A stretch of DNA of 64,000 nucleotides from Acidobacteriaceae bacterium (lineage in GTDB: Bacteria > Acidobacteriota > Terriglobia > Terriglobales > Acidobacteriaceae). The translations under genes and the position numbers were made by a program. Positions 1-64,000 of this stretch are shown here, one piece after another. The stretch covers positions 2,337-66,336 of the forward strand of contig JBMFWD010000013.1 in NCBI GenBank assembly GCA_049965615.1, in the 5' to 3' direction. Positions within the stretch are counted from its first letter, which is position 1; each line of letters starts with the position of its first letter. The notes beneath the pieces were generated by a model. It did not search any database. It was given only the letters and a program-made list of their open reading frames with translations, and was not told the origin of the DNA.

Positions 1-1
1 G

Positions 2-340
2 ACGGTGGGGCTTTATGGGCAGGCGCTGCCGAACCAGAGTGGCGCTCCGGTGCGGATTATTGTGCCGTGGAAGTATGGGTTCAAGTCGCCGAAGTCGATT
101 GTGAAGATTGAGTTTGTGAAGAACCAGCCGGAGACAACGTGGAACGAGATTGCTCCGGATGCTTATGGGTTTTACTCGAATGTGAACCCGAATGTGGACC
201 GGGTGCAGTGGAGCCAGGCGCGGGAGCGGGTGATTGGCGCTCCGATATGGAAGCAACTGCAGCCGACGCAGATGTTCAACGGCTACGCGAACGAGGTGGC
301 GGGGCTTTACACGGGCATGGATTTGCGGCGGTATTACTAG
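2..340 (+). CDS. msrP: Methionine-sulfoxide reductase catalytic subunit, 3' part (5' truncated by window)
   Basis: [28 protein letters not shown] and YGFYSNVNP are typical MsrP/YedY motifs; msrQ follows. Confidence 0.92.
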
Positions 341-370
341 CCGGATTTTGGGGAATGGGAAAAGCCGCTG

Positions 371-997
371 ATGCCGAAATGGTTGATTGTTGTACTGAAA
401 GTTGGCGTGCACCTGGCGTGTCTGCTGCCGGTGGCATGGCTGGTGTGGGGTGGGTACCAGAACACGCTGGGGCCTGATCCGACACACACGGTGACGTTTT
501 TTACCGGGCGGGGAACGCTGCGGCTGCTGGCGATTACGCTGGCGATTTCTCCGCTGCGGAAGATGTTTCCGAAGCGGCTGGGCTGGCTGATCAAGTTTCG
601 GCGGCTGGTTGGGATGTATGCGTTTTTCTACGCCTGCCTGCACTTGCTGACGTATGTGTGGCTGTATGCGGGCCTGAGCCTGAATGCGATGGTGCAGGAC
701 ATCAGCCAGCGGAAGTTTATTACCGCGGGGCTGGGGGCGTGGCTGCTGCTGCTGCCGCTGGCGGTTACTTCGACGTCGTGGTCGATACGGAAGATGGGCG
801 GGAAGAACTGGAACCGGCTGCACAAGCTGGTGTATGTGGCGGCTGTGGCGGGGCTGGTGCACTACTGGTGGGGCGTGAAGCCTGGGGTTTGGCGTCCGCT
901 TGGGATTACGTTGATTATTGGCGTGATTCTGGCGGCGCGTCCTCTGATTGCGGCCTGGAAGCGGCGGGAAGCTCCTGTGGCTGTGAAGATTGGATAA
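371..997 (+). CDS. msrQ: Heme-binding membrane subunit MsrQ (ferric reductase-like TM)
   Basis: RRLVGMYAFFYACLH and WNRLHKLVY heme-ligand motifs; hydrophobic; downstream of msrP. Confidence 0.92.
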   Translation: MPKWLIVVLKVGVHLACLLPVAWLVWGGYQNTLGPDPTHTVTFFTGRGTLRLLAITLAISPLRKMFPKRLGWLIKFRRLVGMYAFFYACLHLLTYVWLYAGLSLNAMVQDISQRKFITAGLGAWLLLLPLAVTSTSWSIRKMGGKNWNRLHKLVYVAAVAGLVHYWWGVKPGVWRPLGITLIIGVILAARPLIAAWKRREAPVAVKIG

Positions 998-1042
998 CTG
1001 TTAGCTGCTAGCCTTTCGCTCTTAGCTTGTGTGGTGGGCGCG

Positions 1043-1103
1043 GAACCGCAGATTTCTCCACTGCTTTCGCTCGCTGGTGCGAGCGAACTGCGGTCGAAAT
1101 GAC
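1043..1103 (+). repeat. REP-like palindromic repeat, family A (GCAGATTTCTC...CGGTCGAAATGAC)
   Basis: Inner hairpin TTCGCTCGC-TGGT-GCGAGCGAA (1066-1087); same ends as copies at 13840, 17516, 17602 and 37313. Confidence 0.8.
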
Positions 1104-1128
1104 TTTTCGTTGAGGTGAGTGCGTCCGA

Positions 1129-1170
1129 CCCCACTCATGCGCGATACGACCGCGCATGAATGGGGCACCC
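1129..1170 (+). repeat. REP-like palindromic repeat, family B (CCCCAYTCATGCG...CGCATGAATGGGG)
   Basis: 15-bp stem with one mismatch (1129-1143/1151-1165) followed by CACCC; sister copy at 1876. Confidence 0.8.
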
Positions 1171-1177
1171 GTCATGT

Positions 1178-1675
1178 CTATTGAGGTGGGGATTGGCGGG
1201 CTTTGCCGAGGGGCTTGGTCATGCGAACGAAGTGGCAGGGCATGGAGACGGGGCCTATCATTGCTGGCGGGATGGGTTCTGTGCCGGAGACGGTGTAGCC
1301 GAGGCGGTTGTAGTAGCCGGGGAGCTCCTGGCGGACGTTGACGATGGTGAGGTCGATGTGGAGTGCGCCCAGTTCGCGGGCGTATTCTTCTGCGGCGTTG
1401 ACGAGGCGGGTTCCGAGGCCGGTTTTCTGGCTGGCGGGATCGACGGAGAGCAGGCCGAGGTAGGCGCGGTCGCCTTTTAATTCGACGAAGACACAGGCCT
1501 GGGGGCGGTCTGGCGGTCCGGAGACGAGGAAGCGGCCCCGGTGGAAGTATTCGCGGGTGGATTCGGGGGTGAGGCGGTCGTTTTGCTTGAAGAATTTTTC
1601 GACGGCGAAGGCCCGGTTGATGAGGCCCATGAGGGCGGGGAGTTCGGGTTCGGTGGCGAAGCGCAGGTCAGTCAT
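1178..1675 (-). CDS. GNAT family N-acetyltransferase
   Basis: LSVDPASQKTGLGTRLV acetyl-CoA motif A; YYNRLGY. Confidence 0.85.
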   Translation of the reverse strand: MTDLRFATEPELPALMGLINRAFAVEKFFKQNDRLTPESTREYFHRGRFLVSGPPDRPQACVFVELKGDRAYLGLLSVDPASQKTGLGTRLVNAAEEYARELGALHIDLTIVNVRQELPGYYNRLGYTVSGTEPIPPAMIGPVSMPCHFVRMTKPLGKARQSPPQ

Positions 1676-1697
1676 GGTGATGAATTTAAGAGGCTTT

Positions 1698-1850
1698 GAC
1701 GCCCCCTATGGTTTTTGTGGGGGTGTTGTTGATTCTGTTGGGTTGGTTAAGGTTCTAACTTATGGTTGCTTGGAAAAGGCCTTTTCTGTCTGGCCTTTTG
1801 CGGGGCTTCTATTCTCAGAATAGCAATTTGGGGGTGAATTAACGGCAGGT
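1698..1850. other. T/G-rich multi-hairpin intergenic element
   Basis: Hairpins GACGCCCCC/GGGGGTGTT (1698-1727), AAAAGGCC/GGCCTTTT (1774-1799), CTATTC/GAATAG (1809-1823). Confidence 0.35.
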
Positions 1851-1875
1851 TTGTGGTGGATAAGTGGGGGCGTGA

Positions 1876-1910
1876 CCCCATTCATGCGGAAAGTGCTCGC
1901 ATGAATGGGG
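1876..1910 (+). repeat. REP-like palindromic repeat, family B
   Basis: Perfect 13-bp stem CCCCATTCATGCG/CGCATGAATGGGG with a 9-nt loop. Confidence 0.8.
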
Positions 1911-1940
1911 AAGCCGAAAGTTTGAGTGGAGTATTCGCCT

Positions 1941-1977
1941 GAAAATAGAAAAGCGCGCCTGTTGGGGCGCGCTTTTT
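1941..1977 (-). terminator. Intrinsic terminator (bidirectional-type) after the S41 protease gene
   Basis: AAAAGCGCGCC-loop-GGCGCGCTTTT with A/T tracts on both sides. Confidence 0.75.
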
Positions 1978-1995
1978 GGGTTTTCTGGGTGGGGT

Positions 1996-3621
1996 TTAGT
2001 GGGGGGCCCCGGGGTTTTCTTTGGCGGCTAGGTGCTGGGCGTCTGCCTTGAGGGCTCGCTGCTCGAGGGCTTGTGCCTGGGGCAGGAGGCCGAGGGCGGA
2101 CTGGATTTCGGGATCCCAGTTGTCGATGACGATCTGGCCGTCGCGGAAGCCGAAGGTGGAGATGAAGATCTGCGACTTGATGGTGGCCTTGAGCCAGGGG
2201 AGGACGGCGTTGACGTCTGCCGGGGTGAAGGAGATGTTTTTCGCTTTGAGGAAGTCCTGGAAGTCGTTGAGGACGGCGTCGTTGACTTCGAATTCCTTGG
2301 TGACCTTGTGGTCGACGATGTAGTGTTCTGCAAAGCGCTGGAAGACGTAGTGGGCGAGCAGGAGGCTCTGGAAGTCGTTGGACTTGGCGGGCGTGAGTTC
2401 GACGTCAGGGGTGATACCGCCGCCGCCGTACACGGTGCGGCCTGAGTCAGTGAGGTAGACTTTGCGATCTTTCTTGTTCTGATTGCCACGGTCGACGTAG
2501 TAGTAGTCGTAGAGCGAGACGCCGCTGTAGTTGCGCTGGATGAGGCGGCCGCTGGGCGTGAAGTAATGGTAGGTGGTGAGGGTGAGCCCGGTGCCGTAGG
2601 AGAGGCGGTAGACGGTCTGGACGAGGCCTTTACCGAATGTGGTTTGTCCGGCTACGAGGGCGCGGTCGTGATCCTGGAGGGCGCCGGTGATGATTTCGGC
2701 AGCAGAAGCGGTTCCGTGACTCACGAGGACGACGATGGGGAAATCCGCGCCGTGGTTGCCGGTGGTGGCGCGGTAGATTTCCTCAGGGTAGGCGCGACCG
2801 CGCTGGGAGACGATGACCTGTCCGCGCTTGAGGAGGCGGTTGCAGACGCTGACGGCTTCGACGAGGACGCCGCCGGGATTTCCGCGGAGGTCGAGGATCA
2901 GGCCGTTCTGGTGGGGGACTTCCTTGAGGGCGGCGGCGAATTCCGGGCCGGTTGTTTCCTGAATCTGCTTGATGTGGATGTAGGCGATGCCGGGGCGGAT
3001 GTCGTAGGCGACATCGATGCTGGGGTTGGGGATTTCGTCGCGGGTGAGGGTGAAGGTGATGGGCTTGGGCGAACCTACTCGGTCCATGGTGACGTGGACG
3101 GAGGTTCCTTTTTCGCCCTTGAGGAGGTTGGCCACGTCAGAGGACGACATGCCCTTGGTAGATTTGCCGTCAATGGACACGATGACGTCGCCGGGATGGA
3201 TGCCGGCCTTCCATGCGGGTGAGCCCTGCATGGGGTAGACGACGACGACTTGCTGTTCGCCGTGGATGAACTGGGGCTGGATGAGCATGCCGACGCCGTA
3301 GTAGTGGCCGCCCTCGTCCTGCTGCATGGCGGCGAAGGCCTTGGGATCGAAGAAGTTGGAGTGGGGGTCGAGGGTGCGCAGCATGGCTGGAATGGCGCCG
3401 TCGTAGATGATGCTGCTGGGCATTTTTCCGGTGATGGGGTCAGCGTAGTTTCTGGCGACGAGCTGGTAGACGCTGCTGAACCGCTCGAGGCTATTGCGGA
3501 AAGCGGTGTGATTGTCAGCAGACTGTGCGCCGACGCGATGGCTGAGCAGAAAGCCGCCGAGGCCGCAAGCTGTGAAGAAAACGACGAGGGAGAGGGCGGT
3601 GCGGCGAGCTGCGGATGACAT
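1996..3621 (-). CDS. S41A carboxyl-terminal processing protease (PDZ + S41)
   Basis: LILDLRGNPGG, TASAAEI and TFGKGLVQ (Ser/Lys dyad); N-terminal signal/TM. Start moved to MSSAARR (3621). Confidence 0.92.
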   Translation of the reverse strand: MSSAARRTALSLVVFFTACGLGGFLLSHRVGAQSADNHTAFRNSLERFSSVYQLVARNYADPITGKMPSSIIYDGAIPAMLRTLDPHSNFFDPKAFAAMQQDEGGHYYGVGMLIQPQFIHGEQQVVVVYPMQGSPAWKAGIHPGDVIVSIDGKSTKGMSSSDVANLLKGEKGTSVHVTMDRVGSPKPITFTLTRDEIPNPSIDVAYDIRPGIAYIHIKQIQETTGPEFAAALKEVPHQNGLILDLRGNPGGVLVEAVSVCNRLLKRGQVIVSQRGRAYPEEIYRATTGNHGADFPIVVLVSHGTASAAEIITGALQDHDRALVAGQTTFGKGLVQTVYRLSYGTGLTLTTYHYFTPSGRLIQRNYSGVSLYDYYYVDRGNQNKKDRKVYLTDSGRTVYGGGGITPDVELTPAKSNDFQSLLLAHYVFQRFAEHYIVDHKVTKEFEVNDAVLNDFQDFLKAKNISFTPADVNAVLPWLKATIKSQIFISTFGFRDGQIVIDNWDPEIQSALGLLPQAQALEQRALKADAQHLAAKENPGAPH

Positions 3622-3668
3622 TCGGAGGCGGAATCCTTGGGGGCCCTGCAAAGAGCTCAGATGCGTGC

Positions 3669-3677
3669 AGTATAGCA
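3669..3677 (-). promoter_or_regulatory. Extended -10 (TGcTATACT) for the S41 protease gene
   Basis: Sequence match about 50 nt upstream of the ATG at 3621. Confidence 0.4.
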
Positions 3678-3850
3678 TTCGGCCGGCATGGCGCGCTGTT
3701 GGGCGGAGCGCGCCGAGACGGGCGCGAGGCTGGTGCATTGGCTTTCATTGGACCAGACGTTTACACTCTGGAGAAGCGCTGCCTGACAACTCGCAAGTAC
3801 ATAAATGATATGGACGGCCGGATGGAGCGGGCGCGCTGCTGATTGGGATT

Positions 3851-5515
3851 GTGATAGTGATGAAGCTTCGATCGTTACCGATTCGCGCGATGCTGGCCGC
3901 CGGACTGGCTGTCGCCGTAGTACCGAGTTATGGACTTGGCCGCAACAATGGGGATAACCCGAGCCTGAGCTCGAACAGTACGTTGCCTTATCCGGGCACG
4001 GTTGTGGAACAGATTGTGGCGCGCGTGGACGACCAGGTGATTGACACGTCGGACTACCAGCGCGCGGAGAAGGACCTGGAGCAGGAAGCGAAGCAGGAGA
4101 ACTGGACGCCGGATCAGCTTGCGGAGCAGAAGAAGGATCTGCTGCGGAATCTGATCGACAAGCAACTGCTTCTGGCCAAGGGCAAGCAACTGGGGATTAC
4201 GGGCGAAGACGCGCTGATTCACCGGCTGGATGAGATCCGCAAACAGAACCACCTCGCTTCGATGCAGGCGCTGCAGCAGGCCGTGGAGTCGCAGGGTCTT
4301 TCCTGGCAGGACTTCAAGCAGCAGATTCGGCAGAGCATTATCACTTCCAGTGTGATTCGGCAGAAGGTGACGCCGAATATTCGTATCAGCCCATCGGAAG
4401 TGCAGGCTTATTACGACCAGCACAAGAGCGAGTACAAGCATCCGGAGCAGGTGCGGCTGAGCGAGATTCTGATACCGACGCCGAACCCGGATGATGCTGC
4501 GCAGGTGGCGAAAGCGAAGGGCGAAGCGGACTCGATTTACCAGAAGCTGAAGGGCGGGGCGGACTTTGCGAAGCTGGCGAAGGAAGACTCGAAGGGTCCG
4601 ATGGCGAGCCAGGGCGGCGATCTTGGGGTATTCACCAAGGGGCAACTTGCGCCGGTGCTGGAGAAGGACACGTTCTCGCTGAAGAAGGGCCAGTTTACGA
4701 AGCCGATTGAAACGCGACAGGGCTGGATCATCCTGGAGGTGACCCAGCACGAGGACGCGGGGGTTGCTCCGCTGAACCAGGTGCAGAACCAGATCATGGA
4801 CGCGATCGGTTACGCGAAGATGCAGCCGGCGCTGCGGCAGTACCTGTCGAAACTGCGGACGGAAGCGTACATCGATATTCGTCCGGGTTACACGGACACA
4901 GGTGCGACATCGAATGAGATCAAGCCTACGTACAGCGCGTATCTGCCTCCTTCGGAAAAGACGAAGAAGGTGGTCCACTATCGCCGGAAGCGGTTTGATT
5001 CGAAACGGACTTTGGCCAAGCGCGAGCGCGAGCGGAAGAAGGAAGGCACGCAGAAGCTGGGCAAGCGCGAGAAGATTCGGTACGGGCAGGCTCCGCGTGA
5101 GGCGCTGCCACCGGCGCTGAACCAGACGGACCTGAACAGCCAGGGCGGACAGGTAGCTGCGAACAACGCGGCCGAGGCCGCGTTGAGCAGCCAGAATTCG
5201 CAGATTGAGAAGCCGAAGAAGGTACGCTACTCGAGCCTGGCGAAGAAGCGGGCCGAGAAGAATAAGGTCGAGAAGAAGAAGGTGGACACGCACCATCCGA
5301 TGCCGGTTGTGGGCCAGTTGAACAAGGCGACGCAGCAGGAGCAGGAGAGTTCGCTGGGCCTGGGCGGCGTGACGCCGAAGAAGAAAAAGGCGCATCCGCT
5401 GCGGCAGGGTCCGAAGCGGCGTTACACGAATGTGCAGGATAAGAAGGATCAGAAGAGGGACGATTCGAGTACGAATTCTGATTCGAGCACAGGGAACGGG
5501 AGCACGCAGCAGTAA
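3851..5515 (+). CDS. SurA/PrsA-like peptidyl-prolyl isomerase with long basic C-terminal tail
   Basis: Signal peptide, SurA-N region (IVARVDDQVI), parvulin domain (DFAKLAKEDS..GGDLG..PIETRQGWIIL); start GTG 3851 or ATG 3860. Confidence 0.85.
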   Translation: MIVMKLRSLPIRAMLAAGLAVAVVPSYGLGRNNGDNPSLSSNSTLPYPGTVVEQIVARVDDQVIDTSDYQRAEKDLEQEAKQENWTPDQLAEQKKDLLRNLIDKQLLLAKGKQLGITGEDALIHRLDEIRKQNHLASMQALQQAVESQGLSWQDFKQQIRQSIITSSVIRQKVTPNIRISPSEVQAYYDQHKSEYKHPEQVRLSEILIPTPNPDDAAQVAKAKGEADSIYQKLKGGADFAKLAKEDSKGPMASQGGDLGVFTKGQLAPVLEKDTFSLKKGQFTKPIETRQGWIILEVTQHEDAGVAPLNQVQNQIMDAIGYAKMQPALRQYLSKLRTEAYIDIRPGYTDTGATSNEIKPTYSAYLPPSEKTKKVVHYRRKRFDSKRTLAKRERERKKEGTQKLGKREKIRYGQAPREALPPALNQTDLNSQGGQVAANNAAEAALSSQNSQIEKPKKVRYSSLAKKRAEKNKVEKKKVDTHHPMPVVGQLNKATQQEQESSLGLGGVTPKKKKAHPLRQGPKRRYTNVQDKKDQKRDDSSTNSDSSTGNGSTQQ

Positions 5516-5538
5516 GCCGCACACAGGGAATACGACAG

Positions 5539-6573
5539 ATGAAAGAGCCGATGGTCGCCGATCTTGGACGCTACGAGAATGAGTCGATCACCGGCTTTTT
5601 CTGCGTTGCTCAGAAGAGCGTGCGGAACAAGAAGGACGGCGCGCCGTATCTTGCGCTGACGCTGGCCGACAGCAGCGGGCAGATTGAGTGCCGGATGTGG
5701 GACGCGGGCGAAGCGAGTGAGTTTGTGCAGGGCGATGTGGTGAAGATTCGCGGGCAGGTGAGCCGGTACAAGGAACAGTTGCAGATCACGGCCGACCGGC
5801 TGCGGAAGGCCGCGGCGGGGGAGTACTCGGTGGCGGATTTTGTGCCAGCGACGGAGCGCGACGTGGATGAGATGTGGGCGGAGCTGGAAGAGTGGGTGTC
5901 CACGATGAAGGACGCGGATTTTGCGCGTCTGGCGCGGACCTTTCTGGACGATGCGGATATCCGTTCGGCTCTGCAGGAAGCTCCGGCGGCGAAGGCGCTG
6001 CACCATGCGTGGATTGGCGGATTGCTGGAGCATATTTTGTCGCTGATGGGCGTGGCGGATGCGGTGGTGCGGCGGTATCCGGGAGCGAACCGGGATTTGC
6101 TGCTGACGGGCGTGCTGCTGCATGACATCGGAAAGCTGAAAGAGCTGCGCTGGGCCACGAGTTTTGAGTACACGCTGCCGGGGCAGTTGCTGGGGCACAT
6201 CACGATCGGTGTGCGGATGGTGGAAGAAAAGATTGCGGTGCTGGGGGATTTTCCGGAAGAGAAGCGGGTGCTGGTGGAGCACATGATTTTGAGCCATCAC
6301 GGGCGGTATGAGTTTGGCTCGCCGAAGCTGCCGATGATTCCGGAGGCGATTTTGCTGCACTACCTGGACGATATGGACGCGAAGATGCAGACGATGCAGG
6401 TGGAGTTTGCGCGCGCGGCGACGAACGGGCGGGATGCGGCGGATATGACGGACTGGGTGCGGTCGATGGAGCGGCCGGTGTTGAACACGGCGGCGTATTT
6501 GAAGACGAGCGTGGTGGAAGAAAGAACTGAGGAGAACGAGGCGATTCCGAATGGCCTACCTTTTGAAGACTGA
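5539..6573 (+). CDS. YhaM/Cbf1-like 3'-5' exonuclease (OB-fold + HD domain)
   Basis: N-terminal OB fold; PAAKALHHAWIGGLLEH, LLHDIGKLKE, HMILSHHG, LHYLDDMDAK. Confidence 0.88.
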   Translation: MKEPMVADLGRYENESITGFFCVAQKSVRNKKDGAPYLALTLADSSGQIECRMWDAGEASEFVQGDVVKIRGQVSRYKEQLQITADRLRKAAAGEYSVADFVPATERDVDEMWAELEEWVSTMKDADFARLARTFLDDADIRSALQEAPAAKALHHAWIGGLLEHILSLMGVADAVVRRYPGANRDLLLTGVLLHDIGKLKELRWATSFEYTLPGQLLGHITIGVRMVEEKIAVLGDFPEEKRVLVEHMILSHHGRYEFGSPKLPMIPEAILLHYLDDMDAKMQTMQVEFARAATNGRDAADMTDWVRSMERPVLNTAAYLKTSVVEERTEENEAIPNGLPFED

Positions 6574-6931
6574 GCCGGAAGTGTATTCGATTGATGACCT
6601 GGAGCGTGACGGCGAGACGGTGTGGGATGGCGTTGCGAATCCGCAAGCTGTGGGCTACCTGGCGCGGATGCCGGTGGGCGAGAATCTAGTGATTTATCAC
6701 ACGGGCAATGAGCGCTGCGCGGCGGGACTGGCCAAGTGCGTGGCGGTGAATGCGGAGAATCCGAAGGTGCCGGAGGTGCGGATACAGTTTGTAAAGAAGC
6801 TGAATAAGCGGCGGACGCTGGCGGAGATGAAAGAGTTGCAGCTGTTTGCGGATTCGCCGCTGGTGAAGCAGGGGCGGCTGGGTGTGGTTCCGCTGACGGC
6901 GGCGCAGTATGCGTGGATTGCGGGCAAGTAG
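6551..6931 (+). CDS. EVE domain protein
   Basis: YLLKTEP..YSIDDL...WDGVANPQA, YHTG, QGRLGVVPLT; overlaps the yhaM-like stop by 23 nt. Confidence 0.9.
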   Translation: MAYLLKTEPEVYSIDDLERDGETVWDGVANPQAVGYLARMPVGENLVIYHTGNERCAAGLAKCVAVNAENPKVPEVRIQFVKKLNKRRTLAEMKELQLFADSPLVKQGRLGVVPLTAAQYAWIAGK

Positions 6932-6989
6932 CGGTTGGGCGAGGAGTTAGCGGGAAAAATCATCTACAATCGAAGAAGAACTGACGCCT

Positions 6990-8171
6990 ATGCTTCGATT
7001 TTCGACTGCCGGGGAATCTCACGGCGAAAGCCTGATTGCCCTGGTTTCCGGCGTGCCAGCCGGAGTTCCAATTGACCAGGATTATGTGAACCGCGAACTG
7101 TGGCGCCGCCAGCAGGGCTACGGGCGCGGTGGACGTATGCGCATTGAGCAGGACACGGCGCATATTTTGAGTGGAGTGCGCCACGGGCACACGATTGGTT
7201 CGCCGATTGCGATGGAGATTGCGAATCGCGACTGGAAGAACTGGACTGAGGTGCTGCCGGTGGAGACGGGCGACCCGGAAAAGCACAAGGCTGTGGCCTC
7301 GCCTCGGCCGGGACATGCGGACCTTGCGGGCGCTCTGAAGTACGACTTTCCCGAAGCGCGGTACGTGCTGGAGCGGGCCTCGGCGCGTGAGTCTACGGCG
7401 CGCGTGGCGGCGGGTGCGATTGCGAAGCTGCTGCTGAAGGCGCTTGGCATCGATGTGCTGAGCCATGTGATTCGCGTGGGGTCGACGGAGCTTGCGCGCG
7501 AGGCGCAGTGGGACGAGATTGTCGCGCTTTACCACAATGAAGAAGTGATGCTGGGCTGTGTGGATGCCGACACCGAGGCGAAGATGAAGGCCGAGGTGGA
7601 CCACGCGCTGCGGACGAAGGATACGATTGGCGGCGTGTTTGAGGTGATTGTGCACGGCGCCCCGGCGGGCATTGGCACTTATGCGAATTGGGATGAGCGG
7701 CTGGACGGAGTGCTGGCGCAGGCGGTGATGTCACTGCAGGCGGTGAAGGCGGTGGAGATTGGCCGCGGCGTGACGGCGGCGGCTTCACTGGGCTCGGACG
7801 TGCATGATGCGATTGGTTATGCGGCCGAGGGCGAGGCGCACGGGCACACGCGCTTTACTCGCGAGCGAAACAACGCAGGCGGGATTGAAGGCGGCATCTC
7901 AAACGGTGAGGACGTGATTTTGCGCGGATATCTGAAGCCGATTTCGACGCTGCGGCAGCCGCTGGCTTCGGTGCGGTTTGATACGCGCGAGGAGACAAAG
8001 GCGGCTTACGAACGCAGCGACGTGTGTGTGGTTCCTGCGGCCGGCGTGGCGGCTGAGTCGATGGTGGCGCTGGCGTTTGCGCGACTAATGCTGGAGAAAT
8101 TCGGAGGCGATTCGCTGCGGGAGCTGAAACGTAACTATGACGGTTACCTGGAGCAGATTCGCAGGTTTTAA
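6990..8171 (+). CDS. aroC: Chorismate synthase
   Basis: TAGESHG, RPGHAD, ERASARE, NNAGGIEGGISNG, RSDVC. Confidence 0.97.
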   Translation: MLRFSTAGESHGESLIALVSGVPAGVPIDQDYVNRELWRRQQGYGRGGRMRIEQDTAHILSGVRHGHTIGSPIAMEIANRDWKNWTEVLPVETGDPEKHKAVASPRPGHADLAGALKYDFPEARYVLERASARESTARVAAGAIAKLLLKALGIDVLSHVIRVGSTELAREAQWDEIVALYHNEEVMLGCVDADTEAKMKAEVDHALRTKDTIGGVFEVIVHGAPAGIGTYANWDERLDGVLAQAVMSLQAVKAVEIGRGVTAAASLGSDVHDAIGYAAEGEAHGHTRFTRERNNAGGIEGGISNGEDVILRGYLKPISTLRQPLASVRFDTREETKAAYERSDVCVVPAAGVAAESMVALAFARLMLEKFGGDSLRELKRNYDGYLEQIRRF

Positions 8172-8174
8172 GAG

Positions 8175-8684
8175 ATGATTCGACCGATTGTTAAGTATCC
8201 TGAACCGATTCTGCAGCAGCCGACCGAGCTGGTGACGGAGTTCAATGAAGAGCTGCGCACGCTGGTGGACGACATGTTTGAGTCCATGTACGCGGCAAAG
8301 GGCATTGGGCTTGCGGCGCCGCAGATTGGCGTGGGCAAGCGGCTCACGGTGATCGACCTGAGCAACAAGGAGAATCCGGACGAGAAGCTGGTGCTGATTA
8401 ATCCGGAAGTGATTGAGACGCAGGGGCGGCTATACGAGGAAGAAGGCTGCCTGAGTTTACCGGAGATTCGCGAGAAGGTGGTGCGCGCGGCGAGGGTGAA
8501 GGTGCGGGCGCAGAACCTGGACGGCGATTGGTTCGAGATAGAAGGCGAGGAGTTGCTGGCGCGTGCTTTGCAGCATGAGATCGACCATCTGGACGGTGTG
8601 CTGTTTATTTTCAGGATGAGCGGGCTGAAGCGGGATCTGATCTTGCGGAAGATTCGCAAGCTGCAGCGCGCGGGCGAGTGGTAG
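8175..8684 (+). CDS. def: Peptide deformylase
   Basis: GIGLAAPQIG, EGCLS, QHEIDHLDG. Confidence 0.97.
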   Translation: MIRPIVKYPEPILQQPTELVTEFNEELRTLVDDMFESMYAAKGIGLAAPQIGVGKRLTVIDLSNKENPDEKLVLINPEVIETQGRLYEEEGCLSLPEIREKVVRAARVKVRAQNLDGDWFEIEGEELLARALQHEIDHLDGVLFIFRMSGLKRDLILRKIRKLQRAGEW

Positions 8685-8686
8685 GG

Positions 8687-9622
8687 ATGAAGCTGGTTTT
8701 CTGCGGGACGCCGGCCTTTGCTGTTCCGACGCTGAAGGCTGTGCTGGCCGCGGGGCACGAGGTGGCGCTGGCGGTGACGCAGCCGGACCGGCCGAGCGGG
8801 CGCGGGATGCAGATGGTGGAACCACCGGTGAAGGTGACGGCGCGGGAAGCCGGCATCGAAGTGGTGCAGCCGGAAAAGATCAAGAACAATCTGGAATTCA
8901 GGGCGCATCTGGACGCAATCCGGCCAGATGTCATTGTGGTGGTGGCGTACGGACGGATTATTCCGAAGTGGATGCTGGATTTGCCGCGGCATGGGAATTT
9001 GAATTTGCATGCGTCACTGTTACCGAAATATCGCGGAGCGGCACCGATTCAATGGGCGGTGGCAATGGGCGAGACGGTGACCGGCGTGACGACGATGCTG
9101 CTGGCCGAGGGGCTGGATACGGGCGACATGCTGCTGCAGAAGGAGATGGGGATTGGGCCGGATATGACGGCGCAGGAGCTGTTTCCGCTGCTGGCGGAGA
9201 TGGGTGCGCCGTTGATGGTGGAGACTCTGGCGGAGCTGGAGGCGGGCACGATTGTGCCTCGGAAGCAGGATGATTCTCAGGCTACGCTGGCTCCGATATT
9301 GACGCGCGAGGATGGGCGGATGGATTTTGCTCGCAGTGCGTCGGAGATTTATAACCGCTGGCGGGGGTTTTATCCGTGGCCGGGCGCGTGGACGGTGCTG
9401 GGCGGCAAGAAGCTGACGGTGCATGCGATGGGGCCGGTGGAGGGGTCTGCTGCGGCGGAGCCCGGTACGGTTCACGTGGGCGGCGGGCGGCTGGTGGTGG
9501 CTTGCGGCGGCGGGACGGCGGTGGAGATTGTGGAGTTGCAGCTTGAGGGCAAGAAGCGGATGGTGGCGTGTGATTTTCTGCGCGGGCATGCGCTTGCAGC
9601 CGGCACGCGGCTGGGAGATTAA
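8687..9622 (+). CDS. fmt: Methionyl-tRNA formyltransferase
   Basis: VFCGTPAFA, NLHASLLPKYRGAAPI, LDTGD; start set at MKLVF. Confidence 0.96.
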   Translation: MKLVFCGTPAFAVPTLKAVLAAGHEVALAVTQPDRPSGRGMQMVEPPVKVTAREAGIEVVQPEKIKNNLEFRAHLDAIRPDVIVVVAYGRIIPKWMLDLPRHGNLNLHASLLPKYRGAAPIQWAVAMGETVTGVTTMLLAEGLDTGDMLLQKEMGIGPDMTAQELFPLLAEMGAPLMVETLAELEAGTIVPRKQDDSQATLAPILTREDGRMDFARSASEIYNRWRGFYPWPGAWTVLGGKKLTVHAMGPVEGSAAAEPGTVHVGGGRLVVACGGGTAVEIVELQLEGKKRMVACDFLRGHALAAGTRLGD

Positions 9623-11011
9623 GTGCCGATGAGACGACCGCCGCGCCGGGATGATGCTTTCAGGGGTGATGCTCGCAGGGAGCGGAGGGTTTCGATTGCT
9701 CCGGCGCGAGAGGTTGCGTTTGAGCTGCTGCTGCGGGTGGCGGCGGGTGATGCGCACAGTGATGAACTGCTGCGGCTGCGGCAGGTGAATGCGCTTACGG
9801 CACAGGACAGAAATCTGACAACTACTTTGGTGATGGGGACGCTGCGCTGGCAGATGGCGCTGGATGCGGTGTTGCGTCCGCTGCTGGCGCGACCGGACCA
9901 GGAGGTGGCTTTGCCGGTGCTGACGGTGCTGCGGCTGGGGGCGTTCCAGTTGCTGCATCTGGATCGGGTTCCGGCACATGCAGTGCTGAATGACAGCGTG
10001 GAGCTGGTAAAGCAGACGGATGAGTATGGCGCGGCGGGCATGGTGAATGCGGTTCTGCGGAAGATTGCCGCGATGCCGAAGGGTGTGGGACGGGACGCGG
10101 TTGCCGCGCATGCGACGTGGATGGTGGAGCGCTGGCGTAGGTTTTACGGCGATGCGGTGGCGGAGTCTATTTGTAACTATGACCAGCACGCATCGGTGGT
10201 GGCGCTGTGGATGGAAGATCCTTTTGCGGCGCAGGAACTGGAGATTGAGGGCGTAGAGTGCGCGCCGGGCGAGCTGCTGGCAGGCGCCGTGCGTGTGCTG
10301 AAGGGAGATGTAACTCGGACGGTTCCATATGGACAGGGACGGGCGCGGGTGCAGGATGAGGGGTCGCAGCTGGTGGCTGAGTTGACCGCGGCGGTGATGC
10401 CGGAGGCGGTGGAGGTGCTGGATGCCTGCGCGGCTCCGGGTGGGAAGACGGCGATTCTTGCCGAGCGTCTTACGAAGGCGAAGATAACGGCGATGGAAGT
10501 GAGGCTGCGGCGGCTGGAGGCGATGCGGCGCACCCTGAAGGTGCATGCGAAGCAGGTGGAGTGCGTGGAGGGTGACGCGACGGCGCTGAAGGATGGTGCG
10601 GACTATGATCTGATTTTGTGCGATGCGCCCTGCAGCGGGACGGGGACGATGGGGCGGAATCCGGAGATCCGGTGGCGGGTGGATGAGGCGGAGCTCAAGC
10701 GGCAGCAGGCGCGGCAGATGGAGATATTGAAGGGCGCGGCGCGGGCGGTGCGGCGGGGTGGGCGTGTGGTGTATTCGACTTGCTCGCTGGAGCCGGAAGA
10801 GAACGAAGATGTGGTGCGGACGGTGGTGGCGGAGACGGGTTTGCGGGTGGTTCCGGTGGGGGAAGTGATGGACCGGATGAGCGCAGCGGGATTGTTTGCG
10901 GCGGGCGGGGAAGCAATTGTACGCGGCGCGGTTACAGATGGATTTTTGCGGACGCTTCCGGGCGTGCAGCCTTGCGATGGGTTCTTTGTGGCGGTGCTGG
11001 AGCGGGTGTGA
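9623..11011 (+). CDS. rsmB: 16S rRNA m5C967 methyltransferase RsmB/Sun (NusB-like + NOL1/NOP2)
   Basis: DACAAPGGKT, DAPCSGTG, YSTCSL; canonical def-fmt-rsmB order. Confidence 0.9.
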   Translation: MPMRRPPRRDDAFRGDARRERRVSIAPAREVAFELLLRVAAGDAHSDELLRLRQVNALTAQDRNLTTTLVMGTLRWQMALDAVLRPLLARPDQEVALPVLTVLRLGAFQLLHLDRVPAHAVLNDSVELVKQTDEYGAAGMVNAVLRKIAAMPKGVGRDAVAAHATWMVERWRRFYGDAVAESICNYDQHASVVALWMEDPFAAQELEIEGVECAPGELLAGAVRVLKGDVTRTVPYGQGRARVQDEGSQLVAELTAAVMPEAVEVLDACAAPGGKTAILAERLTKAKITAMEVRLRRLEAMRRTLKVHAKQVECVEGDATALKDGADYDLILCDAPCSGTGTMGRNPEIRWRVDEAELKRQQARQMEILKGAARAVRRGGRVVYSTCSLEPEENEDVVRTVVAETGLRVVPVGEVMDRMSAAGLFAAGGEAIVRGAVTDGFLRTLPGVQPCDGFFVAVLERV

Positions 11012-11038
11012 TCCGGGTGCTCCGGATTTATTTCGACA

Positions 11039-11803
11039 TTATTTTGCTACTGTGAGCGTTACGGAATCGCCGGGCTGGACGCGATAGCCGGAGGGCGGCG
11101 TTTGCGCGATGACGGAGCCGGGCAGGATGGGCTGCTGCGGCGGGGCAGTGGAGGCGATGCTGCCGATGGGACGGATGGCGGGATAGATTTTTTTGACGGA
11201 GGTGAGCTTGAGGCCTGCCTGGGTGAGGATTTGGCGCGCGCTGGAGAGGGTTTGTCCCTTGAGGGAAGGCATGACGATGGCCTGGGCGGGTGCGGGTGCG
11301 GGCGGTGTGGCGATGAGTAGATCGACGCGGGGACTGGCTACGCCCTGCGCGTTGGCTTGCGGGCTTTGGGCGAGGACAGTGCCGGAGGGCGCGGTTTGCG
11401 AGGGCAGGTAGGCGAGTGAGCCGAGCTGGAGGCCGGACTGGCGGAGTTGCTGGATGGCGATGTTGGAGGGTTCGCCGGTGAGGGTGGGGATGTTGACGGT
11501 CTGGGGGCCGAGGCTTTCTGTGATCTGCATGTGCCAGCCGGTGCGGACGGTGGTTCCGGGCTCGGGGGATTGATTGAGGACGCGGCCGGCGGGGATAGTG
11601 GGCGAGTAGAGGTGGTTGGCGATGCGGATATCGAGATGAAGCGCGGCGGCGTCATCGTGGGCCTGGGAGAGGGTTTTGCCTTTGAGGTTTGGGATGGTGA
11701 CCTCGGCCGAGTGGATGACGAGCTTCATGGTGAGGATGGCCGAGGCGAGCGCGACGCAGACGAGCAGAAGGAGCAGGCTGAGCGTGCGGAAGAGCGAGGT
11801 CAC
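11039..11803 (-). CDS. Membrane-anchored PASTA-repeat protein (no kinase domain)
   Basis: N-terminal TM, then three IPNLKG/IPTLTG/MPSLKG repeats ending in VL(N/A)QSP/IAQTPP. Confidence 0.85.
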   Translation of the reverse strand: MTSLFRTLSLLLLLVCVALASAILTMKLVIHSAEVTIPNLKGKTLSQAHDDAAALHLDIRIANHLYSPTIPAGRVLNQSPEPGTTVRTGWHMQITESLGPQTVNIPTLTGEPSNIAIQQLRQSGLQLGSLAYLPSQTAPSGTVLAQSPQANAQGVASPRVDLLIATPPAPAPAQAIVMPSLKGQTLSSARQILTQAGLKLTSVKKIYPAIRPIGSIASTAPPQQPILPGSVIAQTPPSGYRVQPGDSVTLTVAK

Positions 11804-12210
11804 ACGGTGTCTCCGTTGATCTGGATGGAGTAGTCGATTTTGACGGAGGCTTCAAGCATTTTGGAGACGGAGCAGTACTTGTTTTTGGAGAGCGAGACGG
11901 CTCGCTCGGCGGATTCGCGGGTGACGTTGCCGGTGATGGAGTAGGTGAGATGGATGCGGGTGAAGACGCGGGGCGGGTCTGGCGCCTGTTCGGCTTCGGC
12001 AGAGACGGTGAGGCCGGTGATGGGCTCGCGTTTCTTTTGGAGGATGCTGACGACATCGACGGAGGTGCATCCGCAGAGCGCGGTGAGTACGGCTTCCATG
12101 GGGGACATGCCGTGGGTGTGGTCGGATGAGGCGTCGAGGGAGATGGTGTGGTTGCTCTGGGATCGGCCTTCGAAGAGTGATTCCTGCTGCCATGTGGCGC
12201 TGGCGATCAT
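11800..12210 (-). CDS. OsmC/Ohr family protein
   Basis: SPMEAVLTALCGCT and KYCSVSKML two-Cys signature; GGAGG RBS. Confidence 0.88.
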   Translation of the reverse strand: MIASATWQQESLFEGRSQSNHTISLDASSDHTHGMSPMEAVLTALCGCTSVDVVSILQKKREPITGLTVSAEAEQAPDPPRVFTRIHLTYSITGNVTRESAERAVSLSKNKYCSVSKMLEASVKIDYSIQINGDTV

Positions 12211-12232
12211 GGTTCCTCCGGTGAGGTTTTTT

Positions 12233-13669
12233 TTACTGTACGTGTTGATTGTCGGCCTGCGGCTCGGGGTGAATCAAGACGCGGTCGATGTCGGGGCAAT
12301 GGAGCTTGAAGCGGTCTTCGAGGAGGGTGATGACTTCGTGGACGCGGTGCATGGGGAGCTGGTCGGGGAGGGTGCAGTGACAGGAGAGCGAGGTTTTATC
12401 GCCGATGCGGGAGATGCGAACTTCGTGAATGTCGATGACCTCGGGGAGGGTAGCGGCGGCGGCGCGGAGCTGGTCTTCGATGTGGCGGTCGCTGGCGACG
12501 GCCTGTACGCGCTCGATGGTGGCGGGTTCGCTTTCAATGTGGGTGAGGACGGAGCGGACTTCGGGGACGTTGTGACGGATCTGGTCTTCGATTCCTCGGA
12601 CGAATTGGTGGGCTTCGATGAGGGGCAGATTCTCTGAGACTTCAATGTGCTGCTCGACGTCGAAGCCGTTGGCTGCGGCCTGGATGCTGACGTCGTGGAG
12701 GACGACGTTGTTGCGGGCGGCGACGGCTCGGACCTTGTCAAAGATGCTTTCTGCGCTGGTGGAGCGGGGAACTGTGTGGATGACGACGTCGGCGCCGGGG
12801 GTGATGCGCTGAACGGCGCGGGTGGCGTCGAGGACGAGCTGCTCGCTGCGCTGGAAGGTGAGGCTGCGGGGCATGGAGAGGGTGAGGTCAGCGAAGAAGC
12901 TGTTGCCGGAGCGGCGCATGCGGAGCTGGTCGACGGCGAGGACGCCCTGGAGGGAGCGGAGTTCGCGGTGGACGCGGTTGAGGGTTTCGCGGGGGACGGA
13001 GTCAGTGAGTGCGTAGATGGCGCGGTGCGCGATGCGGTAGCTGAGGGCGACGATGAGGCCGGAGACGACGATGGCGGCGATGGGATCGGCGTAGTGGAGC
13101 CAGTGGAGGTTGAGGTGCTCGCCGAGCCAGGAGGTGGAGAGTCCGATGAGGACGGCGGTGGTGGCCCAGATGTCTGAGGCGAAGTGCTGCGCTTCAGCTT
13201 CGAGGGCGGCGCTGCCGTGGCGGCGGCCTACGGTGCGCATCTGGCGGGAGCGCCAGAGATCGACGCAGATGGAGGTGATGAGGACGAGGATAGGCCAGAA
13301 GGAGTAGCGGAGTTCGACGGGATGGAAGAAGATGCGGCGGATGGCGTCGAGGGTGATCCAGAAGGCGGAGCCAGCCATGAGGAAGGTTTCGATGAATGCG
13401 GAGAGGTTTTCGTACTTGGCGTGGCCGTAGGGGTGGTTGGCGTCGGCAGGGCGGTCGGAGAGATGGACGGAGACGAAGGTGAGAGCTGCTCCGGCGAGGT
13501 CGACGGCGGAGTGGATGGCGTCTGAGAGGACGCCGAGGCTGCCGGTGGTTAGGGCGACGGCGAGCTTGAGCCCCGTCATGGTGATGGCGGCGGAGACGGA
13601 GAGCAGCGCTGCGGTGCGTTTTTCGCGGGGGGCGCTGGAGTCTGGGTCGCTTTGGGCTGTGGACTGCAT
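12233..13669 (-). CDS. Cation diffusion facilitator transporter with triplicated C-terminal domain
   Basis: DAIHSAVD (TM2), HPYGHAKYE, QHFASD (TM5); three ZT_dimer-like repeats ending IHTVP, THIES, IHPEP. Confidence 0.9.
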   Translation of the reverse strand: MQSTAQSDPDSSAPREKRTAALLSVSAAITMTGLKLAVALTTGSLGVLSDAIHSAVDLAGAALTFVSVHLSDRPADANHPYGHAKYENLSAFIETFLMAGSAFWITLDAIRRIFFHPVELRYSFWPILVLITSICVDLWRSRQMRTVGRRHGSAALEAEAQHFASDIWATTAVLIGLSTSWLGEHLNLHWLHYADPIAAIVVSGLIVALSYRIAHRAIYALTDSVPRETLNRVHRELRSLQGVLAVDQLRMRRSGNSFFADLTLSMPRSLTFQRSEQLVLDATRAVQRITPGADVVIHTVPRSTSAESIFDKVRAVAARNNVVLHDVSIQAAANGFDVEQHIEVSENLPLIEAHQFVRGIEDQIRHNVPEVRSVLTHIESEPATIERVQAVASDRHIEDQLRAAAATLPEVIDIHEVRISRIGDKTSLSCHCTLPDQLPMHRVHEVITLLEDRFKLHCPDIDRVLIHPEPQADNQHVQ

Positions 13670-13839
13670 GGACCCTTAGGTTAACTCGGACGGGGTGGAG
13701 TTTGCAGCCGGGTGTGATGGGGGAGCTTTTGCCAGGGCAGGCAAAAGACTCGCGACTACTACCGGTCCAGTGCTGGTGCGCTGGAGAGCGGGAAATTCCG
13801 GGAGAAACTTTTGAGTGTGTATTTGACGGACGCATTCAC

Positions 13840-13866
13840 GGGATTCTTCGCTTCGCTCTGAATGAC
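13840..13866 (+). repeat. Minimal REP-like family A unit
   Basis: GGGATTCTTCGCTTCGCTCTGAATGAC shares the family A ends. Confidence 0.65.
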
Positions 13867-13986
13867 CCGCTGCCTGCTGTTTTTGTGACGTTTTCGGTGT
13901 TGGTGAGTGCAGGTTGTTCGGCTGACGCTGCCAGACTTTCTTAACGTGGCGAGACGATTTCAGGCGTTCACATCAGGGACGGTGCG

Positions 13987-14757
13987 TTACGGTTTGACTG
14001 CGCGGTAGAGGCCGGCGATGCCGAAGGTGTACGGGGTCCAGGAGACTTGCCTGAAGCCGACTGCGCGCATGAGTGCGAGCATTTCTGGCGGGGGTGGGAA
14101 TTTGTGGACGGACGAGGGGAGATATTTGTAGGCGGAACCCATTCCGGAGAGGCGCGCGCCGATGGCGGGGAGGATGCGGCGGAAGTAGAAGGCGTAGAGC
14201 TTGCCGGTGAGGCCGGTGGGCTCGCTGAAGTCGAGGATGCCGAGTTCGCCGCCCGGGGCGAGGACGCGGTGGAACTCTTCGAGTCCGGCGCGGTAGTTGG
14301 CGATGTTGCGGAAGCCGAAGGCGCTGGTGATGAGGTTGAGCGAGGAGTCGGCGCAGGGCAGGTGGAGTGCGTCTGCTTCGATGGGGACGATGTTGGCGTT
14401 GCGGGCGGCGAATTTTTGCGCGCCTCGGAGGAGCATCTGGTGGGAGAAGTCGCCGGCGAGAATTGGTTCGGATTGCGTGGGGCGTCGGCGCAGGAGGGCC
14501 ATGGTCATGTCGCCGGTGCCGCAGCAGATATCAAGGACACGGGATTGGGGCCGGGCGAGGATGTGGCGGAAGGTGCGGGCGGCGCGCCACCACCAGTAGC
14601 GGTCGACGTTGCAGGAGAGGATGTGGTTGAGCAGGTCGTAACGCGGGGCGATGGTGTTGAACATGGCCTGGACGGCAGCGGCGGAAGATTGCTCGTCGAT
14701 TGCGCCTTCTGGCCGCGCGCCGGGTGTGTTGAGTGGCGATGGGGCTGGAGTGCTCAC
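13987..14757 (-). CDS. ubiE: UbiE/MenG demethylmenaquinone methyltransferase
   Basis: [41 protein letters not shown]. Confidence 0.9.
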
Positions 14758-15860
14758 CTGGTGGCCTCGCGGACGCGGGCGAGGAGCCAGTCAATGGTGG
14801 AGCGGAATTCGGTATCGGTGACGTCGGGGACGATGAGGGCTTTTCCGATGGATTCGGCGAGGATGAAGCGGCGTGTGCCGGCGCGGTTTTTCTTGTCGCG
14901 GGCGGTGGCGTCGAAGAGCTTGTCTGCCGTGGCGCGGAAGCGGGGCAGTGGGCCGTATGCGTGGATGAGGGCGGCGATGCGGCTGGCCTGGGCTTCGGTA
15001 AGGAGGCCGCGCGTGCGAGAAAGCTCAGTGGCGGCGAGCATGCCCCAGCCTACGGCTTCGCCGTGGAGCAGGGCGCGGTAATTTGTAACTGTTTCGATGG
15101 CGTGACCGATGGTGTGGCCATAGTTGAGGATCATGCGAAGACCGCCTTCGCGCTCGTCGAGGGTGACGACTTCGGCCTTCATGCGGATGGCGGCGGCGAT
15201 GACGCGGGTGAGGGCCGCGTCGTCGGCGGAGAGAATGGTCTGGGCGTTGCGCTCCATGTAGTTGAAGAGCGCAGCGTCGCGGATGATGCCGGCCTTGATG
15301 CACTCGTATAGCCCGGCGCGGAGTTCGCGGGGCGGGAGGGTTTGGAGGACATCGGTGTCTGCAAAGACGGCGCGGGGATGGTGGAAGCTGCCGATGAGGT
15401 TTTTTCCGGAGGAGAGATTGACGCCGGTTTTGCCGCCTACGGAGGAGTCGACCTGAGACAGCAGGGTGGTGGGGATTTGTATGTAAGGGATGCCGCGCAT
15501 GTAGATGGCGGCGAGGAAGCCTGTGACGTCGCCGATGATGCCTCCGCCGAAGGCGATGAGGATGGAGGAGCGGTCTGCGCCGGACTCGGAGAGAGTGGTT
15601 GCGAGGGCTTCGACGTTGGCGAAGCGCTTGTTTTTTTCGCCGGAGGGCAGGAAGAGGACCTGCGGGGGATTGTCCGCGGGGAAGCCGGAGAGGAGGGTTT
15701 TGCCCCAGAGGGACCAGACTTCCGGCGCGGTAACGATGAAGGCGCGGGCGTTGGCGGGTGCGAGCTTTCGGATCTGCCTGCCGACCTTAGGCAGCAGGCC
15801 GCTGCCGAGGTGGACGGTGTAGTTGGCGCCGGGGATATCGACGGGGATGGTGCGAGCCAT
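14754..15860 (-). CDS. aroB: 3-dehydroquinate synthase
   Basis: [44 protein letters not shown]; start set at MARTIP (15860). Confidence 0.96.
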
Positions 15861-15964
15861 AGTTTTCATCGTATCGCAGGGATGGGGTGGAGTTTGCGGC
15901 GGGTTGCGAGGGGTGGAAGTGAGGGGCATCTGTCGAGGGGGAAGTGGTGATAGGTTCAAAACAT

Positions 15965-17509
15965 ATGGCAAACATTGAAGCATTTGACTTTGTTGTGGTG
16001 GGCGCGGGGATTGCAGGGCTGCGCGCGGCGATTGAGCTTGCCGGCGCGGGGCGCGTGCTGGTGGTGACGAAGGAAGCGCTGGAGGAATCCAACACCTCGT
16101 ATGCGCAGGGGGGGATTGCCGTTGCGATGAGCGGTCCGGAGGACGTGGAGCTGCACCTGGAGGATACGGTGGCAGCGGGCGACGGACTGGTGGATCGCGC
16201 GGCGGCGCGGGTGCTGGTCGAGGAGGGTCCGCTGCGGGTGGCGGAGCTGCTGGAGTGGGACACGCGGTTTGATCGGGAAAATGGCGAGCTGATGCTGACG
16301 CGCGAAGGGGCGCACAGCCGGAACCGGATTCTGCATGCGTACGGGGATGCGACGGGCGCGGAGATTGGGCGCGCGCTGCTGGTTCACGCGCAGGCGGCGA
16401 AGAATATCGAGCTGCGGGAGTGGACCTCGACGATTGCGTTGCGCGTGGATGGGAATGCGGTTACGGGCGTGGATTTATTGGATCGTGAGGGACGGGTGAC
16501 GACGACGCGGGCGCGGGCGGTGCTGCTGGCGAGCGGCGGCGCGGGTCAGGTTTATAGCGATACGACGAATCCGGCGGTGGCGACGGGCGACGGGATTGCG
16601 ATGGCGGCTTACGCGGGAGCCGAGATTCAAGACATGGAGTTTTACCAGTTTCATCCGACGGCGTTGAGCTTGCCGGGGGTGCAGCGGTTTTTGCTGTCGG
16701 AGGCGCTGCGGGGCGAGGGTGCTTACTTGCGGAATGCGGCGGGTGAGCGGTTTATGGAGCGGTATCATGCGCTGCTGGAGCTGGCTCCTCGGGATGTGGT
16801 GGCGCGGGCGATAACGCGCGAGGGGATGGGGCCGGAGGGTGAGACGCGGCTGGTGTTTCTGGACATGAGGCATGTGAAGGGTGTGGACCTGGCGGCGCGG
16901 TTTCCGGGGATTTCGGCGTTTCTGGCAAAGCATGGGCTGCGGCTGGATCGGGATTTGATTCCGGTGCGGCCCGCGGCGCATTACCTGATGGGTGGGGTAA
17001 GGACGGATGTGGATGGAAGGACTTCGTTGCAGCGGCTTTATGCGGCGGGCGAGGTGGCCTGCACGGGGGTGCATGGGGCGAATCGGCTGGCGAGTAATTC
17101 GTTGCTGGAGGGGCTGGTGTTTGGTGCTCGTGCGGCTCGGGTGATGCGGGAGGAACGGGAGCTGGCGGGCGCGGAGTTGGGTGAGGCGCGGCTGGGACGG
17201 CGCGTGGGGTTTGCGAAGGCGGATTTGCAGCAGATGATGTGGCAAAAGGCTGGTCTACTACGGGATGGGGTTGGATTGCGCGAGGCCGAGACGTTTTTGG
17301 CACGCGAGGAGCAGGGCGAGTCGGAGTTGCGGCGGGATGCTTTGGAGTTGGGGCATCTGCACGCCGTGGCGCGGTTGATTGTGCGGAGTGCGCTGGCTCG
17401 TGAGGAGAGCCGCGGGGCGCATTTTCGGAGGGATTTTCCGGTTAGGGATGATGTGGGGTTTGGGCGGCACTCGGTGAGTTGTGGTGGGGTGGTTGGGTTC
17501 TTGTCTTAG
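15965..17509 (+). CDS. nadB: L-aspartate oxidase
   Basis: GAGIAG FAD motif, [45 protein letters not shown]. Confidence 0.95.
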
Positions 17510-17515
17510 CGGGGA

Positions 17516-17566
17516 GAACCGCAGATTTCTCGGCTTCAGCGCTCAAGCGCCTTCGCTCGAAATGAC
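17516..17566 (+). repeat. REP-like family A copy
   Basis: GAACCGCAGATTTCTC...GCGCTCAAGCGC...CTTCGCTCGAAATGAC. Confidence 0.8.
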
Positions 17567-17601
17567 CCTTCAAAATGTGAGCGTGGTCCGAACGGAGAGG
17601 G

Positions 17602-17676
17602 GAACTGCAGGTCCCCCTCGGCTTCGCTCGGGGCAGGCTCTCCGCTGCGGTGCTGCGCACCTTCGGTTGGGATGAC
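17602..17676 (+). repeat. REP-like family A copy with nested internal unit
   Basis: GAACTGCAGGTCC..CTCGGCTTCGCTCGGGGCAGGCTC-TCCGCTGCG...CTTCGGTTGGGATGAC. Confidence 0.75.
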
Positions 17677-17706
17677 AATTTTCTATTGAGTGAGCGATGG
17701 CTGTCC

Positions 17707-18567
17707 TTATGTCGCTTGCGGTTTGCGTGTGAGGCTGAGGGTGATGAAGGCGACGACGACGGCGAGGATTATGCAGAGTGAGGCGAGGGTGGAGATGTGG
17801 ACCCAGTGGGCGGCGAGCATCTTGAAGGCGACGAAGGCGAGGATGATGCCGAGGCCGTAGTGAAGCAGGTGGAAGCGGTCGAGGAGGCCGGCGAGGACGA
17901 AGTAGAGGGAGCGCAGGCCGAGGATGGCGAAGACGTTGGAGGTCCAGGCGATGATGGGCGAGCGGGTGACGGCGAGGACGGCGGGTACGGAGTCGAGTGC
18001 GAAGACGAGATCGGTGAGTTCGACGGCACAGATGACGAGCAGGAATGAGGCGAGGACGAGGCGTCCGTCGGGGAGTCGGCGCAGGCCGTGATGGAGTAGC
18101 CAGCGGACGGGACCTGAGGGGGTTTGCTTGTGGGGGTGGGCCGTAAGGAGACGGATGGCTGCGATGGCGAGGATGACGCCGAAGATGTACTGGACCCAGA
18201 CGAAGCGGTCGAGCAACTGGACGCCGACGACGATGAAGAGGCCGCGGAGGACGATAGCGCCGAGGATTCCCCAGAGCAGGACGCGGTGCTGCTGTTCTTC
18301 TTCGAGCCGGAGGGCGCGGAACATGATGAGGAAGACGAAGAGGTTGTCGATGGAGAGCGAGGCTTCGATGAGGTAGCTGGAGGCGAATTCGAAGCCGGCC
18401 TCGTGGCCGGAGTGCCAGCCGATGTAGAAGGTGTAGGCGGCGGCGAGGACGACGAGGAAGACGGTCCAGAGGGCGGCGGTGCGCGGTGATCCGCAACGCC
18501 CTTTGCGGTGGAGCACGCCGAGGTCGATGAAGAGCAGGGCGGCGACGATGAGGGCGAAGAGGATCAC
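17707..18567 (-). CDS. TerC/Alx family membrane protein
   Basis: YLIEASLSIDNLFVF, ELTDLVFALDSVPAV, SNVFAILGLRSLYF. Confidence 0.92.
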   Translation of the reverse strand: MILFALIVAALLFIDLGVLHRKGRCGSPRTAALWTVFLVVLAAAYTFYIGWHSGHEAGFEFASSYLIEASLSIDNLFVFLIMFRALRLEEEQQHRVLLWGILGAIVLRGLFIVVGVQLLDRFVWVQYIFGVILAIAAIRLLTAHPHKQTPSGPVRWLLHHGLRRLPDGRLVLASFLLVICAVELTDLVFALDSVPAVLAVTRSPIIAWTSNVFAILGLRSLYFVLAGLLDRFHLLHYGLGIILAFVAFKMLAAHWVHISTLASLCIILAVVVAFITLSLTRKPQAT

Positions 18568-18583
18568 GCGCTAATTATGGGAC

Positions 18584-19393
18584 TCAGGAGTCTTTATCGC
18601 GGGCTTCACGACGTGCCCTGCGTCGCGCCGGATGGACCATGAAGGAGACTCCGATGCTGACGACGTAAAGAGCGAGCATGGGCGAAGCGAAGACGCACAT
18701 GGTGAGAATGTCTGGCGTGGGGGTGATGATGGCCGCAATGACAAAGATGATGAGGATGGCGTAGCGCATGTTCTTCCAGAGGAATTTGGGCGAGACAATG
18801 CCGAAGAGCGAGAGGAAGAAGACGACGATGGGCAGCTCAAAGGTGACGCCGAGGCCGAGGATGACGGTGAGAAAGAGGCTGGTGTACTCGTTGATCTCGA
18901 TGAGCGGGCGGAACTGGCTGCTGTAGCCGAGGAGGAAGTCGAGGGACTGGGGGTAGACCCAGCGGTAGCCGAAGTATGCGCCGGCCAGGAACAGGCCGAC
19001 GGTCGAGAACATGAAGGGCATGACATAGCGCTTCTCGTGTGCGTAGAGGCCGGGTGAGATGAACATCCAGACCTGGTAGAGCACGAAGGGAGACGCGATG
19101 ATGACGCCCACCATGAGGCTGATCTCGAGGTACATGTTAAAGGGGTCGATGGGGTTGTGGTAGACGAGCTCGGTGGGCAGATGGTGGGCCTTGAGGGCGA
19201 AGACGATGGGCGCCTGCATGAAGCCGTAGATCTGGGCGTGGAAGCCGTAGGCGACGCCGAAGCCGACGATGATGGAGAGGACGGCGCGGATGAGGCGGCG
19301 GCGGAGCTCCTCGAGGTGCTCCATGAGGGTCATGCCGGGGAGTTCCGCGCGCTCGGTTACGGCGGCGCGGGCGCGATCGACGATATCAGGCAT
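18584..19393 (-). CDS. tatC: Twin-arginine translocase subunit TatC
   Basis: [38 protein letters not shown]; start set at MPDIVD. Confidence 0.96.
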
Positions 19394-20045
19394 GGCGAAT
19401 GGCCGGGTCACTTTCTGGCCGGACGGGGTCCTGCGGGGTCTTGGGTTCTGGGGCGGCGTGGGTGGGCGTTTCGGATTCAGCCTGTGCGGGCGTGTGTGGC
19501 TCGTCGGAGGGCTGGTAAGAAGCGGGGGGCTGCGGCTGGGAAGACTCGGCGGAGATTTCGGGGCCGTGTTCTTCCGGGCTGTGTTCTTCAGCGTTGAGAG
19601 ATTCTTCGAGTTCGTCGGCTTCGTAGTAGTCCTCGGAGTGGCTGTACTCGTCGGGGTAGCGGTCTTCGAGGTGAGTCTGGTACTCGTCGAGGAGGTCTAC
19701 GGGGTCGATGCATTCTTCGCCGGGCAGGGGTGGAACGTAGGGCTGCGGTGGATTGTCGGGATCGGCCACGGCGTTGGTGAGGGTTTCAGCCTGGGTGGTT
19801 TCACTGGGCAGGGCGTGGGGCTGGGCGATGGTTCCTGTTTCGGCCGCTGCTGCTTCGAGCTTCTTGCGGCGGTCTTCTTCTTCGAGGTTGCGAAGTTCCT
19901 CGTCGATCTGCATTTTGAATTCATTACTGGCGCGACGGAACTCCATCATGAGGCGGCCGACCTGGCGACCGATCTCCGGTAGCTTCTTGGGGCCGAAGAG
20001 GATGAGGGCCAGGATGAAGATGAATGTGTAATCGCCGAAGTGCAT
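19386..20045 (-). CDS. tatB: TatB-like (TatA/B/E family) subunit with long acidic Pro-rich tail
   Basis: [31 protein letters not shown]; directly upstream of tatC. Confidence 0.8.
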
Positions 20046-20224
20046 GAATTTGTATGATACCTGCGCGCGGGGAGGATGCGGAATGTTCGGGTCCAGCCGG
20101 AGCCTTTCGAGGAAAGTACGTTGGAGAGCCGCGGTTGGATTACACTTATTTTAAGGCTGAAATGGAGCCGTGTAGAGCCTGCGACGAATGACAGGGCTGA
20201 CGCATCCATTCCGATAGAAGTGAA

Positions 20225-20345
20225 GGTTGCAACATCCCCGCCGGTTGGGCGCCGAGAGAGGCGCAGTGAGCCGGCTGCAACCATAGGAATTGCTTTCAAC
20301 ATCCCCGTCCTCATGCTGAAGAAAATTCGGCTGGACTGAAGGCGG
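20225..20345 (+). ncRNA. NAD+-I riboswitch (nadA motif), tandem two-domain
   Basis: Domain 1 (20225-20282): GGUUGC-AACAUCCCC-GCCGG...CCGGC-UGCAACC. Domain 2 (20292-20343): GCUUUC-AACAUCCCC-GUCC...GGAC-UGAAGGC. Immediately 5' of nadA; resembles the published acidobacterial nadA motif as recalled. Confidence 0.9.
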
Positions 20346-20351
20346 CTACGC

Positions 20352-21494
20352 GTGAGTGCAGTAGTGGAAACAGAAGTGACGGCAACCCATGGGGTTGCGG
20401 GAGAGACGTGCTCGCTGGACGATTACCTGGCGATGCCGGATCACAGCATGGATGACCGGATTGCGGCGGCGCGCGAGGCGCTGGGCACGACTGCGGTTCT
20501 ACTGGGGCACCATTACCAGCGGGACGAAGTGATTCGGTTTGCGGACTTTACGGGCGACAGCTACAAACTTTCAAAGATTGCGGCGGAGACGCCGGCAAAG
20601 TACATCGTGTTTTGCGGCGTGCATTTTATGGCCGAGAGCGCGGATGTGCTGGGGCGGGACGACCAGCAGGTGATTCTGCCGGATATGAATGCCGGCTGCT
20701 CGATGGCGGATATGGCGGAAATCAGCCAGGTAGAGGCCTGCTGGGAGACGCTCACTCGCGCGGGGCTGGACGAGACGACGGTGATGCCACTGACGTATAT
20801 GAATTCGACGGCGGCTATCAAGGCGTTTTGCGGCGAGCGGGGCGGGCTGGTTTGCACGTCGTCGAATGCGCGAAAGGCGTTTGAGTGGGCGTTTGCGCGT
20901 GCGGAGAAGATTCTGTTTCTGCCGGACCAGCATCTGGGGCGGAATACGGCGTTTGCGATGGGGATCGGGCTGGATGAGATGGTGGTGTTCGATCCGTGGC
21001 AGATTGGCGGCGGCGTGACGGCGGAGAAGCTGCGCGCGACCAAGGTGATTTTGTGGAAGGGGCATTGCTCGGTGCATCAGCGGTTTTTGCCGGAGCACGT
21101 GGATCATGTGCGGGCGAAGTATCCGGGGATTCGGGTGGTGGTGCATCCGGAGTGCCGGTGGGAGGTTTGCCAGAAGGCGGATGCGCTGGGTTCGACGGAG
21201 CGGATTATCGCGGAGGTGGAGCATGCGCCCGAGGGGACGATGTTTGCCATCGGGACGGAGATCCACCTGGTGAACCGGCTGGCGAAGGAGTATGCGGCGA
21301 AGGGCAAGCGCGTGATTACGCTGGACGATACGGGATGCCTTTGCACGACGATGTACCGGATCAGTCCGGGGCATCTGGCTTGGGCGCTGGAGAACCTGGT
21401 GCAGGGGCGGGTGGTGAACCGGATTGAAGTGGATGCGGATGTGAAGCACTGGGCGCGGGTTGCACTGGACCGGATGCTGGAGATTCGGGGTTAG
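20352..21494 (+). CDS. nadA: Quinolinate synthase
   Basis: LGHHYQ, FCGVHFMAES, AGCSMA, YMNSTA, CTSSNA, GHCSVH, CLCTTM (Fe-S Cys). Confidence 0.96.
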   Translation: MSAVVETEVTATHGVAGETCSLDDYLAMPDHSMDDRIAAAREALGTTAVLLGHHYQRDEVIRFADFTGDSYKLSKIAAETPAKYIVFCGVHFMAESADVLGRDDQQVILPDMNAGCSMADMAEISQVEACWETLTRAGLDETTVMPLTYMNSTAAIKAFCGERGGLVCTSSNARKAFEWAFARAEKILFLPDQHLGRNTAFAMGIGLDEMVVFDPWQIGGGVTAEKLRATKVILWKGHCSVHQRFLPEHVDHVRAKYPGIRVVVHPECRWEVCQKADALGSTERIIAEVEHAPEGTMFAIGTEIHLVNRLAKEYAAKGKRVITLDDTGCLCTTMYRISPGHLAWALENLVQGRVVNRIEVDADVKHWARVALDRMLEIRG

Positions 21495-21503
21495 GCTAGA
21501 GGG

Positions 21504-21938
21504 ATGAAGACGTTCACGCTGGAGGAAGCGCAACTGCTGTTGCCGACGATCGAGGGTCTGCTGAAGCGGGCGATGGAAGCCAAGGCCGCTGCGGAGACGC
21601 TGGAGGGAGAGCTGCAGCAACTGGCGCGGCGTATTTTTATGGCCGGTGGCACGATGGTGAACGTGAGTGACGTGCACGCGAAGCGCAAGGCGCTGGCGGG
21701 GCTGGTGCAGCGGGCCAAGGACGCAGTGCAGGAGATGGACGCGATTGGCGTGCAGGTGAAGGATCTGGATGTGGGTCTGCTGGATTTTCCGGCTTATCTG
21801 GATGGTGAGATTGTGCTGCTTTGCTGGAAGCTGGGCGAGGAAAAGATTGAGTACTGGCACGATCTGGAGGCCGGGTTTCGCGGGCGTCAGCCGGTGGATG
21901 GGCGGTTTGGGGCGAAGGATTCCGATAAGGCGAACTAG
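21504..21938 (+). CDS. DUF2203 family protein
   Basis: FTLEEAQLLLP, GVQVKDLDVGLLDFP, LCWKLGE, YWHDLEAGFRGRQP. Confidence 0.88.
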   Translation: MKTFTLEEAQLLLPTIEGLLKRAMEAKAAAETLEGELQQLARRIFMAGGTMVNVSDVHAKRKALAGLVQRAKDAVQEMDAIGVQVKDLDVGLLDFPAYLDGEIVLLCWKLGEEKIEYWHDLEAGFRGRQPVDGRFGAKDSDKAN

Positions 21939-22723
21939 GACGATTGTGACGGCGCTTGCGGCGTGGGTTCGGTCGTCCTGCGTGGTAGAAGGATGCGCAT
22001 GAGGGTGGGGCGGATGACGAGTCCGAGCAGGTCCATGAAGGCGTGGGCGGCGACGGCGGCCCAGATGGTTCCGGTGAGCAGGTAGATGAGGACCATGGCG
22101 AGTCCGATGGTGGTGGAGGCGATGACGCCGGTGGTTCCCTGGTAGATGTGGGCCAGGCCGAAGAGCAGCGCGGCGAGAACGAAGGCGGGGATGGCGTGTC
22201 CGATGAGGATGGCCAGAAGTAAAGGCAAAAGCAGGCGGAAGTAGAGTTCCTCGCTGAAGCCGGCGTTGAGGGACATGACGGCGGCGTGTGCGATTTCTGC
22301 CCAGTTGCGGGGCAGGAGCGGGGCGACGTCGCCCAGGGTGACGATTCTGAGAGGCTCATTTTTGGCTTTGCGGCGGGCCCGGAGGACGCTCAGGAGGGGG
22401 ATGAGGATGAGGGCTGCGGCGAGTCCCGAGAGGAAGCTGATGGTGCCGGATGGGGTTGGGCCGAGAGAGTGGAAGAAGTGGGCGAGGCGCTGAAATTCAG
22501 GCGGGAGAGATTGCAGGGCGGATAGCCGGCCGAGGATGGCAAGGGCGAGGATGCTGGCGCAGCCGAAGCGGAGGAAGCTTTTGAAGGTCCAGATGCGGAA
22601 GCGGCGCTGGCGGGCATTGGTGTCGGTGAGGGCTTTGAATTTCTGGTATTCGGCGCGGTCTTTGCGGAGGTTCCAGGCAAATGGAATGAAGACGAGGATG
22701 AGCAGGATGGCGGCGAGTAGCAT
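21935..22723 (-). CDS. CPBP (CAAX/Abi) intramembrane glutamic protease
   Basis: AGFSEELYFR, FGLAHIYQG, AHAFMD; start set at MLLAAIL. Confidence 0.88.
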   Translation of the reverse strand: MLLAAILLILVFIPFAWNLRKDRAEYQKFKALTDTNARQRRFRIWTFKSFLRFGCASILALAILGRLSALQSLPPEFQRLAHFFHSLGPTPSGTISFLSGLAAALILIPLLSVLRARRKAKNEPLRIVTLGDVAPLLPRNWAEIAHAAVMSLNAGFSEELYFRLLLPLLLAILIGHAIPAFVLAALLFGLAHIYQGTTGVIASTTIGLAMVLIYLLTGTIWAAVAAHAFMDLLGLVIRPTLMRILLPRRTTEPTPQAPSQSS

Positions 22724-22892
22724 GGGCTCTCCGGAATGGGTGAAGGCGTTTGTGGGCACCAGTGTATGCGCTGGATGAGCGCGGCGGGGAAGTGGCGCGT
22801 CCAGATATGCAACAGAACAGCCTGCGGCGTATGCCGCCGTGGTGGGAAGATAGAAGTGCGAGGCGAGGGTTGGCGCGCGCCGGAGGCCGAGG

Positions 22893-24020
22893 ATGAGATT
22901 CGCGGGATGGGTTTTGCTGGCGGGGCTGCTGGTGTTGACCGGTTGCGGGAAGTTTTTTCCGCCGCTGAGCCAGAGTGGCGGTGGATCGGGTGGCGGCAGC
23001 ACGACGGGGAATTACCTGTATGTGGCGAATTCGAATCCGAATTTGAACACGCTGGCTGGGTTTTCGCTGGCGAGTGGCGCGCTGACGAATACGAGCGGGT
23101 CGCCGTATGCCTCTCCGCTGACGCCGACGTGCCTTGCGATGACGCCGAGTGACAGATTCCTGTATGTGGGTTCGACGGCAGGTGCAATTTATGTGTACTC
23201 GATTGGGAGTGATGGATCGCTGGCGCTGGGGAATGGCAAGTCGCCGGTGTTGACGGGGAATTCGCCGATTACGATGGAGATTGATCCTACTGGGCAGTGG
23301 ATGATCTGGATATCGGCGTTTTCCGGGGAGGCGTACGCGATGGGGATCAACGCGACGACGGGAGCGCTCTCGAATGTGAATAATGCGGGCGTGGGGCTGG
23401 CGAGCACGTCTGCGAGCGGGCTGGCGATTACGCCGAATGACCAATATGTGTACGTGGCGCTGGGAACGGGCGGAGTAGAGACGCTGGGCTTCAATGCGTC
23501 GACGGGAGCTCTGGCGGCGGTGAACACGGTGCTGGCTCCGGTGCAGAACCTGGATGCGGACCGTGCGGTGGCGGTGTCTCCGAACGGGCAGTATTTGTTT
23601 GTGACGGAGACGGGGATCAACGCGGTGCGGGTGTTTTCGATTAGGGCGAATGGGACGCTGAGCGAGGTTACGGGGTCGCCGTTCAAGACAGGGCTTGGCC
23701 CGGCGGCGGTACTGGTGGATTCGACGGGGAGCTATGTGTACGTGGCGAACCGTACGGACAATACGATCAGCGCGTTTACGGTGGGGACGACCGGAGGGCT
23801 TACGGCGATTACCGGCTCGCCGTTTTCGACCGGAACGACGCCGGTGGCGCTGGCAGAGGACAGGACGAAGGGCTACGTGGCGGTGGCGAACCAGGGCGGG
23901 AATCCGGATCTGCAGGTGTTCCAGATCAGCACGACGACGCCGGGCGCGCTGGTTTCGACAGCGACGAGCTCGACAGGGACTGCGCCGACGCAGGCGATTG
24001 CGATTGCCGCGACGCAGTGA
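22893..24020 (+). CDS. Beta-propeller lipoprotein (lactonase-like 7-bladed)
   Basis: Lipobox LTGC; repeated FLYV/YVYV blades and GSPFxTG repeats. Confidence 0.8.
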   Translation: MRFAGWVLLAGLLVLTGCGKFFPPLSQSGGGSGGGSTTGNYLYVANSNPNLNTLAGFSLASGALTNTSGSPYASPLTPTCLAMTPSDRFLYVGSTAGAIYVYSIGSDGSLALGNGKSPVLTGNSPITMEIDPTGQWMIWISAFSGEAYAMGINATTGALSNVNNAGVGLASTSASGLAITPNDQYVYVALGTGGVETLGFNASTGALAAVNTVLAPVQNLDADRAVAVSPNGQYLFVTETGINAVRVFSIRANGTLSEVTGSPFKTGLGPAAVLVDSTGSYVYVANRTDNTISAFTVGTTGGLTAITGSPFSTGTTPVALAEDRTKGYVAVANQGGNPDLQVFQISTTTPGALVSTATSSTGTAPTQAIAIAATQ

Positions 24021-24106
24021 CGGGGAGTGCCGAGGGTGGTGCGTGTCGCGGCTGACGGGGCGGGGTGCGGTGCTATGTTGGAAAAAAGGCTGAATTGCTT
24101 TTGCCC

Positions 24107-25234
24107 ATGAAGTTTCTACGCGTGAAGGCGCGGGTGCTGCGCCTTAGTTTTCTGCTGGGAGTGCTGCTGGTGGGACTTTCCGGCTGTCGCCAGCTGGAGC
24201 AGCACGTGGCGCCGCAGTATGTTTATGTTGCGGCGGAGCACACGTTTCTGCGCGACCGGGTGGCTCCGGTGGCGAATTTTGTGACGGAAGTGACGAATGG
24301 CGAGCGTCTGCGGGTGTTGCAGCACCAGACGCGGTTTTACCAGGTGAAGGCTCCGAACGGTAAGGTTGGCTGGATTGAGGAGCTTTACGTGGTGGACCAG
24401 GCGGAGATGGACAAGTTTGCCGCGCTGCAGAAGGAGTATGCGCAGACGCCTGCGGTGGCGAAGGCGGTGCTGGAGGAGACTTCGTACCTGCATGACGGGC
24501 CAAGCGTGGAAGATCCGCACTATTACCTGCTGAAAGCCAAGGACAAGCTGGATATGCTGATGCGGGCCTCTGTGCCGAGGCGGGAGTCGACGCTGGCGAT
24601 GCTCGAGCGGAAGCAGGCGGAAAAGGAGGGCAAGACGCCGCCTCCGATTCCGATGGAGGATTACTGGCTGGTGCGGGATGCGAAGGGGCGAACGGGCTGG
24701 GTGCGGGGGAGTGCGCTGGTGCCGGATGTTCCCGATTCAGTGCTGGTGCTGGCGCCTTCAGAGCGGATGATTGGGGCGTATTTGTTCCGGAAGGTGATGG
24801 ACCCGGAGTCGGATGCGCCGGACCACATGATGGGAGAGTATGTGGCGGTGTTTGCGCCTTACGAGGCTGGGCTGCCCTACGACTTTGACGAGATTCGGGT
24901 TTTTACCTACGACGTGCCGCGGCACCAGTATGAGACGGCGTACAGCGTTCATCATATCGAGGGATTTTTCCCGGTGAAGGTGGGGCACGAGAAGTTTGGG
25001 CAGGAGACGGACCCGGTATTTTCTTTTGAGATTTCGAAAAATCCGAATATCGCATTGAATCCGGCGACGGGAAGGGTGGAGCCCGGTCCTCTGGTGACGG
25101 TGAAGTACCGGATGGAGGGCGTGATTGCGCGCCAGATTGAGGGTCCGGAGGTTTTATCGGCGCGGCCGGTGGTGAAGGATCGAGGCCGTTCGAGGCATTT
25201 TCGGGGTCGAAGGAAATTACGGCATAAACATTAA
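24107..25234 (+). CDS. SH3b-domain lipoprotein
   Basis: Lipobox LSGC; two SH3-like segments (YQVKAPNGKVGWI, WLVRDAKGRTGWV); start uncertain. Confidence 0.72.
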   Translation: MKFLRVKARVLRLSFLLGVLLVGLSGCRQLEQHVAPQYVYVAAEHTFLRDRVAPVANFVTEVTNGERLRVLQHQTRFYQVKAPNGKVGWIEELYVVDQAEMDKFAALQKEYAQTPAVAKAVLEETSYLHDGPSVEDPHYYLLKAKDKLDMLMRASVPRRESTLAMLERKQAEKEGKTPPPIPMEDYWLVRDAKGRTGWVRGSALVPDVPDSVLVLAPSERMIGAYLFRKVMDPESDAPDHMMGEYVAVFAPYEAGLPYDFDEIRVFTYDVPRHQYETAYSVHHIEGFFPVKVGHEKFGQETDPVFSFEISKNPNIALNPATGRVEPGPLVTVKYRMEGVIARQIEGPEVLSARPVVKDRGRSRHFRGRRKLRHKH

Positions 25235-25318
25235 GTGCCGTTCCGGGAGTGCATGCATCCAAGAGGATGAAGTAAGCTGTCTAACACCGAAGTATTGGTC
25301 ACCGAAGTTTCGGGAAGG

Positions 25319-25425
25319 CCTCATCTTTTCATTGCCGGATGAGGGGAGTTTCTCGACAGGTGGCTAGCGATGAGTGGATGCGAACTACAAAGTTTCGACT
25401 TTTTGCATCCGGGGCAATGAAATGA
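25319..25425 (+). promoter_or_regulatory. Structured hfq 5' leader (hairpin with loop pseudoknot plus second hairpin)
   Basis: CCTCATC/GATGAGG stem; its loop TTTCATTGCC is the exact complement of GGCAATGAAA (25413-25422); GGATGCGAA/TTTGCATCC hairpin lies between. Confidence 0.5.
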
Positions 25426-25460
25426 CAGACCAGCACATTTAGCACAGGAGATCGGCAACT

Positions 25461-25784
25461 ATGGATAACAAGCCGGCGCAGAACATTCAGGACACCTTCC
25501 TGAACACGGTTCGCAAAGATAAGACTCCCATCACGATTTACCTTGTGAGCGGGGTAAAACTTACAGGAAAAATCCGTTCATTTGATAAGTATTCGGTTCT
25601 ATTGGAGAACAACAGCCAGGAACAGCTGATTTTCAAGCACGCCATATCCACGGTGGTGAGCAGCCGTTCCGTACTGCACGGCGACCATAGGCCGGTGCAG
25701 TCTCATGCAGCAGGTAGCAGCCAAGCGCCTGCGGCGCCGGCAGCCGCGGGCAGCACTCCGGCTACGACAACCGGAGGAGCCTGA
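25461..25784 (+). CDS. hfq: RNA chaperone Hfq
   Basis: [35 protein letters not shown]; AGGAG RBS. Confidence 0.97.
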
Positions 25785-25841
25785 ACTGGAGCCGGTCGGA
25801 AAGTTTGCGACCAAGGACAGTGAAGCGGTTCCGGGTGGCGG

Positions 25842-27221
25842 ATGGAGGCGGACGTGAGAGCGACCGTAAATCCGTCAGTCACCCGGGAACGCGCCCTGCT
25901 CGTCTCTGTGGATTTTGGGCAGCGCAAGGCGCCTGTTCTGGCGGCGGCCAGGCAGGCCCGCAGCGCTGCGACCGTGGGACGGGCTGCAGTCGACGTTGAG
26001 GTGGTGGCCGGCGGGAGCGACGAAGAGTTTCTGAGCGGGGTGGAAGAGTTTCGCGAACTGGTGGTGAGCGCCGGTGCGGAGATTGCCGGGGAACTGACGC
26101 AGCGGCGTGCGAAGGCGGACGCGGCGACCCTGATTGGCAGCGGCAAGGTGCAGGAGGTGGCGGCTGTCGCGGCATCAAGCCGGGCGGACGTGGTGGTGTT
26201 TGGGCAAAATTTGACGCCCACCCAATTAAGAAATCTTGAAAGGGCGCTTCCGGGGCGGGTGATTGACCGGACGCAACTGATTCTGGACATATTTGCGCGG
26301 CATGCGCGGACGCGCGAGGGCATGTTGCAGGTGGAGCTGGCGCAGCTGGAGTACATGCTGCCTCGGCTGACGGGTCGCGGGCGGGAGATGTCTCGCCTGG
26401 GCGGCGGCATTGGGACGCGCGGACCGGGCGAGACGCAACTGGAGACGGATCGGCGGCGGATTCAGCGGCGGATTTCGCAACTGAAGGCCGAGATTGAGAG
26501 CGTTCGGCGGATTCGCGGGCAGCAGAGGCAGCGGCGGGAGGCGGTTCCTGTACCGACTGTTGCGCTGGTGGGGTATACGAACGCGGGTAAGAGCACGCTT
26601 TTCAACGCGCTGACGGGGGCTGGGGTTCTGGAGTCTGCGCGGATGTTTGCGACGCTGGACCCAAAGCTGCGAGCGATTACGCTGCCGAGCCGGAGAAAGA
26701 TTCTGTTGTCGGACACGGTGGGATTTATCCGGGATTTGCCGCCGACGCTGATCAGTTCGTTTCGAGCGACGCTGGAGGAAGTGCAGAAGGCCGAGGTGCT
26801 GCTGCATGTGCAGGATTGCTCGAGCCTGATGCGCGAGGAGCACCGGGATGAGGTGAAGCGGGTGCTGGACGAGCTGGGCGTGCGGGAGAAGCCGCAGATC
26901 GAAGTGGTGAACAAGGTGGATTTGCTGACGGAGGACGAGCGGGCGGGGCTGCGGGAGGGCGTGGGGCGTCCGCTGGCGATTTCGGCTAAGACAGGCGATG
27001 GGCTGGCGGAGCTGCTGGAGCGGATCGACGAAGCGCTGCAGGCCGATCCGATGGTGGAGGCTCGGTTGCGGATTTCTCAGTCGGAGGGAGAAGTGATTGC
27101 GGCGCTGGAGGCGGGGGCGGTGATTCGTGGGCGGAAGTATGAGGGAAACCTGGTGTGGATGGAGGTTTCTGCGCCGGAGTCGCTGGTGGGACGATTCAGA
27201 AGATTTGTGGAAAAACAATAG
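25842..27221 (+). CDS. hflX: GTPase HflX
   Basis: [47 protein letters not shown]. Confidence 0.97.
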
Positions 27222-27235
27222 CGGCCCGGAGAAAA

Positions 27236-27447
27236 GAGCGTGGTGGGAAACTCAGTTCTCCGAGCCGCTGGACCCTGAAGCGGGTCATAGGCGATACTTA
27301 GAGTGTACGCCGCTTGGAACCAGCGTCAAGCGGGCGGAATGACTCCGTTCGCTGAGGGTACGGGTGCGTATTGACACCGCTTGGACGGCTTTGTTAGAAA
27401 CAGAGGTCCAGGCTGCCTTATCTACTTAGTTCCCAACATCATACGTC
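27236..27447. ncRNA. Candidate rod-shaped structured RNA (possibly 6S RNA; strand unresolved)
   Basis: Nested long-range helices found by eye (see findings); no covariance search run. Confidence 0.4.
27371..27400 (+). promoter_or_regulatory. Candidate sigma70 promoter for the atp operon
   Basis: TTGACA (27371-27376), 18-nt spacer, TGt-TAGAAA (27392-27400). Confidence 0.4.
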
Positions 27448-27456
27448 GAAGAAACC

Positions 27457-27915
27457 ATGCAAGAAATTTTCAGCGATCTCGGTCAACTTGTGCTCGGCTC
27501 AGTGCCGACCATGATTCTGTTTTTGATTCTGGTGACGGCCTATCATTTTATTCTTTTCCGGCCGTTGAGGCGGGCTCGTGCGGAGCGTTATGACCGGACG
27601 CAGGGAGCAGTAGAGCGGGCGCATGCGGCAGTGGCGGCCGCGGATGTGAAGTCTCAGGAGTATGAGGCCAAGCTGCGGGCGGCGCGCGCAGAAATCATGC
27701 ATGCGCGGGAACTGCGGATGCAGCAATGGACCGCGGAGCGGGATACGGCGCTGTCGAGTGCCCGTTTGCTATCGCACGAGCATGCCGAAGCAGCCAAGCG
27801 TGAAATTGCCCAGCAGGCCGAGGCGGCCAAGCTGCAACTGCATGCGGAGATTGACCAGCTTGCCGCAATGGTGCAGGAAGCTATTTTGCCGGTGGCCGCG
27901 GGGAGCGCGCAGTGA
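27457..27915 (+). CDS. atpF: F0F1 ATP synthase subunit b'
   Basis: Single N-terminal TM (ILFRPL..ERY.RT.G), then Ala/Glu-rich coiled coil; first gene of atp cluster. Confidence 0.85.
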   Translation: MQEIFSDLGQLVLGSVPTMILFLILVTAYHFILFRPLRRARAERYDRTQGAVERAHAAVAAADVKSQEYEAKLRAARAEIMHARELRMQQWTAERDTALSSARLLSHEHAEAAKREIAQQAEAAKLQLHAEIDQLAAMVQEAILPVAAGSAQ

Positions 27916-28661
27916 AGCAGATTTTGAGGGTTGGATGTTTAGCGCTTGCGCTTTGTTTTGCAACCGGTGGAATTACGCTGCCGGCAAGCGCGCAGGCTGC
28001 GAATGGTACGGTTGTCGCGAAATCGGTTGTGAATCCGCAGAGCAGCCCGACTGAGGTGAAGCAGCCAAGCGGGCCTCCGGAGCAGATGGATTCTCCGGAG
28101 ACGGAAGAGCAGCACAATGCCTATCTGTATTCGCCCTCCACGCAATGGGTTGCGAAGGAGATTGGCCTGTCGGTCGAGACGACTGCAACGATCTTTGAGT
28201 GGCTGAACTCGGGGATCATGCTGTTTGTGATTTTCTACTTTCTGTTCAAGTTTTTGCCGGGGATTTTTCAGCGGCGCAGAGAGCGGTTGGCGAAGGACCT
28301 GGTAGAAGCCAAGCGACTGAGTGACGACGCGACCGTGAGGCTGGCAGCGATCGAAGAGCGATTGTCGCATCTGGACGATGAGATTGAGGCTTTCAGGAAA
28401 CGGTCAGAGCATGAGGCTGCGGAGGAAGAGCGGCGCATGCACGAATTGCTGGAGGCCGAACGGAAACGGATTATTCACTCGGCCGAGCAGGAGATTGAAG
28501 CCGCCAGCGCTGTGGCACAGCGTAATTTGCGCAGCTATGCGGCGGATCTGGCAGTGGGCCAGGTGAGGTCAAATCTGAAGATCGACGTGGATCGGGACAA
28601 GGCGCTGATTGCGGAATTTGAAAAGTCCCTGGGCGGGAACGGCAATGGAGGGCGAGGCTGA
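27912..28661 (+). CDS. atpF: F0F1 ATP synthase subunit b with N-terminal extension
   Basis: TM (FEWLNSGIMLFVIFYFLFK), then RRERLAKDLVEA coiled coil; GTGA overlap. Confidence 0.85.
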   Translation: MKQILRVGCLALALCFATGGITLPASAQAANGTVVAKSVVNPQSSPTEVKQPSGPPEQMDSPETEEQHNAYLYSPSTQWVAKEIGLSVETTATIFEWLNSGIMLFVIFYFLFKFLPGIFQRRRERLAKDLVEAKRLSDDATVRLAAIEERLSHLDDEIEAFRKRSEHEAAEEERRMHELLEAERKRIIHSAEQEIEAASAVAQRNLRSYAADLAVGQVRSNLKIDVDRDKALIAEFEKSLGGNGNGGRG

Positions 28662-29200
28662 TGAGTGCATTTGCCCTGCGCTATGCGCGAGCGTTCGCGG
28701 ATGTGATTGCCGAGGAGCATCTTCCTTATGAGGATGTGAAGGGGCAACTGCAGGACTTTACAGCCGCGTGGCATGCCGCTGCGGATTTGCGGGAAGTGTT
28801 TCTGGATCCTTCGTTTCCGCTGCCTGAGAAGATTAGGATTCTGGATCGTCTGAACGAGAAGATGAAGCTGTTGCCGCAGGTGAAGAACTTTATTGCGGTG
28901 CTGCTGAACCACAACCGTATGGACGCGTATGAGGAGATTCTGGACGAGTTCCGGAAAGAGATGAACAGCAGGCTGGATGTGGCGGAGGTCCAGGTGACTT
29001 CGGCGCGTCTGCTGGACGAAGAAGAGCGCCGTGCGCTGATCCTGAAAATAAGGGATATGGTGCAGGGCAAGGTGGAGGCGACCTTCCAGGAGGACAGTTC
29101 GCTGATTGGCGGCGTGATTGTGCGGGTAGGAAGCACGGTTTACGACGGGTCAGTACGTGGGCGGCTCGCAGTGCTGGAAGGGCAGCTGGCCGCGAAGTAG
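28661..29200 (+). CDS. atpH: ATP synthase delta subunit
   Basis: ALRYARAF, DSSLIGGVIVRVGSTVYDGSV. Confidence 0.93.
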   Translation: MSAFALRYARAFADVIAEEHLPYEDVKGQLQDFTAAWHAAADLREVFLDPSFPLPEKIRILDRLNEKMKLLPQVKNFIAVLLNHNRMDAYEEILDEFRKEMNSRLDVAEVQVTSARLLDEEERRALILKIRDMVQGKVEATFQEDSSLIGGVIVRVGSTVYDGSVRGRLAVLEGQLAAK

Positions 29201-29266
29201 AGCGGCAGATTTTGCATTTAAGCAACTCAAGCAACAAGTAAATTACCCGGCTGGGAACAGGTAAGC

Positions 29267-30841
29267 ATGGCGCAGATTAAGGCAGACGAGATTACGGCGC
29301 TCCTGAAGGAGCAAATTGCGAACTACGACGCGAAGATGCGCGTAGACGAAGTGGGAACGATCATTTCTCTGGGTGATGGGATTGCCCGGTTGCACGGGCT
29401 GGAGAAGTGCATGGCCGGCGAGATGCTGGAGTTTCCGCATGGGATAGCCGGCATGGCGATGAACCTGGAAGAAGACCAGGTGGGCGCGGTGCTGCTGGGC
29501 GACTGGACGGAACTGAGCGAAGGCGACGTGGTTAAGCGCACGGGCAAGATTTTGAGCGTGCCTGTGGGCGATGGCATGATTGGCCGCGTGGTGAACGCGC
29601 TGGGTGAGCCGATTGATGACAAGGGGCCGATTCACTCGAACGAGTTGTCTCCTGTGGAGCGGCTGGCTCCGGGCGTGATCGATCGGCAGCCGGTGCGCGA
29701 GCCGATGATGACGGGCCTGAAGGCGATTGACGCCATGATTCCGATTGGCCGCGGGCAGCGCGAGCTGATTATCGGCGACCGGCAGACGGGCAAGACGGCG
29801 ATTGCGCTGGATACGATCCTGAACAACAAGGGCAAGGATCTGATCTGCGTGTATTGCGCGATTGGGCAGAAGCGGTCATCGGTGGCGGGCGTGGTGCACA
29901 TGCTGGAAGCGCATGGCGCGATGGATTACACGATCATCGTTTCGGCGTCGGCGTCCGAGCCTGCTCCGATGCTGTACCTTGCGCCTTATGCGGCGACGGC
30001 GATGGCGGAGTACTTCCGCGACAACGGCAAGCATGCGCTGATTATCTACGACGATCTTTCGAAGCACGCGGTGGCGTATCGCGAGCTGTCGCTGCTGCTG
30101 CGTCGTCCTCCAGGGCGTGAGGCTTATCCGGGCGACGTGTTTTATCTCCACTCCCGGCTGCTGGAGCGGTCGTCGAAGCTGAGCAAGGAAAAAGGCGGCG
30201 GGTCGCTGACGGCGCTGCCGATTATCGAGACGCAGGCGGGTGACGTTTCGGCGTACATTCCGACGAATGTGATTTCGATTACGGACGGACAGATTTTCCT
30301 TGAGACGGATTTGTTCAACTCGGGCGTTCGTCCGGCGGTGAACGTAGGACTTTCGGTTTCGCGCGTGGGCTTTTCAGCTGCGATCAAGGCGATCAAGCAG
30401 GTGGGTTCGACGCTGAAGCTGGATTTGGCGCAGTATCGCGACCTGGCGGCGTTTGCGCAGTTTGGCAGCGACCTGGACAAGGCGACGCAGAACCAGTTGA
30501 ACCGCGGTCAGCGTTTGACGGAGTTGCTGAAGCAGCCGCAGTTCCAGCCGCTATCGGCGGAACAGCAGGTGGTGATTTTATTTGCGGGCACACAGGGTTT
30601 TCTGGATGACGTGAAGGTGTCCGCGATCAAGGACTTTGAGGCGGGACTCTATAAATATCTGGATGCTGCGCAGCAGAGCCTGCTGGCGGACATTGCGAGC
30701 AAGAAGGCGCTGGATGACGATCTTCGTTCGCGCATCAAGAGCGCTCTGAACGAATACAAGAAGATGTTCCTGGAAGAGCATGAGAACGCGGGAGTGCAGA
30801 AGCAAGCCGCGGGAGCAGAAACAGCGGAGACGGCGAAGTAG
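29267..30841 (+). CDS. atpA: ATP synthase alpha subunit
   Basis: [31 protein letters not shown]. Confidence 0.98.
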
Positions 30842-30847
30842 GCAAGC

Positions 30848-33386
<2,539 letters not shown>

Positions 33387-33388
33387 CC

Positions 33389-33808
33389 ATGGCAAACCAG
33401 GGAAAGCTGCAAGTACGACTGGTAACACCGGAGAGGATTCTGCTGGATGAGGAGGTAACCTCGGTGGAGGTTCCCTCGAAGGCCGGATACATGGAGGTGT
33501 TGCCTGGTGCTGCTCCTTTGCTGGCGCGGATTGGCGCGGGGATGCTGCGCCTGCGCGGCGGCGAGAGCGGTGAAAAGAGCTTTGTGATTTCCCATGGTAT
33601 TGCCGAGGTGCTGCCGCAGCGAGTGACGATCCTGGCAAACAGGGTGGAGATGCCGGGCCAGGTGGACATTGCATTGGCGGAGGAACTGGAAGAACGCGGC
33701 AAAAAGCAATGGGAGCAGGCCGGCGACGACCCGGCTGCCTTCCGCGAGGCGAATGACCTGATTCTGGAAGGGCAGACGCTGAAGGAACTGGCCAACCTGC
33801 GGCATTGA
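33389..33808 (+). CDS. atpC: ATP synthase epsilon subunit
   Basis: LVTPERI, GYMEVLPGAAPL; last gene of the operon. Confidence 0.92.
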   Translation: MANQGKLQVRLVTPERILLDEEVTSVEVPSKAGYMEVLPGAAPLLARIGAGMLRLRGGESGEKSFVISHGIAEVLPQRVTILANRVEMPGQVDIALAEELEERGKKQWEQAGDDPAAFREANDLILEGQTLKELANLRH

Positions 33809-33834
33809 TGGTTTTCGGTGATGTCAAAAACCGG

Positions 33835-33870
33835 GAGGCGAAGGGCGAAAAGCGCTTCGCCTCATTGTTT
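33835..33870 (+). terminator. Intrinsic terminator of the atp operon
   Basis: GAGGCGAAG/CTTCGCCTC 9-bp stem followed by ATTGTTTT. Confidence 0.65.
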
Positions 33871-34022
33871 TGCGGTGGAGGCGGACCGGTAAAAGTGATG
33901 AGAAAGATGCCAGTGATTGAAGTTATACGATCTAACTTGAGGATTTTTGTGTATCGTAATCCACGATGATAAATTCACTTTCTCAGGTGTAATCAGTTGA
34001 GACGTTGTAGCGGTCCCATGCA

Positions 34023-34769
34023 ATGGAATTAAAACTGGAAGCGGCCGGATACACCGATACAGGCGCGCTCCGCATGAATAACGAAGATGCCTTCCTGTGC
34101 TGCCGGGAGCAGGGCGTTTTTGTGGTTTGTGACGGGATGGGTGGCGCGGCCGGCGGGGAAGTTGCGAGCCGGATGGCGGCCGAGTGCGTGTCCGAGGCGC
34201 TGTGCGGGAGGAGCGAGGCGGACAAGCCGAGCGAGGATGCGTTGGAGTCGGCTCTGATTGAGGCGATTGCGGATGCGAATCGCAGGATTTATGAGCGGGC
34301 GCAGCGTGAAGTCGAAGTGGCAGGGATGGGCACGACGATTGTGACGGCGCATGTTTCGCCGGGGATTGCGCATGTGGCGCACGTGGGCGACAGCCGCTGC
34401 TATTTGTGGCGTGAAGGGCAGATGGAACTGCTGACGCAGGACCACTCGCTGGTGGGTGAGCAGGTTCGATTGGGCCGGCTGAGCCCGGAAGAGGCAGAAA
34501 ATTCTCCTTACCGCAATGTGATTACGCGGGCGCTGGGCACGCAGTTGACGGTGATGACGGAATACCAGCGGATCCGGGTACAGAGCGGGGATGTGCTGCT
34601 GTTGTGTTCTGACGGGTTGACGCGGGAGTTGACCGACGGGGAGATAGCCGGGGTTCTTTCGCGGGCGGCGGGTGGCGAAAAGCTGGATGCCGTGTGCGAG
34701 GTTCTGGTGCAGCGCGCGAACGCAGCGGGTGGGCATGACAATATTACGTGCGTGCTGGTTCGGATTTAG
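34023..34769 (+). CDS. PP2C-family Ser/Thr phosphatase (Stp1/PrpC-like)
   Basis: RMNNEDA, VCDGMGGAAGG, HVGDSRCY, LCSDGL, GGHDNIT. Confidence 0.93.
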   Translation: MELKLEAAGYTDTGALRMNNEDAFLCCREQGVFVVCDGMGGAAGGEVASRMAAECVSEALCGRSEADKPSEDALESALIEAIADANRRIYERAQREVEVAGMGTTIVTAHVSPGIAHVAHVGDSRCYLWREGQMELLTQDHSLVGEQVRLGRLSPEEAENSPYRNVITRALGTQLTVMTEYQRIRVQSGDVLLLCSDGLTRELTDGEIAGVLSRAAGGEKLDAVCEVLVQRANAAGGHDNITCVLVRI

Positions 34770-34960
34770 CCGGTCCGGGATATCTTGCGGGTAACTGGTA
34801 GCAAGCCTGGCTGCATTGTTGGGCACGGATGTTGTGGCGAGGCTAAAAAAAACTGTGAACTTTGATGAAGCGGATGCGCGTCGCAGGACAACTGCGATGG
34901 CGAGATGCTAAGCTGTCAGGTTTTCGCTACGAGGCGAAGCGAGATCGACCGGAGGGCTGC

Positions 34961-36160
34961 ATGAGCGCTACGACCCAGATACAGGAATCCGCTGTTTCCA
35001 CCTATCCATTTGTCTTGACCGATGAACAGGAGCAGTTGCGTAAGGAGATCCGCGAATTTGCCGCGCGTGAGATTGCTCCGCATGTTTCGGAGTGGGATGA
35101 GACGAGCACGTATCCGCTGGCGGTGGTGAAAGAGATGGGGCGGATGGGGTTGATGGGGATTATTTTCCCGACCGAGTATGGCGGGGCCGGCATGGGTTAC
35201 GTGGATTACATGCTGGCGGTGGAGGAACTATCGGCAGTGGACGGTTCGGTGGGAATTATTGTGGCTTCGCACAACTCGCTGTGCTCGAACCATATTTTTC
35301 TTGCCGGAACCGAGGAGCAGCGGCGGAAGTATATTCCGAAGCTGGCGACGGGGGAGTGGATTGGGGCCTGGGGGTTGACGGAGCCGGGATCGGGTTCGGA
35401 CGCGGCGGGGGCGCGGACTTCCGCGGTGAAGAGGGGTGACAAGTGGGTGCTGAACGGCTCGAAGATTTTTATTACAAATGGTTCGTATGCCGATGTGGCC
35501 GTGGTGATTGCGGTGACGGACAAGGACAAGGGGACGCATGGGCTTTCTGCGTTTGTAGTGGAGAAGGGTACGAAGGGATTTCGCTCGGGCAAGAAGGAGA
35601 ACAAGCTGGGGCTGCGGGCGAGCGATACGGCGGAGCTGATTTTTGAGGACTGCGAGATTCCGGAGGAGAACCTGCTGGGGAAGCTGGGTGAGGGATTTGT
35701 GGACTCGATGCGGATTCTGGATGGCGGGCGGATATCGATTGCGGCGCTGTCACTGGGGATTGCGCGGGGGGCGCTGGATGCTTCGCTGAAGTATGTGAAG
35801 GAGCGGCGGCAGTTTGGAAAAGCGATTGCGGAGTTCCAGGGCATCCAGTGGAAGCTGGCCGACATGGCGACGGAACTGGATGCGGCGCGGCTTTTGACGC
35901 TGAGAGCAGCGGTACTGAAGGACGCGGGGTATCGGGTGACGAAGGAGTCTGCGATGGCGAAGCTGTACGCGAGCGAGGTTGCTGTGAGGATCTGCAACGA
36001 GGCGGTGCAGCTGCACGGCGGGTATGGATTTATCAAGGACTATCCGGCGGAGAAGTTTTATCGCGACGTGAAGCTGTGCACGATTGGCGAGGGCACGAGC
36101 GAAATTCAGCGGATGGTGATTGGGCGGGAGATTCTGAAGGTGCATCCGTCGCGGGGATAG
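34961..36160 (+). CDS. Acyl-CoA dehydrogenase (short/branched-chain type)
   Basis: [46 protein letters not shown]; start set at MSATTQ. Confidence 0.93.
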
Positions 36161-36218
36161 GCGCACGTAGACAAAGCGCAGCGTGAACGGGCCGGGTGAC
36201 TCGGGCTAGGATGAAGGT

Positions 36219-37283
36219 ATGAAGATGCATGAGTATGTCACGCTGGGACGGTCCGGGTTGCGGGTGAGTCCGCTGTGCCTGGGTACGATGACGTTTGGGA
36301 ACAGCCGCTGGGGCTCGGAGGATGAGGAGTCGCGGGCGATTTTTGACGCTTATGTGGAAGCCGGCGGAAATTTTCTGGATACGGCGGATGGGTATGCGCT
36401 GGGCGAGAGCGAGAAGCTGCTGGGACGGTTTGTGGCCGAGACGAAGCTGCGCGACCGGCTGGTGATTGCGACGAAGTTTACGTTCAACGCGGAGGAGGGA
36501 AATCCGAACGCGGGCGGCAACGGGCGGAAGAATATTCACCGGGCGCTGGAGGGTTCGCTGCAGCGGCTGGGAATGGATTACGTGGACCTGTACTGGATGC
36601 ATGCGTGGGACACGGTGACTCCGGTGGAGGAAGTGATTGGGTCGCTGAACGATCTGGTTCGCGCGGGGAAGATTCGGTATTACGCATTCTCGGATGTTCC
36701 GGCATGGTATGCGGCGCGGGCGGTGACTCTGGCGGAGTGCCATGGGATGGCGAAGCCGATTGCGCTGCAACTGGAGTATTCGCTGGTGGAGCGGACGATT
36801 GAGCGGGAGCATGTGCCTGCGGCGCAGGAACTGGGGTTAGGGATTTGCCCGTGGAGTCCGCTGGCGAGCGGGCTGCTGACGGGGAAGTATCGGCGGGACA
36901 AGAGCACGGAAGAGGGCAAGAGCCGTCTGGATGTGTTGAAGAATGCTCCGAACCCTGTGTTTGGCAAGTTCACGGATCGCAACTGGAAGATAGTGGACGC
37001 AGTGGCTGCGGCGGCGAAGGTGACAGGCTGCTCGATGGCGCAAATTGCTCTGCACTGGGTGGCGACGCAGCCGGGCGTGACTTCCACGCTGATTGGCGCG
37101 ACGCGTAAGAAGCAGCTGGAGGATAATCTGGCTGCGCTGGAGGTGCCGATTCCCCCTTCGGTGCGAGAACAACTGGACAAGGTGAGCGCGCTGGAGCCGG
37201 CGCATCCGTATATGTTTTTTGATGAGTTTTTGCAGAATCGCGTGAACGGCGACGTGACTGTGCGGAAGTGGCGCGGATTCTGA
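36219..37283 (+). CDS. Aldo/keto reductase
   Basis: LCLGTMTFG, DTADGY, IATK, DLYWMH, WSPLASG. Confidence 0.93.
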   Translation: MKMHEYVTLGRSGLRVSPLCLGTMTFGNSRWGSEDEESRAIFDAYVEAGGNFLDTADGYALGESEKLLGRFVAETKLRDRLVIATKFTFNAEEGNPNAGGNGRKNIHRALEGSLQRLGMDYVDLYWMHAWDTVTPVEEVIGSLNDLVRAGKIRYYAFSDVPAWYAARAVTLAECHGMAKPIALQLEYSLVERTIEREHVPAAQELGLGICPWSPLASGLLTGKYRRDKSTEEGKSRLDVLKNAPNPVFGKFTDRNWKIVDAVAAAAKVTGCSMAQIALHWVATQPGVTSTLIGATRKKQLEDNLAALEVPIPPSVREQLDKVSALEPAHPYMFFDEFLQNRVNGDVTVRKWRGF

Positions 37284-37312
37284 GCTTGAGATGCTTGCCA
37301 CGATTGGCGGAT

Positions 37313-37373
37313 GAAACCGCAGGTCCCTCCGCTGCGTTCGCTCGCCAGGCGAGCGAACTTCGGTCGGGATGAC
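37313..37373 (+). repeat. REP-like family A copy
   Basis: GAAACCGCAGGTCCCTCCGCTGCG-TTCGCTCGC-CAG-GCGAGCGAA-CTTCGGTCGGGATGAC; inner arms identical to the 1043 copy. Confidence 0.8.
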
Positions 37374-37433
37374 TATATTTCGTGGGCTGACGATATCTTT
37401 TTTTAGTGGATTTGTGAAACAGGGCACTGAGGA

Positions 37434-38438
37434 ATGACTGGATTGCGGACGGAGATTTCAGCCGAGGCTCTTGCGGCGCTGCTGGAGCGGGTTCGCGCGG
37501 GAGATGCGCGTGCGCTGGCGCGTGCGATTTCCGTGGTGGAGGATGATGCACCGGGCGCGGCGGAGGTGTTGTCGGCATGCTTTCCGTATACGGGAGATTC
37601 GCTGCGGATCGGGGTGACGGGATCGCCGGGCGCGGGCAAGAGCACACTGGTGGACAGGCTGGCGCGTAAGTATCGTGAGCGCGAAGAGACGGTGGGCGTG
37701 CTGGCGGTTGATCCGACGAGCCCGTTTACCGGCGGGGCGATTCTGGGCGACCGGATACGGATGGCGGAGCGGTTGAGCGATCCGGGTGTGTATGTGCGGA
37801 GCATGGCGACGCGGGGCGCGCTGGGCGGACTGGCGCAGACGACGGCCGACGCGGTGACGGTGCTGGAGGCGAGCGGCAAGCAGAAGGTGCTGATTGAGAC
37901 CGTGGGGGTTGGGCAGGATGAGGTTGATATTGTCCGGCTGGCCGATGTAACGGTGGTGGTTCTGGTGCCGGGCATGGGGGATGACGTGCAGAGCATCAAG
38001 GCCGGGATTATGGAGATTGCGGATATTTTTGTGATCAACAAGGCGGACCGCGAGGGCGCCGACCGGGTGGAGAAGGAAGTGCGCGCGATGCAGTCGCTGG
38101 CGAGCCAGCATGCGGGCGACGACGAGTGGGTTCCTCCGATGGTGAAGACGGTGGCGACGGGCGGGCAGGGGATTGAGGAATTGATGGCGACGATTGACCG
38201 GATGCAGGCGTGGCTGCGAGAGGGCGACCGGCTGGCGGCGAGGCGGCGACGGTACTGGCGCGAGCGGATTGTGGAGATGATGCGGGCGGCGCTGCTGCGG
38301 GAGGTGCGGCAGCATGGGTTTTCGCCGAGCGAGATTGAGGAGTATGCGGCGCTGGTGGTGGAGCGGAGGGAAGACCCTTATCGGCTGGTTCCGCGATTGA
38401 TCGCGGAGCGATTTGCGGTGATGGAAGAGAGGCGCTGA
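37434..38438 (+). CDS. meaB: Methylmalonyl-CoA mutase-associated GTPase
   Basis: GSPGAGKST, DPTSPFTGGAILGDRIRM, ETVGVGQDE, QSIKAGIMEIAD, NKAD. Confidence 0.93.
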   Translation: MTGLRTEISAEALAALLERVRAGDARALARAISVVEDDAPGAAEVLSACFPYTGDSLRIGVTGSPGAGKSTLVDRLARKYREREETVGVLAVDPTSPFTGGAILGDRIRMAERLSDPGVYVRSMATRGALGGLAQTTADAVTVLEASGKQKVLIETVGVGQDEVDIVRLADVTVVVLVPGMGDDVQSIKAGIMEIADIFVINKADREGADRVEKEVRAMQSLASQHAGDDEWVPPMVKTVATGGQGIEELMATIDRMQAWLREGDRLAARRRRYWRERIVEMMRAALLREVRQHGFSPSEIEEYAALVVERREDPYRLVPRLIAERFAVMEERR

Positions 38439-38867
38439 ATGACCGACGGGCTGACGGGCGCGAAGATTGACCACCTGGGGATTGCGGTGAAGAGCATTGC
38501 GGAGGCGCGCGGATTTTATGAGGCGCTGGGGCTGGTCGTGACGCAGGAAGAGACGGTGGAGCATGAGCGGGTGAAGACGGCGATGCTTCCGGTGGGCGAG
38601 AGCCGGGTGGAGCTGCTGGAGCCGACGGAAGCGGATTCTCCGGTGGGGAAGTTTCTGGTGAAGCGCGGCGAGGGATTGCACCATGTGGCGCTGCAGGTGG
38701 AGGACATTCATGCGGCGATGGAGCGGCTGAAGGCCCGGGGGGCGCGGTTGATCTCTGATGAAGTGAAGGTTGGCGCCGGAGGGCATTTGTATTTCTTTGT
38801 GCATCCGGCGAGCGCGGGCGGTGTGCTGGTGGAGATTGTGCAGCCGGTTGGGGAGAACGGGCATTGA
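38439..38867 (+). CDS. mce: Methylmalonyl-CoA epimerase (VOC fold)
   Basis: IDHLGIAV, VELLEP, GEGLHHVAL, FVHPASAGGVLVEIVQ. Confidence 0.92.
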   Translation: MTDGLTGAKIDHLGIAVKSIAEARGFYEALGLVVTQEETVEHERVKTAMLPVGESRVELLEPTEADSPVGKFLVKRGEGLHHVALQVEDIHAAMERLKARGARLISDEVKVGAGGHLYFFVHPASAGGVLVEIVQPVGENGH

Positions 38868-39514
38868 TGCGGGTGCTGGGAATGGATACCTGCGGAGCGG
38901 AGGGCAGCCTTGCGCTGGCAGAAGTGACCGGGCAGGGTGTAAGCGTGATAGGGGGGCGGCGGCTGGCCGGGAGGACGTATTCGGAGGAGCTTTTGCCGGC
39001 GGTTCGGGAGGTGCTGGAGACGGGCGGGCTGGCGGTTCGGGATCTGGACGCGCTGGTGGTGGTGGTGGGTCCGGGGAGCTTTACGGGAGTGCGCGTGGGG
39101 TCGAGCACGGCCAAGGGGCTGGCCCAGGCGGCGGGCGTGGCGGTGATTGGCGTTTCTCGACTGCAGGTGCTGGCGCAGAAGGCTGGAGCGCGCGGTGCGG
39201 CGCTGGATGCCGGGCGTGGCGAGATGTATTTTGGCGTGGCAGGGGATGAAGCGGGCGAGGTGCTGATGGGGTTGGAGGAGATTCGCGGGCGGATGGGTGT
39301 GGGCGAGATTGCCTGCTGCGAGTCGAAGACAGCGCAGGCGCTGGAGGGTGCGCGGATGGTGGATGCACCGACGGCGGAGGATGCGCTGCGGTATGCGCAG
39401 GGGCGGATTCTGCGGCGGGAGTTTGACGACCTGGCGGGGCTGGACGCGCATTACCTGCGACGGTCGGAGGCGGAAGTGGTGGCGGAGCGGCGGGCGGCTG
39501 CGACAGAGCGATGA
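38867..39514 (+). CDS. tsaB: t6A biosynthesis protein TsaB
   Basis: LGMDT, GPGSFTGVRVG..AKGLA, DAGRGEMY. Confidence 0.92.
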   Translation: MRVLGMDTCGAEGSLALAEVTGQGVSVIGGRRLAGRTYSEELLPAVREVLETGGLAVRDLDALVVVVGPGSFTGVRVGSSTAKGLAQAAGVAVIGVSRLQVLAQKAGARGAALDAGRGEMYFGVAGDEAGEVLMGLEEIRGRMGVGEIACCESKTAQALEGARMVDAPTAEDALRYAQGRILRREFDDLAGLDAHYLRRSEAEVVAERRAAATER

Positions 39515-40023
39515 TTGCGCTGCGGGAGATGATCGCTGGTGACCTGGAGTGGGTGCTGGCGCTGGATGGCGAGACGGAGTTTGCTCCGCACTGGACAGAG
39601 GAGATTTACAGGGGATATTTACCGGTTGAGGAGACGGGTGTCCTGCGCCGTTTTGCGCTGGTAGCGGAGGTGGACGGCAGGCCGGTGGGCATGGCACTGG
39701 GGCGGCTGCTGCTGGATGGTGTGGAAAACCTGTGTGAACTGGAATGGATTGCCGTGGAGCGCACGCGGCGGCGGCAGGGCGTGGGGCGGTTGCTGATGGA
39801 TGGGGTCGAGGCGTGGTGCCGGGAGCATGGCGGGCTTGGGCTGGGGCTGGAGGTTAGAGCCGGAAATGTAACGGCGCAAATGCTTTACCGGCGGGTCGGA
39901 TGGAGGGAAACGGGGCGGCGGAAGGAGTATTACCGCGAGCCGGTGGAGGATGCTGTGGTGATGGAGCGGCCGCTGGCGGGTGCGCCGGGTGGGGGTGGAA
40001 AAGCGGATGGCGAAATCGGTTGA
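39511..40023 (+). CDS. rimI: RimI-like GNAT acetyltransferase
   Basis: IAVERTRRRQGVG, LEVRAGNVTAQMLY..GW...GRRKEYY; follows tsaB. Confidence 0.8.
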   Translation: MIALREMIAGDLEWVLALDGETEFAPHWTEEIYRGYLPVEETGVLRRFALVAEVDGRPVGMALGRLLLDGVENLCELEWIAVERTRRRQGVGRLLMDGVEAWCREHGGLGLGLEVRAGNVTAQMLYRRVGWRETGRRKEYYREPVEDAVVMERPLAGAPGGGGKADGEIG

Positions 40024-40089
40024 AGATGGGACTTGCCAGTGGTACTGTGGAGCGTCTAAAAGGTAGATCAAGCACAGGAGGTGTCATCT

Positions 40090-40308
40090 ATGGCCACGGA
40101 CGTAGATGTAAAGCCGGACGGAGAAGTGATTCGCCGTCTGGAAGAGCAACATCACCACTATGAAGAACAGCTTCAAACCCTGATGCAGAAGCCTTACCTC
40201 TCGGCCGAGGAACAACTGGAAGAAGTCCGGCTGAAAAAAATCAAACTCCGATTAAAAGATCAGATCGCCGCGATGAGTTCGTCCGCGGCGAATTTGCATT
40301 TTGCCTGA
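40090..40308 (+). CDS. YdcH/DUF465 family small coiled-coil protein
   Basis: EQHHHYEEQL..LKKIKLRLKDQI; AGGAGG RBS. Confidence 0.8.
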   Translation: MATDVDVKPDGEVIRRLEEQHHHYEEQLQTLMQKPYLSAEEQLEEVRLKKIKLRLKDQIAAMSSSAANLHFA

Positions 40309-40438
40309 AGCTCGAACGGGCCAGGGCGAATTGAGAAACGCGACCCGCGTTACCGGAGTTCCCTGTCTCTGCGCGATTTGAGACGCGTGGAGGCAGGGCC
40401 GCAAACCTGATGGACTTATAATCAAGGCTGTCAACGAT

Positions 40439-41089
40439 ATGGTTCGAGACGGCTATTATTACGGGTTTGCATTGTTCGCGGTGGCAGCGGTGGTGTATCT
40501 GCTGACCGGCGGATGGGCGTGGGCAGCGATTCCGCTGCTTTTTGCGGCGTTTTTTCTGTGGTTCTTCCGTGATCCGCACCGGGAGATTCCGCAAGGCGAG
40601 GGACTGGTGGTTTCTCCCGCGGATGGAAAGCTGACGGAGATTGCGAAGGTGCAGACGCCGGATGGCGAGCGACTGCGTTTGAGCATTTTTTTGAGCGTGT
40701 TTAACGTACACGTGAACCGCGCGCCGGTGGCGGGGACGATTCGCAGCGTGAAGTACCAGCATGGGCTGTATCTGAATGCGATGAATCCGGATTCCGCGGC
40801 GAAGAATGAGCAGAATGCGGTGGTGATTGGCGCGGATGACGGTGGAGAAATCTCGTTCAAGCAGATTGCCGGATTGCTGGCGCGGCGCATCGTATTCCAG
40901 AAGCGTGCAGGCGACCGCGTGGAACGGGGCGAGCGCGTGGGATTGATCAAATTTGGTTCGCGTACCGATTTGCTGCTGCCGGGGAATTATGAAGTGCTGG
41001 TGCAGAACGGGCAGACGGTGAAGGGCGGCTCGACGGTACTGGCGCGGCGGCCGGGGTCTGCGAACCAGCAAACGGAGAATGCAGGTTGA
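40439..41089 (+). CDS. psd: Phosphatidylserine decarboxylase proenzyme
   Basis: [30 protein letters not shown] (GS autocleavage); TATAAT at 40417-40422. Confidence 0.93.
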
Positions 41090-41982
41090 ACGGTTTGGCG
41101 CGTTTGTCCAGTCTGAGGACCGGCGAGCGCGGCGGGGCGGCGGGTGAGCGGGACCGCAAGCGCCGGCGCGGGATGTATCTTCTGCCTTCGATGTTCACGG
41201 CGCTGAACATTGGCGCTGGATACTTCGCGATCATGCAGAGCCTGCAGGGCTCGACGCTGTACCCGGAGCATTTTGATTATGCGGCGCTGGCAATAGCGTT
41301 CGCGATTCCGTTTGATGCGTTGGACGGGCGCATTGCGCGGATGACGAACACGACGAGCGACTTTGGGCGGGAGCTGGATTCGCTGGCGGATGTGATTACG
41401 TTTGGCGTGGCGCCGAGTGTGCTGGCGTTTACGTGGGGCTTTCGGATGCTGCCGCCGACGATGGATCCGGCGCTGCACCAGAAGATTCTGCAGTTTGGCG
41501 CGTTTTTGTGTTTTTTGTTTCTGCTGTGCGGGGCGAGCCGGCTGGCGCGGTTTAATATCAGCCACGATCCGGTGCCGAAGAATCCGGGTCGGCCGGGACG
41601 CAAGTATTTTGTCGGCATGCCCATACCTGCCGCGGCTGGCGTGATTGCCGCAGTGGTGCATTTTTTCGGGGGGATACCGGTGTCGATGGCGCCGGTTGCG
41701 ATTGTGTGGATGCTGCTGGTGGGATTTCTGGGTTTTCTGATGGTGAGCACCTGGAGATTCTGGAGCGGAAAAGAATTAAACTTTACGAACCGGCAGCCGT
41801 TTCAGTGGATCGTGCTGTTCGGTCTGGTGCTTTACGCGCTAGTGGCGTTTTCTGACTACGTCCTGGCAGCTATGGCGCTGGTTTACATGTTCTCGGGAGT
41901 TCTTGCGCGGCTTGCCTACTCGTGGCAGCGGCATCGCAAGGCTGCCCATACCCCTGACGTTTCTGGTACGACGACTCATTGA
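41086..41982 (+). CDS. pssA: CDP-diacylglycerol--serine O-phosphatidyltransferase
   Basis: [29 protein letters not shown]-alcohol motif; coupled to psd. Confidence 0.9.
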
Positions 41983-43019
41983 TGGCCAATCCATACAAAA
42001 TCGCGATTGTTGGCGCCTCGTCCTTGCGAGGCAAGGAATTGAATGAAGCGCTTACGGAATCTCCGTTTGCCACTGCGGACTTTGTCCTGATGGACGATGA
42101 GGAGCAGATTGGTGCACTGGAGACGGTGGGCGACGAGATGACGTTTGTGCAGAGGATCGATCCGGCGGAGTTTGAGCGCGCGGATTTTGTGTTCTTTACC
42201 GACTCTGAGGAGTCGACCCATAAATACTGGAAGGCGGCGCAGAAGGCGGGCGCAAGCATTGTGGACATGACGGCTGGGATTGAACATGAGCCGGGTGTGC
42301 TGCTGCGTGCGCCATGGGTGCAGGATTCCGGTGAGACGGAGGGCGAAACTCCCGGTCTGGCGACGTCGGCGGTGGTTCCTGCGCATCCGGTAGCGGTGGC
42401 GGTAGGGATGCTGACGCAGCGGCTGGAGCTGCTGGGCGAGCTGCGGTGCGCGTCTGTGACGGTGCTGGAGCCGGCGTCAGAGTATGGGCGCGAGGCGATG
42501 GACGAACTGCATCAGCAGACGGTGAATCTGCTGAACTTCCAGACGCTTCCGAAGTCGATTTACGACACCCAGGTGGCATTTACTTCGACGCCGGTGTTTG
42601 GGGAAGCGGGGAAGTTCCGTTTGCCGGAACGGGAGGCGCGGATCCGGCGGCATTATGCGGCGCTGCGCGGTCAGGGGCGAGTGTTGCCATTGCAACTGGT
42701 GCATACGCCGGTGTTCCACGGATACGGGCTTTCGATGTCGGCAGAATTTGCGCAGCCGGTGGCGCTGGAGCATGTGGAAGCGGCGTTGCAGGGCGAACAC
42801 ATTGACGTGATCATGGGCGACGCAGATGCGCCGACGAACTTGAGTTCGGCGGGGCAGGGCGACGTGCTGGTGCGAGTGCGGACGGCGAGCGGCGCGGCGG
42901 AAAAGGCGACGCACTTCTGGATATGGGCGGCGCTGGACAACCTGCGCGTGGCGAGCCTGAACGCGGTGGCTTGCGCGATGGAGCTGAAGAAGCTGCGACC
43001 GCGCGGCAAGGTGCAGTAG
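41982..43019 (+). CDS. Aspartate-semialdehyde dehydrogenase-like protein lacking catalytic residues (USG-like)
   Basis: Asd fold cues (IVGAS..GKEL, ADFVFF, PVFHGY, WAALDNLR); no NPNC or GH motifs. Confidence 0.75.
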   Translation: MANPYKIAIVGASSLRGKELNEALTESPFATADFVLMDDEEQIGALETVGDEMTFVQRIDPAEFERADFVFFTDSEESTHKYWKAAQKAGASIVDMTAGIEHEPGVLLRAPWVQDSGETEGETPGLATSAVVPAHPVAVAVGMLTQRLELLGELRCASVTVLEPASEYGREAMDELHQQTVNLLNFQTLPKSIYDTQVAFTSTPVFGEAGKFRLPEREARIRRHYAALRGQGRVLPLQLVHTPVFHGYGLSMSAEFAQPVALEHVEAALQGEHIDVIMGDADAPTNLSSAGQGDVLVRVRTASGAAEKATHFWIWAALDNLRVASLNAVACAMELKKLRPRGKVQ

Positions 43020-43062
43020 TCCGGATTGATTGGGCTGCGAATAAAGTGATTAAGTTAGTTGC

Positions 43063-43569
43063 TTATTGCGCGACCGGCGCGCTCAGGCGGAATTCCTGAT
43101 CATTTTTGCCGAGTTCGAGGCAGATGGCTTCGACGACTAGCTCATGATCGTCGCGCTGTGGCAGGCCGGAGACGGTGATGCAGCCGATGATGCCTGCTCC
43201 CTTGACGCGAATGGGGAAGCAGCCGCCGTGGGTGGCGTAGTCGATGGTGGGGAGTCCCTGTTTTTCTTCGAGCGATGAGTTGGAGCGGGCGAGTTCGCGG
43301 CCGATGGCGTAGGAGCTGCGGTGGAAGCGCGCGACAACGTTGACTTTGCGGCGGATCCATTCGGCCTGGTCGGGGACTGCGCCGGGAAGAGCGCAGAAGA
43401 AGAGCTGCTGGCCGAAGCGGCGGACGTCGATGGCGAGACCGTGACCGCGCTCGATGGCGAGGGAGCGGAGACGGGAGCCGAGGTTCCAGGCAGTGGTTTC
43501 GTCGAAGGTTTCGAAGACGAGTTCGGTTTCCTGACGGGCGATGGCGGCGAGATCGTCGTGGGTATTCAT
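43063..43569 (-). CDS. UPF0303/GlcG-HbpS-like heme-binding domain protein
   Basis: WIRRKVNVVARFHRSS, YATHGGCFPI, VSGLPQRDDH. Confidence 0.85.
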   Translation of the reverse strand: MNTHDDLAAIARQETELVFETFDETTAWNLGSRLRSLAIERGHGLAIDVRRFGQQLFFCALPGAVPDQAEWIRRKVNVVARFHRSSYAIGRELARSNSSLEEKQGLPTIDYATHGGCFPIRVKGAGIIGCITVSGLPQRDDHELVVEAICLELGKNDQEFRLSAPVAQ

Positions 43570-43661
43570 GGGCGGAACGTTTTACTCCGTGGGTGAAGGG
43601 GCATTATGGTTTCAGTTGCAGGGTAGCTCAAGACAATCGAATCGTCGATGGAGGGGGAGCG

Positions 43662-45401
43662 ATGCGGAGTGGCGTGAGGCGCAGGGATTTTTTGAAGATT
43701 TCGGGTACGGCGGCTCTGGCAGCGGCGTCGGCGATGACCGGCTGCGCGTTTCCGGTGCCGGCGGAGGAGCGGAGCGCGCCGGTTCGTATGAGCCAGGTGG
43801 GTTTTTTGCCGGGTGCGTACAAGGTGGCGACGGTGCAGTGGCCGGAGGGCTCGCGGGAGGCGGCGAGAAAGTTTGCGGTGCATCGGATGGGCGGCGGCAA
43901 GGTGCTGGAGGGTGCGCTGAGCATGCCGGGGGCGGATGCAATTTCCGGCGACCGCGTGCAGATTGCGGATTTTTCCGCAGTGCGGGAGACGGGGAAATAC
44001 CGGCTGGAGGTAGAGCATGGGCAGCCGGTGGAGTTTGCAGTTGGCGCGGATGGATACCGGCATGCGCTGTGGGCGACGGTGCGCGGCTATTACGGCCAGC
44101 GGTGCGGTTGCCATGTGGATATGGGCGGTGGATATGCGCATCCGCCGTGCCATTTGCATGCAGCGTTTGATGCGAGCTCAGGCAGGGTGGGCCGGGTTGT
44201 GAATCATGGCGGATGGCATGATGCGGGGGATTACGGGCGGTACGTGGTGAACTCGGGGATCAGCACGGGGACGCTGCTGTGGGCGTGGGAGCTGTATGGG
44301 GGAGTTTTACACCCGTTACGGTTACAGATTCCGGAGTCGGGCGGAGCGGTGCCGGATTTTCTTGCCGAGGTGCGCTGGAATCTGAACTGGATGCTTTCGA
44401 TGCAGGATGTGGATGGCGGCGTTTGGCACAAGATGACGAGCCGTGATTTTTGCGAATTGGTGATGCCGCAGGATGATCCGCTGGAAATTTATGTGATCGG
44501 GTCTGGCGAGCCGCCGTACAAGGTGACGACGGCGACGGCGGACTTTACGGCGGTGATGGCGATTGCGGCGAGAGTGTATCGGGAGTATGACGCGAAGTTC
44601 GCCGAGCGTTGCCTGAAGGCGGCGGAGCGGGGGTGGATGTGGGCGATGGCGCATCCGGATGCGCTGTTTGTGGAGAATCCGAAGGGAATCTTCACGGGTG
44701 TCTATGGCGACCGGCATGACGACGATGAGTTGAAATGGGCCAGTGCCGAGTTGTGGCGTACCACGGGCGAGGCGCGATATGAAGACGCTTTGCTGAAGCA
44801 GATGCGTGCGGTGCCGAATATCGAAGCGCCGGGCTGGGAAGATGTGGAGTCGATGGCGTGGTGGACCTATGTGCTCGCGGAGCGGGACGGCAAGCCGCGG
44901 GTGGTAGAGCAGATCAAGAAGGCGACGCTGGTGGCGGCAGATGCGCTGGTGGCGCGGAGCCGTGAGAATGGCTACGGGCATACGCTGGAGGCCGAGGATT
45001 ATGTATGGGGATCGAATGGCGTGGCGGGGAACCAGGGACTGCTGCTGCTGATTGCGGATCAGTTTGATCGGCAGGGGAAGTATCGTGAAGCGGCGTTGGC
45101 GAATGTGAATTATCTGCTGGGGCGTAATTGCTTTGGGGTGTCGTGGGTTACGCAGGTAGGGACGAAGCCGTTTCAGCATCCGCATCATAATCCCAGTCTT
45201 GCGGACGGAATTGCCGCGCCGTGGCCGGGGCTGCTTTCGGGCGGGCCGAACCGTCATCCAGCGGATCCGGTGGGAAAGCGGATGAAGCGTGAGGCACCGA
45301 TGCGGATGTGGGTGGACAATTGGGAGGCTTACAGCCTGAACGAGATTGCGATCAACTGGAATGCTCCGCTGGTGTTTGTGCTGGCGGGTGCGCTGGTTTG
45401 A
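43662..45401 (+). CDS. Glycoside hydrolase family 9 with Ig-like N-domain, Tat signal
   Basis: RRRDFLK Tat motif; GGWHDAGDYG; HPHH; NEIAINWNA; start set at MRSGVRRR. Confidence 0.9.
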   Translation: MRSGVRRRDFLKISGTAALAAASAMTGCAFPVPAEERSAPVRMSQVGFLPGAYKVATVQWPEGSREAARKFAVHRMGGGKVLEGALSMPGADAISGDRVQIADFSAVRETGKYRLEVEHGQPVEFAVGADGYRHALWATVRGYYGQRCGCHVDMGGGYAHPPCHLHAAFDASSGRVGRVVNHGGWHDAGDYGRYVVNSGISTGTLLWAWELYGGVLHPLRLQIPESGGAVPDFLAEVRWNLNWMLSMQDVDGGVWHKMTSRDFCELVMPQDDPLEIYVIGSGEPPYKVTTATADFTAVMAIAARVYREYDAKFAERCLKAAERGWMWAMAHPDALFVENPKGIFTGVYGDRHDDDELKWASAELWRTTGEARYEDALLKQMRAVPNIEAPGWEDVESMAWWTYVLAERDGKPRVVEQIKKATLVAADALVARSRENGYGHTLEAEDYVWGSNGVAGNQGLLLLIADQFDRQGKYREAALANVNYLLGRNCFGVSWVTQVGTKPFQHPHHNPSLADGIAAPWPGLLSGGPNRHPADPVGKRMKREAPMRMWVDNWEAYSLNEIAINWNAPLVFVLAGALV

Positions 45402-45410
45402 GTTTTCAAG

Positions 45411-45450
45411 AGAAAAGCGAAGAGGCGCTCTGATGAGCGCCTCTGTTGCT
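45411..45450. terminator. Hairpin terminator between convergent GH9 and fabI
   Basis: AGAGGCGCTC-TGAT-GAGCGCCTCT perfect 10-bp stem, with an A-tract on the left. Confidence 0.75.
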
Positions 45451-45469
45451 GTTGGATGGGATTGCGGGA

Positions 45470-46234
45470 TCAGGCCATGATGTTGAAGCCGCTGTCGACG
45501 TAGAGGGTTTCGCCGGTGATGCCGCTGGCGAGGTCGGACGCGAGGAAGGCGGCGGTGGCGCCGACCTCAGACTGCGTGGTGTTGCGATGCAGGGGTGCGC
45601 GTTCGGCGTGGGCCTTGAGCATTTCATTGAGGCCGCCGATGCCGCGGGCGGCGAGGGTCATGATGGGGCCGGCGGAGATGGCGTTGACGCGGATGTTGTG
45701 CGTGCCGAGGTCGGCGGCGAGGTAGCGGACGGTGGATTCCAATGCGGCCTTGGCGACGCCCATGACGTTGTAGTGGGGGCAGACTCTTTCTGCACCGTAG
45801 TAGGTGAGGGTGATGATGGAGCCGCCCTCGGTCATGAGTTTGGAAGCGGCGCGGGTGACGGCGATGAGCGAGTAGACGCTGACGTCGTGCGCGACGCGGA
45901 AGGCCTCACGTGAGGTGAGGACGAAGTCGTTTTTGAGGGCTTCGGCGGGGGCGTAGGCGACCGAGTGGACGAGGATTTGGAGCTTGCCGTAGCGCTCCTT
46001 GAGCTGGACGAAGAGCTTGTCGATTTCCTCGTCGCTGGAGACGTCGCACTGGAAGGCTTCTGCTCCGGGGAGTTCGTGGATGAGGCCTTCGGCTTCGGCG
46101 CGCATGCGTTCGTTCTGGTAGCTGATGGCGAGTTTTGCGCCAGCGGCGTGGAGCTGCTGGGCGATGCCCCAGGCGATGCTGCGCTTGTTGGCAAGTCCGA
46201 AGATTACGGCGACGCGGCCTTGAAGATCAATCAT
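45470..46234 (-). CDS. fabI: Enoyl-ACP reductase
   Basis: GLANKRSIAWGIA, YNVMGVAKAALES, ISAGPI. Confidence 0.95.
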   Translation of the reverse strand: MIDLQGRVAVIFGLANKRSIAWGIAQQLHAAGAKLAISYQNERMRAEAEGLIHELPGAEAFQCDVSSDEEIDKLFVQLKERYGKLQILVHSVAYAPAEALKNDFVLTSREAFRVAHDVSVYSLIAVTRAASKLMTEGGSIITLTYYGAERVCPHYNVMGVAKAALESTVRYLAADLGTHNIRVNAISAGPIMTLAARGIGGLNEMLKAHAERAPLHRNTTQSEVGATAAFLASDLASGITGETLYVDSGFNIMA

Positions 46235-46280
46235 GGAGACTCCTTACTTTCACCATTCGAAAGGATAACAGCAATGAGAA

Positions 46281-47114
46281 TCAAGCCCTGGTGGAGGATT
46301 CGAGGTCGATGAGTTCGACCTGATGGATGGCATGGCCGAGGAAGCGGCTGCCGAGGTGGCGGAATTTTTCGGGCGAGTCTGTTGCGAAAAAGCGCGGCGG
46401 TGGTGGCGGAGCGGAGGCGGCGGGAAGATGGACGGCGGCGGCGACCTGCGCGGCTGTGACTTCCGCAGAGTCGATGACGTGGATGGACTGAGGAAGCGCG
46501 GCTTCGATTTGCTGGCGGAGGAGCGGGTAGTGCGTGCAGCCGAGGAGGAGGGTGTCCGGATGGAGCGCGGCTTCGCGGGCCTGGGCGAGCAGCTCAGAGA
46601 AGTAGATGTGGAGGACTTCGCGGGTGACGGGGTGGTCGATCCAGCCTTCTTCGACGAGGGGGACAAGCAGGGGGCAGGCCTTTTCGATGGCGCGGAGGCC
46701 GCGTTCGGTGCAGGCGGCGGAGTAGGCATGGCTTTCGACGGTGGCGGCGGTGGCGATGACCATGACGTCGCCGGAGTGGGAGTGGGCTTTTGCGGCGTTG
46801 GCGCCGGTTTCGACGACGCCGAGGACGGGAACCGGGGCTGCGGCACGGATGTCGTCGAGGGCGAGCGCGGAGGCCGTGTTGCAGGCGATTACGAGGTATT
46901 GCGCGCCCTGGGCGAGAAGGAATTCTGCCGCGGAGACGGCGTAGCGGGCGATAGTCTGGCGGGATTTTGCGCCGTAGGGGAGGCGTGCGGTGTCGCCGAG
47001 GTAGAGAAATTCCGCGGAGGGAATGTGACGGAGGAGGGCCTGGAGGACGGTGAGTCCGCCGAAGCCAGAGTCGAAGACGCCGATGCGAGCTGGTTGCGAG
47101 AGTGATTGAGACAT
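46281..47114 (-). CDS. murI: Glutamate racemase
   Basis: FDSGFGGLTV, VIACNTAS, LGCTHYP. Confidence 0.96.
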   Translation of the reverse strand: MSQSLSQPARIGVFDSGFGGLTVLQALLRHIPSAEFLYLGDTARLPYGAKSRQTIARYAVSAAEFLLAQGAQYLVIACNTASALALDDIRAAAPVPVLGVVETGANAAKAHSHSGDVMVIATAATVESHAYSAACTERGLRAIEKACPLLVPLVEEGWIDHPVTREVLHIYFSELLAQAREAALHPDTLLLGCTHYPLLRQQIEAALPQSIHVIDSAEVTAAQVAAAVHLPAASAPPPPPRFFATDSPEKFRHLGSRFLGHAIHQVELIDLESSTRA

Positions 47115-47118
47115 GCAG

Positions 47119-47769
47119 TTATGATTTTGGACCGGAAGGGGTGTTTTGTGCCAAGTAGGTGCGTGAGAGGTCGGCGTGGCCGGCGAGGGTTGCGCGGGGC
47201 CGGCCGTTGACGAGGAAGCGGACCTGGGTGATGGCTGGGATGTTGGCGTGGAGGGTCTGGATGATGGCGAGGAGGGTGAGGGTTTCGGGTTCGATGCCGG
47301 AGGGCTGGGCCTGCGGGAAGGCAGCGTTGAGGTTGACGACGGCGAGCTGCTGGCCGGGCTGGTTGGGGACGGGCAGGAGGAAGACGCTGTCTACATCTGC
47401 GGATGAAGGGTCCGCGGGTGACTGGCCGGCTGGGGAGTGGATGAGGTGAGGGGAGTCTGGGGTGCGCCAGGCGGCGATGAGCTGATGGATGAGGGTCCGG
47501 GCGCGGGCGGATTCGTCCTGCGGCAGGGCCAGGGTTTGGGTGATGGGGTTGAGCTGGCCGGTTTTGTCGTCAGGCATGAGGAGGGTTGCGGTGACGAGGG
47601 GTTCGTCTGGCGTTTGCGCGAGTGGAACGCTGCTGGTGAGAGGAGCTTCGAGTCGTTCGTGGGCCTGATGGCGCAGGTGGATGAGAAAGGCGGCCATGGC
47701 GGTGCAGGCAAGGACCATGAGCAGGAGGAGGGTTTGGCCGAGGCGGGAGGGCCAGTTACGGAAGGTCAT
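47119..47769 (-). CDS. GerMN domain protein, N-terminal TM anchor
   Basis: AVVNL..SGIEPETLTLLAIIQTL..ITQVRFLVNG..TLAGH; start set at MTFRNW. Confidence 0.8.
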   Translation of the reverse strand: MTFRNWPSRLGQTLLLLMVLACTAMAAFLIHLRHQAHERLEAPLTSSVPLAQTPDEPLVTATLLMPDDKTGQLNPITQTLALPQDESARARTLIHQLIAAWRTPDSPHLIHSPAGQSPADPSSADVDSVFLLPVPNQPGQQLAVVNLNAAFPQAQPSGIEPETLTLLAIIQTLHANIPAITQVRFLVNGRPRATLAGHADLSRTYLAQNTPSGPKS

Positions 47770-48593
47770 GGGTGGCGGCTCCAGTCCTGCTGCCACTGGA
47801 GGATGCCGGCGAGGATGGCGTTGAGGACGGCGGCCTGGTAGGCGGGGTCGTCGACGGATTTTGCGCTGGCCATGCCGCTGGAGGGTTTGGGAGCGAGTTC
47901 GATGGCGATGGCCGGGCAAGTGAGGTTGTCGAGGGGCTGGAGGAAGGTGCGTCCGACGACAGTGGGGATGCGGGTGTGATCGAAGGCGGCGTCAATGTCA
48001 GAAGAGAGGCGGATGCTCTGGTGGATGTAGGCGGACTGCGCGGTGTCCCATGCGGGCGCTGCGGTGGGCGGCCCGGGCGCGAGCGATGAGGTGAAGAGGT
48101 GGATTCCGACTCCGGTGGCGGTGGCGTGGAGGAGGACGCAGGCGGCGGCGTGCGCGTGGTTGGCGATGCCGGCGCGGGTGGCCATGGGGATGTTGGTATC
48201 ACCGGTGCGTGTGATGACGGTGGCGATGCCGTGGGCGGCGAGCAGGGAGCGGAGGCGCAGGGCGAGAGTGAGGGTGACGGATTTTTCGTTGAGTGTGGGA
48301 GAGAGTTGCGCGCCGAGGTCTGAGCCGCCGTGGGCTGCGTCGACGACGACGGTGAAGTTTGTGGATTGGGGCGGGCGACTGGAAATATTTACATGCTGAG
48401 CGGGGGCCGCAGCGGCAAAAACGAGGCAGGTGCAGAGGGCTGCGAGGCAGGAGATGGGTGCGAGCGAGATGCGCGGCCGGCCGGGCGAGGAATCGGGAGG
48501 GAGACATCCTTGCTGGAGGCAGGGACGTCCAAAAGTTGCGACGATCGAGTTGCGATGCCTGTTGCGAGGGATGATCGCGCTCCGAGGGGGCAT
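47766..48593 (-). CDS. N-acetylmuramoyl-L-alanine amidase (Amidase_3)
   Basis: VVVDAAHGG, NEKSVTL, TRTGD, LLHAT, AIEL (H/E/H/E retained); start uncertain. Confidence 0.85.
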   Translation of the reverse strand: MPPRSAIIPRNRHRNSIVATFGRPCLQQGCLPPDSSPGRPRISLAPISCLAALCTCLVFAAAAPAQHVNISSRPPQSTNFTVVVDAAHGGSDLGAQLSPTLNEKSVTLTLALRLRSLLAAHGIATVITRTGDTNIPMATRAGIANHAHAAACVLLHATATGVGIHLFTSSLAPGPPTAAPAWDTAQSAYIHQSIRLSSDIDAAFDHTRIPTVVGRTFLQPLDNLTCPAIAIELAPKPSSGMASAKSVDDPAYQAAVLNAILAGILQWQQDWSRHP

Positions 48594-48825
48594 ATTTGAT
48601 GGGATGAAGCGTTGTACGAGGCGATTGTAACGCAGCGGGGACGGGCTTTTGCGGGGATGCATGGGGCGGAAGACGGATGTGCGGGCGGGGAATGGCGAAG
48701 TCGGCAACTGGATTGCAACTGCAAGACTTAGAAGCGATTGGCGTAAAGTGAAAAAGAACCAGCGTGAAACGCGCAAATGGGCGGGGCCATTGAGACGATT
48801 GATGCCGGACAGAGTGCGAGCGAAG

Positions 48826-50007
48826 ATGCGAATTTACCGACGGATGAGTTTTGTGCCGGCGCTGGTGGTTTTCTGCGCCGTGGGGCTGGGGTGGTCGCAG
48901 TCGCTGGTGGACACGCAGACGACGCCGCAGACGCAGGGCCAGACAACGTCGCAAGCAGAGCCTTCTGCGCCGGGTCAGGGGCCGGTGTTGCAGAATCCGA
49001 CGGAGCCGGAGACACAGCCGAGCCTGAAGGTGGACCGTGACCCGGTGCTTTCTCCGGATATTGAGGACGACCAGCCGGTGAGCCCGACGATACCGCTGAG
49101 CCAGAATCGGGCGAACCAGATCCAGAAACTGCGGGGCGGCGTGTTCACGATGCGGCAGAACGTGGACGAGGTGGTGCTGAACTGCACGGTGGTGGATTCG
49201 CGGGGACGGCTGGTAACCGATTTGACGCGGAACGACTTCAAGGTGTGGGAAGACAACGCTCCGCAGACGATCAGCTTTTTTCAGCATGCGGACGTGCCGG
49301 TTTCGATGGGAATCCTGGTGGATAACTCGGGATCGATGCGGGACAAACTGCCGGCGGTTCGGGAAGCGGCGCTGGACCTTGTGCGGGCTTCGAATCCAAA
49401 TGATGAGGCGTTTATCGTGAATTTTTCCGATGAAGCGTATCTGGATCAGGGGTTTACTTCTGACATTTCCAGGATGGAGGCCGCGTTGTCGCACATTGAC
49501 GCCAGGGGCGGGACGGCGCTGTACGACGCGGTAGTGGCGTCGGCGGATGAGCTTGCGAAGCATGCCAAAAATTCGAAGCAGGTGCTGTTGATTATCACGG
49601 ACGGGGAAGATGATGCATCGACGCTGAATCTGCAGCAGGCGATTCGGCGGGTGCAGGATTTGCATGGGCCGGAGATTTACGCGATTGGCCTGCTTTATAA
49701 CGATTCGGGGGAAGAGGCGCGGACAGCGCGCAAGGCGCTGGAGGCGTTGACCGCGGAGACGGGCGGGCTGGCTTATTTCCCGCGCTCCTTGCGGGATGTG
49801 GACGAGATTGCGGAAGAGGTTGCGACGGATATTCGGAATCAGTATTCGATTGGGTATCACCCGACGAAGCCGTTCAGGATGGGTGGATTCCGGACGGTTC
49901 GGGTGGAGGCTTCGGCTCCGGGGCATGGGCGGCTGACGGTGCGGACTCGCACGGGCTACTATGCGACGGTTTCGGCTGCGCACAAGGCGAATGTGCATCA
50001 GAGATAG
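48826..50007 (+). CDS. VWA domain protein (acidobacterial VWFA-related type)
   Basis: Signal peptide; VVLNCTVVD; DNSGS MIDAS; TALYDAV; IITDGED; QYSIGYHP; start uncertain. Confidence 0.88.
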   Translation: MRIYRRMSFVPALVVFCAVGLGWSQSLVDTQTTPQTQGQTTSQAEPSAPGQGPVLQNPTEPETQPSLKVDRDPVLSPDIEDDQPVSPTIPLSQNRANQIQKLRGGVFTMRQNVDEVVLNCTVVDSRGRLVTDLTRNDFKVWEDNAPQTISFFQHADVPVSMGILVDNSGSMRDKLPAVREAALDLVRASNPNDEAFIVNFSDEAYLDQGFTSDISRMEAALSHIDARGGTALYDAVVASADELAKHAKNSKQVLLIITDGEDDASTLNLQQAIRRVQDLHGPEIYAIGLLYNDSGEEARTARKALEALTAETGGLAYFPRSLRDVDEIAEEVATDIRNQYSIGYHPTKPFRMGGFRTVRVEASAPGHGRLTVRTRTGYYATVSAAHKANVHQR

Positions 50008-50075
50008 CGAACAGGCCCGACACAGGTTTGACTCTTCCTGCTACACTAGGCAGTTTTGAAATGGAGCCTATGTGC

Positions 50076-51011
50076 ATGAATGAGAAGCTGCGTGTTGCGA
50101 CGAGCGTTACAGACCTGATTGGATGCACTCCTTTGCTGCAGATTGGCAGGCTGGCAGGGCCTGATGCGGCAGAGGTGTTTGCGAAGCTGGAGTTCCTGAA
50201 TCCGGGCGGGAGCATCAAGGACCGCGCCGCGCTGGGGATGATTCTGGATGCGGAGCGGCAGGGGAAACTGCATCGCGGCTCCACGATTGTGGAGGCTACG
50301 GCGGGGAACACGGGCGTGGGGCTGGCGCTGGTGGGCGTGAATCGCGGGTATCGCGTGGTGTTGTTTGTCCCGGAGGGATTTGCGGAGGAGAAGTGCATCC
50401 TGATGCGGGGCTTTGGCGCGGAGGTGCATCGGACGCCGTTGGCGGAGGGCATGGCAGGTGCGATTCGACGAGCGCAGGCGCTGGCGGCGGATGATCCGAA
50501 TGTGTTTGCGGCGCTGCAGTTTGAGAATCGGGCGAACCCGGATTTTCACCACGATACGACGGCGACGGAGTTGTGGGAACAGATGGAGGGCCGCGTGGAT
50601 GGGTTTGTGGCGGGCGTGGGCACGGGCGGAACATTTGCCGGGATTGCACGTTACTTGAAGGAGAAGAATCCGAAGGTGCACACGATTGCGGTGGAGACGG
50701 AGGGTTCGATTCTGCAGGGCGGCCAGCCGGGGCCGCACAAGGTGGAGGGTATAGGAGTACATTTTGTTCCGCAGACCTTCGACTATGACGTGGCGGATGA
50801 AATTGTAGCCGTGACGGATACAGATGCGTTTGCGATGGTGAAGCGGATGGCCAGCGAGGAGGGCTTGCTGGGCGGATCGAGCGCGGGCGCGATGATGCAT
50901 GCGGCGGTGGAGCTGGCGAAGCGACTGGGCCCGGGCAAGCGGGTGGCGACGATTGTGCCGGATTCGGCGGAGCGGTATTTGTCAAAGGAAATATTTAACG
51001 GCGGAATTTAG
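50076..51011 (+). CDS. PLP-dependent cysteine synthase family (MccA-like cystathionine beta-synthase)
   Basis: KLEFLNPGGSIKDR, TAGNTG, GVGTGGT, HKVEGIG; paired with an MccB-like gene. Confidence 0.88.
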   Translation: MNEKLRVATSVTDLIGCTPLLQIGRLAGPDAAEVFAKLEFLNPGGSIKDRAALGMILDAERQGKLHRGSTIVEATAGNTGVGLALVGVNRGYRVVLFVPEGFAEEKCILMRGFGAEVHRTPLAEGMAGAIRRAQALAADDPNVFAALQFENRANPDFHHDTTATELWEQMEGRVDGFVAGVGTGGTFAGIARYLKEKNPKVHTIAVETEGSILQGGQPGPHKVEGIGVHFVPQTFDYDVADEIVAVTDTDAFAMVKRMASEEGLLGGSSAGAMMHAAVELAKRLGPGKRVATIVPDSAERYLSKEIFNGGI

Positions 51012-51058
51012 AACCTGAGCGGCGGTTGCGCCGGGGAATGCAGAGTGGAGGAGATGCG

Positions 51059-52213
51059 GTGAGCGATTGGGCTAAGAAGGGATTTGCGACGCGGGCGATT
51101 CATGCGGGTCAGGAGCCGGATGCGCAGACGGGGGCGGTGAATGTGCCGATTTATTTGACCTCGACGTATGCGCAGGAGGAGATCGGCAAGCATAAGGGGT
51201 GGGATTATTCGCGGGCGGGTAACCCGACGCGGGATGCGCTGGAAGTGAGCCTGGCGGCGCTGGAAGGCGGGACGAGCTCGCATGTGTTCGGCAGCGGCAT
51301 GGCTGCGATTACCGGGCTGATTACGATGATGCGCACGGGCGATCACGTGATTTGCGGCGAGAACGTGTACGGGGGCACGACGCGGATGTTTAACCAGGTG
51401 GCCGCGGGCTACGGGATTGAGTTTACGTACGTGGATACGTCGGACGTGGAGGCGGTGCGGAAAGCGATTCGGCCAGCGACGAAGCTGGTGCATATTGAGA
51501 CGCCGACGAATCCACTGATGACGCTGACGGATATTCGGGCGGTGGCGGATGTTTGCCATGAGCATGGGGTGGAGCTGAGCGTGGACAACACGTTTATGTC
51601 GCCTTATTTCCAGCGGCCGATTGAGTTTGGCGCGGACATTGTGATGCACTCGACGACGAAGTTTCTGAACGGGCACAGCGATGGGCTGGGCGGCGTGCTG
51701 GTGGGGACGAAGCCGGAGCACAAGGAGAAGTTTGCGTTTGTGCAGAAGTGCACGGGCGGGATTTTGTCACCGTTTGAGTGCTATTTGATTCTGCGGGGCG
51801 TGAAGACGCTGGCGGTGCGGATGAGGCAGCATGACGAGAACGGGCGCAAGGTGGCGGAGTTTCTTGCGAAGCACCCGAAGGTGCTGAAGGTGCATTATCC
51901 GGGGCTGGGGGCGCATCCGCAGCATGAGCTGGCGAAGCGGCAGATGAGCGGGTTCGGGTCGATGCTGGCGTTTGATCTGGGGTCGCTGGAGCAGGCGAAT
52001 GACCTGTTGAAGCGGGTGCGGGTATGCACGCTGGGCGAGTCGCTGGGCGGGGTGGAGACGCTGATTTCGCATCCGGCGACGATGACGCATGCGGCGATTG
52101 GCGCGGAGATGCGGGCGAAGCTGGGGATTACGGACGGGCTGGTGCGGATTTCGGTGGGGATTGAGGATGTGGATGACATCCTGGCGGACCTGGAGCAGGC
52201 GATGGGCGGCTGA
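51059..52213 (+). CDS. Cystathionine gamma-lyase/synthase family (MccB-like)
   Basis: YSRAGNPT, ETPTNP, VDNTF, HSTTKFLNGHSD, LGESLGGVETL. Confidence 0.92.
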   Translation: MSDWAKKGFATRAIHAGQEPDAQTGAVNVPIYLTSTYAQEEIGKHKGWDYSRAGNPTRDALEVSLAALEGGTSSHVFGSGMAAITGLITMMRTGDHVICGENVYGGTTRMFNQVAAGYGIEFTYVDTSDVEAVRKAIRPATKLVHIETPTNPLMTLTDIRAVADVCHEHGVELSVDNTFMSPYFQRPIEFGADIVMHSTTKFLNGHSDGLGGVLVGTKPEHKEKFAFVQKCTGGILSPFECYLILRGVKTLAVRMRQHDENGRKVAEFLAKHPKVLKVHYPGLGAHPQHELAKRQMSGFGSMLAFDLGSLEQANDLLKRVRVCTLGESLGGVETLISHPATMTHAAIGAEMRAKLGITDGLVRISVGIEDVDDILADLEQAMGG

Positions 52214-52228
52214 GAGATGCCTGCCTGC

Positions 52229-52447
52229 TTAAGCTGGCGGAAATGGTTCGCGCTTGGCGGAGCCGTCGCGCTGCTTGAGGAGGATTTCGATTTTGCCCTC
52301 AGCGGCTTCGAGGTGCTTGCGGCACTCTTCGGAGAGGCGTGAGCCCTCCTCGAAGATTTTGATGGCTTCTTCGAGGGGCAGATCGCCGCGTTCGAGCTGG
52401 GATACTAGCTCTTCGAGGCGCTTGAGTGATTCTTCAAAACTAGCCAA
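52229..52447 (-). CDS. xseB: Exodeoxyribonuclease VII small subunit
   Basis: [30 protein letters not shown]...C...L..AE.KI. Confidence 0.92.
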
Positions 52448-54344
52448 CGGTGGTTGCCTCGGGTTTGGGTGAATTTTGCTTTGTATTTCTGCCGAGGACG
52501 ACGGAGAGGACGTCGGCGGCGGCGGAGTAGCGTCCGAAGGGCGCGCTGACCTGGGCTCCCTGCACCATGGGCATGGCGGTGAGGAGCATTTCCTGTGCGA
52601 TGCGGATGCCTTCGGCGCGAGCTTCTTCCGGCGTGGAGGCTCCCTGCATGCGGAGGAAGATACTGTCCGGCACGCTGACGCGGAGGTCGTTCTTCATGAA
52701 CTCGGCGTTGCGGAGGCTGGTAAGCGGCCAGATGCCGGCGATGATGGGGATGCGGAAGCCTTCGATGCGCTTGAGGAAGGTTTCGAGGATGCTGAGATCG
52801 AAGACGGGCTGAGTGATGGCGTATTCGGCGCCGGCCTCGACCTTGTAGGCGAAGCGGCGGATTTCGTTTTCAATGTCTGGCACGCCGGGGTTGGCGGCGC
52901 AGCCGATGGTGAAGCCGGTGGACTCGCCGATGGGATTGCCGCCGATGTCGAGACCGTGGTTGAGGCGGTTGACGATGTTGACGAGGCCGATGGCGTCCAC
53001 GTCGAAGACGGCGGTGGCGTCGGGGTAATTGCCGAGCTTGGGCGGATCTCCGGTGAGGCAGAGGATGTTTTTGAGGCCGATAGAGGATGCGCCAAGGAGG
53101 TCGCTCTGAATGCTGAGGACGTTGCGGTCGCGGCAGGTGTAGTGGAGGAGGGTCTCGATGCCGGCCTTTTGCTGTAGCTGGATGCAGAGGCTCTGGGCGC
53201 TCATGCGGGCCGAGGCGCGGGGCGAGTCCGGAATGTTGATGATGTGTACGCCGAGGGCGGCGAGGCTGGCCGCGCCTTCGATTTCCTTTTTGCAGTCGAT
53301 GCCGCGGGGCGGCACGATTTCGACCATGGTGACGAAGGCGCCGTCATGGATGAGCTTGCCGAGGCCGGAGCGCTCGGCGAGGGGCGCGGGTGGCGTTTCT
53401 GTGACGATGGACTCGCGAGTGGCGTGCGGGACGGCGGTTTTCTGGGCCTCTGAGGCGCGCAGAAAGGACTTCATGGCGCGGATGTGGTTGGGGGTGGTTC
53501 CGCAGCAGCCGCCGAGGAACTGGACGCCTGCTTTGTGGAACTTGCGGGCGAAGCTGGCCATGTACTCGGGTGAACAGAGGTAGATATTGCGGCCTTCGAT
53601 GGCCCGGGGCATGCCTGCGTTGGGCATGGCGGCGAGGGGCAGGCTGGTTCCGGCCGCCATGCCCTCGATGGCTGTGAGGACGGTGGCGGGGCCGGTGCTA
53701 CAGTTGACACCGACGGCGTCCGCGCCCCAGGCGGAGAGGCGGGTTGCGGCAATTTCGGGGGTGGTTCCGTCGAGGCAGCGGGCCTCTTCATCGACGGTGA
53801 CCATGACGATGACGGGGATGTCGGGTGCGATTTCGCGAACGGCGAGGAGGGCCTGTTCGGCCTCATTGAGGGCGGGGATGGTCTCGATGATGAGGAGGTC
53901 GGTTCCTCCGGCTACGAGGCCGCTGATTTGTTCGGCAAAGGCTGCCCGGGCTTCATCGAGGCCGACTTTGCCCAGGGGTTCGAGGCGGACGCCGAGGGGG
54001 CCGATGGAGCCGGCGACGAAGGCGCGGCCGGCCTGTTTTTCCTGAAGCTGGTTGACGGCGGCACGGGCGATGCGGATGCCGGCGGCGTTGATTTCAGCGA
54101 CTTTATCCTGCAGGCCGTAGCGGCGGAGGCGGAAGGAATTTGCCCCGAAGGTGTTGGTTTCAATGACTTCAGCGCCAGCCTGGAGGTATTCCTCATGGAT
54201 GGAGCGGACGAGGTCGGGCTGGGAGAGGTTGAGCTCGTCGTAGCAGCGGTTGATATAAACGCCGTGAGAGTAGAGACTGGTTCCCATAGCGCCGTCGCAG
54301 AGGACAGGGCGGTCACCGAACAAGGATTGAAGTCGATTGGTCAA
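52440..54344 (-). CDS. Bifunctional homocysteine S-methyltransferase / 5,10-methylene-THF reductase (YitJ-like)
   Basis: DGAMGT, GVNCS, GGCCGT, then an MTHFR domain ([21 protein letters not shown]). Confidence 0.93.
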
Positions 54345-54407
54345 GCAGAGGTCCTTGAGGAGATGCTAAGACAACCTCGGGGCGAACGCCAGCGGACCTT
54401 GCTGCTT
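54343..54407 (-). promoter_or_regulatory. Candidate cis-regulatory leader sequestering the RBS/start of the yitJ-like gene
   Basis: 12-bp outer helix with a 2-nt bulge enclosing two small hairpins; covers AAGGA and the TTG start. Confidence 0.4.
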
Positions 54408-54458
54408 TGTTATACTTGGCTATTCCACGCAGGATTGTGAGCTGGTGAGGTTTAAGGT

Positions 54459-55961
54459 TTGAAGAAGAGAAGTGTTGCGCGTGTTTCTGCTCTGGTGAGC
54501 GTTAGTTGTCTGGTCCTTTTGACGCTCGTAGCCTGCGGGAAAGATTACTTTTTGGCTGGTCGTTCGCTGCCTCCGAGCGGTGTTTTGAACCGTGTGCTCA
54601 TGGCGGAGCAGAACCCGGATTCGCTGCCGTTTGTGGATGCTTACTACGATGTTCGCCACAACACGACGGGCACGATCGGCCAGTTTGAGATCAGCAATTT
54701 CTCGGGGAAGCTGCCGGTTACGATTCAGAACCTGCCGGAGCAGCAGACGGGCGCTGTGTACAACGCCGGAAATGGCGCCTTGACGCTGGTAGATTATGCG
54801 GCGGAGAAGGTTTCGAATTCGATATCGATTCCGGGCGGCCTTTCCGATAGCATTTTTATTACGCGCGATCTGGGTTATGTGTACGCGGCCAATGACGCCA
54901 ATCATGTGGTGTCGGTTGTGGACCGGAAGGCGGGGGCATCGTATGTGCTGAACCTGCCGGGAGTGTACAGCGTGTCTGTGAGCCCGGGCGGGTCGATTGC
55001 ACTGGCGTTTGTGCAGAACAGCGACCAGGGGGCGAGCGAGTCGACCGCGAGTGGAACGCCTTACGGCAATTTTTCGGTTTACAGCATTGTGAAGCTGACG
55101 CAGGCGGAGTCATTGGCGGCGGCAAATAATCCGCATTACACGTATACGGACGCGAATGGGAACTCGAATACGGCGGAAGACTGCGAGCCGCAGAATCTAC
55201 CGGCTTATTGTATTTTCCCGGTGAGCACTGGGCCGAATGCGAAGTTTGTGCATCCGATGAAGGCGGTATTTTCTTCGGATGGTTCGACGGCTTACGTGCT
55301 GGATTGCGGTCCTGAGTGCGGGGGGAAGGAATCCGGGATTACAGCGATTCCGCTGACGGCGGGTTCGTTGAATCCGAACAGCATTGGTGCGAGCGGGATC
55401 AACCTGGTGGCGAGCACCTTTACGCCTATTCCGGGTGGGGCTACGGACGCGATCTTTAATGGCAATACTATGTATATCGCCGGGCAGCAGTGCCAGAATT
55501 TTGTGGCCGGGCAGCCGTGTGCAGGTTTGTTTACCGGTTACCTGACGGTGTTTGACACGACGACCGGTCAGATCCAGGGGCAGCCGATTGCGATCAGCGA
55601 CGGTTTCCACGACAAGATGGTGTTCGGGGATGACAACACGCTTTGGATTGGATCGAAGATCTGTAACGCCGGAGTTCGCTACCAGGAGGCGCAGGCCGGG
55701 CAGAATATAAATTATGGCTGCCTGACGATGTTCAATACGGGCACGAATACAGCGACGATTGATTCCTACAAGGGCGATGCGACGGGGATTGCCGCCGTGG
55801 GTACGTTACACAAGGTGTATACGGCGGAAGGCGGCCAAGTGTATATCTACAGCACAAAAGATATGTCTCAGTTGGATAACTCGAACGTGACGGTGGCCGG
55901 TACGGTGACGGATGTGGCCTATATGGACTCCGGCACGGATGCAGACAATACGTACTACTAG
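54459..55961 (+). CDS. Hypothetical lipoprotein, probable beta-propeller (YncE-like)
   Basis: Lipobox LVAC; repeated beta-strand blades; TGtTATACT at 54408-54416. Confidence 0.7.
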   Translation: MKKRSVARVSALVSVSCLVLLTLVACGKDYFLAGRSLPPSGVLNRVLMAEQNPDSLPFVDAYYDVRHNTTGTIGQFEISNFSGKLPVTIQNLPEQQTGAVYNAGNGALTLVDYAAEKVSNSISIPGGLSDSIFITRDLGYVYAANDANHVVSVVDRKAGASYVLNLPGVYSVSVSPGGSIALAFVQNSDQGASESTASGTPYGNFSVYSIVKLTQAESLAAANNPHYTYTDANGNSNTAEDCEPQNLPAYCIFPVSTGPNAKFVHPMKAVFSSDGSTAYVLDCGPECGGKESGITAIPLTAGSLNPNSIGASGINLVASTFTPIPGGATDAIFNGNTMYIAGQQCQNFVAGQPCAGLFTGYLTVFDTTTGQIQGQPIAISDGFHDKMVFGDDNTLWIGSKICNAGVRYQEAQAGQNINYGCLTMFNTGTNTATIDSYKGDATGIAAVGTLHKVYTAEGGQVYIYSTKDMSQLDNSNVTVAGTVTDVAYMDSGTDADNTYY

Positions 55962-55984
55962 AGCAGAGATCTCTGCATACAATG

Positions 55985-56014
55985 GGCACGGCGGATGGAT
56001 TCGCCGTGCCTTTT
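55985..56014 (+). terminator. Intrinsic terminator
   Basis: GGCACGGCGGA-TGGA-TTCGCCGTGCC followed by TTTT. Confidence 0.75.
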
Positions 56015-56034
56015 GCATTTGTGAGGAGCGAGTG

Positions 56035-56757
56035 ATGACTGTGGAGCCGATGGCGGATGTGCTGGCGATGGCGGCGCACCGGGACGACGTGGAGCAGACG
56101 TGCGGCGGAACGCTGCTGAAGATGCGTGCGCAGGGATACCGGACGGCGATTCTGGACATGACGCGGGGTGAGGCGGGCACGCGGGGATCGGCGGCAGAGC
56201 GCGAGGCCGAGGCAAAGGCTGCGGCGGCGCTGCTGGGGGTGAGCTGGCGGGATGCTCTGGATATTCCGGATGGGGATGTCGAGAACACTTACGCGAACCG
56301 GCTGAAGATTGTGGACGTGCTGCGGAAGGTGCGTCCGCGGGTGGTGATTCTGCCGTACTGGACAGGCCGGCATCCGGACCACTACACGACGTCGACGCTG
56401 GGGTATGAGGCGTGTTTTCTGGCGGGGCTGGCGAAGGTGGATACGGGATTGCCGTCGCATCGGCCATTCAAGATTCTGTACGCGAGCCTTTATGCGGAGG
56501 TGCGGCCGAGCTTTGTGGTGGACATTACGCCGTACATTGAGGATCGGCACCGGGCGCTGATGGCTTATACGTCGCAGTATGCGAACCAGGCGGAGGGCAG
56601 CGGGCTGTTTGTGCCGGAGGAAGAGATTCGGGAGCGGACGTTTGCGATGGCGCGTTATTTCGGACTGCTGGCGGGGGTTCGGTATGCGGAGCCGTTTGTG
56701 CAGAAGGAAGTGGGGCTGGTGGAGGATGTGGCGATGCTGGGTGTTGCTTCGATTTGA
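56035..56757 (+). CDS. bshB1: PIG-L family deacetylase, BshB1-like (bacillithiol synthesis)
   Basis: AAHRDDVEQTCGG, RHPDH, YTSQY, YAEPF. Confidence 0.8.
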   Translation: MTVEPMADVLAMAAHRDDVEQTCGGTLLKMRAQGYRTAILDMTRGEAGTRGSAAEREAEAKAAAALLGVSWRDALDIPDGDVENTYANRLKIVDVLRKVRPRVVILPYWTGRHPDHYTTSTLGYEACFLAGLAKVDTGLPSHRPFKILYASLYAEVRPSFVVDITPYIEDRHRALMAYTSQYANQAEGSGLFVPEEEIRERTFAMARYFGLLAGVRYAEPFVQKEVGLVEDVAMLGVASI

Positions 56758-56766
56758 GGGGTCGCG

Positions 56767-58518
56767 TCAGGGGCTGGGTTTCTGGAGGTCGGCAATTTCG
56801 AGTTCGAGGCCGCCGTACTCGGGGTGTTCGTTTAGGCGCAGTCGATAGGCGATGTGGAGGAACTCGTCCTGCTGGAGGTTGAGGGCGGCGACACGTTCTG
56901 CCCAGTGCCAGCCGAGGGCGGAGTAGCGGGTGCCGCGCGGTCCCTGGGCCAGGTTGAGGCGGACGTGCTTTTCCTTGAGTGTGCGGACGGGGCTGGCGAG
57001 GCGGACGTTGCGTGCGATGAAGACGGGTTCCGGATTGCCCATGCCGAAGGGTTCGATGCGACGCAGCCAGGAGTATAGAGCGGGCGTGATGTGATCGAGG
57101 GGCAGCTCGGCATGGCAGGTGAGGGGACCGGCGAGGTCATCGTCTGTGATTCGGGTGCGGGCGTGTTCGACAAGGTGGGCGCGGAGCTCGGGGACGCGGT
57201 CTGAGGGCAGCGAAAAGCCGACGGCATGAGCGTGGCCGCCGAAGCGGGTGAAGAGCTGGGCGCAGCTTTCGAGAGCGTCGAGGAGGTGGTAGCCCTCGAT
57301 GGAGCGCCCGGAACCGTGGGCTTCGCCATTTTCGTGCGTGATGACGAGGGCCGGCTTGCCGGTTTGATCGATGATGCGGGAGGCGATGATGCCGATGACG
57401 CCGCGATGCCATCCGTCGCCATCGATGACGATGCAGCGTGCGTCTGCAAATTCGGGTTGGGCGAGTTGCGCGGTGATCTGGTCGAGAATGGAGGCTTCCT
57501 TTTCGCGGCGCTCTGTGTTGAGCCGTTCGAGCCGTGCCGCGAGTTGGTGGGCGCGTGCCGAGTCGCGGGTGATGAATAACTCGATGACTTCCGAGGCGAT
57601 ATCCATGCGGCCCGCGGCGTTGATGCGTGGGGCGATCCGGAAAGCTACGTCTGTTGCTGTGAGTGGGCGTGTCGCGGTGTCGAGTTTGGCTTCCTGCATG
57701 AGTGCGCGGAGTCCGAGTCCTACGGGCCGGCGGAGTTCCTTGAGGCCGATGGCGACGATGGCGCGATTTTCGCCGAGCAAGGGGACGGAGTCGGCAATGG
57801 TGGCGATGGCGAGCAGTTTGAGGAAGGACGGGAGAATTTTGGTGCGGGCGCGTTCGGGGTCCTTCTTCTCAAGCAGGGCCTGAGAGAGTTTGAAGGCGAC
57901 GCCGGCGCCGCAGAGGAATTTGCAGGGGTAGGAGCAGCCGGCCTGGTTGGGGTTGAGGACGGCGAGGGCCTGGGGGATGCCCTGGGTTGCTTCCGGGAGG
58001 TGGTGGTCGGTGACGATGAGATCGAGGCCGAGCGAGGCAGCTGCATCAGCAGCAGCGAAGGCGCGGATGCCGGTGTCGACGCTGATGACGAGGCGGACGC
58101 CGTCTGCTGCTGCATTTGCGAGAATTTCGCTCTGCATGCCGTAGCCCTCGCGGAGGCGATGGGGCACGTGGAAGCGGACTGTGCCACCGAGCGATTCGAT
58201 GGCAGTTTTGAGGAGGACGGTGGCGGTGGTGCCGTCTACGTCGTAGTCGCCGTAGATGAGCATGGATTCGCCGCGTGCGATGGCCTGCTCGATGCGCTCG
58301 ACGGCCGGGGCCATGCCTTGCATGGCATAGGGATCGAGGAGGTGGTCGAGGCCGGGCGCGAGAAACGACGAGGCTTCAGAGGCGGAGGATACGCCGCGCG
58401 CGGAGAGGAGTTCTGCGATGAGATGGGGCAGGCGCGCTTCGTGAGCGAGCGAGGCGACCTGTGTGGGGTCCACCTGAGGGAGCAGCCAGCGGCGGGGCCG
58501 GAGGGTGGTAGGCGTCAC
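56767..58518 (-). CDS. recJ: ssDNA-specific exonuclease RecJ
   Basis: YGDYDVDG, REGYG, VDTG, TDHH, PRINAAGRM, GSGRS, FGGHAHAVG. Confidence 0.96.
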   Translation of the reverse strand: MTPTTLRPRRWLLPQVDPTQVASLAHEARLPHLIAELLSARGVSSASEASSFLAPGLDHLLDPYAMQGMAPAVERIEQAIARGESMLIYGDYDVDGTTATVLLKTAIESLGGTVRFHVPHRLREGYGMQSEILANAAADGVRLVISVDTGIRAFAAADAAASLGLDLIVTDHHLPEATQGIPQALAVLNPNQAGCSYPCKFLCGAGVAFKLSQALLEKKDPERARTKILPSFLKLLAIATIADSVPLLGENRAIVAIGLKELRRPVGLGLRALMQEAKLDTATRPLTATDVAFRIAPRINAAGRMDIASEVIELFITRDSARAHQLAARLERLNTERREKEASILDQITAQLAQPEFADARCIVIDGDGWHRGVIGIIASRIIDQTGKPALVITHENGEAHGSGRSIEGYHLLDALESCAQLFTRFGGHAHAVGFSLPSDRVPELRAHLVEHARTRITDDDLAGPLTCHAELPLDHITPALYSWLRRIEPFGMGNPEPVFIARNVRLASPVRTLKEKHVRLNLAQGPRGTRYSALGWHWAERVAALNLQQDEFLHIAYRLRLNEHPEYGGLELEIADLQKPSP

Positions 58519-58994
58519 AGGAGGCTGTCGTCATCTCCCTGTTCGAAGACGATATCGCTCAGATCGTCAATGCTGTCGAGGAGCCACTGATACTGCTCGT
58601 ACCATTCAGTGGTGGTTTCATGGACGAACATGACACCCTGGTGGGCGAAGCCAAGCTGGAGGAAGCCGATTTTGCCGGCGTGGGCCTTGAGTGCCTGGAC
58701 CTGATCGAAGTCCATGTCGGTGGTTTCCTGATCGGGTAGATCGAACTCATGCATTTGATCCATGAGCATATCGACGTCATCCGCTTTGAGGACGACTTCC
58801 GACATGGTCAGGAATGCTGCTCCGGCAGCTTTTGCGGTTTCGACAAATTCTTTCCATCCGTCGGGATTGTTTTCGTCCTCCCAGAGGACGGATGGAATGT
58901 CTTCGCTGATAAAGGCAGGGATGCGGCGGAGGCCGTGGCCCGCGATGTAAGCGATCATGTCGTCTTTGAGACTGAGCAAACTATCGGAAATCAT
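58515..58994 (-). CDS. Hypothetical acidic protein coupled to recJ
   Basis: 159-aa ORF from MISDSLL; GTGA overlap with the recJ start. Confidence 0.75.
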   Translation of the reverse strand: MISDSLLSLKDDMIAYIAGHGLRRIPAFISEDIPSVLWEDENNPDGWKEFVETAKAAGAAFLTMSEVVLKADDVDMLMDQMHEFDLPDQETTDMDFDQVQALKAHAGKIGFLQLGFAHQGVMFVHETTTEWYEQYQWLLDSIDDLSDIVFEQGDDDSLL

Positions 58995-59102
58995 ATGGCT
59001 CTCCCATTGTCGCAGAAGCGATGGTGCGGGTCGCAAGTGGAGCCAGTGCGTGGAGCGCAGCGTGGGCAGGCGCGGCCGTATGCTATATTTTGAACAAGAT
59101 AC

Positions 59103-59381
59103 ATGATTTTTTCGCGCGATTACGTCGATTATCTGGCCCGCCGCACCGTAAAACACCTTCTGGAAGCGAAGATGATCCGCACCGACAAGGTGAAGATGGT
59201 GGAGGAGCGGGTCTACAAGGCTCTGCTGGAAGAGCTGTCCCTGGAGGACCGCATCAATGAAGAGGTGCGCGTGATTCTGGAAGCCTACCAGGAGGAGATG
59301 CGCCGAACGGGCGCAAGCTATCCGGAGATGTTCAAGAAGGTGAAGATGGAACTGGCCCGGAAATACAAGGCGGTGCTGTGA
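59103..59381 (+). CDS. DUF507 family protein
   Basis: EDRINEEVRVIL..Y.EMFKKVK.ELA pattern. Confidence 0.8.
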   Translation: MIFSRDYVDYLARRTVKHLLEAKMIRTDKVKMVEERVYKALLEELSLEDRINEEVRVILEAYQEEMRRTGASYPEMFKKVKMELARKYKAVL

Positions 59382-59659
59382 GGATCAGCCGGGACAAGTT
59401 GAACAAGCTGGCCCACACGGTGGCCGATACGCTGGCGGAGATTGACGAAGTGGAGTTCCAGGAGGACCGGAACACGATTCGGCAGGAAGCGCGCAAGGCG
59501 ATGGAGCACGATCTGCTGGAAGAGATGAAGATTGACGAGGCGGCCCGGCGGAAGATCGAGTCGCAGCGGAGGATCATCCTCGAAGGCAGCCAGGAGTGGG
59601 ACATTCTTTACCGAAAGTACTACACGGACGAAGTAAAGAAGCTGGGCATCGATCACTAG
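59378..59659 (+). CDS. DUF507 family protein (second paralog)
   Basis: MRISRDK..LAH, EGSQEWDILYRKYY..E; GTGA overlap. Confidence 0.8.
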   Translation: MRISRDKLNKLAHTVADTLAEIDEVEFQEDRNTIRQEARKAMEHDLLEEMKIDEAARRKIESQRRIILEGSQEWDILYRKYYTDEVKKLGIDH

Positions 59660-59702
59660 GTTGTTTGCGGCTGAAGTGGCCCGCCTGACGGACCTGCAAT
59701 TT

Positions 59703-59711
59703 TGTTATACT
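59703..59711 (+). promoter_or_regulatory. Extended -10 (TGtTATACT) of the tRNA promoter
   Basis: About 50 nt upstream of the tRNA 5' end. Confidence 0.45.
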
Positions 59712-59763
59712 CAACCAGTTGGCTCTTCACCTGAGTTGGGTTGAGGGCAGCATCCTTCCTTAC

Positions 59764-59840
<77 letters not shown>

Positions 59841-59901
59841 AAATCCTAATGATGATTGATGTTCTACTTCAGCTTCTCTGTTGCGGGCCTGTTATGTCTT
59901 T

Positions 59902-60288
59902 TTAGCCGTTGACCATGCGGATGAGTTCGCCTACGGTGCGTGCGGCCTCGACGGGATGGCGGAGATGGGGTTCGCTGCGGACTGCGTAGAGGTTGCGGCG
60001 ACCTTGCCTGGTGATGACGAGATAGCCGCCTTCCCGCAACTCGTCAATGATGCGCTGGACGGCGCGCTCGGTGATGCCGACGTGATCAGCGAGGTCGCGC
60101 ATGCGAATTTCGGGATCGCGGGCGATGAGCAGCAATACGTGCGAGTGGTTGGTGAGGAATGTCCAGGCGTTTTTTTGCTGCACTGGCTGGAGCGTTTGCG
60201 GCGCAGATTCCTGTGCCTGGTGTGCGGAGGTCTGGACGCGGGATCTTGGTAGAGATCTGAGGGTGGGTTTGCGTAGGCTGTTCGGCAT
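59902..60288 (-). CDS. Winged helix-turn-helix transcriptional regulator (WTFLTNH type)
   Basis: WTFLTNHSHVL..IARDP..RMRDLADHVGITERAVQRII.EL.EGGYL...RQGRRN.Y. Confidence 0.88.
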   Translation of the reverse strand: MPNSLRKPTLRSLPRSRVQTSAHQAQESAPQTLQPVQQKNAWTFLTNHSHVLLLIARDPEIRMRDLADHVGITERAVQRIIDELREGGYLVITRQGRRNLYAVRSEPHLRHPVEAARTVGELIRMVNG

Positions 60289-60333
60289 GGGCGGGTTGAC
60301 CTCATTAAAGGCGATTCGCTAGACGCGATTTGT

Positions 60334-60359
60334 AATATACGAAATATATATCGTATATT
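60334..60359. promoter_or_regulatory. Palindromic operator / bidirectional promoter core
   Basis: AATATACGA-N8-TCGTATATT perfect inverted repeat centred in the regulator-icd gap. Confidence 0.65.
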
Positions 60360-60405
60360 GAATCTCGGAGATGATTACAAGTTTAGCTCCTGGAGGAAAC
60401 AGTCG

Positions 60406-61911
60406 ATGAGTTCGCAAGCCTTTGAATTGGTGAATGAGAGCGGAATTGGCAGCGTAGGGAAGGCGCGAGCGATTCCGATTACGGTAGCGGCCGGGGATGG
60501 GATTGGACCGGAGATTATGGCATCGGTGCTTTCGATATTGACTGCGGCGGGCGCGCATCTGGATGCGGAGTTTGTGGAGGTAGGCGAGCAGGTTTATCTG
60601 CGTGGTAATACTTCCGGGATTCCGAAAGAGGCCTGGGACTCGATTGCGCGGACGCGGGTGATGCTGAAGGCTCCGATTACGACGCCGCAGGGTGGCGGGT
60701 ACAAGTCACTGAACGTGACGATGCGGAAGACGCTGGGTTTGTATGCGAATGTGCGGCCTTGCCGGACGTACAAGCCGGTGGTGGAGACGCGGCATCCGGA
60801 CATGGATGTGGTGATTGTGCGCGAGAACGAAGAGGACCTGTACGCGGGCATTGAGCACCGGCAGACGCAGGATGTGGCGCAGTGCCTGAAGCTGATTACG
60901 CGGCGCGGGTCGGAGCGGATTGCGCGCTACGCGTTTGAGTATGCGCGGAAACAGGGGCGGCGCAAGGTGACCTGCATGGTGAAGGACAACATCATGAAGG
61001 TGACGGACGGGCTGTTCCACAAGGTGTTTGACGAAATTGCGCAGGAGTATTCGGAGATTGAGGCGAAGAGCCAGATTGTGGACTTCGGGATGGCGAATTT
61101 TGTGCACCGGCCCTCGGACTATGACGTGGTGGTGCTGCCGAACCTTTACGGGGACATTCTCTCTGACATCGCGGCTCAGATGACCGGCTCGGTGGGGCTG
61201 GGCGGCTCGGTGAACATTGGATCGGGCGGCGCGATCTTCGAGGCGATTCATGGATCGGCACCGGACTTGCCTGCGGATGTCGCGAACCCTTCGGGGCTGC
61301 TGCTGGCCGGCGTGGAGATGCTGCGTCACCTGGGTCGCGGCGCGGTTGCGGCGAAGGTGATGAATGCCTGGCTGTGCACGCTGGAGGATGGCATCCACAC
61401 GCGGGATATTGCGGGGCCACACACGGTGGAGCATGCGGGTACGCGGCGCTTTACCGAAGCTGTGATTGAGCGGCTTGGAAATCGTCCAGAGAAACTGGCG
61501 GCGGTGGACGAGCCGGTGGAGAGTGCGGAGGCAGAGGCAGAGTCGGGCGCGATTTCCATTGAAATTCGCAAGACTGTGCATGAAGAGAAGGTGTTGGCTG
61601 GCGTGGATGTGTTTGTGGACTGGGACGGCATTGCTCCGGGCGAGCTTGCGATTCGCCTGCAGGCTGCAGCCGGGACGCTGTTCGAGCTGAAGATGATTAC
61701 AAATCGCGGCGTGAAGGTGTGGCCGAACGGAAACGAGAAGACACTGTGCACAGACCACTGGCGCTGCAGGTTTGAGGCTGGCGGCAGAAAGATTGAGGAT
61801 GTTGCGGAGCTGCTGCTGAAGCTGGCTAACTCGGGGATTGAGTTCATCAAGACGGAGCATCTTTACCAGTTTGATGGGAAGCCTGGGTATTCGATGGGGC
61901 AGGGACAGTAA
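60406..61911 (+). CDS. icd: Isocitrate dehydrogenase (Rickettsia/Xanthomonas/Thermus-type with C-terminal extension)
   Basis: GDGIGPEI, KAPITTP..SLNV..RK, RENEEDLY, KDNIMK, NLYGDILSD, FEAIHGSAPD; tail ITNRGVKVWP..DHWRCRF. Confidence 0.92.
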   Translation: MSSQAFELVNESGIGSVGKARAIPITVAAGDGIGPEIMASVLSILTAAGAHLDAEFVEVGEQVYLRGNTSGIPKEAWDSIARTRVMLKAPITTPQGGGYKSLNVTMRKTLGLYANVRPCRTYKPVVETRHPDMDVVIVRENEEDLYAGIEHRQTQDVAQCLKLITRRGSERIARYAFEYARKQGRRKVTCMVKDNIMKVTDGLFHKVFDEIAQEYSEIEAKSQIVDFGMANFVHRPSDYDVVVLPNLYGDILSDIAAQMTGSVGLGGSVNIGSGGAIFEAIHGSAPDLPADVANPSGLLLAGVEMLRHLGRGAVAAKVMNAWLCTLEDGIHTRDIAGPHTVEHAGTRRFTEAVIERLGNRPEKLAAVDEPVESAEAEAESGAISIEIRKTVHEEKVLAGVDVFVDWDGIAPGELAIRLQAAAGTLFELKMITNRGVKVWPNGNEKTLCTDHWRCRFEAGGRKIEDVAELLLKLANSGIEFIKTEHLYQFDGKPGYSMGQGQ

Positions 61912-61934
61912 GCAGCCGTGGATCAAGGAGGAGC

Positions 61935-61966
61935 GGCGCAGAGGAGAAATCCTCTGCGCCCTTTTT
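61935..61966 (+). terminator. Intrinsic terminator after icd
   Basis: GGCGCAGAGGA-GAAA-TCCTCTGCGCC then CTTTTT. Confidence 0.85.
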
Positions 61967-62041
61967 GAGCGCATCTGGAATTTTCATGGCGGTACGGCCT
62001 ATGATAGGTGTTTGCTATTAACCAGGAGTACATACCATTCC

Positions 62042-64000
62042 ATGATGAAAACAGCTTGTTTTGTTCTGGCTTCCTCTGTTTTGCTGGCCACTGGCGCGTT
62101 TGCGCAGAAGCAGCCTCAGCCTCAACCGGAGCCGGTTCCGTGGCCTCCGGCAATTCCGCGGCCTATGGATAAGCCCTACGTAGGGCCGATTCAACTGACG
62201 GTGAATGTGACCAATACGACGGACCGGGTGGAGCACGCGCATGAAGTGATTCCCGTGGTGCCGGGCTCGAAGCAGATGATTCTGCTGTATCCACAGTGGC
62301 TGCCGGGTGATCATGAGCCGGACGGGCCGATCAAGATGCTGGGCGGGATTGTAACGACGGTGGACGGGCATCGCGTGCAGTGGGTTCGCGACCGAGTGAA
62401 TATGTATGCGTTTCATGTGCCGCTGACGCCGGGCGCAAAGACGGTTGGACTGGACTTCGATTATCTTTCGCCGATTAAGCCGAGCGCGGGGCGCATTGAG
62501 ATGTCGAAGGCGCTGATGGACCTGGAGTGGAACGAGGTGCTGATGTATCCGGCGGGGTATTTCTCGCGGGATATTCCTTTCGACACGACGCTGATTCTGC
62601 CGAAGGGGTGGAAGTATGCGACGGCGCTGGAGACGGCTTCGGACATTGGGAATACGGTGAAGTTTCAGCAGACGCCCTTGAACACGCTGGTGGATTCGCC
62701 GCTGTATGCGGGGCTTTATTATGCGCGGTTCAACCTGTCGCCGACGAAGACCGATATTGTGCACCTGAACATTTTCGCGGACAAGCCGGCGGACCTGAAG
62801 ATGACTCCGGAAGAGCTGCAGCTGCACAAGAACTTGGCGCTGCAGGAGGACAAGCTTTTTGGATCGCACCACTACAAGCACTATGATTTCCTCCTGCTCC
62901 TGAGCAGCAAGGTGGGCGGCGTAGGGCTTGAGCATCACCAGTCGAGTGAAGACGGATTAGGCCAGGACTACCTGACGAACTGGAAGGGCGGAGTGCTGGA
63001 GCGTGACCTGCTGGCGCATGAGTCGACGCACTCGTGGAACGGGAAGTTCCGGAGGCCAGATGATCTTTGGACGCCGAACTTCAACGTGCCGATGAGGGAT
63101 GACCTGCTGTGGGTTTACGAAGGCATGACGCAGTATTGGGGCAATGTGCTGACCGCGCGCGCGGGCATGCGGACGAAGGCCCAGACGCGCGATATTTTCG
63201 CTCGCGTGGCAGCAGGCTTTGCAGTGGCGAAGGGACGCGACTGGCGTCCGCTGATTGATACCACGAACCAGCCGATTATTTCGCAGCGCACGCCGGTTAG
63301 CTGGGTGAGCTGGCAGCGTCCGGAAGACTATTACACGGAGGGAATGCTGGTATGGCTGGCCACGGATACGAAGATTCGGCAGCTGACCGATGACAAGAAG
63401 AGCCTGGATGACTTCTGCAAGAAGTTTCTGGGCGTTTACAACGGCAGCATGATTACAGACCAGTACGATTTTAACGACATAGTGAAAGATCTGAACGCGG
63501 TGACGCCTTATAACTGGGCGAAATTCCTGCGGACTCGGATCTATGATCTGCATCCGGCGGTGCCGATGAGCGGGTTTACGCGCGGCGGCTACAAGCTGGT
63601 GTACAACGACACTCCGGTGAAGTGGATGCAGCAGGAGCTTGCGAAGCTTGGCGTTGCCGACTTCTCAACTTCGCTGGGGATTACGGTAGGGCAGTATCGC
63701 GGTCAAGGCGCGCCCGGCATGATCGGGAACGTGAACTGGGAGAGCCCGGCGTTCAAGGCGGGGATGGTTCCGGATACGCAGCTAGTCTCAGTGAATGGGG
63801 AGGCTTACTCTGCGAAGGTTCTGCAGGATGCCATTCTGAAGGCAGAGAAGGATAAGCAGCCGATCGAGATACAATTCCGGCGCGGAAAGAAGTACACGAC
63901 GGTGTCGGTGCCGTATTACGGAGGGTTGCGGATTCCTCATCTGGAGCGGGTGGCCGGTACTCCGGATTACCTGGACCAGATTCTGTCGCCCAGCAAGAGT
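62042..64000 (+). CDS. M61 glycyl aminopeptidase family protein with PDZ (3' end truncated by window)
   Basis: Open frame from ATG 62042 to the window end, absent from the ORF track; signal peptide; PQWLPGDH, GLEHHQSS, LAHESTHSWNG (HExxH), LLWVYEG. Confidence 0.9.
   Translation, partial: MMKTACFVLASSVLLATGAFAQKQPQPQPEPVPWPPAIPRPMDKPYVGPIQLTVNVTNTTDRVEHAHEVIPVVPGSKQMILLYPQWLPGDHEPDGPIKMLGGIVTTVDGHRVQWVRDRVNMYAFHVPLTPGAKTVGLDFDYLSPIKPSAGRIEMSKALMDLEWNEVLMYPAGYFSRDIPFDTTLILPKGWKYATALETASDIGNTVKFQQTPLNTLVDSPLYAGLYYARFNLSPTKTDIVHLNIFADKPADLKMTPEELQLHKNLALQEDKLFGSHHYKHYDFLLLLSSKVGGVGLEHHQSSEDGLGQDYLTNWKGGVLERDLLAHESTHSWNGKFRRPDDLWTPNFNVPMRDDLLWVYEGMTQYWGNVLTARAGMRTKAQTRDIFARVAAGFAVAKGRDWRPLIDTTNQPIISQRTPVSWVSWQRPEDYYTEGMLVWLATDTKIRQLTDDKKSLDDFCKKFLGVYNGSMITDQYDFNDIVKDLNAVTPYNWAKFLRTRIYDLHPAVPMSGFTRGGYKLVYNDTPVKWMQQELAKLGVADFSTSLGITVGQYRGQGAPGMIGNVNWESPAFKAGMVPDTQLVSVNGEAYSAKVLQDAILKAEKDKQPIEIQFRRGKKYTTVSVPYYGGLRIPHLERVAGTPDYLDQILSPSKS

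What the first reader, a model, noticed from the sequence alone, without database searches (positions are those of the whole stretch)
25319..25460. Pseudoknotted hfq leader that occludes a start-Lys-stop micro-ORF
Seen: hairpin CCTCATC (25319-25325)/GATGAGG (25338-25344) has a 12-nt loop, of which TTTCATTGCC (25327-25336) is the exact complement of GGCAATGAAA (25413-25422). A 9-bp hairpin (25376-25384/25402-25410) between them brings the two close. The target strand overlaps ATG-AAA-TGA (25417-25425), 35 nt before the hfq start. Inference: this loop-distal pseudoknot architecture is typical of riboswitches and protein-binding leaders. It could be an undescribed hfq autoregulatory or ligand-sensing RNA; I do not recognise it as a named Rfam family.
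Basis: partly seen in the sequence, partly recalled or inferred. Interest (0 to 1): 0.7.

Follow-up and report, generated by a model that had tools for sequence, protein, structure and literature searches.

The report
Conserved structured RNA leader upstream of hfq
The 226-base spacer in front of the RNA-chaperone gene hfq in this acidobacterium is a conserved, folded RNA leader confined to a narrow group of relatives: its two hairpins are supported by compensatory changes, the proposed loop-to-tail pseudoknot is plausible but unproven, and the tiny start-Lys-stop ORF is probably incidental.

Summary
The 10-nt loop/downstream complement is unusual: 8 of 3000 shuffles match it, and it is unique among 102 comparable hairpins in the window.

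I found 13 orthologous leaders, about 6 lineages, all with lactonase-SH3-hfq-hflX synteny. The spacer is more conserved than synonymous sites.

Compensatory changes support hairpin 1, which is really a three-segment stem P1 (25300-25362), and hairpin 2 (P2, 25375-25411).

The pseudoknot helix shows no compensatory change. Loop UUUUCAUUGCC and box GGGGCAAUGA are invariant in 13 of 14 sequences, and the one divergent sequence (L107) breaks the pairing. The pseudoknot is therefore plausible, with a probable 7-8 bp core stacked on P2, but unproven.

The micro-ORF has no usable Shine-Dalgarno and loses its stop in 3 lineages. Its occlusion is not a supported function.

There is no Rfam match. No homolog appears in 80 other Acidobacteriota hfq loci. 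I found no terminator and no SD-sequestering helix. The transcription start site (TSS) is unmapped.

Best reading: a clade-specific cis-regulatory hfq leader that serves as a docking platform for a trans factor, possibly Hfq itself. This is a new RNA motif of moderate interest.

The parts
25249..25284 (+). Conserved 5' block GTGCATGCATCCAAGAGGATGAAGTAAGCTGTCTAA. It contains the invariant GAAGTAAGCTG (25269-25279) and a possible small hairpin CATCC/GGATG (25256-60/25265-69). Its role is unknown; it could be a promoter/TSS region or the 5' part of the RNA.
   Evidence: It is nearly invariant in 13 orthologs. The small hairpin has no compensatory change, and L108 breaks two of its pairs. No sigma-70 consensus was found here.
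25285..25314 (+). Tandem 15-nt unit, CACCGAAGTATTGGT followed by CACCGAAGTTTCGGG. The second copy supplies the 5' strands of P1c and part of P1a.
   Evidence: Copy number varies among orthologs. There is 1 copy in L097, L098, L100 and L104-L108, 2 in the window, L081, L092, L095 and L096, and 3 in L094 and a Logan contig. CACCGAAGT occurs only at these two places in the window.
25300..25362 (+). P1, a three-segment hairpin. P1c is CACC 25300-03 with GGTG 25359-62. P1a is TCGGGAA 25310-16 with TTCTCGA 25350-56.
   Evidence: RNAalifold predicts all three segments. P1b has 3 pairs changed on both sides: U-A to C-G in L096, and the whole stem replaced by GTTCGCG/CGCGAAC in L107. P1a has 1 pair changed on both sides plus several G.U/G-C/A-U exchanges. 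P1c is 100% paired with one-sided changes only.
25326..25337 (+). Apical loop of P1, UUUUCAUUGCCG. It is the 5' strand of the proposed pseudoknot (25327-25336; conserved core 25329/30-25336).
   Evidence: Positions 25327-29 and 25333-36 are invariant and 25330-32 nearly so across 14 sequences. Further Logan contigs show no variant here. The exception is L107, whose loop is UUUGCAUGCC.
25363..25374 (+). Linker between P1 and P2 (GCTAGCGATGAG). It is variable in length and sequence.
   Evidence: Orthologs carry insertions of 1-7 nt and substitutions here.
25375..25411 (+). P2 hairpin, TGGATGCGAA 25375-84 with TTTGCATCCG 25402-11. Its 17-nt loop contains the conserved AAGTTTCGAC and a U-tract.
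   Evidence: It is 100% paired in 14 sequences. There is one compensatory A-U to G-C change (L081, 25378/25408) and four pairs with one-sided wobble changes. The U-tract length varies from 5 to 9.
25412..25422 (+). Box GGGCAATGAAA, starting one base after P2. It is the 3' strand of the proposed pseudoknot (25413-25422).
   Evidence: GGGGCAATGA is invariant in 13 of 14 sequences. The duplex with the loop is -13.5 to -17.3 kcal/mol and is the best downstream partner in 13 of 14. There is no compensatory change. The terminal pair 25327/25422 is broken in 6 of 14, and L107 breaks 4 inner pairs.
25417..25425 (+). ATG-AAA-TGA micro-ORF. It is probably incidental to the conserved box.
   Evidence: The form ATG-NNN-TGA holds in 11 of 14 sequences (Lys, Arg, Asn or Ser). 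L097, L107 and L108 lack the stop and run in frame into the hfq ATG. The G-run ends 2 nt before the AUG.
25423..25460 (+). A-rich linker and ribosome-binding region. The SD AGGAG is at 25446-25450. CGGCAA at 25453-25458 is a possible alternative partner of the P1 loop (UUGCCG, 25332-37).
   Evidence: GGAGATCGGCA is conserved in almost all Acidobacteriaceae hfq loci. The alternative 6-bp helix is 97.6% paired with one compensatory change (L107), but 43 of 500 shuffles reach that, so the support is weak.
25461..25784 (+). hfq coding sequence (107 aa), followed by hflX (25842-27221).
   Evidence: ORF list. Pfam Hfq E = 7e-29, plus the HflX GTPase domains.

Best explanation
Window 25285-25460 is a clade-specific, structured leader of the hfq mRNA. 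It could equally be the SH3-hfq intercistronic RNA if the genes are co-transcribed.

Shown:
- The spacer is under purifying selection.
- It folds into a long three-segment hairpin P1 (25300-25362) and a second hairpin P2 (25375-25411). Both are supported by compensatory substitutions.
- The 12-nt apical loop of P1 and the box GGGGCAAUGA directly 3' of P2 are invariant in all but one ortholog.

Inferred:
- The loop docks on the box as a hairpin-loop-to-tail pseudoknot that can stack on P2.
- For steric reasons the pseudoknot probably has a 7-8 bp core, (U)CAUUGCC with GGCAAUG(A), rather than the full 10 bp.

Conjectured:
- This compact fold lies about 25 nt upstream of an otherwise unpaired, A-rich ribosome-binding region. 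It acts as a docking platform for a trans-acting regulator that sets hfq translation or mRNA stability.
- Hfq itself is the most plausible such regulator, giving negative autoregulation as in E. coli.
- The micro-ORF is a by-product of the conserved box, not the regulated target.
For: Conservation:
- There are 13 orthologous leaders with the same lactonase-SH3-hfq-hflX synteny.
- The leader is more conserved than synonymous sites. For L097, leader identity is 75% against 57% at hfq third positions and 58% at SH3 third positions.

Structure:
- RNAalifold predicts P1c, P1a, P1b and P2.
- In the pair counts, 5 pairs have changes on both sides, against a shuffled mean of 1.5 (1 of 500 shuffles reaches 5). 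Cells paired are 95%, against 38-55% when partners are slid by 1-3 columns. P2 and P1c are 100% paired.

Pseudoknot:
- The complement is rare by chance.
- Loop and box are invariant in 13 of 14 sequences and in further Logan contigs.
- The loop-box duplex is the best downstream partner in 13 of 14 sequences.
- Loop-edge changes G25337C (L108) and G25337U (L097) extend the helix onto G25412, giving 12 and 11 bp.
- A25421G keeps a U.G pair.
- The box starts one base after P2, which allows coaxial stacking.

Transcription and coding:
- Metatranscriptome contigs from a relative cover the leader from about 25323 through hfq.
- The spacer is not protein-coding. Indels of 1, 7 and 15 nt occur, the U-tract length varies, and there is no + strand ORF.

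Precedent: E. coli Hfq is a translational autorepressor of its own mRNA (PMC2834685).
Against: - The pseudoknot helix has no compensatory change. Four pairs never vary, one varies on one side only, and five depart only by unpaired cells.
- L107 changes both loop and box without compensation. Its loop-box duplex is -4.1 kcal/mol, and no alternative pseudoknot partner was found.
- Invariance of loop and box is equally expected if each is a sequence-specific binding site.
- Only about 6 independent lineages are available.
- Folding energy is not better than shuffles.
- The TSS is unmapped, and no promoter consensus was found in the window or in orthologs.
- The pseudoknot does not touch the SD or the AUG, so there is no obvious route to translational control.
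- No Hfq-binding evidence exists, and no clear (ARN)n repeat was seen by eye.
- With 1-nt linkers on both sides of a 10-bp helix inside a 12-nt loop, the full helix as drawn is sterically doubtful. This point rests on my knowledge of H-type pseudoknot geometry and was not computed.
Confidence: 0.5

Rival explanations
1. There is no pseudoknot. P1 and P2 are real, but the invariant P1 loop and the invariant GGGGCAAUGA box are two separate single-stranded recognition sites. Each would be bound by a protein (Hfq or another RNA-binding protein) or by a trans-acting sRNA. Their mutual complementarity is then fortuitous, or serves only as a weak competing state.
For: The pseudoknot helix has no compensatory change, and L107 changes both elements without restoring pairing. 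Other unpaired stretches are just as invariant, for example GAAGTAAGCTG and AAGTTTCGAC in the P2 loop, so invariance alone does not imply pairing.
Against: A perfect 10-nt complement between the two most conserved unpaired elements is rare by chance: 8 of 3000 shuffles, and unique among 102 hairpins. Loop-edge changes in L108 and L097 lengthen the helix rather than shorten it. The box abuts P2, as expected for a stacked pseudoknot.
Confidence: 0.22
2. The leader is a two-state switch. The P1 loop pairs either with the upstream box (25413-22), which acts as a decoy and leaves the RBS free, or with CGGCAA (25453-58) between the SD and the AUG, which impedes initiation. A ligand, a protein or temperature shifts the balance.
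For: GGCAA occurs in both targets. The UUGCCG/CGGCAA helix is 97.6% paired in 14 sequences, and L107 has AUGCCG/CGGCAU, a U-A to A-U compensation. The RBS site is the best partner of the L107 loop at -8.4 kcal/mol.
Against: The helix is only 6 bp, at -6 to -9 kcal/mol against -14 to -17 for the box. L097 and L108 lose the two end pairs. The covariation measures are reached by 43 of 500 shuffles. GGAGATCGGCA is conserved in nearly all Acidobacteriaceae, including those without this leader, so its conservation is not explained by the loop.
Confidence: 0.12
3. P1 is not part of the hfq mRNA. It is the 3' terminal hairpin (terminator or stabiliser) of the upstream SH3-gene transcript. The invariant TTTTCATTGCC would then be promoter or TSS DNA for hfq, as in Terracidiphilus-type relatives, where CATTGCGGG directly follows a TTGAAA-N15-17-TATAAT promoter.
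For: Relatives with a different leader start their predicted transcript with CATTGC about 105-120 nt upstream of the ATG. That is a similar distance to the window's, where CATTGCC lies 131 nt upstream. One metatranscriptome contig ends inside the P1b loop region. No RNA contig covers the SH3 gene.
Against: There is no -35/-10 consensus at the required place in the window or in L098, L104 or L107. P1 is not followed by a U-tract. In L107 the putative -10 position lies in a completely replaced stem. Logan contig ends reflect graph branching, not RNA ends. This model would leave the invariance of the box unexplained.
Confidence: 0.1
4. The pseudoknot controls translation of the start-Lys-stop micro-ORF, and that in turn controls hfq.
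For: The AUG at 25417 lies inside the pseudoknot 3' strand. ATG-NNN-TGA is present in 11 of 14 orthologs.
Against: The only purine-rich run (GGGG) ends 2 nt before the AUG, too close for an SD. The sense codon varies (AAA, AGA, AAT, AGT, AAC). Three lineages lose the stop and read in frame into hfq. The ORF ends 35 nt before the hfq AUG, so coupling is unlikely.
Confidence: 0.04

Closest known systems
E. coli hfq 5' UTR, where Hfq binds its own mRNA and represses translation (cited in PMC2834685)
   Same: It is a cis element directly upstream of hfq. An RNA-binding protein gene with a conserved non-coding leader and an A-rich, accessible RBS is the classic setting for autogenous control.
   Different: There is no sequence similarity: blastn of the spacer against 5,426 E. 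coli genomes finds nothing. The E. coli leader is not known to carry a pseudoknot, as far as I know. Hfq binding here is untested, and the motif is restricted to one acidobacterial clade.
Autoregulatory leader pseudoknots of RNA-binding proteins, such as the E. coli rpsO/S15 operator and the phage T4 gene 32 leader (from my own knowledge)
   Same: A hairpin loop pairs with a downstream single strand in the leader of a gene for an RNA-binding protein, giving a compact fold that the product could recognise.
   Different: In rpsO the pseudoknot includes the SD/AUG region and traps the ribosome. Here the 3' strand ends 38 nt upstream of the AUG and the SD is unpaired in the consensus fold.
Pseudoknotted riboswitch aptamers, such as SAM-II, preQ1-II, ZTP and fluoride (from my own knowledge)
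   Same: Covarying stems are combined with invariant loop and junction nucleotides and a loop-to-distal-strand pairing.
   Different: There is no Rfam hit even at E up to 10. No terminator or SD-sequestering expression platform was found. The distribution is narrow. The gene context is hfq, not metabolism or transport.
Terracidiphilus-type hfq leader in sister Acidobacteriaceae
   Same: It is also a structured hfq leader, about 105-120 nt upstream of the ATG. It begins with CAUUGC and ends with the same GGAGAUCGGCA RBS.
   Different: It has a clear TTGAAA/TATAAT promoter and a single G+C-rich 5'-terminal hairpin. It has no P1/P2 architecture and is not hit by the covariance model R1.

Membership tests
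Any Rfam 15 family (riboswitches, leaders, sRNAs) | A covariance-model score at or above the family's gathering threshold | tested here: not met
   cmscan of 24000-27000 at E up to 10 gave four weak chance hits, none within 25235-25460.
H-type (hairpin-loop to 3' strand) RNA pseudoknot | Stem 1 is a genuine hairpin | tested here: met
   P1b has 3 pairs with changes on both sides and is 95.9% paired. RNAalifold predicts it.
H-type (hairpin-loop to 3' strand) RNA pseudoknot | The loop of stem 1 is complementary to a downstream single strand, and this is conserved | tested here: met
   The complement is 10 nt and perfect in the window. The duplex is -13.5 to -17.3 kcal/mol and is the best partner in 13 of 14 orthologs. 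It is not met in L107.
H-type (hairpin-loop to 3' strand) RNA pseudoknot | Stem 2 is supported by covariation | tested here: inconclusive
   No pair has a change on both sides. Four pairs are invariant, one shows a one-sided U-A/U.G change, and five depart only by unpaired cells. The strands barely vary, so the test has little power.
H-type (hairpin-loop to 3' strand) RNA pseudoknot | Linker lengths are sterically compatible with both stems | not testable with these tools
   For the full 10 bp, the 5' linker is 1 nt (U25326) and the linker back to the stem is 1 nt (G25337). By general knowledge this is too tight, whereas a 7-8 bp core with a UUU(U) linker is plausible. No 3D modelling tool was available.
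Riboswitch | An expression platform (intrinsic terminator or SD-sequestering helix) coupled to the aptamer | tested here: not met
   No terminator-like site was found on the + strand of the leader in the window or in L098, L104 or L107. The SD is unpaired in the consensus structure. Single-sequence P(unpaired) for the SD ranges from 0.15 to 0.73.
Riboswitch | Specific binding of a small-molecule ligand | not testable with these tools
   This needs in-line probing, ITC or similar.
Riboswitch | Recurrence across diverse lineages or genes | tested here: not met
   Model R1 finds only the window and two duplicates of training sequences in 566 kb. That search covered 80 hfq loci of other Acidobacteriota species and the whole 64-kb window.
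Hfq autoregulatory leader (E. coli type) | Located in the hfq 5' untranslated region | tested here: inconclusive
   It lies directly upstream of the hfq ATG, and part of it is present in metatranscriptome contigs continuous with hfq. The TSS is not mapped.
Hfq autoregulatory leader (E. coli type) | Hfq binds the leader and represses its own translation | not testable with these tools
   This needs EMSA, toeprinting or reporter assays. U-tracts in the P1 and P2 loops and an A-rich linker are present, but they are not diagnostic.
Hfq autoregulatory leader (E. coli type) | Sequence homology to the enterobacterial hfq leader | tested here: not met
   blastn (word 11) of 25235-25460 against all complete E. 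coli genomes gave no match.
Regulatory upstream micro-ORF / start-stop element | A conserved ORF with a functional ribosome-binding site | tested here: not met
   The stop is lost in 3 of 14 sequences (three lineages), the codon varies, and the G-run ends 2 nt before the AUG.

The most novel reading that the evidence does not exclude
The P1-loop/box pseudoknot is real and forms the sensor of a previously undescribed regulatory RNA class that controls synthesis of the global RNA chaperone Hfq in a group of acid-environment Acidobacteriaceae. It would be either an Hfq-recognised autoregulatory pseudoknot, or a ligand- or temperature-responsive switch that toggles the loop between the decoy box and the CGGCAA next to the start codon.
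Probability: 0.25. Interest if true: 0.7.

Novelty: new variant of a known kind. Interest (0 to 1): 0.45.

Why it matters
Hfq is the hub of sRNA-based regulation, yet control of hfq itself has been studied mostly in enterobacteria, and I found nothing on it for Acidobacteria. A covariation-supported, clade-specific leader gives a concrete, testable handle on hfq control in a phylum with few genetic models. It also adds a candidate to the short list of structured leaders of RNA-chaperone genes. If the pseudoknot is a protein- or ligand-binding fold, it would be a new cis-regulatory RNA family. If it is not, the result is still a well-defined new RNA motif (P1, P2 and two invariant elements) suitable for Rfam-style curation. 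Two things limit the impact: the narrow distribution, and the absence of any direct link from the fold to the ribosome-binding site.

Tried and rejected
- **Known Rfam family:** no hit in the leader.
- **Broad conservation:** blastn-short of the leader against 80 Acidobacteriota hfq loci finds only the RBS GGAGATCGGCA. Covariance model R1 finds no remote homolog.
- **My own nested alternative**, CATTGCC-GGATG (25330-41) with CATCC-GG-GGCAATG (25406-19): rejected. L081's compensatory A25378G/T25408C supports P2 and would put A opposite C in this alternative.
- **Sigma-54, sigma-32/RpoH-like or ECF promoter overlapping P1** (by eye): rejected. The key positions are not conserved, since L097 lacks GG and the L107 stem is replaced.
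- **Sigma-70 promoter:** none in the window, L098, L104 or L107. The same scan does flag the TTGAAA promoter in L018.
- **Intrinsic terminator or attenuator at the P2 U-tract:** the inner stem is weak and the outer P2 covaries, so no.
- **Independent sRNA gene or minus-strand gene:** there is no terminator on either strand. Minus-strand ORFs of 35-45 aa are broken by the 1-, 7- and 15-nt indels among orthologs.
- **CsrA-type GGA sites** (GGAUG occurs three times): the copy at 25337-41 is not conserved.
- **Alternative pseudoknot partner in L107:** none is convincing.
- **TSS from metatranscriptomes:** only Logan contigs are available, and their ends are not informative.
- **Long-range GCUG (25276-79)/CGGC (25453-56) helix** proposed by RNAalifold: it is 4 bp and has no covariation, so it is not testable.

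Full report
**1. Context.** The finding lies in the 226-nt spacer (25235-25460) between an SH3_3-domain gene (24065-25234) and hfq (25461-25784). hflX follows at 25842-27221, and a lactonase-family gene precedes the SH3 gene. The best Hfq matches are MAGs of Acidobacteriaceae/Terriglobales. Near-identical DNA occurs in mine-drainage, wastewater and soil metagenomes.

**2. The observation.**
- CCTCATC (25319-25) pairs with GATGAGG (25338-44), leaving the loop TTTTCATTGCCG.
- TTTCATTGCC (25327-36) is the perfect complement of GGCAATGAAA (25413-22).
- GGATGCGAA (25376-84) pairs with TTTGCATCC (25402-10) with one G.U, and a U.G pair extends this to 10 bp.
- ATG-AAA-TGA lies at 25417-25, 35 nt before the hfq ATG.

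The loop-distal complement is not a routine chance event. Its duplex energy of -14.9 kcal/mol is matched by 8 of 3000 dinucleotide shuffles of the downstream 116 nt. Among 102 hairpins of comparable quality on both strands of the 64-kb window, it is the only one with a loop-downstream complement longer than 7 nt. Overall folding energy is unremarkable, with z = -0.15 for the spacer and -1.17 for the core. Any case for structure must therefore come from comparison.

**3. Orthologs.** The 80 hfq loci fetched from species-representative genomes share only the ribosome-binding region GGAGATCGGCA with the window. Closer relatives came from two sources: one JGI metagenome contig found through the SH3 protein (L081), and contigs encoding the most similar Hfq proteins. 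Thirteen contigs, about six lineages, carry the same lactonase-SH3-hfq-hflX synteny and an alignable leader. They are L081, L092, L094-L098, L100 and L104-L108, aligned as A2. A contig with an equally similar Hfq core but different synteny (L101-103) has an unrelated leader.

The leader is more conserved than silent sites. Against L097 it is 75% identical, even counting a 15-nt indel, whereas hfq third positions are 57% and SH3 third positions 58% identical. Indels of 1, 7 and 15 nt and a U-tract of 5-9 residues rule out protein coding on either strand.

**4. Nested structure.** RNAalifold on A2 predicts four helices.
- P1c: CACC 25300-03 with GGTG 25359-62.
- P1a: TCGGGAA 25310-16 with TTCTCGA 25350-56.

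Counting pairs on A2 gives the following.
- P1b has three pairs with changes on both sides. L096 has U-A to C-G, with U.G intermediates in L095 and L097. L107 replaces the whole stem by GTTCGCG/CGCGAAC.
- P1a has one such pair plus several G.U/G-C/A-U exchanges.
- P2 has the compensatory A25378G/T25408C of L081 and four pairs with wobble-compatible one-sided changes.
- P2 and P1c are paired in 100% of cells.
- For the whole structure, 5 pairs have double changes against a shuffled mean of 1.5, and 1 of 500 shuffles reaches 5.
- Sliding the 3' partners by 1-3 columns drops pairing from 95% to 38-55%.

With about six lineages this is not R-scape-grade proof. It is consistent, multi-event support that 25300-25411 functions as folded RNA.

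**5. The pseudoknot.** The result is mixed. In favour:
- The loop (UUUUCAUUGCC) and the box (GGGGCAAUGA) are invariant in 13 of 14 sequences.
- They also show no variant in additional Logan contigs, including a second L107-like lineage.
- In those 13 sequences the loop's best partner anywhere downstream is the box, at -13.5 to -17.3 kcal/mol.
- The two loop-edge substitutions that do occur, G25337C in L108 and G25337U in L097, add a pair with G25412.
- A25421G keeps a U.G pair.
- The box begins one base after P2, the geometry expected for a helix stacked on P2.

Against:
- Not one pair shows a compensatory change.
- The terminal pair 25327/25422 is broken in 6 of 14 sequences.
- In L107 the loop becomes UUUGCAUGCC and the box GGGGAAUGAA. 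Four inner pairs break, the duplex is -4.1 kcal/mol, and no replacement partner was found.
- Ten contiguous pairs inside a 12-nt loop with 1-nt linkers are sterically doubtful. This rests on general knowledge of pseudoknot geometry.

The invariant core, (U)CAUUGCC with GGCAAUG(A) and a UUU(U) linker, is the plausible unit. I put the pseudoknot at roughly even odds or a little better. The main rival is that loop and box are separate recognition sites. Single-sequence MFE folds often use the same helix as a nested stem in place of P1b. This shows that the helix is energetically competitive and that alternative conformers are possible.

**6. The micro-ORF.**
- ATG-NNN-TGA is present in 11 of 14 sequences, with Lys, Arg, Asn or Ser at the middle codon.
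- L097, L107 and L108, three separate lineages, lack the stop. There the AUG is 42 nt from the hfq AUG, in frame with it and with no intervening stop.
- The only G-rich run ends 2 nt before the AUG.

The AUG is best seen as part of the conserved box. Occlusion of a micro-ORF is not supported as the function.

**7. Expression platform and transcription.**
- No terminator-like site and no sigma-70-like promoter was found on the + strand of the leader in the window or in three orthologs. The same scan does flag the TTGAAA promoter of a sister-type leader.
- The SD (AGGAG, 25446-50) is unpaired in the consensus fold and variably accessible in single-sequence ensembles.
- The loop could alternatively pair with CGGCAA (25453-58) between the SD and the AUG. 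L107 shows a U-A to A-U exchange there. However, the helix is only 6 bp, two lineages lose its ends, and 43 of 500 shuffles reach the same covariation. I keep this as a minority switch model.
- A mine-drainage metatranscriptome holds two contigs from relatives that run from the leader into hfq. One covers 25374-25529. The other starts about 51 nt upstream of 25374 and continues through hfq. So at least the 3' two-thirds of the element is present in RNA-seq contigs, although DNA carry-over in the library cannot be excluded. Contig ends are not RNA ends, and the TSS stays unknown.

**8. Distribution and novelty.**
- A covariance model of P1 and P2 with their flanks (R1) finds only the window and two duplicates of training sequences in 566 kb. 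That search included the 80 other hfq loci and the whole window.
- Rfam 15 has no match, and E. coli genomes have no similar DNA.
- Literature searches found Hfq translational autorepression in E. coli (PMC2834685) but nothing on an acidobacterial hfq leader.

The element is therefore an undescribed, genus-level RNA motif of a familiar kind: a structured leader of a gene for an RNA-binding protein.

**9. Mechanism.**
- Shown: a conserved non-coding element, the P1 and P2 folds, and two invariant unpaired elements that are mutually complementary.
- Inferred: loop-box docking stacked on P2.
- Conjectured: the fold is a platform for a trans-acting regulator of hfq translation or stability. Hfq itself is the leading candidate, given the U-tracts in both loops, the A-rich linker and the E. 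coli precedent.

Confidence in the whole statement is about 0.5. For the structured-leader part alone it is about 0.85, and for Hfq autoregulation specifically about 0.25.

**10. Verdict.** Interest is moderate (0.45). This is a clean new motif in front of a key regulator, but it is narrowly distributed and its link to expression is unproven.

Noticed in passing
window 25285-25314; L094:1253-1503; Logan contig in run X2: The 15-nt unit CACCGAAGTnTTnGG is present in 1, 2 or 3 tandem copies in different orthologs. The window has 2. The last copy forms the 5' strand of the base of P1, so extra copies could offer alternative pairings with GGTG 25359-62.
   Followed up: partly
L002, L007, L009, L010, L014-L020, L023 (about 105-160 nt upstream of hfq, around locus coordinates 2840-2900): A different hfq leader occurs in Terracidiphilus-like genomes. 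A clear TTGAAA-N15-17-TATAAT promoter is followed by CAUUGCGGG and a G+C-rich 5' hairpin (GCGGGA..GGCnCCGG-loop-CCGGnGCC..UCCCGC) with apparent covariation. Examples are GUGGGA/UCCCAC in L016 and GCGGAG/CUCCGC in L015. It shares only the CAUUGC start and the RBS with the window's leader.
   Followed up: partly
window 25446-25480, and the same place in L001-L060: GGAGATCGGC upstream of the hfq ATG co-occurs across Acidobacteriaceae with AAGCCGGC at codons 4-6. Loci lacking one usually lack the other. UCGGC and GCCGG can form a 5-bp stem that puts the AUG in a loop of about 15 nt directly after the SD. This could be a family-wide translation-initiation hairpin, but the correlation is phylogenetically confounded.
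   Followed up: partly
L097, L107, L108 (42 nt upstream of the hfq ATG): In the three lineages that lose the micro-ORF stop, the upstream AUG is exactly in frame with hfq and there is no stop between them. If used, it would add 14 residues to Hfq. Gene callers chose the downstream AUG.
   Followed up: no
window 25385-25404: Inside the P2 loop, GAAC (25382-85) can pair with GUUU/GUUC (25392-95). U25395C in L096, L098 and L100 turns a G.U pair into G-C. This inner stem competes with the last three pairs of P2 and would leave the variable U-tract (5-9 U) as a bulge.
   Followed up: partly
window 26336-26400 (inside hflX): There is a weak cmscan hit to Rfam Acido-1 (15.7 bits against a gathering score of 50, E = 8.9). 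It is almost certainly chance.
   Followed up: no

Follow-up and report, generated by a model that had tools for sequence, protein, structure and literature searches.

In the 64-kb stretch of acidobacterial DNA analysed here (the window), a gene for a small regulator and icd, a gene for isocitrate dehydrogenase (IDH), lie divergently around a gap of 117 nt (60289–60405; midpoint 60347). The regulator gene (59902–60288, minus strand) is an open reading frame for an ArsR-like winged-helix protein of 128 aa that starts MPNSLRKP. On the plus strand, icd (60406–61911) opens with an ATG at 60406, with GGAGG at 60392–60396, and encodes a 501-aa NADP-type enzyme with the bacterial C-terminal domain. 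The product matches Iso_dh (2.4e-90) and Isocitrate_DH_C_bact (2e-40) in Pfam and, over its full length and at equivalog level, NF006673 (719 bits; cut-off 509) and TIGR02924 (637 bits; cut-off 561) in NCBIfam. It is an NADP-dependent IDH, with cofactor and activity as predicted from these models. A sequence scan placed a terminator-like hairpin and then a T-run 3′ of icd on the plus strand (61935–61960), which suggests that icd is monocistronic here. No other inorganic-carbon gene was found in the 64-kb window, where icd is the sole visible target. If a regulated icd is the only IDH gene of the cell, strong repression would be costly.

The gap holds a 26-nt inverted repeat, AATATACGAAAT-AT-ATATCGTATATT (60334–60359, unstranded), which we treat as a candidate core operator of 12-2-12 form on the basis of its sequence, its PWM score and its conservation. 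Its position, its centre at 60346.5, and the length and midpoint of the gap are all as originally described. The repeat had been described as a perfect palindrome, which holds for the 9-nt arms, AATATACGA and TCGTATATT around AATATATA, but not for the centre: its two halves of 13 nt each are 92% complementary. The meaning attached to its lying exactly at the midpoint of the gap was not borne out, because among relatives the site keeps 47–49 nt away from the start of icd, with a variable distance on the regulator side. As only the icd-side distance is conserved, an exact midpoint was ruled out as a functional feature. The pattern TATACGA-N8-TCGTATA has one exact match in the 64 kb, and two matches with up to three mismatches, against 0.30 expected. 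Scored with a family PWM built from sites in other phyla only, with the window's own clade left out, the site reaches 31.9 bits, compared with 12.9 for the next best in the window and at most 14.8 in 30 Markov-random windows; because of these scores, the palindrome in the regulator–icd gap is judged not to be a chance occurrence. Two outer half-sites are possible, both tentatively read from the sequence. On the left, a CGA that precedes the inner CGA by 14 nt (60326–60328, unstranded) is retained by 7 of the 10 intergenic regions aligned. On the right, a TCG that follows the inner TCG by 14 nt (60365–60367, unstranded) is invariant in a 10-sequence alignment (T91, C92 and G93 of A3), and may be a half-site or else part of the icd start-site region. 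This putative four-half-site layout recurs at another locus, L141, where TCGTAT is repeated at the spacing seen in the window.

A consensus scan predicted a sigma-70-like icd promoter (60330–60359, plus strand; 9 of 12 matches) that comprises a −35 element TTGTAA (60330–60335), an 18-nt spacer and a −10 element TATATT (60354–60359); TTGnAA and TATATT are kept in orthologues. A search of sequencing runs for transcripts turned up no RNA run for this organism, and none of the runs contained over 8% of the words of the window. The palindrome fills the spacer and overlaps both hexamers. On the minus strand, the sequence suggests a TATATT as the regulator's own −10 (60334–60339) and TTCAAT as a weak −35 candidate (60357–60362), so that each arm does carry an outward-facing TATATT, as had been noted. 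Because the palindrome overlaps both the predicted icd promoter and the putative regulator −10, we take it to be a site from which both genes are repressed. The earlier proposal of an operator common to the divergent pair agrees with this overlap and with the occurrence of a 24–26-bp form of the palindrome upstream of family members in many phyla.

The regulator itself is poorly covered by existing models. Its only Pfam matches are HTH_24 and MarR_2 (33.8 bits; cut-off 27); MarR PF01047 falls short (20.7 bits; cut-off 24.6), and HTH_5, HTH_20, HTH_1 and LysR_substrate are absent from its Pfam matches. The NCBIfam scan found no specific model: NF033788 scores 21.5 bits (cut-off 55), the cut-off of every ArsR model is missed, and the remaining weak matches are to ArsR/SmtB metalloregulator models. 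Among PDB entries, the protein is closest in sequence to SmtB, NmtR and CmtR, and all three matches are weak (E 8e-4 to 0.045). In the AF2 model, about 40 N-terminal residues are predicted to be disordered, and the folded part is a winged-helix core of about 80 residues (47–127), with helices at 47–57, 63–70, 74–86 and 119–127 and a wing at 90–103. The top Foldseek matches of this model are ArsR/SmtB proteins (3cuo, 6j05, 6uvu, 3jth and 1r23) mixed with MarR proteins (E ~1e-3; TM 0.4–0.6), giving a weak likeness in sequence and fold to SmtB, ArsR, HlyU and YgaV. The modelled core lacks the helices at both termini from which MarR proteins build their dimer interface and ligand pocket.

Homologues of the regulator are numerous (3,682 at E ≤ 1e-5). 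The WTFLTNH signature, which the original prediction had called conserved, is near-invariant in 38 aligned homologues, in which the motifs WTFLTNHxHVL, VGITERAVQRI, GRRNxY and LRHPVE, including the recognition helix GITERAVQRI, are invariant; the window protein has them all. H48 and H111 are also invariant, and H50 and E114 nearly so. The family is marked by these motifs together with an upstream operator, ATAYAYGAA-N6-TTCRTRTAT, which the 31.9-bit site of the window provides. Literature searches by motif and by gene-neighbour topics found no paper on this winged-helix family; it is an undescribed, widespread and uncharacterized group of ArsR-like regulators in many bacterial phyla, with cultured carriers in Myxococcus, Micromonospora, Nannocystis, Svornostia and Pseudoxanthobacter.

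The palindrome recurs across this family. Calling sites at 15 bits or more, we found the consensus ATACACGAAAT-AT-ATTTCGTGTAT beside the regulator or its neighbour at 64 of 90 family loci in at least eight phyla, almost always in the intergenic region that adjoins the regulator. When 330 nt upstream of each of 87 family genes were searched de novo for gapped palindromes, CGAA-N6-TTCG, ACGA-N8-TCGT and CATG-N10-CATG emerged, which are nested forms of one palindrome. Of 90 upstream regions, 31 match A[CT]GAA-N6-TTC[GA]T at 9 or 10 of its 10 positions, compared with 45 of 1,609 background chunks. In three acidobacterial classes, 10 intergenic regions linked to IDH conserve the operator although their flanks diverge; the operator is also conserved in distant IDH-linked intergenic regions. 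Where the regulator is not divergent, the site tracks the target, lying upstream of IDH (L045 and L088), upstream of DabB (L043) or upstream of a PurE-like gene 1.7 kb from the regulator (L040). An all-genome scan for the exact pattern ATATACGA-N8-TCGTATAT gave at least 120 stretches. Among the matches listed, 6 of 112 loci had family or inorganic-carbon genes, the regulator adjoined the site in all six, and no trans target was found. Ten flanking genes of other high-GC matches encode recombinases, an integrase, a beta-lactamase and similar proteins; we take these matches to be chance or unrelated palindromes. The same scan yielded L141 and L164, in which the regulator lies directly upstream of a beta-carbonic anhydrase gene on the same strand.

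The neighbours of the family were surveyed at 90 loci found by an alignment-based search (a single-protein locus search gave only 9 distant loci). IDH is a neighbour at 24, a share that may be over-represented, because the sampled loci were the 80 most similar to the query. IDH of the window's type adjoins the regulator at 19 loci outside the window's clade, and in two loci a monomeric IDH (PF03971), included in the 24, lies downstream of it. The other counts are 11 loci for DabA, 9 for DabB, 9 for SbtA-like transporters (Sbt_1), 9 for PurE and 8 for PurK (about 10 for the two together), 5 for beta-carbonic anhydrase (Pro_CA) and 1 each for pyruvate carboxylase and PEPCK. At least one of these genes is present at 50 of the 90 loci; about 35–40% of family loci have no inorganic-carbon neighbour. 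Inorganic-carbon genes and IDH are thus the commonest neighbours of WTFLTNH regulators. A link of the family to carbonic anhydrase, DabAB and SulP had been suggested beforehand: the first two stand, joined by SbtA-like, PurE/PurK and IDH genes, but SulP is absent from the recurrent neighbours at the 90 sampled loci. Several loci are mixed, with icd-purE-purK in a row (L025), icd with purE and purK nearby (L065), sbt and icd at one locus (L007) or, in the acidobacterial L141, icd, operator, regulator and beta-carbonic anhydrase all together. Off the inorganic-carbon theme, eight loci with good operator sites carry a type-I-secretion-like ABC/HlyD/OEP system. Four loci have Na_Ca_ex antiporters, and CorC and FabI are also among the neighbours. 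Neighbours of about 400 aa that were checked are a subtilase, an LPG-synthase-like protein, a sortase and others, none of them like IDH. The pairing of regulator and IDH spans at least six phyla, three arrangements and two unrelated IDH types; divergent IDH genes at two loci (P0026 and P0031) were confirmed by independent gene calls. In the regulator tree, IDH-linked members are interleaved with Dab-, Sbt- and PurEK-linked ones, and well-supported branches force at least five changes.

We consider it fairly likely that the adjacent regulator uses the palindrome as its 12-2-12 operator to repress both genes, and that icd belongs to an inorganic-carbon sufficiency regulon, a reading we give to icd because the local targets of the family are nearly all enzymes or transporters of CO2 or HCO3−. 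That the regulator binds here, that it represses and does not activate, and what kind of signal it answers to are what we infer from these patterns. A regulator dimer would bind the core operator (60334–60359), and a second dimer could follow if the outer CGA/TCG half-sites 14 nt out are used. The bound protein would shut off icd and its own gene until the signal releases it. A shortage of intracellular CO2 or bicarbonate would then bring derepression and more IDH, a major internal source of CO2; in other lineages the same switch may raise CO2 trapping, uptake and the most bicarbonate-hungry anabolic steps. That CO2 or bicarbonate is the signal, and that icd responds to CO2, we infer only. For IDH we favour the role of CO2 source over that of a carboxylating enzyme. 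Physiological logic for such a regulon comes from a preprint on Bacillus subtilis, which reports that extra metabolic CO2 rescues strains without carbonic anhydrases and MpsAB, and which names IDH among the major sources of CO2 and PurK among the users of bicarbonate (10.64898/2026.09.08.750065). A bolder form of the idea, which we hold only tentatively, would make the WTFLTNH family a direct CO2/bicarbonate-sensing factor of non-photosynthetic bacteria, controlling a cross-phylum regulon in which IDH serves as an internal generator of CO2 under regulation and is induced along with DabAB, beta-carbonic anhydrase, SbtA, PurK/PurE and pyruvate carboxylase. If true, the family would correspond, in heterotrophs, to the cyanobacterial regulators of CO2-concentrating mechanisms, on a minimal ArsR scaffold.

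Other signals could act through the same repressor and operator. The effector may be a central metabolite (2-oxoglutarate, isocitrate, NADPH, AIR/N5-CAIR, PEP or pyruvate) that reports carbon/nitrogen or carboxylation status indirectly, as 2-OG/2-PG do for cyanobacterial NdhR. The rank of IDH as the commonest neighbour and the frequent PurE/PurK operons fit this account, and the known cyanobacterial inorganic-carbon regulators respond to metabolites rather than to CO2. However, no single metabolite joins DabAB, SbtA, beta-carbonic anhydrase, PurK, pyruvate carboxylase and IDH as simply as CO2/HCO3− does; we regard this account, which overlaps our preferred explanation and differs from it in the ligand alone, as unlikely. 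Somewhat less probable still is that the repressor senses a divalent metal (Zn, Mn, Ni or Co), with a regulon of metal-dependent enzymes (zinc in beta-carbonic anhydrase and DabA; Mn/Mg in IDH). Its appeal lies in the weak PDB and NCBIfam matches to ArsR/SmtB metalloregulators, the 12-2-12 form of the operator, the recurrent exporter-type neighbours (ABC/HlyD/OEP, Na_Ca_ex and CorC) and the conserved H48, H50, H111 and E114, which make a metal ligand possible. Yet the regulator has no cysteine, so the alpha3N CxC site is absent, and the alpha5 DxHx10HxxE/H pattern is not conserved in the 38 aligned homologues, whose conserved C-terminal motif is LRHPVE. Moreover, the recurrent neighbours include no metal-efflux P-type ATPase, CDF transporter or metallothionein, and zinc does not account for SbtA, PurE/PurK, pyruvate carboxylase and PEPCK, yet all of these handle CO2/HCO3−. 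We think it very unlikely that the regulon serves cytoplasmic pH, alkalinity or Na+ homeostasis rather than carbon supply, with internal CO2 production and hydration acidifying the cytoplasm: DabAB and carbonic anhydrase do yield H+ along with HCO3−, SbtA-type carriers are Na+-coupled and Na_Ca_ex antiporters occur at four loci, but PurE/PurK, pyruvate carboxylase, PEPCK and FabI use inorganic carbon in anabolism and are not devices for setting pH. Finally, the TATATT in each arm and the wide synteny shared by close relatives (M61 peptidase, LigT and DUF507) would suit a palindrome that is bound by no dedicated regulator and consists only of two −10 elements set back to back where divergent promoters overlap, with inherited adjacency, but this is highly improbable given a core, ACGAA...TTCGT, that lies inside the hexamers and is kept in phyla with other outer bases (such as GTGTAT), a site that moves with the target gene when gene order changes, and the cross-phylum pairing with two unrelated IDH types.

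In heterotrophs, bicarbonate is required by the carboxylations of purine, fatty-acid and arginine/pyrimidine synthesis and by anaplerotic ones, and many of these organisms do not begin to grow at air-level CO2. To our knowledge, how they sense and correct a shortage of inorganic carbon is largely unknown outside the LysR systems of autotrophs. On the reading that we prefer, repression of icd within an inorganic-carbon regulon, one regulator would tie DabAB, SbtA, carbonic anhydrase and PurEK to IDH, an unexpected partner from the TCA cycle; in ordinary heterotrophs, IDH is probably part of a regulated programme for inorganic carbon, which suggests that TCA-cycle flux is tuned partly for CO2 output. 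A small, highly conserved regulator with a recognizable operator would offer a handle for defining the regulon computationally in hundreds of genomes. It would also be a candidate CO2/bicarbonate-responsive switch for biosensors, and it gives a lead on the mechanism behind CO2-assisted cultivation of Acidobacteria (reviewed in PMC7661733).

Among the closest known systems are the ArsR/SmtB repressors (SmtB, ZiaR, AztR/AzuR, CzrA and CadC), which are small dimeric winged-helix proteins with a divergent, autoregulated layout and a promoter-overlapping operator; dimerization and autoregulation are presumed for the window's protein. The operators share a 12-2-12 build, AATAxxYGAAxx-xx-xxTTCRxxTATT in the window compared with the published AATACCTGAACA-GA-TGTTCAAGTATT (PMC8790569). 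Unlike these repressors, the regulator falls below the model cut-offs, has no cysteine and no canonical alpha3N or alpha5 metal site, carries the invariant motifs WTFLTNHxHVL and LRHPVE of its own, and has CO2/bicarbonate genes as neighbours instead of metal efflux or sequestration genes. It resembles MarR repressors in its Pfam matches above cut-off (MarR_2 and HTH_24), its winged helix, its palindrome over a promoter and its presumed autoregulation, but its core of about 80 residues does without the terminal dimer-interface helices and its operator is of the ArsR 12-2-12 type. Known controls of icd (ArcA/Cra in Escherichia coli; CcpC on citZ-icd-mdh in B. subtilis) likewise put transcription of the TCA-cycle IDH under a metabolic signal, but they are global or citrate-responsive, belong to unrelated families and have no known link to CO2/bicarbonate genes. 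In function only, the family is like the LysR-type inorganic-carbon regulators (NdhR/CcmR, CmpR, CbbR and the LysR-dabBA pairs), which control sbtA, cmp, ndhF3 and dab, respond to carbon status, and sit divergently beside inorganic-carbon genes with palindromic operators. Those proteins, however, have HTH_1 and LysR_substrate domains and about 300 aa, and serve autotrophs and RuBisCO-based CO2-concentrating mechanisms, whereas the unrelated WTFLTNH regulators, of about 100 aa, are found in heterotrophs, with IDH and PurEK as partners.

The 117-nt gap that separates the regulator gene (59902–60288, minus strand, 128 aa) from icd (60406, its ATG, to 61911, plus strand, 501 aa, with GGAGG nine bases 5′ of the start) contains an inverted repeat at 60334–60359, the centre of which (60346.5) coincides with the midpoint of the gap (60347). 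The repeat consists of two perfect 9-nt arms, AATATACGA and TCGTATATT, around the centre AATATATA; read as 13+13 nt, its self-complementarity is 92%. The perfect midpoint palindrome of the original prediction is therefore right in its position and its arms, and perfect no further than the arms. Within the 64-kb window, TATACGA-N8-TCGTATA has a single exact match, which scores 31.9 bits with a family matrix built without the window's own clade; the second-best match in the window scores 12.9 bits, and the maxima in 30 Markov-random windows ranged from 8.3 to 14.8 bits. The palindrome is not a chance occurrence, and it is conserved. Neither a second operator site by the family matrix nor another inorganic-carbon gene besides icd was seen in the 64-kb window.

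The plus-strand ORF encodes an isocitrate dehydrogenase (IDH) of the ~480–500-aa type with a bacterial C-terminal domain, according to Pfam (Iso_dh, 2.4e-90; Isocitrate_DH_C_bact, 2e-40) and NCBIfam (NF006673, 719 bits, cut-off 509; TIGR02924, 637 bits, cut-off 561), and a terminator-like hairpin lies 3′ of it (61935–61960). The regulator is a winged-helix protein with generic Pfam matches only (HTH_24 and MarR_2) and weak, sub-threshold matches to ArsR/SmtB models. A tRNA-Glu(CTC) gene (59764–59840, plus strand) is convergent with the regulator gene and ends about 60 nt before its stop codon. At the other end, icd is followed by genes for an M61 glycyl-aminopeptidase-like protein and, next, a LigT/2′-5′ RNA ligase (window 61838–64000), an order kept in all close relatives (L010–L015 and L101); icd-M61-LigT is conserved synteny without an obvious functional link.

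Every close orthologue of the regulator (63–91% identity; from metagenome and MAG contigs) has icd in the divergent position, and the intergenic regions keep the arms around a variable centre (ATATATA, AGATG, CTATG or ATATT). In an alignment of ten IDH-linked intergenic regions, including those of MAGs labelled Blastocatellia and Vicinamibacteria, invariant columns are concentrated in the repeat and the flanks are unalignable. A TCG 14 nt downstream of the right half-site (60365–60367) is also invariant in this alignment, and a CGA 14 nt upstream of the left half-site (60326–60328) is mostly conserved. This four-half-site layout, ACGA-N10-ACGA-N8-TCGT-N10-TCGT, recurs in the Acidobacteriota locus L141 (6676–6735). 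Given the conserved 14-nt placement and its recurrence in L141, we tentatively suggest that a second dimer may bind at the outer CGA/TCG half-sites; alternatively, these may mark the icd start-site region.

At E ≤ 1e-5 the regulator has 3,682 homologues, and the family motifs WTFLTNHxHVL, VGITERAVQRI (the recognition helix), GRRNxY and LRHPVE are highly conserved. Searching one genome per species with an alignment of the family gave 80 further loci from Planctomycetota, Myxococcota, Actinomycetota, Acidobacteriota, Armatimonadota, Bacillota, Pseudomonadota, Lentisphaerota and other phyla. A de novo search with all 3- and 4-mer half-sites at all spacings, over the 330 nt that precede the conserved W codon, returned nested forms of one palindrome (CGAA-N6-TTCG, ACGA-N8-TCGT, CACG-N10-CGTG, CATG-N10-CATG and TGA-N8-TCA). 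The pattern A[CT]GAA-N6-TTC[GA]T, at 9 or 10 of 10 positions, was present in 31 of 90 upstream regions versus 45 of 1,609 background chunks. The symmetrised family matrix, from 28 sites with the window's own clade left out, has the consensus ATACACGAAATATATTTCGTGTAT, in which outer, unselected positions are informative too. Sites of at least 15 bits occur in 64 of the 90 loci, and almost all of them lie in the intergenic region adjacent to the regulator gene; in loci with another gene order, it is the partner gene that the site precedes: IDH (L045 and L088), dabB (L043), a PAPS-reductase-like gene followed by sbt (L030) or a purE-like gene (L040). As judged by sequence comparison, the palindrome is that of the regulator family.

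For one subgroup (L099/L100, L023, L024 and L082), in which the regulator gene follows a DAHP-synthase and beta-propeller gene pair and precedes a BrkB-like gene, the regulon may be different or remote. Within 10 kb in L099 and L100, no operator reached 14 bits, and in the ~4–7-kb loci L023, L024 and L082 none reached 15 bits. P0111, a member of this subgroup in a DAHP-synthase/BrkB context, has SFTFLTNH in place of WTF, and no operator was found within 10 kb of its gene. An exact-pattern scan of genomes added two Acidobacteriota loci: L141, in which icd and the regulator gene flank one operator and a beta-carbonic anhydrase (CA) gene lies downstream of the regulator in the same orientation, and L164, in which the regulator likewise has a beta-CA gene after it. 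The same 16 specified bases, ATATACGA-N8-TCGTATAT, also occur with GC-rich or other centres in unrelated genomes (L104, L165 and L181), beside genes for a serine recombinase, a tyrosine integrase and PD-(D/E)XK/Phd proteins. These matches are probably unrelated palindromes.

Genes were called in 90 non-redundant loci and clustered by BLASTP, and representatives were annotated. IDH of the window's type is present, mostly divergently, in 22 loci, 19 of them outside the window's clade, a share that may be inflated given that the 80 scanned loci are those most similar to the query; independent pipeline gene calls confirmed a divergent IDH for two more family members. Monomeric IDH (PF03971) lies directly downstream of the regulator in two loci. 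The other partners are DabA (11 loci), DabB (9), SbtA-like Sbt_1 (9, once followed by a P-II gene), PurE (9–10), PurK (8–9), beta-CA (5), and pyruvate carboxylase and PEPCK (one each). One or more of IDH, Dab, Sbt, PurEK and CA are encoded in 50 of the 90 loci, and CO2 or bicarbonate is a substrate or product for six of the seven commonest partner families. Some divergent strings are mixed: icd-purE-purK (L025), icd with purE and purK nearby (L065), sbt...icd (L007), icd with CA (L070) and fabI-purK-CA (L028). In two alphaproteobacterial loci, an ORF without a Pfam match lies between the regulator and the SbtA-like gene: one of 95 aa in L042 (3081–3368, minus strand), faintly resembling the C-terminal part of PurK, and one of 189 aa in L063 (2839–3408, minus strand), a locus that also has a P-II (SbtB-like) gene after sbt.

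In a maximum-likelihood tree, regulators linked to IDH are interspersed among those linked to Dab, Sbt or PurEK, and well-supported branches force at least five partner changes (15 by parsimony). This pattern suggests a single type of regulator whose local partners are interchangeable, and not an IDH-specific subfamily. The IDH link extends across phyla and is not a local curiosity. Comparative evidence largely supports the inorganic-carbon control proposed in the original prediction, including the association of the family with CA and DabAB; SulP, which the prediction also named, was not seen among the recurrent neighbours. An ABC exporter (type-I-secretion-like), often accompanied by HlyD and an outer-membrane factor (OEP), lies at −1 to −3 or +1 of the regulator in eight loci (L020, L030, L041, L056, L066, L067, L068 and L089). 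Five of these (L020, L041, L056, L067 and L068) have a site that scores 20 bits or more, located within the shared intergenic region or at its edge. This system does not fit the CO2/bicarbonate theme, and the inorganic-carbon reading gives no account of it.

A consensus scan predicts an icd promoter, TTGTAA-18-TATATT (60330–60359, plus strand), the TTGnAA and TATATT of which are maintained in orthologues. The operator occupies its spacer and overlaps both hexamers, and the left arm contains a predicted mirror-image TATATT for the regulator gene. The 26-nt repeat divides as AATATACGAAAT-AT-ATATCGTATATT, the 12-2-12 build given for ArsR/SmtB operators such as AATACCTGAACA-GA-TGTTCAAGTATT (PMC8790569). 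From the promoter geometry, the ArsR-like fold and the 12-2-12 site, we infer binding by a repressor that would occlude both promoters until a signal releases it. The partner set points to inorganic-carbon status as the most likely signal, sensed directly or through a metabolite. Alternatively, the ligand could be a metal or an anion, a possibility raised by the invariant H48 and H111 and the nearly invariant H50 and E114; the regulator has no cysteine, and the canonical alpha5 site is absent. With inorganic-carbon status as the signal, IDH would be induced as an internal source of CO2. A Bacillus subtilis strain without carbonic anhydrases and the MpsAB transporter is rescued by raised metabolic CO2 output, in a study that lists IDH as one of the main sources of CO2 and PurK as one of the users of bicarbonate (preprint, 10.64898/2026.09.08.750065), and elevated CO2 is a recognised aid in isolating Acidobacteria (PMC7661733).

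Family members carry generic names at NCBI and JGI, no NCBIfam model exists for the family, and we found no paper that describes it or a comparable IDH/inorganic-carbon regulon. In the AF2 model of the regulator (mean pLDDT 77, core above 90), the N-terminal ~40 residues form a disordered tail, and the core is minimal, with three helices, a wing and a C-terminal helix. Foldseek returned only generic ArsR/SmtB and MarR relatives (E ~1e-3), and phmmer against PDB sequences returned SmtB at 8e-4. As read here, the regulator–operator pair belongs to a familiar type, in which a small ArsR/SmtB-like repressor acts on a 12-2-12 operator and would control its own gene as well. The regulator fails the sequence cut-offs of ArsR/SmtB and is without that family's sensing sites. 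The LysR-type inorganic-carbon regulators (NdhR, CmpR and LysR-dabBA) offer a functional parallel, but the regulator is unrelated to them.
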